In this document: positions 1 to 64,000 of the stretch, piece after piece
Numbering within the stretch: the stretch's first letter is position 1
Layout: each line of letters begins with the position of its first letter
Assembly (NCBI RefSeq): GCF_000143415.4
Contig: NW_003314338.1
Span: 838,771 to 902,770, forward strand
Source: Selaginella moellendorffii
Lineage: Eukaryota; Plantae; Lycopodiophyta
Length of the DNA: 64,000 nucleotides
Direction: 5' to 3'
Notes under the pieces: model-generated
Database searches by the model: none
The model's input: only the letters and a program-made list of their open reading frames with translations
What the model was told of the DNA's origin: nothing
Translations under genes and position numbers: made by a program

Positions 1-737
1 CTGGGTTGCGCTCTCGCCATGCAGCTCTTTCAGTATTCTCTAGTTAGAAGCGAGGGGGAAATTTAACCTGTGCCAGAGAAGTTCGTAAGCAAGGCAAATC
101 CCAGTCTCCTGCTCAACCAGACCAAAGCATAAGCAAAAACTCTTTGAGAAAAAAAAGAGAGTAGGAAACCTGGCATTTGCTTTGAGATCGTTTCCTTGAA
201 TTTGTCGGAACAAGGGAGCGGACTTTGTTCCCTCACCATGCACCTGACAAAGAAGAAAAAATCGATCTCGTGCCGAGGAATGATCCAAAAAGAACCTTTT
301 CGAAGGGTTGACACTCACGAACGTCAATAAGAACAGCGTCACCGCTCTTCATCATCTTGTATGCTTCATCGCAATCGAGGCTCACCAGATTTCTCTCTGT
401 TAGCTTTCGATGAATTTCTACAAAAGAAAGACATAGAACAAGAGAATCAATCGCTCGAAATTTCATAGCACTCACCAATCCAAGCAGTGTACTTGAATGC
501 GTCGTCAAACAGGGATCCAACGTAGCCATTCCGGGCGGCGACATCGGCCTTGAGCTTGTTGAGCTTGGCCTCCATCGTGTTTTGCGACACGAATTTGTCG
601 TAGAACCATCCCCGGCTGCTACTGACCTTGTTCGCCACGGGATCGCCATCGCGATCGCTTGCCCTAGCGCGTGTCCCCAAAACCTGATTTCGAGAAGGAA
701 GAACTAGCGCTCGACTAGAAGAAAGCAATGGAGCCAT
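1..737 (-). CDS. Rhodanese-like domain protein, probably plastid-targeted (STR14-like); multi-exon, 3' end beyond window start
   Basis: Transit-like N-terminus MAPLLSSSRALVL. Exons read EAYKMMKSGDAVLIDVRECQPFEK / VHGEGTKSAPLFRQI / RRLGFALLTNFSGT / ERNP, with short GT-AG introns. Confidence 0.75.
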
Positions 738-955
738 TCATTTCACTCACTGGCGGAATATGCTAATTTTGAAAAATCTTCCAACAGAATATACTATTGT
801 GGCGTGCTGGCAGAATATGCTGCAGACTTGACGGAATGTGTGTTAAGCTTATGGGGTAGAACCCTAAACATTCTCTTCGGGAAAAATGGCGGGATAGAGG
901 AGCTGCGCAGCGACGCGCCTTGGATCGGCTGAAATATCCAAGATCATCCGCGGCG

Positions 956-2249
956 ATGAGGTTTCCATCGCTTGTCTTGCTCGTGTTGTGCGGCATTTTG
1001 GCGCAGGGGCAACGCGACGACAACGGCGGCCACAGGTGCTTCCCAGCGATCTTCGGCTTTGGCGACGATTGGGGCGATGTCGGGAACCTCCAGGCGCTGT
1101 ATCCGGCGGATCTTGAGAAGCTGGAGGACGAGGCGCCCTACGGGATGTCCTACTTCAAGAAGCCCGCGCGGCGGCTCTCGGATGGGCGCTTGATGCTGGA
1201 TTTCGTCGGTAATATCGCTCTCCTTGCCCATTCTTGCTCGAATCTCATCTTCTTTTGGGCGATCCGCAGCTCAGGCGCTGGGAATGCCCCTTCTTTCGTC
1301 CTACGCTGTGGGGGTTGTTTCGAATTTGCAGCACGGCATCAGCTTTGCCGTTGCCGGGAGCACTGCGAGCTCGATTGGTTTGCAGCAGAACCCGTATCAT
1401 CTCATGATTCAGATCCAGTGGCTCCAGAAGCTCGAGTCGGACGTGAGAGATGCTCTTGGGAATCAATCTCTTGGTAACTTGGCTCTTCCTTTTTGTTTCT
1501 ACTTGCTTTTTCACTCCCGATTTTTTCCAGCTAAGACCACCGAGACTTTGCCTAACGAGCAGTCGTTCCAGGAGGGTCTCTACATGATTTCTACCGGGCA
1601 GAACGACTACAGATACGCATTCTTCCGCGATAACAGAACGGTTCGTGAAGTGGAGCGCACTGTAATCCCCTACGTCGTGGAGAACATCACAGCCACTGTT
1701 TTGGTAAGTTTTCCTCTAGACTGGCGTGTTTAACTTCACCAATTTTCCTCGTATAGTTCCTCTCGACGACTTTCAGAGCGGCCAACTTCATGGTCTTCAA
1801 TCTTCCACCTCTGGGATGCTCGCCCGAGTTCCTGACCAGCTTTGCCAGCACGGATCCCAATGACTACGACACCATGGGCTGCCTCATCGACTACAACCGG
1901 ATCACAGTTCTTCACAACGAGCGTCTCAGGGTCACCTTAGACGTGCTGCGAGCCAGCTTTCGGGACTCCGTCCGGAGGCTCATCTACGTCGACATGGCCG
2001 CCATGGTGACTGGCGTCGTATACGATCCTGAATCCAGAGGTATGTCCTTCCAGTCTTGCTTATTTCTCTTCTCTAGTTACGAAGCGTTCCTGCTTTGCTT
2101 CCAGGCTTTCAGAACGGACTAGAAGCTTGTTGTGGGACTGGAAAGCCATACAACTACGATCCGCGATGTTCCTGTGTAACGCAGCGAGTGATCCGCGGCA
2201 GGAACTTGACCGCTCGTGCCTGTTCTAATCCGAGCACTACGTGAGCTGG
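956..2249 (+). CDS. GDSL/SGNH esterase-lipase family protein, secreted; 3' end falls in the assembly gap
   Basis: Signal peptide MRFPSLVLLVLCGILAQG. Block I AIFGFGDDWGDVGN, PYGMSYFKKPARRLSDGRLMLDFV, block III GQNDY, FNLPPLGCSP, ACCGTG, then YVSW just before the Ns. Confidence 0.9.
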
Positions 2250-2471
2250 NNNNNNNNNNNNNNNNNNNNNNNNNNNNNNNNNNNNNNNNNNNNNNNNNNN
2301 NNNNNNNNNNNNNNNNNNNNNNNNNNNNNNNNNNNNNNNNNNNNNNNNNNNNNNNNNNNNNNNNNNNNNNNNNNNNNNNNNNNNNNNNNNNNNNNNNNNN
2401 NNNNNNNNNNNNNNNNNNNNNNNNNNNNNNNNNNNNNNNNNNNNNNNNNNNNNNNNNNNNNNNNNNNNNNN
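2250..2471. other. Assembly gap (N run)
   Basis: 222 Ns. Confidence 1.
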
Positions 2472-2473
2472 CG

Positions 2474-2690
2474 GCTTGCTTCTCTCGACTCTGTGCAGTC
2501 CTTTCTGTTGAGATATATGTTGCGGCTTTGCTTCTCTCTTCTCTGTGTAGTAGTCCCTTTGGGAGACATATAGAGGCCTTGCTTCTCGCTTTTCTGTGTA
2601 GTCCTTTCTCATTAATCCATTGCAAATTCCTTGCTTCTCGCTTTTGTGTGTAGTCCTTTCCTTGGAGACCTCTCTCTTAGAGGTGTAGTT
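2474..2690. repeat. Degenerate tandem repeat, about 4 units of ~50 bp
   Basis: Recurrent core (c)ttgcttctc(g/t)cttttctgtgtagtcctttc. Confidence 0.7.
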
Positions 2691-2867
2691 CATAACCTTG
2701 TTGCACTCTCAATAATGATCAGAAGTTGCAGTGGCATTGTAGATGAATACTTCGTCCCTGTTCCTCTCCCAGTGGCAGTGGCAGCAGCAGAGGCAAGACC
2801 GAACAACCAGGACAAGATTAACCAACACAAAAGGAATCCACCTGACTGCTGCCAGGGGTATCAAAAA

Positions 2868-3575
2868 ATGGTAGCTTTTCTTATAATTATTTTCAGCTGT
2901 GCATCATTTACAAAACTTACACTCTACAAATCTCACTCGCAAGAGGTTATTTACCATAGTAGTTACATAGTTGGTTTGTCTCAACTCCTGCAAAATTGGA
3001 AGAAAGAAAAAAAGTTCCTATCACCTTATTTGGGAAAACTTCTCTCACCACTCATATGAGGCATGAGACTGTCAGTGATGGAAGTAGCTAGAGAGAATCC
3101 AGCTTCCAGCTGGTGAGATGCAAACTTGGCAACATGCTGAAGGGGAGGAAGAGAAAGGCTAGAAGTAGTGAGGAGGAGAAGGAAGAGGTTTGTTGAAAGC
3201 TCTGTGTGGATGAGAGCTGTTGCATTATAAGCTAGATCCAACTGAGTCCTTGGGGGGTTGATGATGTCATTCTCCTAGCGATTGACTAGCATGAATGCTC
3301 ACATGCCTGTGAATATTGTTTTCTATATGGTTTTTCTTGTAACTGGTTCGAATAAATGAAACTAGGTGAAAATGGTTTTTCAACAATGGTTATATGTATA
3401 GTTTGCACGTACATGTTCCAACATGATTCTTTTAAAGCATAGTAGGAACTGAAGATAGCTATCAATATATGTAACATATGAAGCTTATTATGCAATTATC
3501 AATCAATTTAATTTTTACTGTAGCTAGCATATGATTTGATCTCTAGAATGTTTATAAAAGACTTTTTTAATAGGC
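2868..3575 (-). repeat. Dispersed repeat carrying a copy of the RIN2 3' end; inverted copy of 15895-16665
   Basis: 2871-3300 matches 20172-20700 (ctcaactcctgcaaaat, acttctctcacca, cattataagctagatc). 3300-3575 is the reverse complement of ~15895-16230. Confidence 0.8.
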
Positions 3576-4596
3576 CAATTTTTATAGCAACTCAAATATG
3601 CTTAAAAATTATGGGATACTTTACCATTGCATTTATAATTTATAAACTTTGTTATAAATTATAACAAGTTTGCTTAGGAGAGACTCATGTTTTTGGGCAA
3701 TGTGTGATGTGAGTACTAAAGTGAGAACGAAGGGATGAGAACTCAACACCCGAATAAGTAATAGACTGGGATGAAATAGAAGCATTCAAAAACTACCACT
3801 ACATCTCTGCATTGGTATGACTTAACATGGGAGATCACATTACTATTCTCTTTCTATTTTTTTTAAAGCTTATGATTACTGTTTTCCATTCTTTGTCACG
3901 ATACAAACTTTTGTTTGTAGGTTGCAGAACAAAGTTATGAAAAAAGAGAAGCTGAAGGAACAAATTGCCAACTTGCAGTGGCACTACTTTTTTCCAATCG
4001 TTCGAAAAAAATTTGGAGAGTGCCAGTCAATGAGCACCTTAAAATTATCGCAAATGCTACTAAAAAAAATAGTAATGCAAGGAGAAAATATGTTTAAAAC
4101 CACCCTTGATGTTCTTTAATACAAGACGAAGGCATGGCCCGCCTTTAAACAATACAAAGTAAACACATTTAGCAATTGTACAGCTGATTACCATCTCTAA
4201 AATACAATTGCTGCATTCCTCTTTCTTGCACTCCCTCCAGGTATGCTGCAAGGCAGAGAGAATGCGAGCCAGAAAGACTGGCCGCGCATCACCTAGCACC
4301 ATTGTTTTTGCATCCAAAGAATGTGGAGGACGATGTTGCTGCGTATAGAGGAGTATAGAGAATCCGCGTGGAAATTCTGTTTTTAAGTCTGCGAGGAGCA
4401 AGACTCCTCTGAAGCTTGATGATTTGTTCTCTGCTATTTTTGTTCTTCCTGTCTTGATCATACACGTTTCCTTCTTTCCAGTCGATGTGGAGCTTAAACA
4501 ATTGAGCCTGAGCTCAGAAGATGTGGAACAGGACGAGTAGGAGCCGGGATTAGGCAACTTTTGCGTAGTGTGGACTTCTTCTCGGAATTGGTCAAG

Positions 4597-4895
4597 ATCG
4601 TAGAATAAAAAAAAGGTGACCCGGTATGAGTTTCGCGTCAGCATCACACACATTCATGTGGCGTCTCTAATATAAATGACAACACACTACTTCAAAGGTT
4701 CATGGTGCTCTCCATCATTCTATACTTTCTTCTGAGTTTAACTGCCATTTCAATCTCTCAGGTTTTAAGCCTTTCTTCTGTGTTCGTAGTGTTAGCCCAT
4801 GGCTTTGAATTTCCAGGGACGACATCACGGAGCACTCATTGTCTATTTGGGGAATGTCGATAAATCCCTTCATCCAGAAGCTGTTACTAACACTC
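4597..4895 (+). pseudogene. Truncated copy of the subtilase promoter, exon 1 and start of exon 2
   Basis: Near-identical to 8391-8692, then joins directly to sequence found at 11436 onward. Confidence 0.85.
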
Positions 4896-4928
4896 GTACA
4901 TTTGGATAGTGAAGAGCCCTAAAATTCA

Positions 4929-5366
4929 ATGCGGATGGAAGCTCCTGCCCGTTGCGCAGGGTCTAGCGCCATTGTTTTGGCATCCAAGAACAAATCCAGG
5001 AAGAAGAATGTGGAGGACGATGTCGCTGCATATACGACGGCTGCGTTGCCTCTGCTAGAGGAGTATGCTGCCGGATACAGCGTGGCTGTGCTAGAGAAGA
5101 AGAAAGATTTGTCATCCAATCTGGGAGCAAAGGAAACTTTGCAGCGTGAGAAATCTTCTTCCAAGAAATCCTCGCTGGAAGAGTTTCTCAAAGGGAAAGT
5201 TCGACCATTGGACGAGGACGAAGAGAAAGAAGAGAAGGAAGACGAGAGAGTGGAAGTTTGGGAAGGCGACTTGAGCCCAATGACCGCCGAGGAGGAGCGC
5301 AGGCTATTGGCTCAGCTGAGAAGGAGCCACCGCTGCAGCTGCCTTGCTCTCAGATGGTGGTGCTAG
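4929..5366 (+). pseudogene. Lys/Glu-rich ORF of unknown family, copy A (internally deleted)
   Basis: Near-identical to 11468-11930 (SSAIVLASKNKSRKKNVEDD...) with deletions. Confidence 0.5.
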
Positions 5367-5499
5367 CGGACGGCACCGCACCAGGATCTACTTGTGGTAG
5401 TATTCGAACTCCAGCTCCACTTCCAAGAAGGCGCAAAAGCTTTACTAAAACAAATTTGACTTACTCTACTTAAGAACCCTAACACTTTTTAAAAATGTT

Positions 5500-7853
5500 A
5501 TCTTTAAGAATCTATTTTAATGTTCCATCTGTGTCATGCTTAAATGCAAGTAATCACTACTGTTGAACACTCCACATTTCCAAGGCCACTCATAGCCAGT
5601 CTCAAACATTCATTGCACACATCCAATGGATTCCACCCAGCAGAGCTACTTCTCAATAATACCCCGTCTTGTTTTTCATTCTATCAAAGAACTATAGCTT
5701 TTCTCATAATTATTTTCACTTGTGCATCATTTACAAAACTTACACTCTACAAATATCACTCAAAAGAGGTTGTTTATTAGCAAATTATACAATTGGTTTG
5801 TCTCAACTCTTGCAAAATTGGAAGAAAGAAAAAAGTCTTATCACCATATTTGGAAGAAGTTCTCTCACCACACCATGCTTCTCATATGAGGCATGAGACT
5901 CTCAGCGATGGAAGTAACTGGAGAGGATCGATAGAGAAAGGGCAGAAGAAGCAAGGAGAAGGAAGAAGTTTGTTGAAGGCTAAGAGCTACCACATTATAA
6001 GCTAGATCCAATTAAGTCCTTAGGGGTTTGATGCCCTTCTCCTAGCAATTGATAGGCATGAGTGCTCACATCATCTAACAAACTATGGTATAAATTCAAG
6101 GCATGTGTAAAGACCAAATTCACAATAACTATGAAAGAGAAATATAATATGGATTGCATGAAATGTTGATAGTACTTCAAGAACATGGCAAGAAACTTTC
6201 TAATTACAAGTTACCAGTCTAAATTCATTAGAGACAACAAAACATTAACTAGAACAAGTTGCAAGCTATACACGCTTGATGAAGATGAATTACTGAAACC
6301 AAAATGGATATAAAACAACTTCACATATTTAACAATGTCTTGAATGCAATATAAAAAAAAAAGAAATAAACAAGTTATTCTTTGTTGATGGAGTCAGAGG
6401 CACAAAGAAACTATACCCTTTTAACACACTAATAAAATATGTCATAGCTTGGCCACGTGGACAGAAATAGTGAGTACTCCTTTTATAGTAGGCTAAATAA
6501 CTCATTCAGCATTTACACTACTGGTACCAATTACAGAAACATGCACCTTGAACCTGCAAGAACATTCAACTCTTGCCAAGGTCATAAGGAGGCTTATATG
6601 GGACAAGATAAGCATAATACCTATTCAAGCTTTTAAAGTTGTCGAAAGGGTCATGGATGACATAAGAAATTGTGAAATAGATTTTGGGGGCATTACATTA
6701 GTAATAGAGGGAGATTTTAGATAGATGTTACTTGTTCTAAAAGAGGCTTGTTGCACATAAATTGTCGAAAACAATATCAAATCCTCACTAATATGGTAGA
6801 AACTTTTAAAGTTCTCATTACACACAAACATAAGGGATGAACTCTAAAGAAAAATACTGGTTTAGATGGCTTGTGAGGTTTAAAGATGGTAACTTACCTG
6901 GCTTATAAAGATTAAACCAAGAAGTTATAAAATTACCTCTAACAGATAATATGTTTGAAAAACATGTACATTAACCTATTGCAAAAAGTTATTTTCACGA
7001 CTTTAAATAATCTCTCTGTAAAAGTGAATGATTAAGTCCGTTGGAGAATAACTGGCAAAAGAATAATATATAGAAGTAGACATCATAGAAATGTATTTGA
7101 GAGCATCTTATTGAGTTCTTAAACTTAGTAACACCATTTGGAATGCCTCCATAGGAGAAAAGAAAAAGTATCATAATGTTGTTATACAATATTGACACCA
7201 AAAAAAGCCTTTGTGAACTAATTATAACTAAAGTACTACCAAATATTATAGAAGTTAAAATTCTAATAGTATGCAAGGGAAAAAAAGTCCTTCTACCAAG
7301 AATCTCCTTAAACCCAACTAACATAGACATACCTTCATCCTTAAACAACAATAATTCTCTATAAGGTTTGTATTCTCTATAAAAAATTTCAAATCAAACA
7401 CTACAAAATGTAGGTGTATAGTTACCAAGATTTTCAGCCACACTTGCACTTTCTAAAGAAACATCAAAGAAATAAATGATAATATCCATCAAAAAATGTG
7501 CAAGGTGTGCTTCAAAACCATAATGTTTACATGAAAAATATTGTATACAAGGAAATTCTCTAGGATTCATGTCACTAGTGTAACAAATTTTCTATTTATT
7601 AGTAAATATGGATTTATTATTCTAGAATATTAGATATATTCATATCCTAAAATGATATCTAAGAATATTTTAAATATATCCACTAATTTAGATATAAAAT
7701 TCTAAAGCGAACCAATTGTTGATGCATGCAGCAAATTATTTATATTGGCATATTATTTTGAGTTTTTAAGGCTTTATGAGTATCTTTAGTAGTAGCATTA
7801 TCATCTTTTAAGTGCTTGCATTAATCCTTGTAGCAAGGGACCTTGAAATTAGT
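5500..7853 (+). mobile_element. Decayed Helitron, copy A (PIF1-like helicase remnant plus 3' terminus); 5' boundary uncertain
   Basis: Degenerate FFVDG..G.KK, IWDK..I..AFKVVERVMDDI, FGGITLVIEGDFR, KKVLLPRISL and terminal KNIVYKEIL* (7534-7563). Subterminal hairpin tccttg-tag-caaggga (7825-7840), then TTAG|T (7849-7853). Confidence 0.8.
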
Positions 7854-8495
7854 CAAGCTTCCTGTTCCTTTCGACAAATCCTCATTAACAAATGAGCTTA
7901 AGAGGACAGGTTCAGGGTACTTACCAGTCCAAGACAGCTGTAAATATCTAATCTTTCTTTGTTCACATGGCAAAAAATTATTTTCTCGAAAGTCTTATTT
8001 GAGATGAAGTCAGTCTGCACAAGTTGACAAATTATATTAGTTCAGTTTACAAAGTAATTAGACATAATTATTATGATTATTGTATTACCTGTCCTATCTA
8101 GATCAGTAAATTATAGATGAAATCTCTTCTTTCATAAGACACACCAATTACTGAGAAAGAACAGATCAAGAGTTCATCCTTAGCTCTTGCAACTCCATTT
8201 AACTATGGTGAGCAATGGAAAGTATCCTATCACAAGCTTGAAACCACTCTTTAAACCTTTTGCATGATCTTAATAATATTTCATGAAAAGATCTGTAGCA
8301 CAGGAGTCAATCATTTTTGTCCACTTTGACGACCTTTGGATAAATGCAATGTTCTTGACAATTTCCTCTGAATTAATCGTATTTCATCTCATCGTAGAAT
8401 AAGAAAAGGTGACCCAGTATGAGCTTTGCGTCAGCATTACACACATTCATTCGGCATCTCTAATATAAATGACAACACACTACTTTAAAGGTTTC

Positions 8496-11317
8496 ATGGC
8501 GCACTCCATCATTGTATACTTTCTTCTGAGTTTAACTGCCATTTCAATCTCTCAGGTTTTAAGCCTTTCTTCTGTGTTCGTAGTGTTAGCCCATGGCTTT
8601 GAATTTCCAGGGACGAGATCACGGAGACACTCACATTGTCTATTTGGGGAATGTCGATAAATCCCTCCATCCAGAAGCTGTTACTAGCTCTCATCACGCA
8701 CTCCTTCGGGATATTCTAGGAAGGTAAAACTTTGATCATAAAAGAAAACTTCATCCAAATTCGTTTATACCAGTGACGAGGCTGCTAGAGAATCACTGGG
8801 TTTTAGCTACAGGCATGGATTCAGTGGCTTCTCAGCTCGACTAACAGAAGAACAAGCTGCTAAAATTTCCAGTAAACATAAATTTATTCCAAAGTCTATC
8901 CTTCTTTCTTCTTTTTTTCTTCCCAAAATTGCAGGCCTTCCAAATGTGTTGTCCATCTTTCCCAATAAAATCCGCAAGATCCACACCACAAACTCATGGG
9001 AGTTTCTCGGCCTCTATGGAAGTGGAGAGAACTCCTTGTTTGGTGCTAGCGAATCTACTGAATCATCTTGGCTATGGCACAACACAAAATATGGCAAAGA
9101 CGTTATTATCGGTGTCTTTGATTCAGGTAAATCCCTCTTCCTTCTTTTCTTATTTGTAATAATATTGGTTTTTTCAGGAGTGTGGCCCGAGTCCAAGAGT
9201 TTTTTGGATCACGGCATGAAATCAATCCCCAAAAGATGGAAAGGAACATGCGAAACTGGAGAGAAATTTAACGCTTCTCACTGCAACAAGTAAAATATAA
9301 GAAATCACAAATTCTAGCTACATGCTAACTCGTTAATTTTTTATCTTTCAGGAAACTTATCGGTGCCAGATTCTTTTCTCACGGCCTACAGGATGGTCCC
9401 GAGGCTTATGCAAAAGCACACCGAGAAATTCTTTCTCCAAGAGATGTTAATGGCCATGGAACTCACACGGCTTCCACTGCCGGAGGCCGATTCGTGAGAA
9501 ACGCAAACTGGCTTGGCTACGCAAAAGGCACTGCAAAAGGTGGCGCTCCAGACGCACATCTCGCAATCTACAAGATATGCTGGAGAAACATCACGGATGA
9601 CAGGGTCGGCTGCCCAGACGCTCACGTTCTCAGTGCATTTGATATGGGAATCCACGATGGTGTGGATATCATTTCTGCGTCTTTCGGGGGTCCAGTGGGT
9701 GATTACTTCCTTGATTCTACGTTCATTGGAGCGTTCCATGCCATGCAGAAAGGCATTGTGGTGGTGGCTTCCGCTGGAAACAGTCAACAAACTCTGGGAC
9801 CTGGCTCAGTGGAAAATGGAGCACCCTGGATCATTACTGTTGGAGCGAGCACTCTTGATCGAGCCTACTTTGGAGACCTTTTCCTTGGCAACAATGAATC
9901 ATTTCGGGTATTAGTGTGAATTTTAATTCTAATTTGAAATGGTTTCCAGGGTTTTAGTTTCACGGAGAAAAGATTAAGAAAGAGGTGGTATCATCTTGCT
10001 GCGGGTGCCAATGTTGGTTTGCCAACCTCCAGCTTTTCAGCCAGGTAAAACAATCATCCTTAATGCTACGAATTAAGATGATATTATTAGGCAATTGTGC
10101 TTGAGTGGGTCTTTGGATCCCAAGAAAGTCCAAGGAAAGATTGTGGCATGTTTGAGAGGGCGGATGCATCCAGCGTTCCAATCTTTAGAAGTTTTTAGTG
10201 CTGGTGGAGCTGGGATTATCTTTTGCAACTCGACTCAAGTTGATCAAGATACTGGAAATGAGTTTCTTCCTTCAGTTTATGTTGATGAAAAAGCTGGAGA
10301 AGCCATCTTTTCATATATAAATTCTACAAGGTAAAAATGTTTATGTTTTGTATTTTATTTAGCCTTTTGTGCGTGCTAGGTTTCCTGTAGCGCAGATACA
10401 ACATCAGATTTCATTGACAAATCAAAAGCCTGCTCCTCTCATGGCAGCATTTTCATCCTCTGGTCCCAACCTGGTTGATGCAGACATACTCAAGGTATAT
10501 TTTTATTGTTATTTTGTTAGTTGTTTTGAGACTTTTGTTCTTTCAGCCTGATATTACAGCTCCAGGAGTACACATTTTAGCAGCGTACACACAATTCAAT
10601 AACTCTAAAGTACCATATAAACTTGTTTCTGGAACCTCTATGTCTTGCCCTCATGTAAGTGGGATTGTTGCGCTACTAAAGTCCTATCGTCCAACCTGGA
10701 GTCCAGCTGCAATCAAATCAGCCATAGTAACAACAGGTAATTTACAACTTGAAAAAAAGTTATATACATATTATTCCTAAACAGGTTACTGGTTTGATAA
10801 TCTTAGTGAATCAATCAAGAATTCATCACTAGCTCCCGCATCACCCTTTGATTTTGGTGGAGGGCATGTAAATCCAAATGCCGCTGCACATCCTGGCCTA
10901 GTATATGATGCCGATGAGCAAGACTACATTGGATATCTCTGCAGTCTGGGATACAACCAGACTGAACTTCAGATCCTCACGCAAACTTCCGCTAAGTGTC
11001 CTGACAATCCCACAGACCTCAACTATCCATCCATTGCCATCTCCAATTTGAGCCGCAGCAAAGTCGTGCACAGGCGAGTGACGAACGTGGACGATGATGC
11101 GACAAACTATACGGCATCTATTGAGGCACCGGAGAGTGTGTCGGTGTCGGTTCATCCATCGGTGCTGCGGTTCGAGCACAAGGGCGAGACGAAAGCATTC
11201 CAGGTGATATTTAGAGTGGAGGACGACTCAAACATTAATAATGATGTTTTCGGGAAGCTGATATGGAGCAACGGAAAGTATATGGTCACTAGTCCCATTG
11301 CAGTCAGTTTTGGATGA
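8496..11317 (+). CDS. Subtilisin-like serine protease (S8A plant SBT; I9 prodomain, PA domain, Fn3-like C-terminus)
   Basis: Signal peptide; [14 protein letters not shown]; [11 protein letters not shown]. Catalytic triad D (IIGVFDSG), H (HGTHTASTA), S ([12 protein letters not shown]). Ends ...[10 protein letters not shown], with canonical short introns. Confidence 0.93.
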
Positions 11318-11467
11318 AGTAAAATTTCATGTGCATGCTCAAAGTAAAAAGGTTGATATATTTGTGTTTTGAATTGAAAAAGGCCACAATTATTCAGACA
11401 AAGATTCTAAAAGTTTTTTTTAAAGAAAATATTAGTACATTCGGATAGTGAAGAGCCCTAAAATTCA

Positions 11468-12253
11468 ATGCTGCGGATGGAAGCTCCTGCCCGTTGCAAT
11501 CCCAACTGCGTGCAGGGCAGAGATTACAGGAGAATGTGGGCCAGAGAGATTGGCCGCGCAGGGTCTAGCGCTATTGTTTTGGCATCCAAGAACAAATCCA
11601 GGAAGAAGAATGTGGAGGACGATTTCGCTGCATACACGACGGCTGCGTTGCCTCTGCTAGAGGAGTATACTGCCGGATACAGCATGGCTGTGCTAGAGAA
11701 GAAGAAGAAAGATTTGTCATCCAATCTGGGAGCAAAGGAAACTTTGCAGCATGAGAAATCTTCTTCCAAAAAATCCTCGCTGGAAGAGTTTCTCAAAGGG
11801 AAAGTTCGACCATTGGACGAGGCGAAGAGAAAGAGGAGAAGGAAGACGAGAGAGTGGAAGTTTGGGAAGGCGACTTGAGCCCAATGACCGCCGAGGAGGA
11901 GCACAAGCTACTGGCTGAAGCTGAGAAGGAGCTCTCGGAGCTCAAGAAGATGCATGGAGAGCGTTCCATTTTTGAGAATCGCTCGAAGCTTGGGATCGAA
12001 GAGGACGATGACGATCGCGTGGAAGTTTGGAAGGGAGATAAAATGGAAGCCTGGAATGAAGAGGAGAACCCTTCCACAGATGTTTCTACGAGTGACAAGG
12101 AAGATCGAGCAGGAAACAAGAAAGGGACAACAGGAGGCAAGACCGGACAACCAGGAGCAGCAGGACATGAATAACCAACACGAGCCCCACGAAAGGAATC
12201 GCTGCCACTCCTGCAACTCCTGCCATGAGGAGGAGGAGGAAGAGCAGGGCTGA
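11468..12253 (+). pseudogene. Lys/Glu-rich ORF of unknown family, copy B (frameshifted near 11825)
   Basis: ORFs 11468-11878 and 11854-12174 join in one frame in copy A (DEDEEKEEKEDERVEVWEGDL). Internal repeat ERVEVWEGD/DRVEVWKGD. Confidence 0.5.
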
Positions 12254-12469
12254 TTGAGCCGCTGCTGCAGCTGCTAAAGGAGCCTTGCTCTCAGATGGTC
12301 GACGAGACACTGAGGTGGCACCGCACCAGGATCTACTCGTCGTAGCATTCGTGGTGACACTGGCAGCATTTTTGTAACCAGCTCTTATTGACCTCCGAGG
12401 ATGGACCGCAAAAGCTTTACTAAAACAAATTTGACTTGCTCTAATTTACTTGGACGACTTAAGATTCCT

Positions 12470-15310
12470 TAAAAATCTATTTTAATATTCCATCTGTGTT
12501 ATGCTTAAATGCAAGTAATCACTAGCAGTCACAGCTGTCAAAACACTCCACAATTCCAAGGCCACTTATAGCCAGTGCTTCACTGCACACATCCAATAAA
12601 TTCCACCCAGCAGTGCTAGGAAAGTGTTTGGGAGCTACTTCTCAATAGTACTTAGTCTTGTTTTTCATTCTACCAAAGAACTATAGCTTTTCTCATAATT
12701 ATTTTCACTTTTGCATCATTTACAAAACTTACACTTTACAAATGTCACTCAAAAGAGGTTGTTTATAATAGCAATTACACAGTTAGTTTGTCTCAACTCT
12801 TGCAATATTGGAAGACAGAAAAAAGTCCTATCACCATAGTTGGGAGAAATTCTCTCACCACACCATGAGGCATGAGATTGTTAGTGATGGAAGTAGCTAG
12901 AGAGGGTCCATAGAAAAAGGCCAGAAGAAGCAAAGAGAAGGTTGAGGTTTGTTGAAAGTTTTGTGTGGATAAGAGCTATCACAATATAAGGTAGATCCAA
13001 TTAAGTCCTTTAGGGTTTGATGCCCTTCTCCTAACAATTGACAGGCATGAGTGCTCACATCATCTAACAAGCTATGGGATAAATTCAAGGCATGTGTGAA
13101 GACCAAATTCATAACAACTATGAAAGAGCAATGCAATATAGATTGCATGAAATGTCGATAGTACTCCAAGAACATGGCAAGAAACTTCTGACAACGAAAC
13201 AACAACTAAACAAGTTGTATGCTATGCATGCTTGAGGAAGTTGAATTACTGAAACCAAAATGAAAATATAGAACAACTTCACATATTTATCAACGTCTTG
13301 AATGCAATATAAAACAAAAAGAAATAAACAATTTATTCTTTGTTGATGGAGTCAAAGGCACAAAGAAACTATACCCTTTTAACACACTAATAAAGTATGT
13401 CATAGCTATGACATGAAAGTCTTAGAGGTCAAATGGACAGAATAGTGAGTACTCTTCTTATATAGACTAAACAACTCACTCAACATTTAAGCTATTGGTA
13501 CCAATTACAGAAACATGCACCTTGAATCTGCAAGAAAATTCAACACCTGCCAAGGTCGTAAGGAGAGTTGAATTGCTTATATGGGACGAGATAAACATAA
13601 TACCCATTCAAGCTTTTAAAGCTGTCGAAAGGGTCATGCATGACATAAAAAATTGCGAAGAACCCGCTACAAGCCAGAGATCACGTCACAGTGAAGAAGT
13701 AGGCAAGGCGCGGCTGCTGGCGCTACACACCGCACAACGCCAAGGGCATGGTGGTGAAAGTTGACAGGGAAGAGATCGTGGTCCGGGTGAAGTTTTGCAG
13801 CTCGCAGGACCTCTGGGAAGGGAGCCCGGATGAGGTGGATCTGGTGGGGAGTGGGTTCACAGGTTGACAAACAAGGATCACCACTACTTGGGCAGTCGGC
13901 TGTCCTGTATCGGGATCATTCACAGCATCCAACACGATGAAGAGCCACGTTCATTGGCTGCGACATGCTCTGGACTGGAGTTCCAACCATGCTCGCAAAG
14001 ATCCAGCCGCTCAGAGTTGGGCAGATGGTGTGACTAAGCTGCTGTGCTCGGGGAAGTCCACGGTTTGAGTGGCCGTGCAAGAAGAGGAGCGGCCGGATCA
14101 CCAGGATAATGCCCAACGGCTGCATGGTTCTCTTGTCGCAGCTGGACATCGAAGGAGCGGTGGTTTTGGGGGCATCACATTAGTAATAGAGGGAGATTTT
14201 AGATAGATGGTGTTTTAAAAAAGGCTTGTTGCACATAAATTGTCCAAAACAATATGCAATCCTCACTAATATGGTAGAAACTTGTAAAGTTGGTTTAGAT
14301 GGCTTGTGAGGCTTAAAGATAATAACTTACCTGGCTTACAAGGATTAAACTAAGAAGCTATAAAATTACCTCTAATAGATCATGTGTTTGGAAAACATAT
14401 ATAGTCTAATGACCTGAATCTATTGCAAAAAGTTATTCTCACAACTTTAAATGATCTCTCTCTATAAGTGAATGATTAAGTCCTTTCAAGAATGATTGGC
14501 AGAAGAATAATATATAAAAGTAGACATTGTAGAAATGTATTTCCTATTGAGTTTTTAAACTCAATAACACCATTTGAAATGCCTCTACACAAGAAAATCA
14601 AAAGTATCATAATGTTGTTATACATATCAACACCAAAAAATGCCTTTGTAAAATAATTATAACTAAAGCACTACCAAATATTATAGAAGTTAAAATTCTA
14701 CATAATAGTTGCAAGGAAAAAAAAGTCCTCCTACCAAAATCTCTTTAAAACCAACTAACATAAACATACCATTCATACTTAAACGGAAATTATTTTCTAT
14801 AAGGTTTGTATTCTTTATAAAAATTTGCAAATCTCGAAAACAAACACTACAAAATGTAAGTATCTAGTTGCCAAGATTAATTTTCAGCCACACTTGCACT
14901 TTCTAAAGGAACATCAAAGAAATAAATGATAATATCCATCAAACAATGTGCAAGGTGTGCTTTAGAACCATAATGTTTACATGAAAAATATTGTATACAA
15001 GGAAATTCTCTAGGATTCATGTCACCAATGCAACAAATTTTCTATTTATTAGTAAAGCTGGATTCCTTGCTAGTATCATGTAAATTCACTATCCTAAAAT
15101 GATATATAAGAATATTCTAAATATATCCTTAGATGTAAAATTCTAAAAGAAACCAATTGTTGATACATGTGGCATATTATTAATTATTATATTTTATATT
15201 ATTACAAGTTAAATCTTTATATTTTGAGTTTTAAGGGTCTACAAGTATCTTTAGTTGTAGCATTACCATCTTCCAAGTGCTTGCATTAATCCTTGTAGCA
15301 AGGGACCTTG
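12470..15310 (+). mobile_element. Decayed Helitron, copy B
   Basis: Collinear with 5500-7850: LLIWDEINIIPIQAFKAVERVMHDI, KNIVYKEIL* (~14984-15013), hairpin tccttgtagcaaggga (15290-15305). Confidence 0.8.
13660..14162 (+). pseudogene. Inserted fragment of a KEG-type (HERC2-like/SH3-like repeat) plant gene
   Basis: GC-rich block absent from Helitron copy A. Reads GMVVKVDREEIVVRVKFC..DLWEG, CIGIIHSIQHD, FIGCDMLWTG, VGQMV, SPRFEWP.K, GRITRIMPNGC with stops and frameshifts. Confidence 0.6.
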
Positions 15311-15894
15311 AAACCATGTTGTAAATCCATGTGTGTAAATATAGTTTAGTTTTAGAAGAAAGCCACAAATTTGTTGCAAATGGTTAGTTTTCTTGTTTAT
15401 TTGAATAGTACTTACTATTATATATAGTTTTTTATTTAATAAAAATATAATCATATATATATGGATTAAATTTGAAATAAATAAACGTGCCAGGAGATAT
15501 ACTTTGAATTAGAATACTTGTACAAGGAGGAAGGTTTGATGTGGAAGCTACATTAGACCTAAGGCAAGTAACAGTGAGTTCCAAATCTATCTAAAGGTGG
15601 TTAAGATGAAGCACATTAATTTCATCCTTCTCCCTCCAGATTCTTCCCGATTCTTGGATTCCTACTTAGGGCTCTCTTGATCTTCGGCAAGAAATTTGTA
15701 CTAGAGTGGGAATTCCAGGTGGAGCATGGAATGTAGTGGGTGGTGTGCCTCCAAAAGCATACTGAACCAAACCACTATCATGTACAAAAGCTTAAACCAA
15801 TTAATTTTGACGGTAGAATATAAAGGTGTTTAACAAAGTTTATAAATTCTAAATGCAAAAATATCCCATTAATATCCAAGCATATTACTTCGCT

Positions 15895-16712
15895 AAAACT
15901 ATTAAAAAGTCTTTAAAAGTTTTTTTGTAAACATTCTAGAAATCAAATCATGTGCTATCTACAGTAAAAATTAAATCGATTTATAATTGCATAATAAGCT
16001 TCATAAAATCTTATGTTATGTATATTAATAGCTAGTTTCAGTTTCAGTTTCAGTTTCACTACTATGCTTTAAAAGAATCATGTGGGATTATGAATGTGCA
16101 AACTATATGTATAACCATTGTTGAAAAACCATGTTCACCTAGTTTTATTTTATTAGAACCATATGTTTTTGTGAGAGTTACAAGAAAAACCATATAGAAA
16201 GTAAAATGAAAACAATATTCACGGGAGCATGAGCACTCACGCCCATCAATCACTAGGAGCATCAACTCCCCAAGGAATCGAGCTTATAATACGGCAGCTA
16301 TCATCCACACAGAGCCTTCAACAAAGCTCTTCCTTCTCTTCCTCACTGCTTCTGGCTTTTCTTTTCCTCCTCGGGTGTGTTGCCAAGTTTACAACCCCAC
16401 CAAGTGGAAGTTGGATCCTCTCCGACTACTTCCATCACTGACAGTCTCACACCTCAGATGAGAAGCATGGTGTGGTGAGATAAGTTCTCCCAGATATGGT
16501 GATAGGACTTTTTTTTCTTTCTTTCAATTTTGCAGGAGTTGAGACAAACCAACTGTGTAACTGCTATTGTAAACAACCTCTTGTGAGTTAGATTTGTAGA
16601 GTTTAAGTTTTGTAAATGATGTACAGCTGAAAATAATTATGAGAAAAGCTATAGTTCTTTGATAGAATGAAAAACAAGATTGGATCTTTATAAGGGTATT
16701 GTCAGCACCCAG
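15895..16712 (+). repeat. Dispersed repeat with RIN2 3'-end copy
   Basis: ORF 16229-16441 IELIIRQLSSTQSLQQSSS mirrors RIN2 IELIMRQLSSTRNHQQSSS. The RIN2 last exon (ELRQTNCVTAIVNNLL*) is at ~16536-16586. Confidence 0.85.
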
Positions 16713-16922
16713 CGTGATCTCTATCTCATACAATGACAACCAGCACAGCATGAACGTATGGAAAGGAATTGTCTCAATGCAAATGCGGGAAAGTTTAAAT
16801 CAAACTGTCCTGCTGTGAGCAGCCCGTAACTTGTGCGAAGAGAGAGATTTGTTGTCCTAGGGATTAGGGTTTGTGGAAAAATGGCGCTCCTAGTGGCGAA
16901 GAGGACGAGCGCGGATGTAGAG

Positions 16923-17948
16923 ATGGCGCGCGGCGTCAAGGAGCATGCGACATGGAGCCCCTACGAGAACAATGGCGGGTGAGTGATCTTGGATCGCGCT
17001 TTGCTTCCCGTGGACGGATTTTCGCAGGACTTGCGTCGCGATTGCTGGATCGGATTATTGCATCGTCGCAGCTGACACGAGATTGTCGCTTGGCTACAGC
17101 ATACTGACCAGAGGCCATTCTAAGCTGTTTAAGCTGTAAGTTTTTCTTGGGTTTGGAAAAAAATGTGATTTTTCCTTCCTATCTTTCGCAGCTCAGACAC
17201 TGCGGTCATGGCTTCCTCTGGCTTCCAGGCCGATGTGAGAACTCTGCAAAAGAATCTAGAAGCCCGGCAAAAGGTTCGTTCCTCTTTGTTTCCAGATTTT
17301 CGCCTTAGACCGCTGCTTTTTTGTTTCTCTTGGTAGTAACAGGGTTACTACCATCAGCACGGGAAACCAATGTCTTGCCCAGGGATGGCGCAGCTCCTGT
17401 CGAACACCCTCTATTACAAACGCTTCTTTCCATACTACAGTTTCAACGTTCTTGGTGGTCTAGACACCGAAGGTACGTTTGGAAGAGAGAATCAAAGTCT
17501 AAATCTTTGTGGAGGCTTGTAGGCAAGGGATGTGTCTACACTTATGACGCTGTTGGTTCTTACGAGCGGACAGGATATAGTACCCAGGGAAGCGGTGCAG
17601 AGTTGATAATGCCGATTCTGGATAACCAGCTCAAGTCTGCCAGTCCTCTCCTTTATCCTCCAAGGGTGACAAATCCTTTGCGATTCGTTCTTCTCTGTTG
17701 CTGACTGCGGGGAGTTTACAGGAAACAGCAACGCCCCTCACGGAACAAGAGGCTCTGGAAATTGTCAAGGACACTTTTGCTTCGGCTACCGAGCGCCAGA
17801 TATACACCGTTCGTATTGCGTTTTCTGGGTCTCGCGAGCTTGAAACTCAACGCAAACTTGTGTGGTGTTGCAGGGAGATGGACTTGAGATTGTTGTCATC
17901 AACAAGGATGGAATACACAAGGAGTATTTAGACCTCAAGAAAGATTAG
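16923..17948 (+). CDS. PBF1: 20S proteasome beta-6 (beta type-1) subunit
   Basis: [12 protein letters not shown] / [27 protein letters not shown] / SSGFQADV / [24 protein letters not shown] / [14 protein letters not shown] / FASATER.IYT.GDGL / LKKD*. An in-frame upstream ATG at 16881 is possible. Confidence 0.95.
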
Positions 17949-18199
17949 GCACTCTCTTTCCACGCTGTGTTGAGTCTTACGATATATTTCATGGACAATT
18001 GTTTCATCTCTCCCTCCCCCTCGTATCGATCACACAAAAAGAACAATAAGCTTTATCATCTGAGGCCCTGAGGCAATCGACTTTTTCATTTGGTTTAGGG
18101 TTGACAAAAAAACGTTAAAAAACTGCAAAAGGTAACCTTTTTTGTTTCCGTTAACTAATTCTAACTTAATCATCTGTAAATCTTTTTTTTTAAAACAAC

Positions 18200-18365
18200 C
18201 TACAAATATTTCTATTGGCATTTTTATATTATTACAAGGTAAATTTTTTTTGAATTTGTAATATTTATTTATTTTTAAATTGGAAGAAAAAAGACTATTA
18301 GTATCATTGGCATTATCAGCTTCATATGTTTGCATTAATCTTTGTAGCAAGGGACACCAAAATTA
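18200..18365 (+). mobile_element. Isolated Helitron-like 3' terminal fragment
   Basis: tatattattacaag ... gcattaatctttgtagcaagggac, homologous to 7780-7845 and 15195-15310. Confidence 0.55.
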
Positions 18366-20240
18366 TATTATACAACCAAGAAAGACCTTGTGAGCGATTT
18401 CTTCTTGGATGCTACACTACACCCTTTTGGAGCGAATTGGGGTGGTTCGAGTGATTGTTCCATAGAACTTCCTGGGTTATCTCAACAAAGTCAAGTCTAC
18501 ATTAACTTGTGAAAACATAATAGTTGTTAGCAGACACCTTTGATAAAACTAGTCTTTCTCAAGAGACAAGAGAAAGAAGATGTTGAGAAGACAGATGCAA
18601 AAGGCTATTTATGTTCCAAAAGAGGAAACTTTCATCATCCAGATAAATGGCTATAGGCTTCCACGCCTAGGAACTCTTCATCCAGGGGCAAGAGCAAGGC
18701 GACAGTCATACAGCCTTTGTTCTTCACTGCCTTGGGAATTAAGTCTTATATTGGCTTTTATTTTCAGGGCTGCTTACTTGCAACACCTTTCTCCACTGTT
18801 TAAAAAACGCAAAAGAATATAGGAGGTGCCTAGCAATCCCTCCAACGGTGCAGATCTACATATACGTAATCCTAGCAGGCTTTGTGAATTTCTATGAGAA
18901 ATGGAGATCCTCAGTCATAGACACCATACTCTCAATTACACCATAGAGATATAACACTTCTCACCACAAACACCAACAACTAGGAGAGGATTGCATTGAG
19001 GTTCTAACCCAGGATGTGACAAGGAGGTGTGGGAGATGGATAGGAAGCCCAGGTCAGAGACTGAAGGCTTGACCTGGAAAAGTTCAGCAAATGAATGGCT
19101 CACAAGATCATCAAAACAACCTATTGTAATCTGTTAGTCTCACTGTAAACAACTAATGAATTATTAAATGAAAACCATCTGCCACCATCACTAATGCAAG
19201 TGGGATTAAGTGAATCAATCAATAGTGACCTGCTGCAGACCATCCATGGCCGTTGGATTGAAAAATGTTATAGCCAGCCATTTACCTGTACTTGTTCTTG
19301 AGAACATATGCACTCCACTAAAATATTGCTACATGTTTTAACCGCTTAGGCACAACCTTGTGAATGCTGATCAAGGGTTACGTGCATACTTGTAATATCT
19401 GAAAAGTAATATTAAAATTTTAAAACATAAAATATTTAACTAGAGAGTCCTTAAAAGAAAAGAAAGGCAAAACATTAAATATTTTATCATGCAATAATAT
19501 AAAGTAACAAAACATTATTATGCTAATATAAATCATTTGTATATTAATTCATTTTTAAATAAATAGTGAATATTTCTAGAATATTCTTACATAAGTGTAT
19601 ATTTTCTTAATGGATATACCTAAAATATTCTAGCATATTTTATCATCTAACAACCAATAGCTAACACAATGTTGATACCGTGTGGAATCAGATCATCCGC
19701 AATGGACAGGCAAGGTTTCTTCACTGCGACGATCCCTCCATTCAGCCTGGCGTCATAGACAACGCTCTCATTGTGTGGTATTTATTCAACAAGATTTACA
19801 TGGTCAGTTTGTCGTCTCTCATAAACTAGCTTCCCACGTCAATGATCAAATTGCTATTATGGATGTTGGGTTGTTTGCTTTGAATGCTTTATTCATCTTT
19901 GTTCTGTTTTCTTGTGTGATCCGTCATTCTGCGTTGACAGTAGGGCACACATAGGTGGTTCATTCGGTGTACAGGGCGTTGAGCAGCATGGGATTTCTGC
20001 TGGGTGTTCTTCAGGTAAACAGGTAGATCTCAAGAGACGCACATTTAGTATGGTGCTGATGCATCGGCCGTTTAGGGTAGGACACTATCAAAAGGAAGAA
20101 AAGGGATTCCCTCCTAAGCATTTAAAATCGTCCGGTCCTGTTCCTGTTCTTCATCCTATCGAGAAAAACTAGAGCTTTTCTACCAAAACTATTTTCAGCT
20201 GTGTGTCATTTACAAAAAACTTACACTCTACGCATCTCAC

Positions 20241-22618
20241 TCACAAGAGGTTGTTTACAGTAGCAGTTACACAGTTGGTTCGTCTCAACTCCTGCAAAAT
20301 CAAAAGAATGGAAAGGAAGTCAGTGATGGAACAAACTAATCACGCGAAAAACTATCATACCTGGACGATACGATCGTCCGAGACATGCGGAAGAACTTCT
20401 CTCACCATGCCCACCATGCTTCTCATCTGAGGCGTGAGACCATCTGTAATGGAAGTAGCCGGAGTGGATCCAGCTTCCACCTGGTGAGGTTGTAAACTTG
20501 GCGACGCGCCAGAGGAGGAAGAGAAAGGCCAGAAGCCCCAAGTGGTAGAAGAAGGTGGCGAGGAGGAGGAAGAGGAAGAGCTTTGTTGATGGTTTCGTGT
20601 GGACGATAGCTGCCGCATTATAAGCTCGATCCGGCTGAGGCCCCGTGGAGCTGATGATGCCGAGCCTTCTCCTGGCGATTGACGGGCGTGAGAGCTCCCG
20701 GAACCGGAGAAGTGTCGCACCATCAACTCTAGCCTTCCGAGGCCTCGAGAGTTTGAAGCGGCGTTGTCAGAGGAGGAGGACTGCCCAGCTGCCACCGTCG
20801 TCCATTCCGAATCAGATCCAGAACCTCTACATCGACGCATTAACAGTGTCAAGCTTCGATGACGAGCAAAGGTGCCTACCTCCACAAACTCGCCGCATTG
20901 TGTTGGCTCGTTCTCGTGAAGCTCTGGTGGGAACGTCCCAGAGTTCTTAGATTTCCCATGAAAAGGGGCCTTCGACAAGTTGGACATGAGTATGTGTCTG
21001 CGAGGCCTTGATCTAGCCTGCACAGGGCCAAGTTCACACACATGAGAACATTCTTAAACATGAAAGTTTACCATGAACGCAGGCAAGAGAGGTGGAACAG
21101 ATGAGCGCATGGAAGTCTCTTCGCTTTCACCATTGGCTCCTGAAAACGATGGTTCGCTTTCGTCAGTAAAGTGGAATGCTGCTGTTAGACACTAACTTTA
21201 CAAATAGCGCAGTCGTCGTCATACGCCAGGAGTTCCTCTTGCGTGGCGTCCGGCAACGCTCCTTGCAACGTGCTCATGGCCGTGCGCATCCTCATAAATC
21301 CCTTAATTCGTTTGAGGATTGCACTTAGAAGTGCCTGGAAAAAATGGAAGTGAGTGTACGTGGAACCAACGAGGTCGTTCTTACCCGGAGGTTGAGAAAC
21401 AGAATGGCATCGACAACTTGAAAGGCAAGGCCCCTCAGCCACCAGATATGAAGGCAGTGTCCCAAAGCCAAGAACAAGCTCAAAAGGTCCATGCCAAAGC
21501 TGAAGTTACGAACTATCATTCCCTTCCACTCCCACGACGCACCTGGTCATAATATCTGTCAGCCAAACAAAGTGTAGCAAAGCCAAACACAGCACCTGCG
21601 ACTGATCGATCAGATGATGGCTGCAAACCATTCGTTGCAGCGGGAGAAGTGTCTAAGGACTGACGCTGCCATGTATCCAATAGTTGCACCCCATGAACTA
21701 AAACAGCCTGGAATCACGACAAATGAGAACCAACGTTTACAAAGAAACACTACTAAGACCTGCAACGTCTCAAACGCAATGCTCAGCGGTTCGAACAAAA
21801 GTAGCATGAAAGTGCTTATTCCCGTGTCCTTGAAAACCACGAGACACAATTGAATCCTGCGACACCAGAGAATTACAGCTGGTTAGCATGAAGTCGAAAC
21901 GTGCGAAAACCGTGAAGCTCACCAGAACAAGTCCGAAAGTAAAACCAGGACAAGCACCGAGAAAACACGCAGATGAGCATAGACTGTCGCAGTTGGAGAA
22001 GCATTTAAACGGTCCAAGCGATCCCTCGCAAGACCTTGGAACATCTAGAAGAACCAGGTTACGTTACGGCGGTAAAGATCCATAGTCCCCATACCTTAAG
22101 GAAACCAAGCACGGCGAACCACGCGAGCCAGAGAGCTATTTGCATCATCTCGGGCTGGACAACCCAGGTGAGAAAGAGTCCCTGTACATCAATGAATCGC
22201 TTTAACTTTAAAAAGCCTTTGCAAGGAATCTCGCCTACCTTGAAAAGGACGTAGTTGATCATCCGTTCCACGACTTTCTGAGTCTCCAGGAGCGTAAGAG
22301 TACCAAAGAAAATAGTCTGCACAAAGAAGTAGAAGGGATAAGCAACGAAGACAATGGAAAAAAAAAAAGTGCTCAAACCTTCATACAAAGAGCTAGAACA
22401 ACGAAGAAGTTGACGAGGAGATTGGCCAGCAGCACGATTGTGAGAGACGACTGAAGCAGCGATTGGAGCAATTGAGCTGTGTCGACAGGATCAAATGCCT
22501 TCTTGTCCACGGAAATCCCTGGCAAGACCTTCTGGAGGACCGAATTTATCCTCCACACAATCCCGCCCAAGCTAATCGCCGTATACATGGCCACAAACGA
22601 TCCATAGCCTCCAGCCAT
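20241..22618 (-). CDS. RIN2: RING-H2 E3 ubiquitin ligase, RIN2/RIN3 (AMFR/gp78-like): TM region, RING, CUE
   Basis: ERMINYVLFK; TM segments; HIWWLRGLAFQVVDAILFLN; CAICKEPMVKAKRLPCAHLFHLSCLRSW.LDQG...CPTCR; CUE region MVREVLPHV..DRIVQ / ELRRTNCVTATVNNLL*. Confidence 0.92.
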
Positions 22619-23269
22619 GGTCTCGAAATCCCTCTCAAACAAGAAAGGAGGAAGAGAAAGAAGAAGCTCTACATTCGGATGAACCCTATAAACCCAGGGA
22701 GCTGAGGTAGCTCCTGCGATGCCGCGATTCTACAGCGATTCTAGCAAATCTTTCTCGCGGCAATGGCGACCGCGATGCGAAATTTACCCGCGACGATCGA
22801 TCGCTGCGCGCCAGGCCGCGGAATCTTTCCTCCTCCGCCCTGGAAATAAGAGAGGGGAGAAAAACCCTTCGACCTAACAGTCCACTCGAGACTATTTCAC
22901 TTCTTCCATTTTCTATATGGTGACAAACACACACATTGATTGGATCCTTTTAAATCCTCTCTGGATAAACTTTGCCTCTATTTGTGTGTCACAAGTGAGC
23001 GCTTTAAGTTATAAAGAAGAAAAAGAGACAATGCAAAGCTTGTGAGCTCTGGGTTTTTCTTCTTCTTCTTCTTCGTGCTTATTTGGATCGTCGCGAGGTA
23101 AAAACAAAAATTCATCTTTCACGCTTTGCGTTGAAGGATCGCTGCAAAAATCATCGCTGAGCCGGGTGAAAAACTTGGAACCAAAAAATCTCTCATGCTT
23201 TCCTGTCTCGAGTGGAAAGTTTGCTTCTTCTGTGTGTGTATCTTTTGTTGTTTTTTTCATCGCTAGCTA

Positions 23270-24199
23270 TCACCACCATGAGACGAGCCCGAGTCCGTCG
23301 GAGTTTATATCTCCCTGGAATGATCTGGATTAGAGAACAAAAAGACATTCAAGCTTGGAATTTTTCTTGCTTACGATGACTTCCATTGGAGCGAAAGGTT
23401 GAGCGTCTCTTTCTTGCTCCAGAGGAATTGGGGGATATCTTACTTTTAAAACTCTAAACCGGACCTGGAAGAACGAAACAGTGAGTCCATGGCTTAGAAA
23501 ATAGTGATTCCACTCACCTCTTCTTCAAGGTCCATGAACATCTCGTTTTCTTGGTAGTTCCACACCCATAGTTTCTCGTTCTCGTCACTGTTTGATATTT
23601 GATCGGATCAGCCTAAGAAACGAAAGCAAAAACTGGATTTTTTGCTATGACTTACAATTTAGAGGGCTGCTGGAGTTGATGGTGAGGCACGATTATGTCT
23701 TCGAAAAAACCCATCGACACTGGAAACACGAAAAAATCCCTCTATCAAACCAAGAAAAATAAGTTCTTTCGAAGGGAAACTTACAAACCAGCCCATTCTT
23801 GTCGCATTTCTTGAGCTTCGCGACCAAAATCTCTCCTGGAAATGGACGAAACATGACCAGCTGAAACTCCACCTGGAAATCCCCTTAAAAATTCGCTATC
23901 TTTCGAGTAAAGGAGATTGCTTACAGTGTAAGTCGGAGCTCCATCGCCAGGGAAAACAAATCCCCCTTCGATCGATTGGATATCGTACAGCGACACGCAC
24001 AGCCCCAGATCCTTGACGACCTGGAAATATATAAAAACCAACAATGTAGCTTCAATGGGGGAGATTATCGCCGGCGATCGACACGCACCTTGTCCAGGAA
24101 CAATCTGTGGATCTCGAGCGTGATGGCGTCGAGCAGCGGCAGCACGAGATTGGCGGGCGGGATTCGCAGCGTGTCCCGCAGCTTGGACAGGACGAACAT
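23270..24199 (-). CDS. NRPC7: DNA-directed RNA polymerase III subunit RPC8/RPC25
   Basis: MFVLSKLRDTLRIPP / VVKDLGLCVSLYDI..IEGGFVFPGDGA / FQLVMFRPFPGEIL / GFFEDI / LWVWNY / DGLGLVSWW*. Confidence 0.93.
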
Positions 24200-24380
24200 C
24201 CTTAAAACCATAAACCCTAAAAACCTATCCACTGGCCTTTGCCTAGTATAGCGACCTTTGGATAGGTTTAGCGCGTGCGAGCACGAATGGAGTTCCTATC
24301 GTAGTGGTAGGAACTTCATTTTTTAAAATGCACGTCGGGATTTCGAATCTCTTTACGTTGTTTTTGTTTTTTTTTCTCTT

Positions 24381-26641
24381 TTATCGCGTGATACGAAGAA
24401 TCCCATTGCACTGAGACAATAGGATTTTCATATAGTACTTGGAGCCTCGCGAGAGATTGACTTTGGAGCGTTTAGCAGCCGGAAGGTCGTCGATTGTACA
24501 CTCTGAAAATCCGCGATGCACAAACCTGCGAGCATTCTCTCGTTAGTTTCATGCGTTTTCCATTGTCTTGCGAGCTTACCAGTCGGCAGTGCGCGTTGTT
24601 AGGAGAAAGAGTTTCTCCAGTCCGGCCCTGGCAGCTTTTCTTTCGATGTAATCTAAAAGAAAATGAAAAAAGTGGTTTTTGAAGAAGAAAAACTTGAAGC
24701 TTACCGAGAAGGCTGTCACCTTGGCCGTGGCCACGGCACTCCGGAGCTACTGCAAAAGCGGCAACTTCTCCTGATTTCTCAGCAGGGTATGGGAAGAGCG
24801 CAGCGCATGCGATCAAGCATCCATCTCTTTCCACCACTATGAAATCGTCAACTTCTTGAATGAGCTGAAACAGAGAAAAGGTTACATGAGAAAACGTTAC
24901 ATGAATACCAAGAAGAGTATAGAGGAAGAACTTGCCTGCTGTTTGCTTCTGTGGACGAGGATGCCATGCTCTTCCAAAGGACGAAGAAGTTGCTGGATGC
25001 CCAAGATATCAGAGCTTGTTGCCGAGCGAGTCCCTTCATACATATCACTGCAGCACAACAGTTGGATCGGGAAAAAGAAATCAAGAAAAATGTCATACTT
25101 GGAAATCATAGTTCCAATTCCATCTCGCGTGTAAAACTCGAGAAGGATTGCACCTTCGACAGTACAATCCAGAAGATGAACACGCGTAACACCGCCCTGT
25201 TGGAAAGTTAATAGTAAACCAGATGCACGAAAAAAAAGAGAGGATAGAAAGCATACCCGACAAGCGAATACAGCTGCAGCCAGTTCCGAAAGATGTGTTC
25301 TACTTTGTCTTTCCCGGCCGCCAATTGCAAAACCCGAGTTTTGATCCGTATGTGAACTTGCCATGGGACTTCCATTTGAGAAAGAGTCAAGTCCCAGGCT
25401 TATGGAGTATTTTGCTCCAGCGACAGCCTTGACATAATCAGCAGCAGTGTAACTTTGGCTCGTTTGAGTTCTGATCGCTTGATCTGCTTGCTCGAGTGTC
25501 ATGAACTTGACAACACTGTTCTTCTCGTCCACAATCGGACCGTCGACCAGACAGAGCAACTTATCGGCCGTGAGGGCTGTTGCGCAAGAGGTCGCTACTT
25601 CATATGTACTGCAAAAACGCTACCAAAGTATGAGATCAAACTCCAAAAGACTACTTATTCGATGAACCTTTCCCATCGTGGACATACTTGCAATTCAAAA
25701 CGTCTCCAGAGCTCGAGTAGCCAAGGTTGCTAAGGATCACGATGCAGTTGCAATCCAACCTCTCTTTGATGCGGACGATATCGAGCTTCTTCACTTCTCC
25801 TGTAGCTCCAAAGTCGACTCCATTAACAACACCTCTCCTCTGAAAGTTTATAGAAAGTCTATAGGAGGAGCAAAGGTCTAGAAAAATACACACTTACCTT
25901 AGCCGATAGAAAGTTTCCTCCTGCAACGCTCAATCCAGCCCGTGCAGCTCCACCATGCCGTCGCAACACAGGGACCATTGGACCTCTTGAAAGCTTCGCT
26001 TCTATATCCACGAGGATTTTCCCTGCCGCTTCCATCGAGGCTTCAAGAGCGTTAGAGTCTGTGACTCTGTAGGCTCCAATGTAGCAAGGCTCCTGACCTG
26101 GAAGAAACTCCCATTTCTTAGTAGACACAATTATAATGCGATGACTACAAGAAAAACTTGTTTTTCTCAAGATCCTAGACAAGAAAGAGCAAGAAGAAAC
26201 CTTACCCCTTTCTCGGAGAAGAGCATCGATCTGGATATGAGTTCCAGGAACGATCACAAGCTTGATGCCGAGTCCATGTAGAAGAGAGATATCCTATAGA
26301 AAAGATGAAATGCCATGCTATGGTTTCTACAAACATACCTGAAGAACATTGTCTAGAACAAGACGATTGGCGATAACTTCACCAGGGATGACGATCACGA
26401 AAGTACTGCCCCGATGGCCTTGAATGTATGGCCAGGCTTCGCGAAACCAGCTCACATACTGCCTCTGCTTGTCCATTGTCATGGCAATCCCCTCGCCGCT
26501 GGCGCTCATCGCAATGCAGCGAGCTGTGAGCTTGAGATTGGTGGCAGCGCGCAACCATCCAGCGCCAGTGCCGCCAAACGAGCTCGCGTTCTTTGCTCCG
26601 GCGTGCACAGCGCCCCCGCACAGCGGCATGGTCGCCATCAT
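24381..26641 (-). CDS. NAGS: N-acetylglutamate synthase (AAK plus GNAT domains), plastid
   Basis: [24 protein letters not shown]; [23 protein letters not shown]; [15 protein letters not shown]; [16 protein letters not shown]; [11 protein letters not shown]; [11 protein letters not shown]. Confidence 0.95.
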
Positions 26642-26812
26642 CCGCCCTAGCTTGAATTAACTGGTTTAAAATACATTACTTTGATTAAGTCCATTAGCTT
26701 CATAAACTGACTTAAAGCAATCGATGGCGATGGCGCTGGAAATGCTGGATTTCTTCTCCATCAATGCTGGTAAATTTTCTTTTGGTGACCTATAGGAGAG
26801 CTTTCTCCTAGC

Positions 26813-27200
26813 TCAATTCATCTCTTCTTCTTGACAATAGCAGATGAGGAAGAAGAGCCAGTCAAAAACACTAACTAGCTCTTTTAGTTGTTTTCTGCCT
26901 TTCGGTATTGCCATTCTCTGTAAGTAGAGCTTTCTATATTTCCAGAGGCTTTTCGTTATCGATTTGTAAATCATAGGCACTGTTGTCATAGCAGACAGTT
27001 CTGCAATTCGTTCCATCCCCGGCAATTCTCGCAATGTATCCAAGGCAGCCAATTGTCCTCTTTCGTCATGCTGCGCGCTGAAAATCTCTTGGATCAAGAA
27101 ATCCTCTCGGAGAACCAGTTTTGCAGCAGTCCCAAGGACTTCAAGTAGAAAAGTCTACCGAGGAAAAACAAAGGGATTATACTGCTCTCCTTCTCTGGTA
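26813..27200 (-). other. Unidentified coding-like fragment abutting the subtilase pseudogene
   Basis: Open 94-aa stretch (QEIFSAQHDERGQLAALDTLRELPGM...) with a frameshifted upstream part and no clear start. Confidence 0.25.
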
Positions 27201-27204
27201 TTCC

Positions 27205-29529
27205 CACTTTCCCGAAAACATCATTATCAATGTTTGAGTCGTCCTCCACTCTAAATATCACCTGGAATGCTTTTGTCTCGCCCTTGTACTTGAACCGCAT
27301 CACTGATGGATGAACCGACACCGACACACTCTCCGGTGCCTCGATAGATGCGGTGTAGTTCGTCGCACCATCTCGGAGATGGCAATGGATGGATAGTTGA
27401 GGTCTGTGGGATTGTCGGGACACGTAGCAGAAGTTTCCGTGAGGCATTGAAGTTCAGTCTGGTTGTATCCCAGACCGCAGAGATATCCAATGTAGTCTTG
27501 CTTGTTGGCGTCGTATACTAGGCCAGGGTGTGCAGCAGCATTTGGATTTACGTCCCCTCCACCAAAATGAAGTTGTGATGCAGGAGTTCCTGATGAATTC
27601 TTGATTGGTTCTCCAAGATTATCGAATGAGTAACCTGTTTTGTTTTGAAGTGTCATGAACCATGAAGGTTCCAGATGCAAGTCGGTATGGTCCTTCGGAG
27701 TTATTGAATTGTGCGTGTGCTGTTAGAATGTTTACTCCTGGAGCTGTAATATTGGGCTGAGAGAACAAAAGTCTTTAAAAACTACCAAAAAAATAGCCTG
27801 GATCAATACGGTTGGGACCGGAGGATGCCATGAAAGGAGGAGGCTTTTGATTTCTCAATGTTATTTGACGCTGCATATCCGCTATAGGATCTCTGCCAGG
27901 CACACAAAGGTAAGAAACAGAAAGAAGAACGAAGATTTTACCTTGTAGATTTGATATATGAAAAGATGGCTTGTCCAACTTCTTCATCGACATGAATTCA
28001 GGGAAGATATTTATTATCAGGATTTTGATCGACTAGAGTGGAGTTGCAAAAGATAATTCCAGCTCCGCCAGCTCGATCAACTTCGCGTGATTGGAACCCT
28101 GGCTGCATCGGACCATGCCCGGACTTTCTCGGGATCCAAAGACCGGGTCATACACAATTGCCTGCAGCATTAATAGTGTTCTCAAATCCATACATTAAGA
28201 TGATATTTTACCTGGCTGTAAAGTTGGAAGTTGGCAAACCACCATCGGCTCCCGCAGCAAGATGATACCAGCTTTTTTAATCTTTGCTCCGTCATACTAA
28301 AACCCCGAAATGATTTATTGTTGCCAAGGTAAAGGTCTCCAAAATAGGATCGATCAAGAGTGCTCGATCCAACAGTGATGACCCAAGGAGCTCCATTTTG
28401 CACAGAACCAGGACCCAGAGTCTGCTGCGCGTTTCCAGCAGAAGCTACCACCACAATGCCTTTCTGCATGGCATGGAATGAACCCGATCGACAGTGCGTG
28501 CTGGAAGTAATCGCCGAATACGCAGAAAGCGTGAGTCTGGAGCGCCACCTTTTGCAGTGCCTTTGCCAGTTTGCGTTTCTCACGAATCGGCCTCCGGCAG
28601 TGGAAGCCGTGTGAGTTCCATGGCTGTGAACATCTCTTGGAGAAAGAAGTTCTTCGTGTGCTTTTGCATAAGCCTCGGGACCATCTTGCAGGCCGTTGGC
28701 ACCTATATGTTTCCTGAAAGATCAAAGTTGAAAAAATTAAAATTCACGTGAGTGTTGTTTTGACTTGTTGCAGTGAGAAGGGTTGAATTGCGCCCCAGTT
28801 TCGCAGTTCCTTTCCATCTTTCGGGGATTGGTCGGAAAAGCTTTCCGACTCTGGCCATACTCCTGGAGAAAACCAGTAAAAAGAAGAAGAATACGAAAAA
28901 TGAACTATGAATCCAAAACACCGATGATGATGTCTTTGCCAAATTTTGCTCTCCTCCATAGCCACGATGATTCGGTAGCTCCGCTAGCACCGTACAAGGA
29001 TTTCTCTCCATTTCCATAGAGGCCGAGAAACTCCCATGAGTTTGTGGTGTGGACCGTGTGAATTTTGTTGAGAAAGACGGACAACACGTTTGGGAGACCT
29101 GCAGTGTGAGAAGAGGTTGACTTACATTTATAAACTTCAAGTTTTTCATGTTTAGCCGCTTGTTCTTCTGTTAGACGAGCCGAGAAGCCACTAAATCCAT
29201 GCCTGTAGCTAAAACCCAGTGATTCTCTGGCAGCCTCGGCACTGGCATAAACGAATTTGGATGAAGTCATACTCTTTTCTTTTGTGATCAAAGTTTTACC
29301 TTCCTAGAACGTCGTGAAGGAGTGCGTGATGGGAGCCAGTAACAGCATCTGGATGGAGCGATTTATCGACATTCCCCAAATAGACAATGTGAGTGTCTCC
29401 TTGATCTCGTCCCTGGAAATAGAATATAACGCAAGGGCTTATAAATTATAAGTTATGCTACTTAAGAACCTGAGCGATGGAAATCGCACTTGAACTTAGA
29501 AGGATGAATAGATAGATTGAGAGCGCCAT
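27205..29529 (-). pseudogene. Subtilase pseudogene, inverted paralog of 8496-11317
   Basis: Same exon series with multiple deletions and frameshifts. Catalytic SGTSM reads SGTFM and the following segment is deleted; the C-terminus is truncated. Confidence 0.9.
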
Positions 29530-30189
29530 GAACTTGGAAGACTTCTGTTGAAGATTTGTATATGATAATTTATATTGGAGGTGTCCTTGTGTAACGCGGT
29601 CACCTTTTTTGACGACTAATTCAGGAGAGTCCGCTCGTGATGCTAAATTTAAGAAGCAAGAAACATTCATACAACGATCTGGTGCTGTATGTTCGCTGCA
29701 GGGAAGCTGCAACATTGAGCTGAAAACATATAAACTTAACGATTTTCTTCTTTTACCTTGTTGGCCTCGCCAGCTTTGTCCACAAACTTTTCTATGAGCT
29801 AGCCAGGGCTCTAGCTTTCCTCTTGCCAGTCTTCTTGAATGCGTTGCTGAAGGAGCCCTAGCTCCGTCAGTCCTCATCTCAGCATACGCATTCCCAAGTG
29901 TGGAGTGTTCGACAACTGTGGCTGCCATGGATTACTCGCATTTAAGCGTAACACAGATGGAATATTAAAATAGATTCTTAATAGATAACATTTTTCTTCT
30001 TAAAGTAAGCCCTAGTCGTCCAAGTAAAGAGTAGCAAGTAAGTTTGGCAAAACCTTGGAGGCCAGTGGGAGCTGGAGCTGCAAAGATGCCGCGAGTTCCT
30101 CCTCCACGGTGCAGTGCCACCTCCTCCTCGACAAGCAGGGCAAGCAACGCCTCCACGAGCAGTTGCTCCTCGGTCACCACGAGTAGCAG

Positions 30190-30440
30190 GGTCTACACTG
30201 GCACCACCGAGCTCGCCACGATCTCCTCAAGCGGCTCCTCGTCCTCCTCAGGCCGTGTCACCACCACAAGCGGCTCCTCATCCTCTTGGGGCAGTGTCAC
30301 CACCATGAGCACTGCCACAAGAGACTCCTCCTCCTCCTCGGGCAGTGTCTCATCGTCCGCTAGCACCACCATCTGAGGGCAAAGCTCCTCCTCCTCCTCC
30401 ACGGGCAGTGTCTCATCGTCCGCTAGCACCACCACCATCC
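30190..30440 (-). repeat. Short tandem units encoding acidic VVLADDETLP(E)n repeats
   Basis: ctcctcctcctc..gggcagtgtctcatcgtccgctagcaccacc occurs twice, plus degenerate units. Related to 5340-5380 and 12280-12315. Confidence 0.6.
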
Positions 30441-30444
30441 ACAG

Positions 30445-31351
30445 GGAACTCGCGGATCATAGTTGTATGGCTTTCCAGTCCCGCAGCAAGATTCTGGTCC
30501 GTTCTGAGAGCCTGGAACGATCCGTAACTAGAGAAGAGATATAGGATGCCGGTTACCATTGGACGGAGTCCCGAAAGCTGGCTCGCAGCATGTCTACGGT
30601 GATCCTGAGACGCTCGTTGTGAAGAATTGTGATCCAGTTATAGTCGATGGGGCAGCCCATGGTGTCGTGGTCATTGGGATCCGTGCTGGCGAAGCTGGTC
30701 AGGAACTCGGGCACCATGAAGTTGGCCGCTCTGAAAGTCGTCGAGAGGAACTATACGAGGAAAAGTATTGGTGAGGTTAAATGTTCTCCACGACGTGGGG
30801 GATTACAGTGCGCTCCGCTTCACGAACCGTCCTGTTATCGCGGAAGAATGCATATCTGTTGTTGTAGAGGCCCGATTCCTCGTTAGGCAAAGGCCGGTGA
30901 TCTTAGCTGTTAAAAATCGCGGGTGAATAACCAAGTAGAAATGGAAGAGATGAAATAACCAACTTACCAAGAGATTGATTCCCAAGAGCATCTCTCACGA
31001 GCCACTGGATCTGAGGCATGAGAGGGTATGGGTCTGCCGAGATCCACTCGAGTTGGCAGCCCTCCCTCCTGCAAATTCGAGACAACAATTCCCAGCGCCT
31101 GAGCTGCGGATCGCCCAACAGAAGATGAGATTCGAGCAAGGAGAATGATATTACCGACGACATCCAGCATCAGGCGCCCATCCGAGAGCCGCCGCTTGCA
31201 GTAGGGCGCCTCGTCCTCCACTGGAGGTTCCCGACATTGCCCCAATCGTCGCCAAAGCTGAAGAGCACCTGTGGCCGCCGCCGCCGCCTTCGCGCTGCCC
31301 CTGCGCCAAAATGCCGCACAACACAGGCAAGACAAGCGATGGAAACCTCAT
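30445..31351 (-). pseudogene. GDSL pseudogene, inverted paralog of 956-2249
   Basis: MRFPSLVL..., FGDDWGNVGN, RRLSDGRLMLDVV, RDALGNQSL; many small deletions and frameshifts. Confidence 0.9.
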
Positions 31352-31439
31352 CGATCTTACAACCCGCCATTTTTCCCGATGAAAATGGTTTAGGGTTCTA
31401 AGTTTTAGCCCGGCAAGATAACTCTAACTCAGAAATGAG

Positions 31440-32235
31440 TTAAAAGAGTAAAGTTTAAAATAACAAATATAATATTAAATATTTTTAGAATATCAGATAT
31501 ATTTAATATATTTAAGAATATTTTAGGTATATTCACTAGCTCCTAAAAATGATACAAATCGTTGGTACTTTATATTATTACAAGATAATTTTATGTTTTG
31601 AATTGCAGAAAAAACTCTAGGAGTATCTTTAGTAGTAGCATTATTAGCTTCCAAATGTTCACATTAGTCCTTGGAGCAAGGGACACTGAGACCATGTTGC
31701 AAAACCATCTGTGAAATATAATTTGTTTTTATAAGAAAGCCATAAAAATTTGTTGCAAATGGCTAGTTTTTTTTTAATTATTTCTCAATATTATTTACTG
31801 TCACATATAGCTATTTTAAATTATTAATTTTTTTTTGATATACCAGAAGAAGAGATATGTTTGAAAAAATAAAAAAGCTAAAGTAAAAAAGATGAGAGCT
31901 CATACAAGGAGAAAGGTTTGATGTGTAAGCTACAAAGGGCAAGTAATGGTGAATTTGGATCTATCTAGAGGTGGCCAAAATGAAGCACATTATTTTCATT
32001 TTTCTCCCTCTAGATTCTTCCTGATTCTTGGATTCCTGGTTGGGGCTCGTTTGATCTTTGGCAAGAGATGGAGTGCTAGAGTAGGAATTAGGTGTAGCGT
32101 GGAATGCAGGGGTTGGTGTGGCTCCAAGAGTATACCAAACCAAACCACTCTCATGTACAAAAGGTTAAACCAATTAATTTTGATGGTAGAACATATAAGT
32201 GTTTAACAAAGTTTATAAATTATGGTAAAATATTC
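31440..32235 (+). mobile_element. Helitron-like 3' end plus flanking repeat, direct copy of ~15100-15850
   Basis: Hairpin gtccttg-gag-caagggac (31667-31684). Downstream sequence is collinear with 15310-15850. Confidence 0.65.
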
Positions 32236-32249
32236 CAAACATATTTGAG

Positions 32250-33670
32250 CTTCCACCAGAGCTTCCTCGAGCTGCTTTGCTCGTCCCAGCATGCCGATCA
32301 TGCAGTGGTTGCTCAATGCCCGGATCTAATCCACACCTAGACATCATCTCCTGGAAAAACTTTTTGCCTTGCTCGATCATCCCAGCCCGGGTGCAAGTCG
32401 TTAAGTTACACCGTCCGGCTTGACACCCCCCTCACATCACTTGATCGCTGTCTCCCTGGCGGCTGTAGCCCGCGATAAGTGAGCTCCAACTCACAGCATC
32501 CTTCCTCGAGACCGAGCTAAAAACCAGCTCCGCTTCGTCCATGCTCCCACAGCTGCCGTAGAAATCGACCAACGAAGAGATCACGGCTCCCTGGAACTGG
32601 AACCCCAAGCTCGTGATCTCTTCGTGAAGTATCCGGCCAAGCCTCAAGGCTACCGAGCTTCCACCAGCTTTGAGCGCGCAAACGAGCGTCCACACGTCTG
32701 GAGAACATCCCTCAAGTTGCATTAGGAAGAAAAAATGTAAAGCAGTTTCGGCCTGGCTGTTTTCAACATACCCGAGCACCAATGCCGTCCAGAAGACTTG
32801 ATTTGGCTGGAAAATGGTGCTAAACACTCCAAGAGCATCGCCCATGCTGCCACAAGCCGCGTACATTTGGATCAAGAAGCTGTGAAGAAAGATATCCAAG
32901 CGATGCATATGGTTAGTAATTTGCAAGGGTTGCGCGTGAAAAGCCATATCTCTTTCCAGAGACTTCAGCTTGAGTATCCTTCCATGGATTGTATCTTCTC
33001 CTCATTCCCTCTTTGCTAGGGAAGTGTTGGCCTGGAACACCGCAACAAAGGTTCTGGCATTTGCTCCACTGCTTTCTCGCTGAAGCACCACCTCGCTCTG
33101 CCCATTCTCTACACATCCCTGCATCAAAGAAGTCCATAGAACTACGTCACGCTTTGGAGCTCCATGAAAAACCTTCCACGCATCCACCACGGTTCCACAC
33201 CGAGCATACATTTCCACCAGGCTGCTAGCTACGAAAGCGTTTGTGTCGATTCTTCGAAGAGCCATTCCTCTCTCGACAGAAGAAAACTTCACGACGAGCT
33301 CTAGATCTTGTAAAACCTTCCCATTTTCCTTCTCTGTGAGGCTCGCGCAGGCCTTGAGCAATCCAATAAACGTGACAGAGCTCCCTTGCAAGCCTCGCGA
33401 TTCCATGTCCAGGAAGAGCTGGAGCGCAACCCCGCCATGCCCATTCTCGGCATAGCCCAGAATGAGAGAATTCCACGCGACGGGGTCGGGGCAATCCATC
33501 CGGTCGAAATCCCTGCATGCCTCGCCCATGCTGCCGCACTTGCCATAGAGATTCACCAGGTTGCTCGTCACGAACGCATTGGAATCGAGGCCGCAGCGCT
33601 CCGCCTCGGCGTGGATTTGCTTACCCCGGGATCGAGAGCATTCCTTGAGCGACGCAAGGAATCTCCTCAC
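32250..33670 (-). pseudogene. PLS-class pentatricopeptide repeat gene, frameshifted
   Basis: GKQIHAE..GLDSNAFVTSNLVNLYGKCGSM; PVAWNSLILGYAENG; SLVEMYARCG; SLVDFYGSCGSMDEA; VSWSSLIAGY. The frame breaks near 33000 and 32430. Confidence 0.8.
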
Positions 33671-33908
33671 CTCGCAATCGCTGGAGCGGGCGCGGCCAAG
33701 CTTGGAACGGAAAGCTCGAGATCGCGAAGAGGAAGAACGAAGGTTTCATTTGATTCTTTGTTTCAAAGGGTCAAGATAGTCTTATAAACGGTCAAGGTTG
33801 TCCGTTCTAAAATAACTAGGCTTTGATTACTTAAACAGTGTGTTTGTTTAATTACATTTTTTATTGCCATATAAAAGGGCCTTTTAAGATTCACACAATC
33901 AGGGTTCA

Positions 33909-34601
33909 ATGGCAGCGGAGATCGAGAGTGTGGACAAGAAGGCTAACGCTGTGGCAGCAATGAACGCGATCAAAAAGGGAAAGAAGAGGCAGCGAGACAA
34001 AGAGGGACAAACTCATACAAGGGTTAGTGCTCCAAAAAGAAGGCATGAGCTTGAGGAGGAGCCTCCTATGGTCCCGGAGAAAAATCTGAGCAGCAAGGTA
34101 ACATACAAGATTGATGGGTTAGTTATCACTTCCCACAACAATTTTCATGACTTTTGGCCGCGATCAACATCCAAACTACCGGCACCAGACTACCTCCACT
34201 GTGCTGGAGCTCAAGAGCTTCACAGCCTCCTCACCCAAGAGCTCTACAGGAGAGACCGTGAGGATTGTGGCCCGAGGAACGCCCAGCTCTTGGTGGTGAT
34301 TGGCGGGACGAGATGTCATATGATGAGGCGACTTGAGGACTTGTGCCACTCGACTAGACGTGCTGGAGACAAGATCTGGTATGGAGTCCAGATTAAGGAG
34401 GGTGGAAGCTTGTGCACACTGTTCAAGTATATGTTTGATGGGAGGAGCGCGAGCATGAGCCGGGACATGTCCAAGGAAATCCATGCCAAGGATTGCACAC
34501 ACAAGACAAACAACATGATTCAAGAGATCCTCTCCCATGTCTCTGGGAACAAGAGCAACAGTTACTTCTCTCCAATCCGTGTGGAGAGCGTCCACCATTG
34601 A
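33909..34601 (+). CDS. Hypothetical intronless 230-aa protein with a basic N-terminal NLS-like segment
   Basis: ATG in good context (caATGG), TATAAAA at ~33870, uninterrupted ORF; family not recognised. Confidence 0.5.
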   Translation: MAAEIESVDKKANAVAAMNAIKKGKKRQRDKEGQTHTRVSAPKRRHELEEEPPMVPEKNLSSKVTYKIDGLVITSHNNFHDFWPRSTSKLPAPDYLHCAGAQELHSLLTQELYRRDREDCGPRNAQLLVVIGGTRCHMMRRLEDLCHSTRRAGDKIWYGVQIKEGGSLCTLFKYMFDGRSASMSRDMSKEIHAKDCTHKTNNMIQEILSHVSGNKSNSYFSPIRVESVHH

Positions 34602-34886
34602 AATCACCCATGTGATTAAAAGCTTTCACTGTAAGAGAGTACATCAAAATGGAGAACAATTAAAAGTAGCGTGTTATTTTTTTGGCTATCCCTCTCGATC
34701 GACATTAGTTTTGCAAACTTGGCTAGCAATTCTACAACCGTGACTCCCACCCACAAGTTTCAGTCTCTTGATTTTGTCCTGGGCCGTGCTTTTACTTAAA
34801 CACACAGATTATTCATGTTATTCGATATTTCAATCTTACCAGAATGCAACCGTTTAGTGGGCGTTAATGCTTCTTATTAATGTAAT

Positions 34887-34949
34887 GGGCATTTGGTCTA
34901 GTGGTATGATTCTCGCTTTGAGGTCGCGAGTCCGCTCCTCCCAATGCCA
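34887..34949 (+). pseudogene. tRNA-Pro pseudogene
   Basis: gggcatttggtctagtggtatgattctcgctttg matches the plant tRNA-Pro 5' half. The anticodon arm is partly deleted and the T-arm is degenerate. Confidence 0.8.
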
Positions 34950-35064
34950 TCTTCCTTTAAGTTGATCGTTGTTCCAAATCAGGTTCAGATTAAGAAAGAT
35001 TCAGAAATGCGTAATTGCTTATTGAATTTTACAATCAGAAAGGAAACAAACAAGAGAAAAACTG

Positions 35065-35590
35065 TCACGCTTGCACTGCCCGTGACGATGAAACGGCACA
35101 CTTCCGGGTGGAGCTTGGATCTGTCAACGAGGCCTTCTTTCCGTCCGGGTCGAGCATCATCGCCGAAAACCTCTCGTTCTTCCTGGGAGCGTTGCTGGAT
35201 CCTCCTCCTCCTCCTCCTGCTTCTGTAGAGATCGAGAAAGCGGCGGAGCTGCGCGGATATGGTGGAAGAATGCCGTCGGCTACGTGGGATTCCGGGACGA
35301 CCTGGCCGTTTCTCACGTTGAAAGAGCCGTGCCTTCTCGTAGTATGACTGGTAGATGGAGCGCATCATCGAGCGCGGAATGCAAGCCTCGAGAGTGCTCC
35401 TCGGAAGATAACTTGAAAGATCACAGAGCTGGTCCAGGAATATCAGCTTTGCTACGACTGAAAGGAGTACAAAACAAAACAGTGAGATTGCCAGAGGAAC
35501 AAAGAAGAAAAACCTGGTTTAATTGTGGCTTTGGAGTGCTGTTGCTCCAAGATAAACTTGAGATTATAGTGGTCAATGTGGAGAATAAAA
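35065..35590 (-). pseudogene. 3' fragment of a NAP1/NCKAP1 (SCAR/WAVE complex) gene
   Basis: After a cag acceptor at ~35458 it reads VAKLIFLDQLCDLSSYLPRSTLEACIPRSMMRSIYQSYY, matching the plant NAP1 C-terminal motif (LVAQLIFLDQLCEISPYLPR..LE..P...RSIY..YY, from memory). No upstream body is present. Confidence 0.7.
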
Positions 35591-35609
35591 CACCAAGGCA
35601 AAAGATAAT

Positions 35610-35792
35610 ACAGATATGGTGATAGGACTTTTTTTTCTTTCTTTCAAATTTGCAGGAGACCAACTGTGTAACAAACAACCAGATTTGTAGAGTTTATGTT
35701 TTGTAAATGATGTACAGCTGAAAATAATTATGAGAAAAGCTATAAGAATGAAAAACAAGACTGGATCTTTATAGGGGTATTGTCAGCACCCG
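35610..35792 (+). repeat. Short copy of the RIN2-3'-end repeat
   Basis: Matches 16490-16712, including the terminal ggatcttt..gggtattgtcagcaccc. Confidence 0.75.
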
Positions 35793-36528
35793 CAACAATG
35801 CAACACCCCTTGATAGACCTTGGCATGTCAACCTCTGCCATATCGCTGTTAACTCACAGGTAAAAAACATAACCATCCTTCCTCCAAAGTACCAACACCT
35901 TTAGAGGCGGCTTTGGGAGAAGCTCTGTTTTGTGCTTGATAGTAAAGCCGATCATCGTCTGCATTTTTTTAAAAAACTTTTATAAATAATAATAATAATA
36001 ATAGTAAGAAAATGAAAGAAACAAAGAGCTGCAACAATGGTTCTACGCACATTTTGTTGTCAGAGGAAGGACAAGCTTCCTCTCTATAAGTATAAAACTT
36101 TTTTTTTCGTTCTTTCTTCGCACCTCTTTTTGACGAAGATCTTCCGCGTTGTTGGTGAGCGACAAAGCTCACGAAATCTGCTTCTAGTGTGTGCCCAGGC
36201 TGCAGGCCAGCCACCACGCACAAGTACCACTCCCCAAGAACACCAAAACATCACTGCGACTAGAAACAATTAAACAACGAGAGACAAGACAAGGAAGAAA
36301 CGAGGAGGGGAATTGAGACCTCTTACAATCTTACAAGATTTGTGCTGAGCTTCTTCGCTTTGTTGCCTGCGTCCCGGACCCGCCCCCGGTGGGGGCAGTG
36401 AGACGCTTGTCGAGCACTGTGCACATTAAAAACTTTGGTTTCCCATCCACCTTCCTTCTCGCCTAGCTTGTCTTCCTCTTTTTTTAACAGCGCGGCCTGT
36501 GTAAGAGCGCGAGCAATATACTAGTTAG

Positions 36529-36535
36529 TATATAA
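36529..36535 (+). promoter_or_regulatory. TATA box upstream of the peptide precursor gene
   Basis: TATATAA ~130 bp before ATG 36666. Confidence 0.45.
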
Positions 36536-36665
36536 TTCCCCTGGGAAGCCCAGACTTACATGTATCCAGCAGTGTGTCTCTCGAACTTGCAACGCAGAAT
36601 TCCGCGGTCCAGTGGAAGTGCTCTCAGCAGAAGCAGCAGCGTCTTGATTCTCCTCCTCTGGAGAG

Positions 36666-37260
36666 ATGGTGACGACGATCATCAGTGGCAGGGCCAGGCG
36701 AGGAGCGAGGATGCAGCAAACTCTCCTCGCCTGGTTGGTTCAGGGGATCATGATGAACTTACTCCTCTCTGCAGCTTCTGCCAGATTGCTACTCCTGCAA
36801 CAGCATCATCACCGGGATCAAGGTAAGCTGAGATATCACAGAGAGAAAGAGTGCAGGAGAAATGCTCACACCTCGACAGCTCGTTTCAAATCTTCCAGAG
36901 TCGTCATTAAAGGCGAGGTTTTGCTTTCCCCTCACTCGTCTCGGCTTCTTAAAGAGGTAAGAGCTGGCACGAGCAATTCATTTCTCGCCGCATCTGATCG
37001 CATGGTTTTGGACACAGAGAGTTGTTTCGGATGGGCTGAAAGCAGCGGCAACAACTGCGGCAGAAGCACAAACGCAACGAGTCAGAACTCCGCTGCCGGA
37101 AAAGATATCTTCGAGATTTTCTCAAAAACAGGAGATCGATTTCAAGAGCTACACGCTGCATGACAATCGCCACCACCACCAAAAGCCGAGAGAGAGCGAG
37201 GACTACACCTTTCATGTAGACTACGCCGGACCCAAGCGACATCCTCCCCACAGTCATTGA
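36666..37260 (+). CDS. RGF/GOLVEN/CLE-like (CLEL) sulfopeptide precursor; exons 36666-36822, 36880-36956, 37018-37260
   Basis: Hydrophobic signal-like segment (MQQTLLAWLVQGIMMNLLLSAASA). Two GT-AG introns of 57 and 61 nt keep the frame. C-terminal 13-mer DYAGPKRHPPHSH (37219-37257) lies immediately before TGA. Confidence 0.85.
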
Positions 37261-37736
37261 CCCGATGTTCCATTCTCAGCCACTTCTTTCAGATACTTCA
37301 ATGCAGGACACTGCCAGCAAAAAGAAAAACATGTAGTAGTTAGAACCTGCTCGAAATCGAGTATCAGATCTTCTTTCACGGCGGGAAAATTCAGCTGCTT
37401 TTTTACCTTGTAAAAATTCTCCAATAAAACCTTGAAAAGGAACTTCAATCAGCCACGAAAGCATGGCAGCCTTACGCATAAAAAAAACAAGGACCTTGAT
37501 GAACATACCAGAAACCGTACAATATAAAGAACATTTGTTCAAGTCTCCCCAAAAACCAAGTTAGTTCGATCAATAATTGCGAAATCCTTACCTTCCCAGT
37601 ACAATAGAATGCTGATACAGGACTATAACAAAAAAGTATTATATAAGCGTACGGCAAAACAAAAACAAAACAAAAAGAAACCGTTATTCTCCAAACCAAA
37701 ACCAGCAAAGCCGAAGAATTTGCCACCGCTCTCAAC

Positions 37737-39379
<1,643 letters not shown>

Positions 39380-39509
39380 CGCCAAAATGCGACAAGCAAA
39401 TGCCAATTTATAGTATGTAGCCTAACTTCTATCCCGCGGAGTCGAACACGCTACTCCTTGCCAAGCACACGTCACGAGTTCCAATCCACTCTCTTTTCTT
39501 TTCTAACTT

Positions 39510-41787
39510 TCAGTATGTTTTTCTTCCATCCCCCTCCGTGATGATATCTTTGAACGAAGAACCGCCAGGAATCATCGGCAGGACGTGCTCCTGAGAGAAA
39601 AAAAATTTGGAAACTCTTTGAGCTATGGTCAATCGATCAACTGATAAGCACAAACCTGATGAGGAACAATCACGTCTAAAAGGTATGGCCCGGGAGTGTC
39701 AAGCATTTTCTGGATTGCTGCTTTGAGATTGGAGCGCTTTGTTACTCTAGCACAGGGAATCTAGCAAAGAGAAAGCTTTTAGAAAACGTACGGGAACAAT
39801 TCAGCAAACCTTGCATCCCTCGGCGAACTTCAGGAAGTCGGGAAAGATCTCGTCCTCGTGGTCAGGATCTCCAAGATAAGTGTGAGCCCTGTTTGCCTGG
39901 AGAAAGCACAGAGGTTAGAAAACGCTACTTAGTCTATCCGAAAGATTAAACCTTGTAGAATCTATCCTCCCACTGTACAACCATTCCCAAGTGCTGGTTG
40001 TTTAACACCATGATTTTCACGGGGAGTTTTTCCACGTGAATCGTCGCTAGCTCCTGAAATTACGAGCGGAGTACGTGAAATGAAAACGTTAAAGCTCGCA
40101 CCGACCTGGACATTCATGAGAAAACTTCCATCTCCATCGATGTCAATCACAGGAACGTCAGGGAAAGTCGCTGCAGCTCCAATCGCAGAAGGTAATCCAA
40201 AACCCATGGCTCCCAATCCTGTCGAGAAAAGTTGTGACACTCCGAAAAAAACAAGAGAAACAAACCTCCTGAAGTAAGCCATCTCCGAGGCTTGTCATAC
40301 TTGAACCATTGCGCCGCCCACATTTGATGCTGGCCAACCCCCGTAGAGATGATAGCATTTCCTTGAGTGATCTCGCACAGAGTTTGTATAGCGTGCTGAG
40401 GAGCAATGCAGTCGTCTCCAAACTCCACGTACTTCAATGGCCACTTGAGTTTCTGCTCCTCAAGCTCCGCTATCCAGCTTCCAACATCGGGTTTTACTTT
40501 CTGCTCCCTCAGCAGCAAGTTCAAGCTTTGAAGCGCTGGCTTTACGTCGGCACACAGCGAGACGTGAGGCTGCTTGTTCTTCCCAATCTCGGCCGGATCA
40601 ATGTCAATATGAACAATGCTGGCCCTGCTAGCGAATGCTTCCAGCTTGCCTGTTACTCGGTCGTCAAACCTCACCCCGAAAGCCAGAAGTAAGTCCGCTC
40701 CATCCACAGCGTAGTTTGCATAAACAGTCCCGTGCATTCCCAGCATATGCAGCGACCGCGAATCCGACTGTGGAAAAATCCCCAGTCCCATCAGCGTCAT
40801 CGTGATCGGGATCCCCGTGAGCTTCACAAACTCTCGGACTTCTTCGCTCGAGTTCATGCAACCTCCACCACAGTACACCACCGGCCTCTTCGAGTTTGCA
40901 ATCAGTCTCACGATCTGCTGGAGCTGCGCCACCTCCGGGAACCGAGGCAGCCTCTGCATGTAAGCGTTGAGCTTGATCGGCTGCGACCAATTCGGTATCG
41001 CAAACTGCTGCTGGACGTCCTTTGGAATGTCGACGAGAACCGGCCCCGGCCTTCCGGAGGAAGCCAAGAAAAAAGCCTCCTCGATCACCCGGGGTATGTC
41101 CTCCACGTTCATCACCAAATAGTTGTGCTTCGTGATGGATCGAGTGACTTCCACGATCGGAGTCTCCTGGAAAGCGTCGGTGCCGATCATCCTTCTCGGC
41201 ACTTGTCCCGTGATCGCCACCATTGGAACACTGTCAAGCGCAGCGTCGGCCAGGCCGGTGACAAGATTGGTCGCTCCAGGCCCCGACGTTGCTATGCAAA
41301 CTCCAACTTTCCCGGAAGCTTTTGCATAGCCCTCGGCAGCAAACACTTCGCCTTGCTCGTGGCGGCAGAGAACGTTCCTGATGCACGTAGAGCGAGTGAG
41401 AGCTTGATGGATTTCCATGGAAGCGCCGCCTGGATACGCGAAGACTATGTCCACGCCCTGCCTTTCCAGAGCCTCTACCAAGATGTCGGCCCCCTTTCTT
41501 GGCTCAGAATCGCCATAGCGCGACTGGAACAAGCTCGCTGGCGGCGATGCTTCGCTTTGCTTCCGAAATATCGTGCTTGAGCCTTGCGATTCCTTGACAA
41601 TCACTCTCGGCTCCTCAAACGGCTCTATCCCAGCCCGGATTCTACCCCTGCTGCTGGAAATGCCTCTCCGAATTGGAGAAATGAGCTCCGCCAACGAAAG
41701 ATTCTCCTCCGATCTTGAATTCAAGCCCGTGCTTCTGCGACATACCTGCATTGCAATCGCGCCTCCCGCAATGCCGGTGGCCGCCAT
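39510..41787 (-). CDS. ALS: Acetolactate synthase (AHAS) catalytic subunit; long first exon plus about 5 short 3' introns
   Basis: [15 protein letters not shown]; RHEQG; [17 protein letters not shown]; RFDDRVTGK; [10 protein letters not shown]; MVVQWEDRF; HVLPMIP...EGDGRKTY*. Confidence 0.97.
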
Positions 41788-41951
41788 CGCTGTGCTCTAA
41801 AACCCTATCCTCTCTCTGTTTTTAGGGTTCTTAGTTTGGTCTAACTAAGCATGAAAATCTCCATTCACTGTCCACCACGTGGACAGAACAAAAGCTCTCC
41901 CTTCCGAGCTACACGTTAGCTTTAGGGCTCCTCACGGAATGCGCGAAGATC
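41788..41951. promoter_or_regulatory. Putative bidirectional promoter between ALS and MEX1 (164 bp)
   Basis: Divergent ATGs; palindromic G-box CCACGTGG at 41875-41882; telo-box-like AAACCCTA/TAGGGTT motifs. Confidence 0.55.
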
Positions 41952-43737
41952 ATGGACGCGATTTCGATGCCGCATTCCTCGATCCGAGTTCCGCAATCTC
42001 TCCAGGTACTTCACAATCGCAGCGTGAATCGATCGAGAATGTTACTGATCGATTTCAAAATCGCGCTCTTTGTGTTCTTTCGCGATCGTAGATACTACAA
42101 AGGCGCCAGGGATACGATAAAATCTTGCCAGGCTCGCTCTGGAGCAGAGATCGAGCATCGAATCCACTTGTTGGAGCAAATGCCAGTCGATTGGGAGCTC
42201 CAAGATCATCTCCATTGCTCTCATTTATTCCAAAAAGAGGAGCGCCCGTGAGGTGCAGTGATACATCACCGACCACTTTTCACAGAGTAAGCGTTGGATC
42301 GATTTGATTGTGTCAAAGTTTCCTTCTTTCCTTTCTCACTCTTTTTGCGCAGCCAAACGATGAGAAGCTCGAGAACGAGACTTACAAATACTGGAACGCT
42401 ACCACTGAGCAGCTGGCTGGATCGGCTACTCTCGCGTTTTTATTACTACAACTTCCACAGACCATTCTCAATGCTCAAAACCTCATGGCCGGGAATAATA
42501 GTGCATTGTTTGCAGTCTCCTGGATGGTAAGATTTTCCTTTTGATCTTTTTCGAGTAACATTGTGTCGGATGGTGTTTGCTGTTTTGTAGAGCTTACTGA
42601 CGAGTCTCATGGGGAATCTATCGCTGCTTTCTTACTTCGTGATGAAGAAAGAGAATGGAGCCATGATCGTTCAAGCGGTCGGTGTTCTTTCAACTTACGT
42701 GGTTTTGGCCCAACTTGCGATAGCAGGTTCTATGCCATCAACAGTTTTTCTCGCGACGTCCATAGCTGTGATAGTCGGCTATGTTATCAATTTTCTTAAC
42801 TACAAAGGGTATCTGAGAAGCGAGCTTTGGAAACTTTGGCAAGATATCATCAGCGTTGGAGGGGTTTCGGTCCTCTCACAAGTGAGTTTGAAGATGCTAC
42901 CATTTTTTCGTCTTAGCTTTTCCTTGATTCAGGTAATGTGGTCAACATTTGAGCCATTTCTTCCGTCGACGATACTGCCGGGAGTCTTTGCTTTTGTTAC
43001 CACCTTAACACTGATCATACAGGTGACAAAAAACTTTCAAAACTTTGAGACGTGATAAGAGCTGGTTGAACTTGCAGGATCGTAAAGGAAAACTATCAGA
43101 GCCTTTGCACAAATTCGTTGGCGGCCTTGCTGCTTGGTCCGCTACTCTACTTTTTATGTGGAGTCCCGTCGCTCAAATGGTAAAGACATCACAGCCTCGT
43201 CGCTAGCTACTTAATCCACGACTAATTTTGCAGTGGACAAACATCACAAATCCTGCGAATCTACGAGGCCTTTCTGTGATCACCGTGCTTCTAGCTATGA
43301 TCGGGAACAGCCTGCTACTTCCGCGCGCGCTCTTCACTCGAGACTCCATGTGGTACGCCTCGGCTGCCTCCAAATCCAAGTATCATCAAACTTTACTGTC
43401 GCTTCTTTCCAAAGGTTTACAGGGTCGTCGTGGGGAGCTTTGGTTCAAGGATGGGGCCTGTTGCTCAGCATGTATGTGTAAGTTTCTCCGTGCTTGGATT
43501 TCTTTTTCCAAGCTAAAGTTTCGATTCTCCAGATACGAGTGCGTAAGTGGGTCTGTATTCTTCGGCATTACTGCTGGATTGGCATTTTGGATAGGTACTG
43601 TGCTTCCAAGTTCACTCCAAATATTTTTTCTCATGAACGATCACACAGGAAACATGCTCGTCATGGACTCCAAGGCAAATTCTTTGAGCTCTCCTTTCAC
43701 GCCACTCGCGGAGCTAGTAAGCTCAACCCGGGAGTAA
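41952..43737 (+). CDS. MEX1: Plastid maltose exporter (MEX1/RCP1-like)
   Basis: FLLLQLPQTILNAQNLMAGN.SALFAVSW; GNLSLLSYF; WQDIISVGG.SVL.QVMWSTF; WTN..NPANLRGLS; LAMIGNSLLLPRALFTRDSMW. Confidence 0.93.
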
Positions 43738-43785
43738 GAAATGCTGTTAATCTTCTCTAACGCCTGTTAACAAAATAAAGGCATC

Positions 43786-43874
43786 CCGTTATAATTCGTA
43801 ACGGGGTTTTGGGCGGGAACTCATCTCAGCCGTCCGTTGGCGATCCGCGTCTGGGCGGGAAATGGAAGTATAAA
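43786..43874 (+). promoter_or_regulatory. Cell-cycle element cluster in the HMGB promoter
   Basis: E2F-like GGCGGGAA twice (43812, 43854); histone octamer GATCCGCG (43842-43849); AACGG/CCGTT cores (43786, 43800, 43834); TATAAA (43869). Confidence 0.55.
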
Positions 43875-44029
43875 GTTTGTGTGTTTTCCTCGACCTAGGG
43901 AAGGCTTTCGTTTCGTCCCTCTTTTATTTTCGAGAGAGAAGTTCTAGGCGCTCATCAGGTACTCTCCTCCATTCTCTTCGATCGTCTGGCTCGTCTCTCT
44001 CACATCGATCGACTCGCAGGGTTCTAGCG

Positions 44030-44784
44030 ATGAAGGGAATCAACAGCGTCGTGTCAGCGCCAGCGATTGTCCCAGCGACGAAGTAATATTTCGGATCTTT
44101 CTCTTCTTCGCTCTCGCCTGATCGATCTGGATCTCTCTTCTGGCAGGGACAGCAAGCGAAAGCCAGCCGCGGCGTCCAAAGAGAAGAAGCCGAAGAAGGC
44201 CAAGGGGGTCGCCGCCAAGAAAGATCCAAATCTCCCAAAGAGGCCGCCGACGCCTTTCTTTCTCTTCATGTAAGGGCTGGTCGATCGATATCGCGATGGT
44301 TTCTCACGATCCGGCTCGTTTTCCAGGTCGGAGTTCAGGCAAGAATACAAGAAAGCGAACCCCGACGTCAAGGGTGTCGGTGCCGTAAGTTCTCTATTCT
44401 TCGACATGCTTTCTTTCTAGCTAGGAATTTACTATCGATTGGCAGGTCGCCAAGGCTGGCGGAGAGAAATGGAAGAGCATGACGGACAATGTAAGTCTTT
44501 CTTTAACATCGTCGTAGGTTTTTACTTGTTCATTGTTTTCCACGGTCTCCAGGACAAGAAAGCCTACACGAACAAGGCCGCGTTGCTGAAAGCCGCGTAC
44601 GCGAAGGATCTCGCAGAGTACGAGGAGACCCAGACTGCCGAAGGATCTGGAGAGACGAAATCGGAGATGACAGAGGATGCCGATCAGAGCACGCTGGTAA
44701 GAAGTCTTTACGAAATTCTAGGATCTTCCATTGTTTTATTGCATCGTTCTCGTTTTCACGATTCCTTTCCAGGACGACATGTAA
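44030..44784 (+). CDS. HMGB: High mobility group B protein
   Basis: Basic N-tail; KDPNLPKRPPTPFFLFM.EFRQEYKKANP; AKAGGEKWKSMTD; acidic tail. Confidence 0.92.
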
Positions 44785-45188
44785 ACAGAATGAGCTAGTA
44801 GACTACCTGTACACTGTGCATAGCTAGCTAGTAGCTCGCAACGATGTCGCAGTTTGTGTAAACATTTCTCGTTTACTTGCTCAATTTCACGAGTAAGAAA
44901 ATTTTCCTTACCACTTACCGTCAGCGCTGTCCAAAGAGGAGAAGCTTTCGAGAAGGAATCTAGTCGTCTTTGGAGTTGAACTGTCTGTACATCGTGGCTT
45001 CTAACGTCAGCACAGCAAAGCGTGCCTGCAACTTATAACTGGTTAGCAAACTTTTCACGTTAAGTTTTATGCTTGTTTGCTGTTGTCCCAAGCTTACGCC
45101 CATCTTCCGTGCTTACAGGTCGAGTCGGAGCTTATGAACAGTTCTGAAACGTTCTGCCTATCGCAAGTACACTGATGCTGCGATTCCT

Positions 45189-46640
45189 TTAGTAATCAGA
45201 AGGATTCGGTTCAATCCCCGGTAACAAGATTCCCTTGACTTTGGCTAGTCTACACGCATCGCTGGTAACCTTCTCCTTCTCCACCCATAGTTTGTTCAAG
45301 CTCGGGCAACCGGCTAACACCATTGCTACGCCCGCAGGACTAATCCCGTCACAGCTTGTGATCACCAGGTTCGAGAGTGCCCGGCATTTCTGTCCTATAA
45401 ACTCGAGGGTGGCATCCGTCACCTTCCGGCACCTACGCAGTCTCAAGTGGATCAACCTGTCCCCGCTCGAGTGCAGCAGTCCCGTGATCTCTCTATCCGC
45501 CAGGTGGTCATTCTCGGAAACGTCCAACCGCCGGAGACTCTTGAGATCCTGCCCGAGGTAAGCCAAAGTTCCCGTGTCCTGGACGATGGCCCGGCACCGT
45601 ATTAACACCAGCTCTTCCAGGCTCGACTTCATCTGCGTGCCGAGGAGCTTGAAGCCGTTCCCGGTTCCCATCCAGCAGCTATACAGGCGCAGTATCTTCA
45701 GCGACAGGCAGTTCTGCGCAATGATCGCGAGGTCCTCGTTAAACAAATCCAGCGGCAGCCGCAACTCCAGAGTCTCGAGCGACTGGCAGCTGCGAACGAT
45801 GCGGTGCAAGCCGTTCATGTCCCCGCCATCCATGAAGATGAGAACCTTGAGCCCGTGGCAGACCTCGGCAACCATGAGCAGCACCTGGGTGGCGATACAC
45901 CGGCAGCGTCTCAGCCGAAGCTCCTGGAGATTGGGCAGGCACCAGGCCAGCGACGCGATGTCCGAGTCTCCAATCCCCTGGCAGCCGAAGAACTCGAGGC
46001 GGCGGAGCTTGTGGCAGCTCCGCCATAGCCACCCGAGCCCACTGTTCCTGGCGCCGATGCCCTCGACGCAGAGCTTGTCCAGCGGGAGATCGCCGTCGGG
46101 GACGCCAGCCAGGTCGGAGCTGTCGCCGCTGAGGCAGCCGGTGAGCGAGAGCTCGGACAGGGACCGGAACTCGTTGAGCACGGGCAAGTGCTGAGTCGCC
46201 AGCGCGACGAGCTCCAGGGAGACGAGGCAATTGCATGCTCGGGCCAGGGGCTCCAGGCCGGAGCTGGTGACGGGGCCGGCGAGGAAGCGGAGCTCGCGCA
46301 GCAGTGGACAGGAGGACGCCATCGCCGAGAGGATGAGGTCCAGCGCCTGGGAGTCATGCTGGTCGCCCTCGGAGACGACGGCGAGGGAGACGAGGTGGGA
46401 GTACCTGTGGAAGAGGGCGTGGATGGAGGAGCACAAGGAGAGGATGGTGGAGGGGTCGGGGACGCAGAGGCCGAGCTTGGTTTTGATCCGGCCCTCGAGG
46501 GAGAGCCATCTCTTGCAGACGAGGGTGGCGGATTTGCGGTCTTGGGTGGAGTGGAGGCGGGAGAGGATCTCGGACAGGAGCTCGTCGCAGAGGAGGGTGT
46601 TGATGAGGTCGCCGGGCTCGTCGCGGGTAAAGTGGCCCAT
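45189..46640 (-). CDS. F-box/LRR-repeat protein, intronless, 483 aa
   Basis: F-box LCDELLSEILSRL...DRKSATLVCKRWL followed by Cys-containing LRRs (CHKLRRLEFFGCQGIGD; LRLRRCRKVTD). Confidence 0.92.
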   Translation of the reverse strand: MGHFTRDEPGDLINTLLCDELLSEILSRLHSTQDRKSATLVCKRWLSLEGRIKTKLGLCVPDPSTILSLCSSIHALFHRYSHLVSLAVVSEGDQHDSQALDLILSAMASSCPLLRELRFLAGPVTSSGLEPLARACNCLVSLELVALATQHLPVLNEFRSLSELSLTGCLSGDSSDLAGVPDGDLPLDKLCVEGIGARNSGLGWLWRSCHKLRRLEFFGCQGIGDSDIASLAWCLPNLQELRLRRCRCIATQVLLMVAEVCHGLKVLIFMDGGDMNGLHRIVRSCQSLETLELRLPLDLFNEDLAIIAQNCLSLKILRLYSCWMGTGNGFKLLGTQMKSSLEELVLIRCRAIVQDTGTLAYLGQDLKSLRRLDVSENDHLADREITGLLHSSGDRLIHLRLRRCRKVTDATLEFIGQKCRALSNLVITSCDGISPAGVAMVLAGCPSLNKLWVEKEKVTSDACRLAKVKGILLPGIEPNPSDY

Positions 46641-46967
46641 AAAGAGAGAGAGAGAGGTATCGTCCTATCTATCTATCCATCCATCCATTTTCTCTTTCTC
46701 TCTTCTCTCTATCTAATCTAACCGTGTTTGTGTGATGTTCTTCTACCTATTGCGCTTGGCGAGGAAGGGAAGGAAGAAGACGAGAGGCCCCAAAATGCGA
46801 GCGGAAGAATGGGGAATTTTTACGTGCCTGACACGTGTCGGGATCGTGGATCCGACGGACAGACGCGTCTTTTGATGTTGCCGGGATCGATCTCTCGCTT
46901 TGCCGCCAGGAATTGATAGAATATGCTTTCCCAAATTTTTTGCGCATATTCCAAGCACAAAAGGGTT

Positions 46968-47010
46968 TGGCCCATGCAGGTTCGAACCTATTACCTTGGA
47001 GTTATTAGCA
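46968..47010 (-). pseudogene. 3' half of a tRNA-Ile(AAT)-like sequence
   Basis: Minus strand reads tgctaataac...aaggt..aggttcgaacctgcatgggcca; the 5' half is missing. Confidence 0.6.
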
Positions 47011-47101
47011 TTAATTTAGAAATTTCAAGGAAAAATTATTTGTATAATAAGAAACAAAATTAGAACTGTTTATGGTAATTATTTTCATGAGCTTATGAGC
47101 T

Positions 47102-49018
47102 TTACAAACCATGGATGACACTTGGCTTCCAATCCTCAGCTAGAAGGCTTGATATGTCCTCGGAGCTGGTGTACCGGCCGATGGCTCCTTGGTCGAGCAA
47201 CTCAAGCAGTGCGGGAGACTTGATGCATCGGGGGGTCTTGTACTGGCTGGCTGAAGCTCCGCTCTCGATCGCTTTCTCCATGAGTTTCTCAAACGTCCCT
47301 TGCTTCACAGTCACCAGTTCCAGCGCTCCCAGAGTCTTGTCCACCCTTCCAACCAGGTAAGCGGCATTGAACCCTCTATCCAGGGCATTGCACGAATCCC
47401 TCAGCTCCTCATGCCTGGAGTTATCCCCATCGTTCTTGAGCTCCCAGTAGATCACGTAGTGTGGACGTTCCTTGGTAGCGAAATCAGCGCAGCTGGTGAA
47501 GTTTGCGATCTCCAGGGGACCGGCACTGCCCATGACAACCTTTTGGAGTTCTTGTTCGTCAACCTTCTCCGCATTGATGCTCAGCACGGCGTTCTTGCGA
47601 TAGGAGAAAGCGACGATGGGCGACTCGTGGTGGAATCCGGTCACTTTGACAACATCTCCAATCCTGTAGCGATACAATCCTGGAAGAGATAAAAGAAAAG
47701 AAAAGATCTTTGCATGAACAAAGAAAGGCTGACCTTCAAACGTAGTCACCACAAGTTCATATTGCTTTCCCACTTGAAGGTCCTTAAAACCAAGAGTCTC
47801 TCCTTGCTGATGATCAGGAACTTCTTCCGGATCGACCGGAATGAACTCGAAGAACATAGTGTAGGGGATGAGCGTGAAAACAACTTCCTCCGGGGGAGTG
47901 GCAGGCCGCATATTGATTCCAAGGTAACCCTCCGACGCAGAGTAGTCAAATCCCACAATCGCCAACTTATCTCCAGCGTACTTCTTGAGCACAGGAATGT
48001 AAGGTTCCATGGCACCAGTTACAACCGTGTGCACGTATTTGGCTCTCGGCCAAAGCAGCGGAAGCAAACCAGACCATCTCGATTCTTTGCTTGTGACGAA
48101 GATCTCCGAGATCTCCCTTGCAACTTGCGACGAATCCTTACCTCTGAGCTCGCGCTCCATGAGCTTCAAGACCGGCACCCTGAGCTTTTCATCCGTGACC
48201 TTGCTCTCGCTCACACGCCGAGCGGATATGTCCTCGCATAGAATCTTCCAGTCGCTCTCGAGAAGCCTGAACGCCTCACTGAGCGTGTAGGCAAAGGTTG
48301 CGTGTATGAACTCAATCTTGTGGCGCTGGACGAGGCCGCAGAGTAAGTGGCAGTAAGTCGTTTGCTGCCAATCCGATCCGGCAAGCAGCGCCTCGTACGG
48401 AGTGGCGAGAGTTTCCGCCTCTTGGTTGTACGCTTCGCTCTTGTAGTAGTTTGTTGATCCGGCTCCTAGTAACAGGCCAGACTTGGCCTTATACTGTTCT
48501 CCGGAATACACAAAGTGCAGTCCAATGGGTTTGGTGCTCTCCAGCGGGAAGACTCTGGCAAAGATCCGGTCAAGCTTATATGCACCAACATAGATTCTTA
48601 CTCGTCTCTATAAGCATTCGAGGATGCGTAAGCTCTGGCTAGCAAAGAGTATCCACAGTTTGTCTGCGGTAAGATCTTATGCTTGCCAGACGACGTCCCT
48701 GAGCTGGATTCATGGCGCGCATTCGAAACATTAACTAAAGATAGGAAGAGAATATAAAAGATCGTACCTAAATGAAAAGTATAGAATCGGATCGCAGCCC
48801 AAGAGGAGGTGAGAAGTTCCATGATCAGCTATCTGTTGGAGTTCTGGAGAAATGTTGTCGTAGGAGATGATTGGAAGCTGAGTCTTGAAGGATTTCAAAC
48901 ACAGAGGCTGCCCGAACCTTTGTAGATAGTGGCAGCTGCCATTTCTCTGCAAAATTTGGACGAGTGCCTCCTCCTGGGCTTGCACCGCATTCTTGCACAC
49001 AGCCTCAAAGTCCTCCAT
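47102..49018 (-). CDS. GH3: GH3 acyl-acid amido synthetase
   Basis: Motif I SSGTSSGKHK; motif II YSASEG; motif III GLYRYRIGD; SINAEKVDE; HYVIYWE; QYKTPRCI. The in-frame stretch near 47680-47733 is probably an intron. Confidence 0.93.
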
Positions 49019-49143
49019 GAGAATAACGTGGCTTCATCCTCCCTGTTCTTTATAGTGCCAATGCGTTAGTTTGGGTCATAAAAAAGCTTGCACAGGGGCA
49101 CATGTTTTGACTTTAAGGCTGTTCTCTTTTATTTACAACACAC

Positions 49144-52100
49144 GCCTCCCGTTAAACACCATCCTGATTCACTCTCTCTCCGCTTACCTGGCGATGACGT
49201 GGCATCAGCCCTCCTTTTTGTTTTATCTCCAGCGCACTCCCTCTCCCGTCCGTCGCCGCTGCACACTCCCGCCCGCGGCTATCGCCCGCCCGCTCGCCCT
49301 CACGGCTCCCGCCCGCACTCCCACCCGCCCCCGCACGTCCGCCCGCGCCCAGCGTGCGCCCTAAAATTACTTCCACGTGGCCACAGCCCCAACACTTACC
49401 CAAATTTCAATCAGCGCGCGCGTGGACGCCTTTCTACGTGCTTTACGTGGCCAATGAGTGTCATGGATGACCATTAGGAGTGGTAAACTTATGAAATCTT
49501 CTCGCTAATTTAAATATATTGCAATGTAAGTATATAAAGAGTTTGTTTTTTTTATTTATTCTTTGCTAAGATTGAGTTTTTCGTTTAAAGAGCTTTTCTT
49601 TCTTGTCTTCCTCTACCTAGTAAAAGGAGTTGCTTTTGGACTACTAGAAGCTTTTCTTTTACCTGTAATTCTTTCCACCAAAGGTTTTGCTCGCTTCAAG
49701 GATGTACCATAACTATCAACACGTTGTTGAAATTCTGCTGTAGGATGAATAAGATTGTCTGGCCTGGCTTTAAAAGTTGCAACCTTCTGCTATATCATTT
49801 TTAAATTATTGTCAACCATAGATAAAAAAGCTTTTTTATCAGGAAGATCTTGTAAGATATCCATCATCTTTTGTTGTAATGTTGTTTTTGTAACTTTTGA
49901 TGGAGTGATATCTTCCTGCTTAAAGTTCATATCAATATTTAAAATTTATTTAGTGTAAATTACCTCTATAGTAGTCCTTAGCTGAATTTCTTGTTGATGC
50001 TGTATATTTTGATGGATATCTTCCTGCTCAATATTCATATATATTAGTATATAAAATATGTTAGTTTACCTCTAATGTAGTCTCCAATTGAATTTCTTGC
50101 TCATGATAAACATCTTGATGGATGTTTTCCTGCTTAAATTTTTATAAGTATTTCAAAATTTTAATTAATAAGCGAATTACCTTTGTCATAGCTTCCAAGT
50201 CAAGTGCTTCAAAATCTTGATGACGATAAAATAAATCATCTGGCCCAGGTTCTAAGATTGCATGCGATTGTGATGGTTGAACCTCATAACTAGTTGTAAT
50301 TCAATTGGTTTTTTCTCCTTGTTTTAACATAATAACTTTTGCTTGATGCTTGCAAAAGTTTCTTTTGGTTGCCCATGGACAATTACACCAAGTCGGAAAA
50401 GCTCAATCACTGTGTCTTTCACCTCCGACAACAAGATACCATATAGTTGGATCTGAAGAGGATTGTACATAGGATTTGTGAGTATTGTCCTTATCGAATT
50501 TTACTTGAGAGTCGTTAATATTTCTTGCTTTAACAATCGCACCATCGATTAGTTTTTCATATGCATGGTTTCGGATAAAACCATGATCTTTGCAATAAGT
50601 AGTAAACCAGTACCTCGCATGAACCTTAGTAGTAAGTTGATGAATTGCCCAATCCATCCTTCGATTGCGACCATGTTTTTTTTCGGACGAGAATATAGCT
50701 TTCATATTTGCATGGAATGCCTCAATCGAACTATTTGTCTCCTTGTTAGCATGAGGGAAATTTTGAGTAGCAACAACCCACATATCTATCAAATATAAAT
50801 TAAAATAAATTATAAAAATTAAATTATTGATTCACTTACCAACTTTGTCTTTCCATTCGTCTTAAAAATACTTGATAAAGGCTACTTCATTTTGAAAATC
50901 CACCTCAAAATGTTCAATAAGTTGTTTAATCTCAGCTTGCATAATATTATCATCATGAAAAGCTGCATGAATTGAATCTTCTGCAGATTTGTTATCTTCC
51001 AAATACGTACACTCTGTGCGTCATTCTAATGTAATCGATAAGTGAAAGGAATCTTATGTTTGAGCCAATTCCTCCTTACATGCCAAATACATAATAGAAT
51101 TTGACAATCAAATGTAGCTCTATATAGAAGAAAACAATTAAATTATTTCATATCAAATTAATTATCTTATAGCATTAATCTCTGCTTCAGCATCATCAAT
51201 CATTATCGCCCGTGGTTTCCAGTTTGGCATATGTTCTAAAACTCGTTTTTTAAGAGCTATCATCCAATTCTTCATATGTTCTCCTTTCTCACTAGAAGTT
51301 AAAACCCATGCAATTGGAATACCATTTCCATGATAATCAAAAGAAAGTATGGTGTATAATGGGAACTGTAAATTATTAAGTATTAATCACTTAAAACTGA
51401 ATGAAAATATTACCTTATAGCGATTAGTTCCAAAAGTTGCGTCAAGACTCAATAAATTATTATTTGAAAAGTCCAAAATCCACCTCAAAATGTCCAATAA
51501 GTTGTTTAATTTAAGTTTGCATAATATTATCTTCATGAAAAGCTGAATGAATGAAACTTTCTCGGGATTTGTGTTCTTCCAAATACGTACACTCTGTGCG
51601 TCATTCTCATGTAATCGATAAGTTGAAAGTGAATACTTCCTATGCAAATTGTTGATATCCTGCATAGTTAGAAAATCATCTCGATGAGGAGGTTCACCAG
51701 CTGACTTGTTCCTTTCCACAATCTGTATATGCTCATTATAAATCTGATTTGATGTGAAATCCTGCTGAATCATATGAATCACCCAATGTCGAATATCTGC
51801 TGAAAGCTTCTGAGGAAATGATGACTTTCCCCCAGTCGGATCAAGTTGACCATGACAAGGAATCCCATTCTTATCACAATGTTCTCTATGATAATATGTA
51901 ATCTGCACATAATCAGGCCATTTGTAAAACTATTTGACCAAAAAATTGCAAAAGCAACCCCGCTTATTAGAACTTCGACCTAGTCTACTTCCAAATTCTG
52001 ACTTTGGTGTAGATTCAGCAACTATAATAGAGGATGTTTCACGAGCATCTTGTTTTCCATATTCACACCAATACCTGTATCATGAAGTTAGTAATTATAT

Positions 52101-52817
52101 TTTGTTAAAAAGATATACCTGATTAATGATAAAAAGCTTGTGTTTTTGGGTCATTTCAAATCTCCAGGATCACGATTTTTATTAGAAAATCGCCAAAAAT
52201 CCACTCCATCACCCCTTCTCCTTTCACCATCTAGAAACTTGTTCACATCCTTCTGTAATATATACACAATAGGAGCTATAGTTTCATTTGATTTAGACAA
52301 ATTCCAATCTAAATCATCTGCACAAAAATAATCCTTTTCATGGAATTCTTGCACCTCATCAAGCCATGGGGGATCCTAAATGATTTTCTTGAATCAATAT
52401 GAAATTGAATTGATTGCTTACCTCTGGAAATTGATGTGCTGCTGCCATGCCCGATCATAAAAGAAACAGAAACGTTTTTAGGTCAATTATGGGGCAACCA
52501 TCGGGCATGAATGGGTGGACCAGGGCGTGTTGATTGAAATTTGGCTAAGTGTTGGGGCTGTGGCCACGTGGAAGTAATTTTAGGGCGCACGCTGGGCGCC
52601 GGCGGACATGCGGGGGCTGGTGGGAGTGCGGGCGGGAGCCATGAGGGCGAGCGGGCGGACGGGAGCCACAGGCGGGCGATAGCCGTGGGCGGGAGTGTGC
52701 AGCGGCGACGGATGGGAGAGGGAGTGCGCTGGAGATAAAACAAAAACGAGGGCTGATGCCACATCATCACCAGGTAAGTGGAGAGAGAGTGAATCAGGAT
52801 GGTGTTTAACGGGAGGC
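49144..52817 (-). mobile_element. Mutator-like DNA transposon (MULE) with long TIRs and a decayed MULE/SWIM transposase
   Basis: ~270-290 bp GC-rich inverted termini (gcctcccgttaaacacc...); 9-bp TSD acaacacac / acaacgcac; LDATFGTN; GIPIAW; MIDD.EAE; LCIWHV; ETNSSIEAFH; SWIM CNCPW...CKH. Confidence 0.93.
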
Positions 52818-53709
52818 ACAACGCACAATTGAGTATGTGTATTATAAATTTTTCATGGGACATGTGTATAAATCCATAGACAATCCACAGGATTGCCTAA
52901 GACATGCAGATACTTGAGGATTGCCATATGTCATATTACATTGAGTGCTAAAATGTTTAAAAAAATGATATATGGATAGAGCTACCACAATTCTTCTTTC
53001 TTGATAACAAAATTGTGCCTATGTTACTGTAATTGCTGTCAAAAGGTATGGTGATCAAGGTTTAAGAGAGTACAATTTGTGGAGAAAGCAAAGCAAGAAT
53101 TTTTTAAAGATAAAGTTTAGTTTAAAGTGATCTTTCCAACCTCTTAAACAAGAAATTATGTCTCTCAAAAAACTTAAACCTTGTAAGCCATACCTAAAAT
53201 GCAAGGTATGATATAGAGGTTGTCCATGCCCATGCATCATGTCAATGCAATGTTTATAAGAAACAAATTTGTATAATTTCCATATGGTGTTATGTTCATG
53301 TTAGGCGCAAGTTTTGACCACGTGGTCAACTTCGGTCGGGAAGCTCAAGAGTATATATTAAAGCATGTTAGGGTAAAGAATTTAATTTACCCTAAGGCTC
53401 ATAGTGCACAATGGAGCTTTTGAGGTAGTTTAAGAGTGGTTGGGTGGTAAAGAACTTCAAGAGGAGGCATAATATAATTTAGGGAGATTAAATCTTTATT
53501 TTTTTGCACCAGATCATAAAATTGGTATTAGAAAAATTGGTTGTGATGGCCAATTGGAATCCTTTGTTGATGGTGGTGCCAATGATGGTGCTGATGGAGG
53601 TGCGAAGGTTTGGACCATTCAAGATATTGTTCATGAGTTGCGAGCCTTTAATTAAAATTAGCAAGAGATGCAAAACGAGATGCATGGCATGATGGGTAAG
53701 TGTGTTAAA

Positions 53710-56104
53710 TGTAATGCACTTGTATTTGGAGTCAAATTCCAAGCCCGCTGCATTACAAAACGAGGGTCTAGTATAATCCCACGAGCACCAGCTCCCCTTA
53801 TCCTGCATGCAAAATGGTGTCAGATGGAGTTTGGCACAATTTTAGCATACTGGTGGCTTAACACAAGGAGGGTACCCCACCAACTAGAGCAGCATAGAGT
53901 TTGGGCTTAGACCTAAGTTGGACGCAGAACAAAGAGCAACACAGCCTAGTGGGAGCCAAATTAATGTCTTAGGTGGTCAAATATGCATTCCAACTACTAT
54001 CCCTACTATACATTTGAAACCCCCCATAGCCCCCTCTTTGAGGAACACACACTTTGGGATTTCACCCCAAGCCTCCCTTAGTACCAGGAGTTAGTCTCTA
54101 AGACAAGCTCAAAATTTACTAAATATGTAATATCCCTAAATTGCAAATTTGGACACGGGATAAACACCATACCAATCTTTACATTCCATAAATATGCCAA
54201 ATGAGTGAATCTAGACACTTTCCATAAATAGCATTTGAAACCGAAATGAGACTAACACAAAGGGCATGATAGTAAAGGTGTTTGGTAGACACGGTAAACT
54301 ATCATCCAGCAATATTGAGGGACTAATCTCAATACGCGAGGGTTCTTATCACTAGCCAGTGCAAGACATAACGAGACGGGAACTCCTTACCGGGCTAAGT
54401 ATGTTTAGGTAATAGCACGTAGGAATTCCATTCTTATGCTCGTCAGGTCTAAGTACACTCAAAATGCCTAGTTAACTCCACTAGCACAAGAGGGGCTACC
54501 CAAGGGATTTAACTGTACCGACCTCCTACCATTATGGCAGTAAGGAAAGAGTGTCTATAAGGACTGACTGACAAGTATCTTTCGATACCCGAAGTCACAT
54601 TCGCAACACTCTCCCCCCTTGCGAAAGATCGACGTCCTTGTTGATGCATACCCGAGTCTAACAAACCGTCAAGGAAATAACTCTGAAAGTTAATGGAAAG
54701 CACACTATGTGGGAAACACACTGACTTAAATGAATTATGGAATGACCTCTCCTCTACATCCAAAGACGTTAAGACTCAAACACCCTCCGGCCGTCACCAA
54801 TAAGAAAATGACTAACAGAGTTAGCCACCCTTGCTGCTCTAAGTACCACTCGGCTCACAAAGGAATGATACATCCCTGCCCACAGGGACATAGGGAGAAG
54901 GCCAAAGGCCCAACTTCCCCTGAGCAAGAAATCAACCCCATCGGGAAGATTTAGACAACTATTATAAACCGGCAGATTAAGTTGTTTACACGACTATGCC
55001 TTTTTTCAAAAATGGGTCATCGAGAAAGAGATAGAGATTTGTGATCAGTCTATAATAATTATCCCCATGGCTATGGATTGGACCCATGCACTGAAGTGTG
55101 AAGTCAGGTTACTAAAATTGACCCAAGTACAAATGAACGAGAGAAATGAAACTTTTGATTTATAGAAATATATTACTTTAATAATTTGCAAGATTTATTA
55201 CAAGATTTACAAGATTTAAGCTAGTCTTTATTACAATTCTCATACTCGGTGACAAGCTCACGAGCATGTGTAAGATTCCTAAGAGGTTCCCAAGTTGATT
55301 CACAAGTCAAGTAACCTTTCCAGTTAATGAGATATTCCTTCACACGAGCCCATCTCCAAAACTGGGAATCCAAGATAGTTTCAACTTTGTATTCTAGTTC
55401 ACCGTCCACAATGTCTGGTGGCAGATGAATCTCCCCGTGTTGCACAACATCCATAATGTAAGGAGCTGATAGATTGGCATGAAATACATTATGAATATTA
55501 GACATCTCTGCAAGAAGATCTAACCAATAGGATACATCACTGATTCATTTCAACACCTAATAGGGTCCAACATGTCTCAGTAATAGCTTTCGAGATAAAA
55601 ATCCCTTAATGTTCAAATTCCGGGAAGATAGCCATACCTAGTCCCCCACTTGATAGGATACATCCCAATGATGCTGATCCTTATTACATCAATACCTATC
55701 ATGAGCTTTACCCATCACCTCAGTAGCTCTAGACCAACTTTGGCATAGCTGCTCCGCATAAGTCTCAACGTTGGGACTAACACTTCGGGCATTAATTTTG
55801 GTACAACAATCTATTGAGGCACCCCACGAGCATTCCCTTGCAACATCTCCCATGGAGAACAGTCAATAGCACTGTGAAATGTGTTGTTATAACAAATTTC
55901 TACTGTATCCAAATGCTCAACCTAGTCGCATTGGTTTGCCGCGACATAGTACCACAAATAATCCTCAACTTGAGTATTCACGCGTTCAATCTGCCCATCA
56001 ATTTGAGGATGATAAACCATACTAAACCTCAACTTGGTACCAAACATTTGGAATAATGTGCCCCAAAACTTCCCCGTAAACCTCGAATCTCTATCCAAGA
56101 TAAT
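53710..56104 (-). mobile_element. 3' part of a Ty3/gypsy chromovirus: integrase C-half, chromodomain, PPT and 3' LTR (53710-54608)
   Basis: DRDSRFTGKFW; YHPQIDGQIERVN; chromodomain YKVETILD...EYLINWKGY...STWEP; PPT aaggggggagag (54609-54620); LTR TG...CA homologous to 59431-60348. Confidence 0.9.
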
Positions 56105-57769
56105 CAGGTAAGTGGCATTGAAGCCTCTATCCAAGGCATTTCACGAATCCCTCAGCTCCTCATGCCTAGAGTTATCCCCATCGTTCTTGAGCTCCCAGTA
56201 GATCACGTAGTGTGGACGTTCCTTGGTAGTGAAATCAGCGCAGCTGGTGAAGTTTGCAATCTCCAGGGGACTGGCACTGCCCATGACAACCTTTTGGAGT
56301 TCTTGTTCGTCAACCTTCTCCACATTGATGCTCAGCACGGCGTTCTTGCGATAGGAGAAAGCGACGATGGGCGACTCGTGGTGGAATCCGGTCACTTTGA
56401 CAACATCTCCAATTCTGTAGCGATACAATCCTAGAAGAGATAACAGAAAAGAAACGATCTTTGCATGAACAAAGAAAGGCTGACCTTCAAACGTAGTCAC
56501 CACAAGTTCATACTGCTTTCCCACTTGAAGGTCCTTAAAACCAAGAGTCTCTCCTTTCTGATGATCAGGAACTTCTTCCGGATCGACTGGAATGAACTTG
56601 AAGAACATAGTGTAGGGGATGAGCGTGAAAACAACTTCCTCCGGGGGAGTGGCAGGCCGCATATTGATTCCAAGGTAACCCTCCGACGCAGAGTAGTTGA
56701 ATCCCACAATCGCCAACTTATCTCCAGCGTACTTCTTGAGCACAGGAATGTAAGGTTCCATGGCACCAGTTACAACCGTGTGCACGTATTTGGCTCTCGG
56801 CCAAAGCAGCGGAAGCAAACCAGACCATCTCGATTCTGTGCCTGCGACAAAGATCTCCGAGATCTCCCTTGCAACTTGCGACGAATCCTTACCTCTGAGC
56901 TCGCGCTCCATGAGCTTCAAGACCGGCACCCTGAGCTTTTCATCTTTGACCTTGCTCTCGCTCACACGCCGAGCGGATATGTCCTCGCATAGAATCTTCC
57001 AGTCGCTCTCGAGAAGCCTGAACGCCTCACTGAGCGTGTAGGCAAAGGCTGCGTGGATGAACTCAATCTTGTGGCGCTGGACGAGGCCGCAGAGTAAGTG
57101 GCAGTAAGTCGTTTGCTGCCAATCCGATCCGGCAAGCAGCGCCTCGTACGGAGTGGCGAGAGTTTCCGCCTCTTGGTTGTACGCTTCGCTCTTGTAGTAG
57201 TTTGTTGATCCGGCTCCTAGTAACAGGCCAGACTTGGCCCTATACTGTTCTCCGGAATACACAAAGTGCAGTCCAATGGGCTTGGTGCTCTCCAGCGGGA
57301 AGATTCTGGCAAAGATCCGGTCAAGCTTATATGCACTAACATAGATTCTTACTCGTCTCTATAAGCATTCGAGGATGCGTAAGCTCTGGCTAGCAAAGAG
57401 TATCCACAGTTTGTCTGCGGTAAGATCTTATGCTTGCCAGACGACGTCCCTGAGCTGGATTCATGGCGAGCATTCGAAACATTAACTAAAGATAGGAAGA
57501 GAATATAAAAGATCGTACCTAAATGAAAAGTATAGAATCGGATCGCAGCCCAAGAGGAGGTGAGAAGTTCCATGATCAGCTATCTGTTGGAGTTCTGGAG
57601 AAATGTTGTCGTAGGAGATGATTGGAAGCTGAGCCTTGAAGGATTTCAAACACAGGGGCTGCCCGAACCTTTGTAGATAGTGGCAGCTGCCATTTCTCTG
57701 CAAAATTTGGACGAGTGCCTCCTCCTGGGCTTGCACCGCATTCTTGCACACAGCCTCAAAGTCCTCCAT
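56105..57769 (-). pseudogene. GH3 duplicate, 3'-truncated
   Basis: Near-identical to 47355-49018. TGC to TGA stop at 56141-56143; the sequence is replaced by retroelement DNA below ~56104. Confidence 0.88.
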
Positions 57770-59430
57770 GAGAATAACGTGGCTTCAGTGCCAATGCCTA
57801 GTTTGTTTAAAAAAAGCTAGCAGATGAGGCACGTGTTTGACTTTGTTATCCTTTATTTACAACACACAATTGATTAAATTTTTTGTATGGGACATGCCAC
57901 ATGTAAACCCATGGACTGACATGCAGATACTTGAGGATTGCCATATGTCATATTACAATTGAGTGCCAAATTTTAAAAAATATCTCCTTTCTTGCTTTTC
58001 TCCACAAATTGTACTCTCTTAAACCTTGAGCATCATACCTTTTGACAGCAATTACAGTAACATAGACAAGGCGATCAAAGCAAGAAAATAACCTTTTTTT
58101 AGATAAATTTTCTACTTCGTGTTCTATAAGGGGCTGGGACAGCCTCCTATAGTAGAGCTCTTCTAGACTAAAGCATAGAATGTGTTTTCGAGATCCTCCA
58201 AGGTTTTTTTTCATCTAGAAAGGCAGTAGAATTCCTAGGATTCACATAGCCAAAAGCTTGGTAAGCTTGCACTGCTAGGGTTTCCTTGGAGAAGTGGCTG
58301 AAGGATTTGAATAAAATATGGATCTCTTGCTCTGGACGGGGCTATGGGAGAGGGAATGGGGGTGCAATCAGGCCAATTCTCTTCTGGAGGTCATTTTCTA
58401 ATCTTCACGGAATGCTGGGAGAAGAAGTGCAATTTTCACAAAACGATTAAGCTCTAGATACTGAAGGACAAGTGTTTCAACTCCTTGATGAAGCTACTTC
58501 ACATTGCCTGGCCTAAGATGAAAGTGTGCAGGCTCTATGATGCACATTTGTTCTTGTTTATCTTCTTTAGCCCCTCCAGTTTTAAATAGTTTAAAGTAAT
58601 TTCTCAGCCTCCTAAACGAGAAATTATGTCTCTCAAAACTTAAACCTTGTAAGTCATAACTAGAATGCAAGGTATGATGTAGAGGAAGGTGGGTTGTCTG
58701 TTTAATGCAATGTCTGTAAGAAACAAACTTGTACAATTTCCACATAACATTATGTTCATGAAAGCAAAATGCTTGCCTAAGCAACAGAAAATATCCTTCT
58801 CACAAGCTTTTTCTAGTCACTGTGTCAAACTTGCAAAGATGTGTGCAAAAATGAGCTCTTGTATTCCCTATACCTTAGAGTAAAGGATATTAAAAGCCCT
58901 AGCAGCAAAGATCATCATACTATATCCTCCCTAGAAGTTGTAAATTAGAGGTATTTTAAAGACCATTGGTAGGCCTTCTCTAGTGGTTTTGTCATTCCAC
59001 ACAACCTGTGTGCATGGTTAACAATCCATGAAGATTTGTGTTATGTATATACCACTATCATATAACATTTCATTTGAAAATAAATGTAGAGATAAAATCC
59101 AAAATATATCATAAAAGAAAGTGCATCCCACAAAAACTACCAAACACTTAAAGATTCTATAGAGCTCTTAGATAGAGTGTGTGTATGGAACAAGCACTCA
59201 CCTTTATATTTGGAAGATGCACAATTTGGAGAATAGTGACAATAAGAGCAATGCTCTTCTAAAAGCCAAAAGCCTTGATGAAACACTTATGATTGCATCA
59301 GTATGACTTATTAGCATATCTTGAGCAATCTATCAAAGTTTACATGTTGGTACATAGTTGTAAGCTTCTAAATTTAGACTTCTTGGGAGTTCACCCAACC
59401 CAGTACTATTCAAACCCAAAGACGCTTAAC

Positions 59431-62400
59431 TGTCGCGAATGTGACTTTGGGTATCGAAAGATACTTGTCGACCGGTCCTTACAGACACTCTTTTCTTACT
59501 GCCATGACGGCATGAGATCGGTACAGTTGGATCCCTTTAGTAACCCCTCTTGTGCTAGTGGAGTTAACTGGGCATTTCGAGTGTACTTAGACCGGACGAG
59601 CATAAGGACGGAATTCTTACGTGCTATTAACTAAGCATACTTAGCCCGGTAAGGAGTTCCCGTCTCGTTATGTCTTGCACTGGCTAGTGACAAGAACCCC
59701 CGCATATTGAGATTGGTCCCTCAATATGGCCGGATGATAGCTTACCGTGTTTGCCAAACACCCTCGCTATCATGCCCTTTGTGTTAGTCTCATTTCGGTC
59801 CCAAATGCTATTTATGGAAAGTGTCTAGATTTGCTCATCTGGCATATCTACGGAATGTAGAGGTCGGCTTGAACACAATGGTGTTCGTCCCGTGTCCAAA
59901 TTCGCAATCTAGCGCCATTCCATATTTAGTAAGTTTCGAGCTTGTCCTAGAGACTAACTCTTGGTACCAAGGGAGGCTTGGGGTGAAAGCCCAAAGCGTG
60001 TGTTCCTCAAGGGGGGGGGCTGTGGGGGGTTCCAAATGTATAGTAGGGATAGTGGTTGGAATGTATGTCCGACCACTTGAGACATTAGTTTGGCTCCCGC
60101 TAGGCTGTGTCGTTCCTTGTTCTGTGTTTGGCTTGGGTCTAAGCCCAAGCTCCATGCTACTCTAGTCGGTGGAGTACCCTCCTCCTCGCGTTAGGCCACC
60201 GGTATGCCAAAATTGTGCCAGACTCCGTCTGACACCATTTTGCATGCAAGTGTTGGATACGGGGAGCTGGTGCTCGTGGGATTGTACCGGACCCTCATTT
60301 TGTAGTGCAACGGGCTTGAAGTTCGGCTCCAAATTCAGGTGCGCTACATTTGGTATCAGAGGACTTGTCTCAGTGATTCCTATCCAACTTTTGTCAGATT
60401 TTCTGACTCAAGTTGTATATGCAGAGACTTTTCTAGTAGATCCGAAGTGACCTGTGTAGAATTAGTTGGATTGCACCATTCAGTAAGAATGTTGTATGCA
60501 TGTTCAGTTACTGATAGAGGCATGCATGCAGCTAGCAGGATGGTGAAGAGGAACCGTGCTGATGACGCTGAAACCTCTAGACGGGCGAATCGAGAGGAGG
60601 AAACTCTTGTTAGAGATGCTGCAGAAGAGGCTGAGGCTGAGTCGGAAGAGGAAGAGCCAAATGCTGCGGCATTGTAGTGTACGGCTCAGGAAGTCGAGAT
60701 CGAGAATTTGCAAAAGGAGATTCGCAAATTGAAGAAGGAGAACAAGAAGAGGAAGAAAGAAGCTGAGGCAGCTAAACCAGCTAAGCCAGCTAAGCCTAAG
60801 CAATCAGACTCCTCTTCAAGTTCTGAGGATGATGAAGTTCTGCAGCCGCCCCCGGTTGCACGAGTTTCAAAGTTCAAGCCCCCAAAACCACCCAACTTCA
60901 GAAGCATGCGGGACTATCAGGTTTTGGAAGACTGGGTCTACGATAAGGAGAACTACTTCATAGTGGCAGACATAGATGATCGTACGAAAGTTGCATGCGC
61001 GCAATCCTTTCTCACCGATCATGCCAAAACTTGGTGGCGCCAAGTGTGTGCTGAAAAAGGGCAGATTAGAAGTTGGACCAAGATGCGGTCTCGTATCCGT
61101 AAGGAATACTTGCCGGATGATCTTGGTCTGAGACTTCGCGCAGAGCTGCGGCGGTTAAAAGCAACGAGGGGATCTCATGCATTACGTTAATGTGTTTGCT
61201 CAGAAGCGCATTATGATTGCAAATATGAGTGACGAAGATGCTCGGAGTTATTTTCTGGAAGGTTTAAGTTCACTTTCTCATAATGAGATTTTGAAGTTTA
61301 AGCCGAAGACGTACCTGGAGTGTAAGGAGGCAGCGCAGCAAATTGCCTTTAGTCACTCACTCATGGAACTATATCAACAACCGTATGCTGGTAATTCGGA
61401 TAAGAATAGGAATTCTGGAAATAAACAAGGTGATCAGAAACAGAGGGTGGAAAGCAGGTTCCGCCCTGGAGGCTCACAAGCAATAGTTAACAAAGGTGGT
61501 GGTGGTTGGAGATCACCAGCAGCTTCTTCTGGTCCTAGGCCCTCTGTTCCTCCTCCTGGTGAGTACAAGCAACAGCAACCTGCAAAACCTACTCCTAGCG
61601 GAACAAGTAGTGTGGGTCATTGCTTCTGTTGTGGAGAGTCGGGACATAGGTCCTCGGAATGTCCCAACAAGCATAAAACAAGATCTCGGGTTAATGTCAT
61701 GAGGGAAGACGGTGGTGGTGAAGCTAAAGGGGTTGACGAGTTGGTCAATGCAGACTATGAGGAAGAAGAGGTAAGTAACTTTCGTTGCTTTCCTCAAGCT
61801 TTTCTTGCAGTCAATGCAAACACTGATCCATTGATGTATCTAGTAGGCTTTGTCCGTGGACACCGAATCCGAGTGATGATTGACACAGGAGCTACGCACA
61901 GCGTGATATCTGAAGACTTAGTTAAGTTGTTAGGATTGAATGCTGAGCAAATGTCACCTATGCACTTCCGGTTTGCAGAAGGTGGGCAAGTAGCTAGAAA
62001 GTTTGTGAGTGATGTTCCAATAAAGATATCCAAGTGGAAAGAAAGAGTGGACTTGGTAGTGTTGAAGATACCAGATTTTCAAATGGTGTTTGGTATGGAC
62101 TTCCTCAACAAATATATAAAAGGGATTTATGGTGCTGGACAAAGTCGTATCACGTTGAAGTCCGAAGGACGACCCGATGTGTCTTTCCAGTTACAAAAGC
62201 GTTCCTCAAAGGATTGGGATGGAAACTTCCTGACTGCGAGGGCCGCTCAAAAAGCAACTAAGAAGGGAGGTCGGACCTTTTGGGTTCAAGTGATGGAAGC
62301 TGAGAGTGTGGGTGACTCTGTTCGAATTAGTGATGGGGTTGATCCTGTACCAAAGAAGATATTGAAGTTGTTGGCGCAGAATCAGGATATCTTCCCGAAG

Positions 62401-64000
62401 GATTTGCCACTAAGGCTACCCCCTAGCTGTGAGGTTGATCATCAGATTGAGGTTATTCCGGGTTCTAAACCACCTACGAAAGCTCCGTATCGGTTGAACA
62501 TCAAGGAGATGGCTGAACTCAAGAAGCAACTCACGGAGCTTCTTGACAAAGGTCATATCCGACCTAGCAAGTCACCTTATGAAGCACCAATCCTTTTTGT
62601 TATGAAAAAGGATGGAACCATGAGGATGTGTATTGACTATCGGGCACTCAACAAGATCACGGTTAAGAACAGTTATCCTTTGCCTCGCATTGATGACTTG
62701 TTTGACCAACTCTTAAAGGCTAAATATTTTACACGACTTGATTTGCGGTCCGGGTATCATCAGATATGGGTGGCGAATCAGGATGTGGAGAAGACAACCT
62801 TTAAGACTTGATACGGATCTTATGAGTTCCTTGTCATGCCATTCGGGTTATGCAATGCTCCGGCAACGTTCAACACTATGATGGATAGAATATTCGGAGA
62901 TTATTTGGATGCATTTGTCGTCCTATATATCGATGATGTTCTAGTCTTTAGTGAAACGTTGGAGGATCATTTGAAACACTTGGAGCTGGTGTTTCAGAAG
63001 TTGTGCGAACACAAACTGTATGCTAAGGAAAGTAAATGCACTTTTGGTCAATTGCGTGTAAACTTTCTCGGACATATAATTGGTGGTGGCGTGATTGAAG
63101 TCGATCCAAAGAAAGTGGAAGCGGTGAAGTCCTGGGAAATCCCGACCACTGTATCAGATGTTCGTTCCTTTCTTGGTTTGGCAGGATACTATCGCAAGTT
63201 TGTCCGCAATTTTGCAAGAACTGCTCTTTCGTTGACTGAGTTGACGAAGAGTAGTATTCCGTTTCATTGGACGCCAGCTTGTCAGCGTGCTTTTGTACGG
63301 TTGAAGGAGATCTTGACTACGGTTCTTGTTCTCAGGATCCCAGATCTTGATAAACCCTTTGAAGTGCATTGTGATGCATCTGGTTATGCTATTGGTACCG
63401 TGTTACAGCAAGATTGTGACAAAGCCGTTGGTGTTACGCTAAGGCGACATAGTTGTCCCGTTGCGTTCTATTTCAAGAAATTGGATGAAACCCAACGAAG
63501 ATGGCCAAAGCATGAGAAAGAGATGTTTGCTATAGTGTCGGCCCTGGAACACTGGAGACACTACTTGGGTGGACACACCAAGGTTTATATAGATAGTAAC
63601 ACACTAAGCTACTTTGCTACGCAGCCTAAGCTTACGCTGAAGCAGGCTTGTTGGCAAGAGAAGCTTGCTAGATATGATATTGAAATCATATATAAACCTG
63701 GTAAAGACAATATTGTTCCGGATGCGTTGAGTCGTCAAGCTTAGTTCCGGGAAATATCGGCAATCAGTTCGGACTGGTTGGAAGATGTTCGAGCTTCGTA
63801 TGGAAGTGATCCATTGGCAAAGGTAATCTTATGCCGTGCGGGGTTGTTGAAGCAAAGCCCTGGTAGTGAAGCAGCAAAAGTTGCTAGTTGCACTAATGTG
63901 AAACTTCACTTCTCAGTTTGGGATGGGCTTATATTCTATAAGCAAGAAAGATTGTATCTTCCCTCTAAGGATCTTCAGCAGTTATTTCTGCGGGAACATC
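59431..64000 (+). mobile_element. Ty3/gypsy LTR retrotransposon, 5' part (defective)
   Basis: 5' LTR 59431-60348 (TG...CA); PBS TGGTATCAGAG (60351-60361); gag with [14 protein letters not shown] knuckle; protease MIDTGATHS; RT YIDDVL; RNase H HCDASG. In-frame stops at 60675, 62809 and 63742; frameshift near 61180. Confidence 0.96.

Follow-up and report, generated by a model that had tools for sequence, protein, structure and literature searches.

The window, by which we mean the whole 64-kb stretch of Selaginella moellendorffii DNA that was analysed, carries on its plus strand a three-exon open reading frame whose product ends in a peptide resembling those of the RGF/GOLVEN/CLEL family. The features of this gene and of its neighbours on the minus strand are as follows, by position in the window.

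36529–36535, plus strand: TATATAA, a possible TATA box read from the sequence, 131 nt 5' of the first ATG; the transcription start would be expected at about 36560–36570.
36666–36822, plus strand: coding part of exon 1; positions 36666–36821 plus one base translate to MVTTIISGRARRGARMQQTLLAWLVQGIMMNLLLSAASARLLLLQQHHHRDQ, which equals residues 1–52 of XP_024516468.1.
36666 and 36711, plus strand: start codons in the translation of exon 1, Met1 at 36666 and, in the same frame, Met16 at 36711.
36823–36879, plus strand: intron 1, 57 nt, GT..AG, donor AAG/GTAAGC, read from the sequence; the join is also in both RefSeq allele models.
36880–36956, plus strand: exon 2, a variable region that translates to RFKSSRVVIKGEVLLSPHSSRLLKE and ends SSRLLKE.
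36957–37017, plus strand: intron 2, 61 nt, GT..AG, donor GAG/GTAAGA, read from the sequence; the join is also in both RefSeq allele models.
37018–37260, plus strand: exon 3, 80 codons and a stop, comprising a variable region rich in His, Arg, and Ser, followed by the peptide (translation RVVSDG...SEDYTFHVDYAGPKRHPPHSH, then stop).
37219–37257, plus strand: predicted mature 13-mer DYAGPKRHPPHSH, preceded by FHV, at the extreme C-terminus (translation and pattern scan).
37423–37428, plus strand: AATAAA, a possible poly(A) signal read from the sequence, ~165 nt past the stop; the poly(A) site would be expected shortly after 37428.
37737–39406, minus strand: ornithine carbamoyltransferase gene (OTCace_N/OTCace; 369 aa in the allele), ending at 37737, convergent with the plus-strand gene.
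40147–41787, minus strand: acetolactate synthase gene (TPP_enzyme domains, 670 aa), 3 kb from the plus-strand gene.
32432–33670, minus strand: long open reading frames of pentatricopeptide-repeat character; the allele's gene call has faint PPR Pfam matches.

Both introns of the plus-strand gene have donors near consensus, and the codon split between exons 1 and 2 (G/CT) encodes Ala53. Intron 1 is in frame and free of stops, and its retention would insert 19 residues. Therefore, only intron 2 must be removed for the peptide and the N-terminus to share one frame. An earlier reading of this DNA from its letters alone (the sequence-only reading) had proposed two GT-AG introns and a 158-aa open reading frame, and the exon translations match both this proposal and RefSeq protein XP_024516468.1 piece by piece.

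A phmmer search with exon 3 against 1.84 billion representative proteins returns one match, S. moellendorffii XP_024518454.1, at 100% identity. The cluster of this match has two RefSeq members, XP_024518454.1 and XP_024516468.1, both from S. moellendorffii and both named "uncharacterized protein". XP_024516468.1 (LOC112341129, 158 aa) equals the three exon translations of the window. XP_024518454.1 (LOC112341851, 157 aa) is its allele on the second haplotype scaffold, GL377657.1, where it has the same neighbours. The 157-aa allele differs from the 158-aa protein by T3M, T19S, L41S, and the in-frame loss of Phe112 through a 3-nt deletion. These changes all fall outside the peptide, and the open reading frame and every splice site are intact on the second haplotype. 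A word-based protein search with residues 100–158 of XP_024516468.1 recovers the allele only; families defined by a short motif are beyond such a search. With the 80 aa of exon 3 as query it gives no match, a result of its length filter of 44–140 aa, which leaves out a full protein of 157–158 aa, and hence no sign of novelty.

Divergence between the haplotypes is flat, at ~1.6% over exons, introns, and flanks alike. The haplotype comparison thus carries no signal of selection and shows only that both alleles are intact.

The sequence-only reading had regarded the gene as hidden and as one that annotation could miss. NCBI Gnomon arrives at these three exons in each haplotype, so the gene is hidden only in being unnamed there; it is present in RefSeq but missing from the RGF lists based on JGI v1.0. 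Two published lists (PMC8329595, PMC8708909) agree on five S. moellendorffii models, taken from the JGI v1.0 proteome (404292, 407655, 412527, 438132, and 441866), and omit this locus, although its orthologues in sister species are tabulated in PMC8329595. We take these five models to be three loci, two of them represented by near-identical pairs that would be haplotype alleles. The 13-mer DYAGPKRHPPHSH is in none of the five (PMC8329595, PMC8708909), and it is absent from those supplementary files of Ghorbani et al. 2015, a study likewise based on JGI v1.0, that were compared. A full-text literature search, with supplements outside its scope, found no paper for the peptide or the RefSeq accessions. 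A 2026 pan-species RGF survey counts six RGFs in S. moellendorffii (PMC13503966), and its list could include LOC112341129. Most likely, the locus is an overlooked, unnamed member of the family. What is known already is the RefSeq gene model and an identical peptide from two sister species; what is new is its naming as a member of the RGF family.

The published lists also bear on a second peptide. S. apoda LGDQ-2043199 (DYAKVKTHPPHSH), a second Group H RGF-like sequence, has no S. moellendorffii counterpart in them. By extension from this sequence, a further unlisted RGF locus may lie elsewhere in the S. moellendorffii genome.

In its organization the protein resembles a secreted peptide precursor. 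The N-terminus encoded by exon 1 starts with a basic n-region, RARRGAR, followed by a hydrophobic core, LLAWLVQGIMMNLLL, at about residues 20–35. We assessed the putative signal peptide by hydropathy and the -3/-1 rule. The Kyte-Doolittle mean over nine residues exceeds 1.2 at most positions of residues 23–35, and SAASA/R is a likely cleavage site, after residue 39, as judged from the residues themselves. At 158 aa the precursor lies within the length range of RGF/GLV/CLEL precursors (about 40–280 aa, with a poorly conserved middle that lacks Cys and any folded domain), and it has no Cys after the signal region. An ESM Atlas model has a pLDDT of 0.50 and a pTM of 0.20, and past the signal region the precursor is predicted to be disordered. 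The RLLK sequence in exon 2 (36942–36953) fits the RxLx pattern of S1P/SBT6.1 sites. The likeness to RxLx had been pointed out in the sequence-only reading, and R-x-L-L stretches are also found in other lycophyte precursors (PMC8329595 supplement).

The 13-mer lies at the C-terminus, starts with Asp-Tyr, and has Pro5 and a Pro9-Pro10 core, like the peptides of the RGF/GLV/CLEL family. Its Tyr directly follows an Asp, the context found in known TPST substrates. A six-frame scan of the window for DY..P..HPP..[HN] gives a single match, at 37219, versus 0 matches in 300 first-order Markov shuffles; a looser pattern occurs 0.007 times per shuffle on average.

The 13-mer is identical to published lycophyte sequences of Group H. 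The S. apoda 1KP scaffold LGDQ-2004949, described as RGF-like, ends in EFKSYTLHQSRHHHQKPSESEDYTFHVDYAGPKRHPPHSH (excerpt SESEDYTFHVDYAGPKRHPPHSH), and the S. willdenowii 1KP scaffold KJYC-2010066, also RGF-like, ends in EAFVFHMDYAGPKRHPPHSH (excerpt FVFHMDYAGPKRHPPHSH) (PMC8329595 supplement). The comparison with lycophyte transcriptomes suggested in the sequence-only reading thus finds the same 13 residues in two further Selaginella species. RGF-like sequences of Lycopodium species end in FHVDYAGPGPHPPHSH (PMC8329595 supplement). Three features define lycophyte Group H: a His at position 8, conservation of His as the terminal residue, and a peptide located at the very end of its precursor (PMC8329595). 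The window protein has all three features: His8, His13, and then the stop. Accordingly, the terminal His, which had been called unusual, is the norm for Group H lycophytes (PMC8329595).

The likeness to the S. apoda sequence extends beyond the 13-mer. The SEDYTFHV in front of it is the same, the stretch FKSYTLH..RHHHQKP.ESEDY closely resembles the window protein, the precursor likewise ends with the peptide, and the contig runs colinear with exon 3 as well as with the flank downstream. LGDQ-2004949 is published as a partial C-terminal excerpt only, so that the comparison excludes the N-terminus and the exon structure. In S. willdenowii the 13-mer is identical and F-H-x precedes DY, but the upstream residues are EAFVFHM, versus EDYTFHV in the window, and there is no second DY. 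The second DY of the window protein had been proposed to allow double sulfation or a longer form of the peptide. Because this upstream DY is shared with S. apoda and not with S. willdenowii, neither double sulfation nor a longer form is likely.

Within the same species, models 412527 and 441866 (DYTPAAIHPPRSHGHNP), listed as RGF (PMC8329595, PMC8708909), share with the window protein membership of Group H, His8, the PP core, His13, a precursor of ~150 aa, and a signal peptide, which in the window protein is putative. They come from another locus, however, encode another peptide with four additional residues after the 13-mer, and are in the JGI v1.0 proteome. Arabidopsis RGF1/GLV11/CLEL8 (DYSNPGHHPPRHN) has Asp1, Tyr2, Pro5, His8, Pro9, and Pro10 in common with the window 13-mer, and both are the C-terminal 13-mer of a precursor of ~100–160 aa that is secreted or, in the window, predicted to be so. 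It differs at residues 3-4, 6-7, and 11-12, and its terminal residue is Asn, versus His in the window. Function, sulfation, and RGI binding have been demonstrated experimentally for Arabidopsis only.

Features of the whole protein point to the same family. In an ESM Atlas feature search, the protein scores 0.93–0.94 and shares 191–199 features with clusters that bear the names root meristem growth factor 8 and 10 and contain Pfam GLV1-2 and RGF3. The proposal that the gene encodes an RGF/GLV/CLEL precursor is thus borne out both by the identity of the 13-mer to Group H sequences and by the clusters into which the whole protein falls. In a Pfam scan, the precursor has no domain at cut-off. GLV1-2 (PF21529) scores 11.0 bits with XP_024516468.1, 15.5 bits with XP_024518454.1, and 13.1 bits with exon 3, below the cut-off of 28.1, and the sub-threshold alignment lands on the correct C-terminal residues. 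Just 13–14% of the members of the RGF-named Atlas clusters carry GLV1-2, indicating that this model covers the family poorly. A Pfam match to GCN5L1 was dismissed as spurious.

We compared RNA contigs from four runs (X1, X5, X9, and X17), belonging to four studies, over 36300–37700. The contigs are counted as RNA because they contain splice junctions; they show presence and not absence, and rare variants are dropped from them. All junctions seen read CT..AC on the plus strand, that is, GT..AG on the minus strand. The antisense introns are listed below.

36497–36559, minus strand: antisense intron; joint 36495>36559 (cut +1) in 4/4 runs.
36795–36871, minus strand: antisense intron overlapping the last part of exon 1 and the greater part of intron 1; joint 36793>36871 (cut +1) in 4/4 runs.
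37055–37208, minus strand: antisense intron that removes most of exon 3; joint 37054>37209 in 4/4 runs.
37311–37406, minus strand: antisense intron 3' of the stop; joint in X1, with a variant joint 37312>37413 in X17.

The donor GT of the antisense intron at 37055–37208 falls opposite the Tyr-Thr codons of EDYTFH. The main X5 contig (record 13) retains the intron at 37311–37406; it is unspliced between 37281 and a point past 37646. The contigs of the four runs contain no plus-strand junction, and neither the 36822>36880 nor the 36956>37018 join is seen; across intron 2 they are continuous, since this intron lies within an antisense exon. The RNA-junction check that had been suggested for the two introns therefore finds minus-strand splicing only, and sense expression is neither proven nor refuted by these contigs.

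The antisense RNA spans 36327–37648 on the minus strand, with at least four GT-AG introns and another exon to the left of 36327. A minus-strand coding gene was considered and rejected, as stops occur in every frame of all five antisense exons. A 2332-nt contig of X17 runs from the antisense exons past 37648 toward the ornithine carbamoyltransferase gene, upstream of which the antisense RNA is a continuation in the contigs, and in run X9 the depth of the antisense RNA is about one third of that of the 3' part of the carbamoyltransferase. The simplest reading is that this non-coding spliced RNA prolongs the carbamoyltransferase mRNA at its 3' end, as a long extension or read-through with several introns, antisense to the RGF gene over its whole length. 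Such RNA may explain why transcript-based searches miss the RGF gene or find the wrong strand.

The contigs of X9 and X17, labelled as organisms B and C, match the S. moellendorffii haplotypes nearly letter for letter, X17 with the variants of GL377657.1. These runs therefore provide no evidence of conservation across species.

Exon 3 itself is represented unevenly. In the deep runs X9 and X17 the depth is zero over 37099–37192, a part of exon 3 that is spliced out of the antisense RNA. Low-depth contigs cover 37027–37238 in X1 and 37099–37238 in X5, the latter with the 3-nt deletion of the other haplotype; they are compatible with either sense exon 3 or unspliced antisense RNA. One further X5 contig, at 36767–36900, is unspliced for either strand.

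These data bear on the best-surviving alternative, that a conserved RGF coding sequence is silent or nearly so in S. moellendorffii, either as a relic or because it is kept off by antisense read-through from the carbamoyltransferase gene. The exclusively minus-strand GT-AG junctions of all four runs and the empty, antisense-spliced part of exon 3 in X9 and X17 are what a silent gene would give, and the protein is absent from transcript assemblies, its only source being a single genomic contig for each allele. However, the open reading frame, the splice sites, and the peptide are kept on both haplotypes, and three Selaginella species share an identical 13-mer although the region preceding it differs. 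RGF transcripts are, moreover, rare and tissue-limited in 1KP data (PMC8329595), the low-depth contigs of X1 and X5 do cover 37027–37238, and the colinearity of the S. apoda contig with exon 3 fits a sense mRNA in that species. On balance, we consider a silent gene improbable.

In S. willdenowii, the KJYC-2010066 contig contains acetolactate synthase mRNA on the strand opposite to the RGF sequence (PMC8329595 supplement), which suggests, from the arrangement of the sequences, that the neighbourhood and its tail-to-tail orientation are conserved between the two species. The S. willdenowii RGF sequence was likewise recovered only from the reverse strand of a contig of a neighbouring housekeeping mRNA. 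Convergent read-through transcription might even act as a conserved switch that silences the RGF gene outside a few meristem cells, but we hold this to be a long shot.

A second alternative assigns the product to a different family of sulfated DY peptides (CIF/TWS1 or PSY-like). CIF and RGF peptides both begin with Asp-Tyr, are Pro-rich, and are sometimes hard to separate (PMC8462819). However, a peptide of 13 residues with Pro5, His8, and Pro9-Pro10 at the end of its precursor has the Group H RGF pattern, and CIF peptides are ~20 residues long with a different motif (PMC8462819), making this assignment very unlikely.

The weakest alternative, that the ornithine carbamoyltransferase transcript has a long, spliced 3' untranslated region in which an open reading frame with a coincidentally RGF-like end has arisen by chance, would suit minus-strand exons that cover the locus with stops in all three frames and local transcripts that are antisense to the frame, but it is effectively refuted by the motif statistics (~0 occurrences expected per window) and by the S. 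apoda RGF-like sequence, which matches over 20 consecutive residues at the C-terminus (ESEDYTFHVDYAGPKRHPPHSH, less one change further up), and the match of the whole-protein features to RGF clusters also argues against it.

We therefore favour the reading that LOC112341129 is a real three-exon gene of S. moellendorffii encoding an RGF/GOLVEN/CLEL precursor of lycophyte Group H, with a probability of about 0.88.

By analogy with Arabidopsis RGF, the signal peptide would route the precursor into the secretory pathway, where an S1P-type subtilase might cut at RLLK. As in Arabidopsis RGF1, TPST would sulfate the Tyr next to Asp, and one of the two Pro residues in the PP core would be hydroxylated. 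An Asp-dependent subtilase could then release the 13-mer DY(SO3H)AGPKRHPPHSH. Three RGI orthologues with the RxGG motif have been reported in S. moellendorffii (PMC8462819), and the mature peptide would presumably bind one of these LRR receptor kinases and act in meristem maintenance of roots or rhizophores.

S. moellendorffii is the reference lycophyte for the evolution of peptide signalling with roots. With LOC112341129/LOC112341851 named as a Group H RGF, the count of RGF loci in this species is corrected, and tests of expression and of the peptide gain a definite gene to work on. The picture of the family is unchanged.
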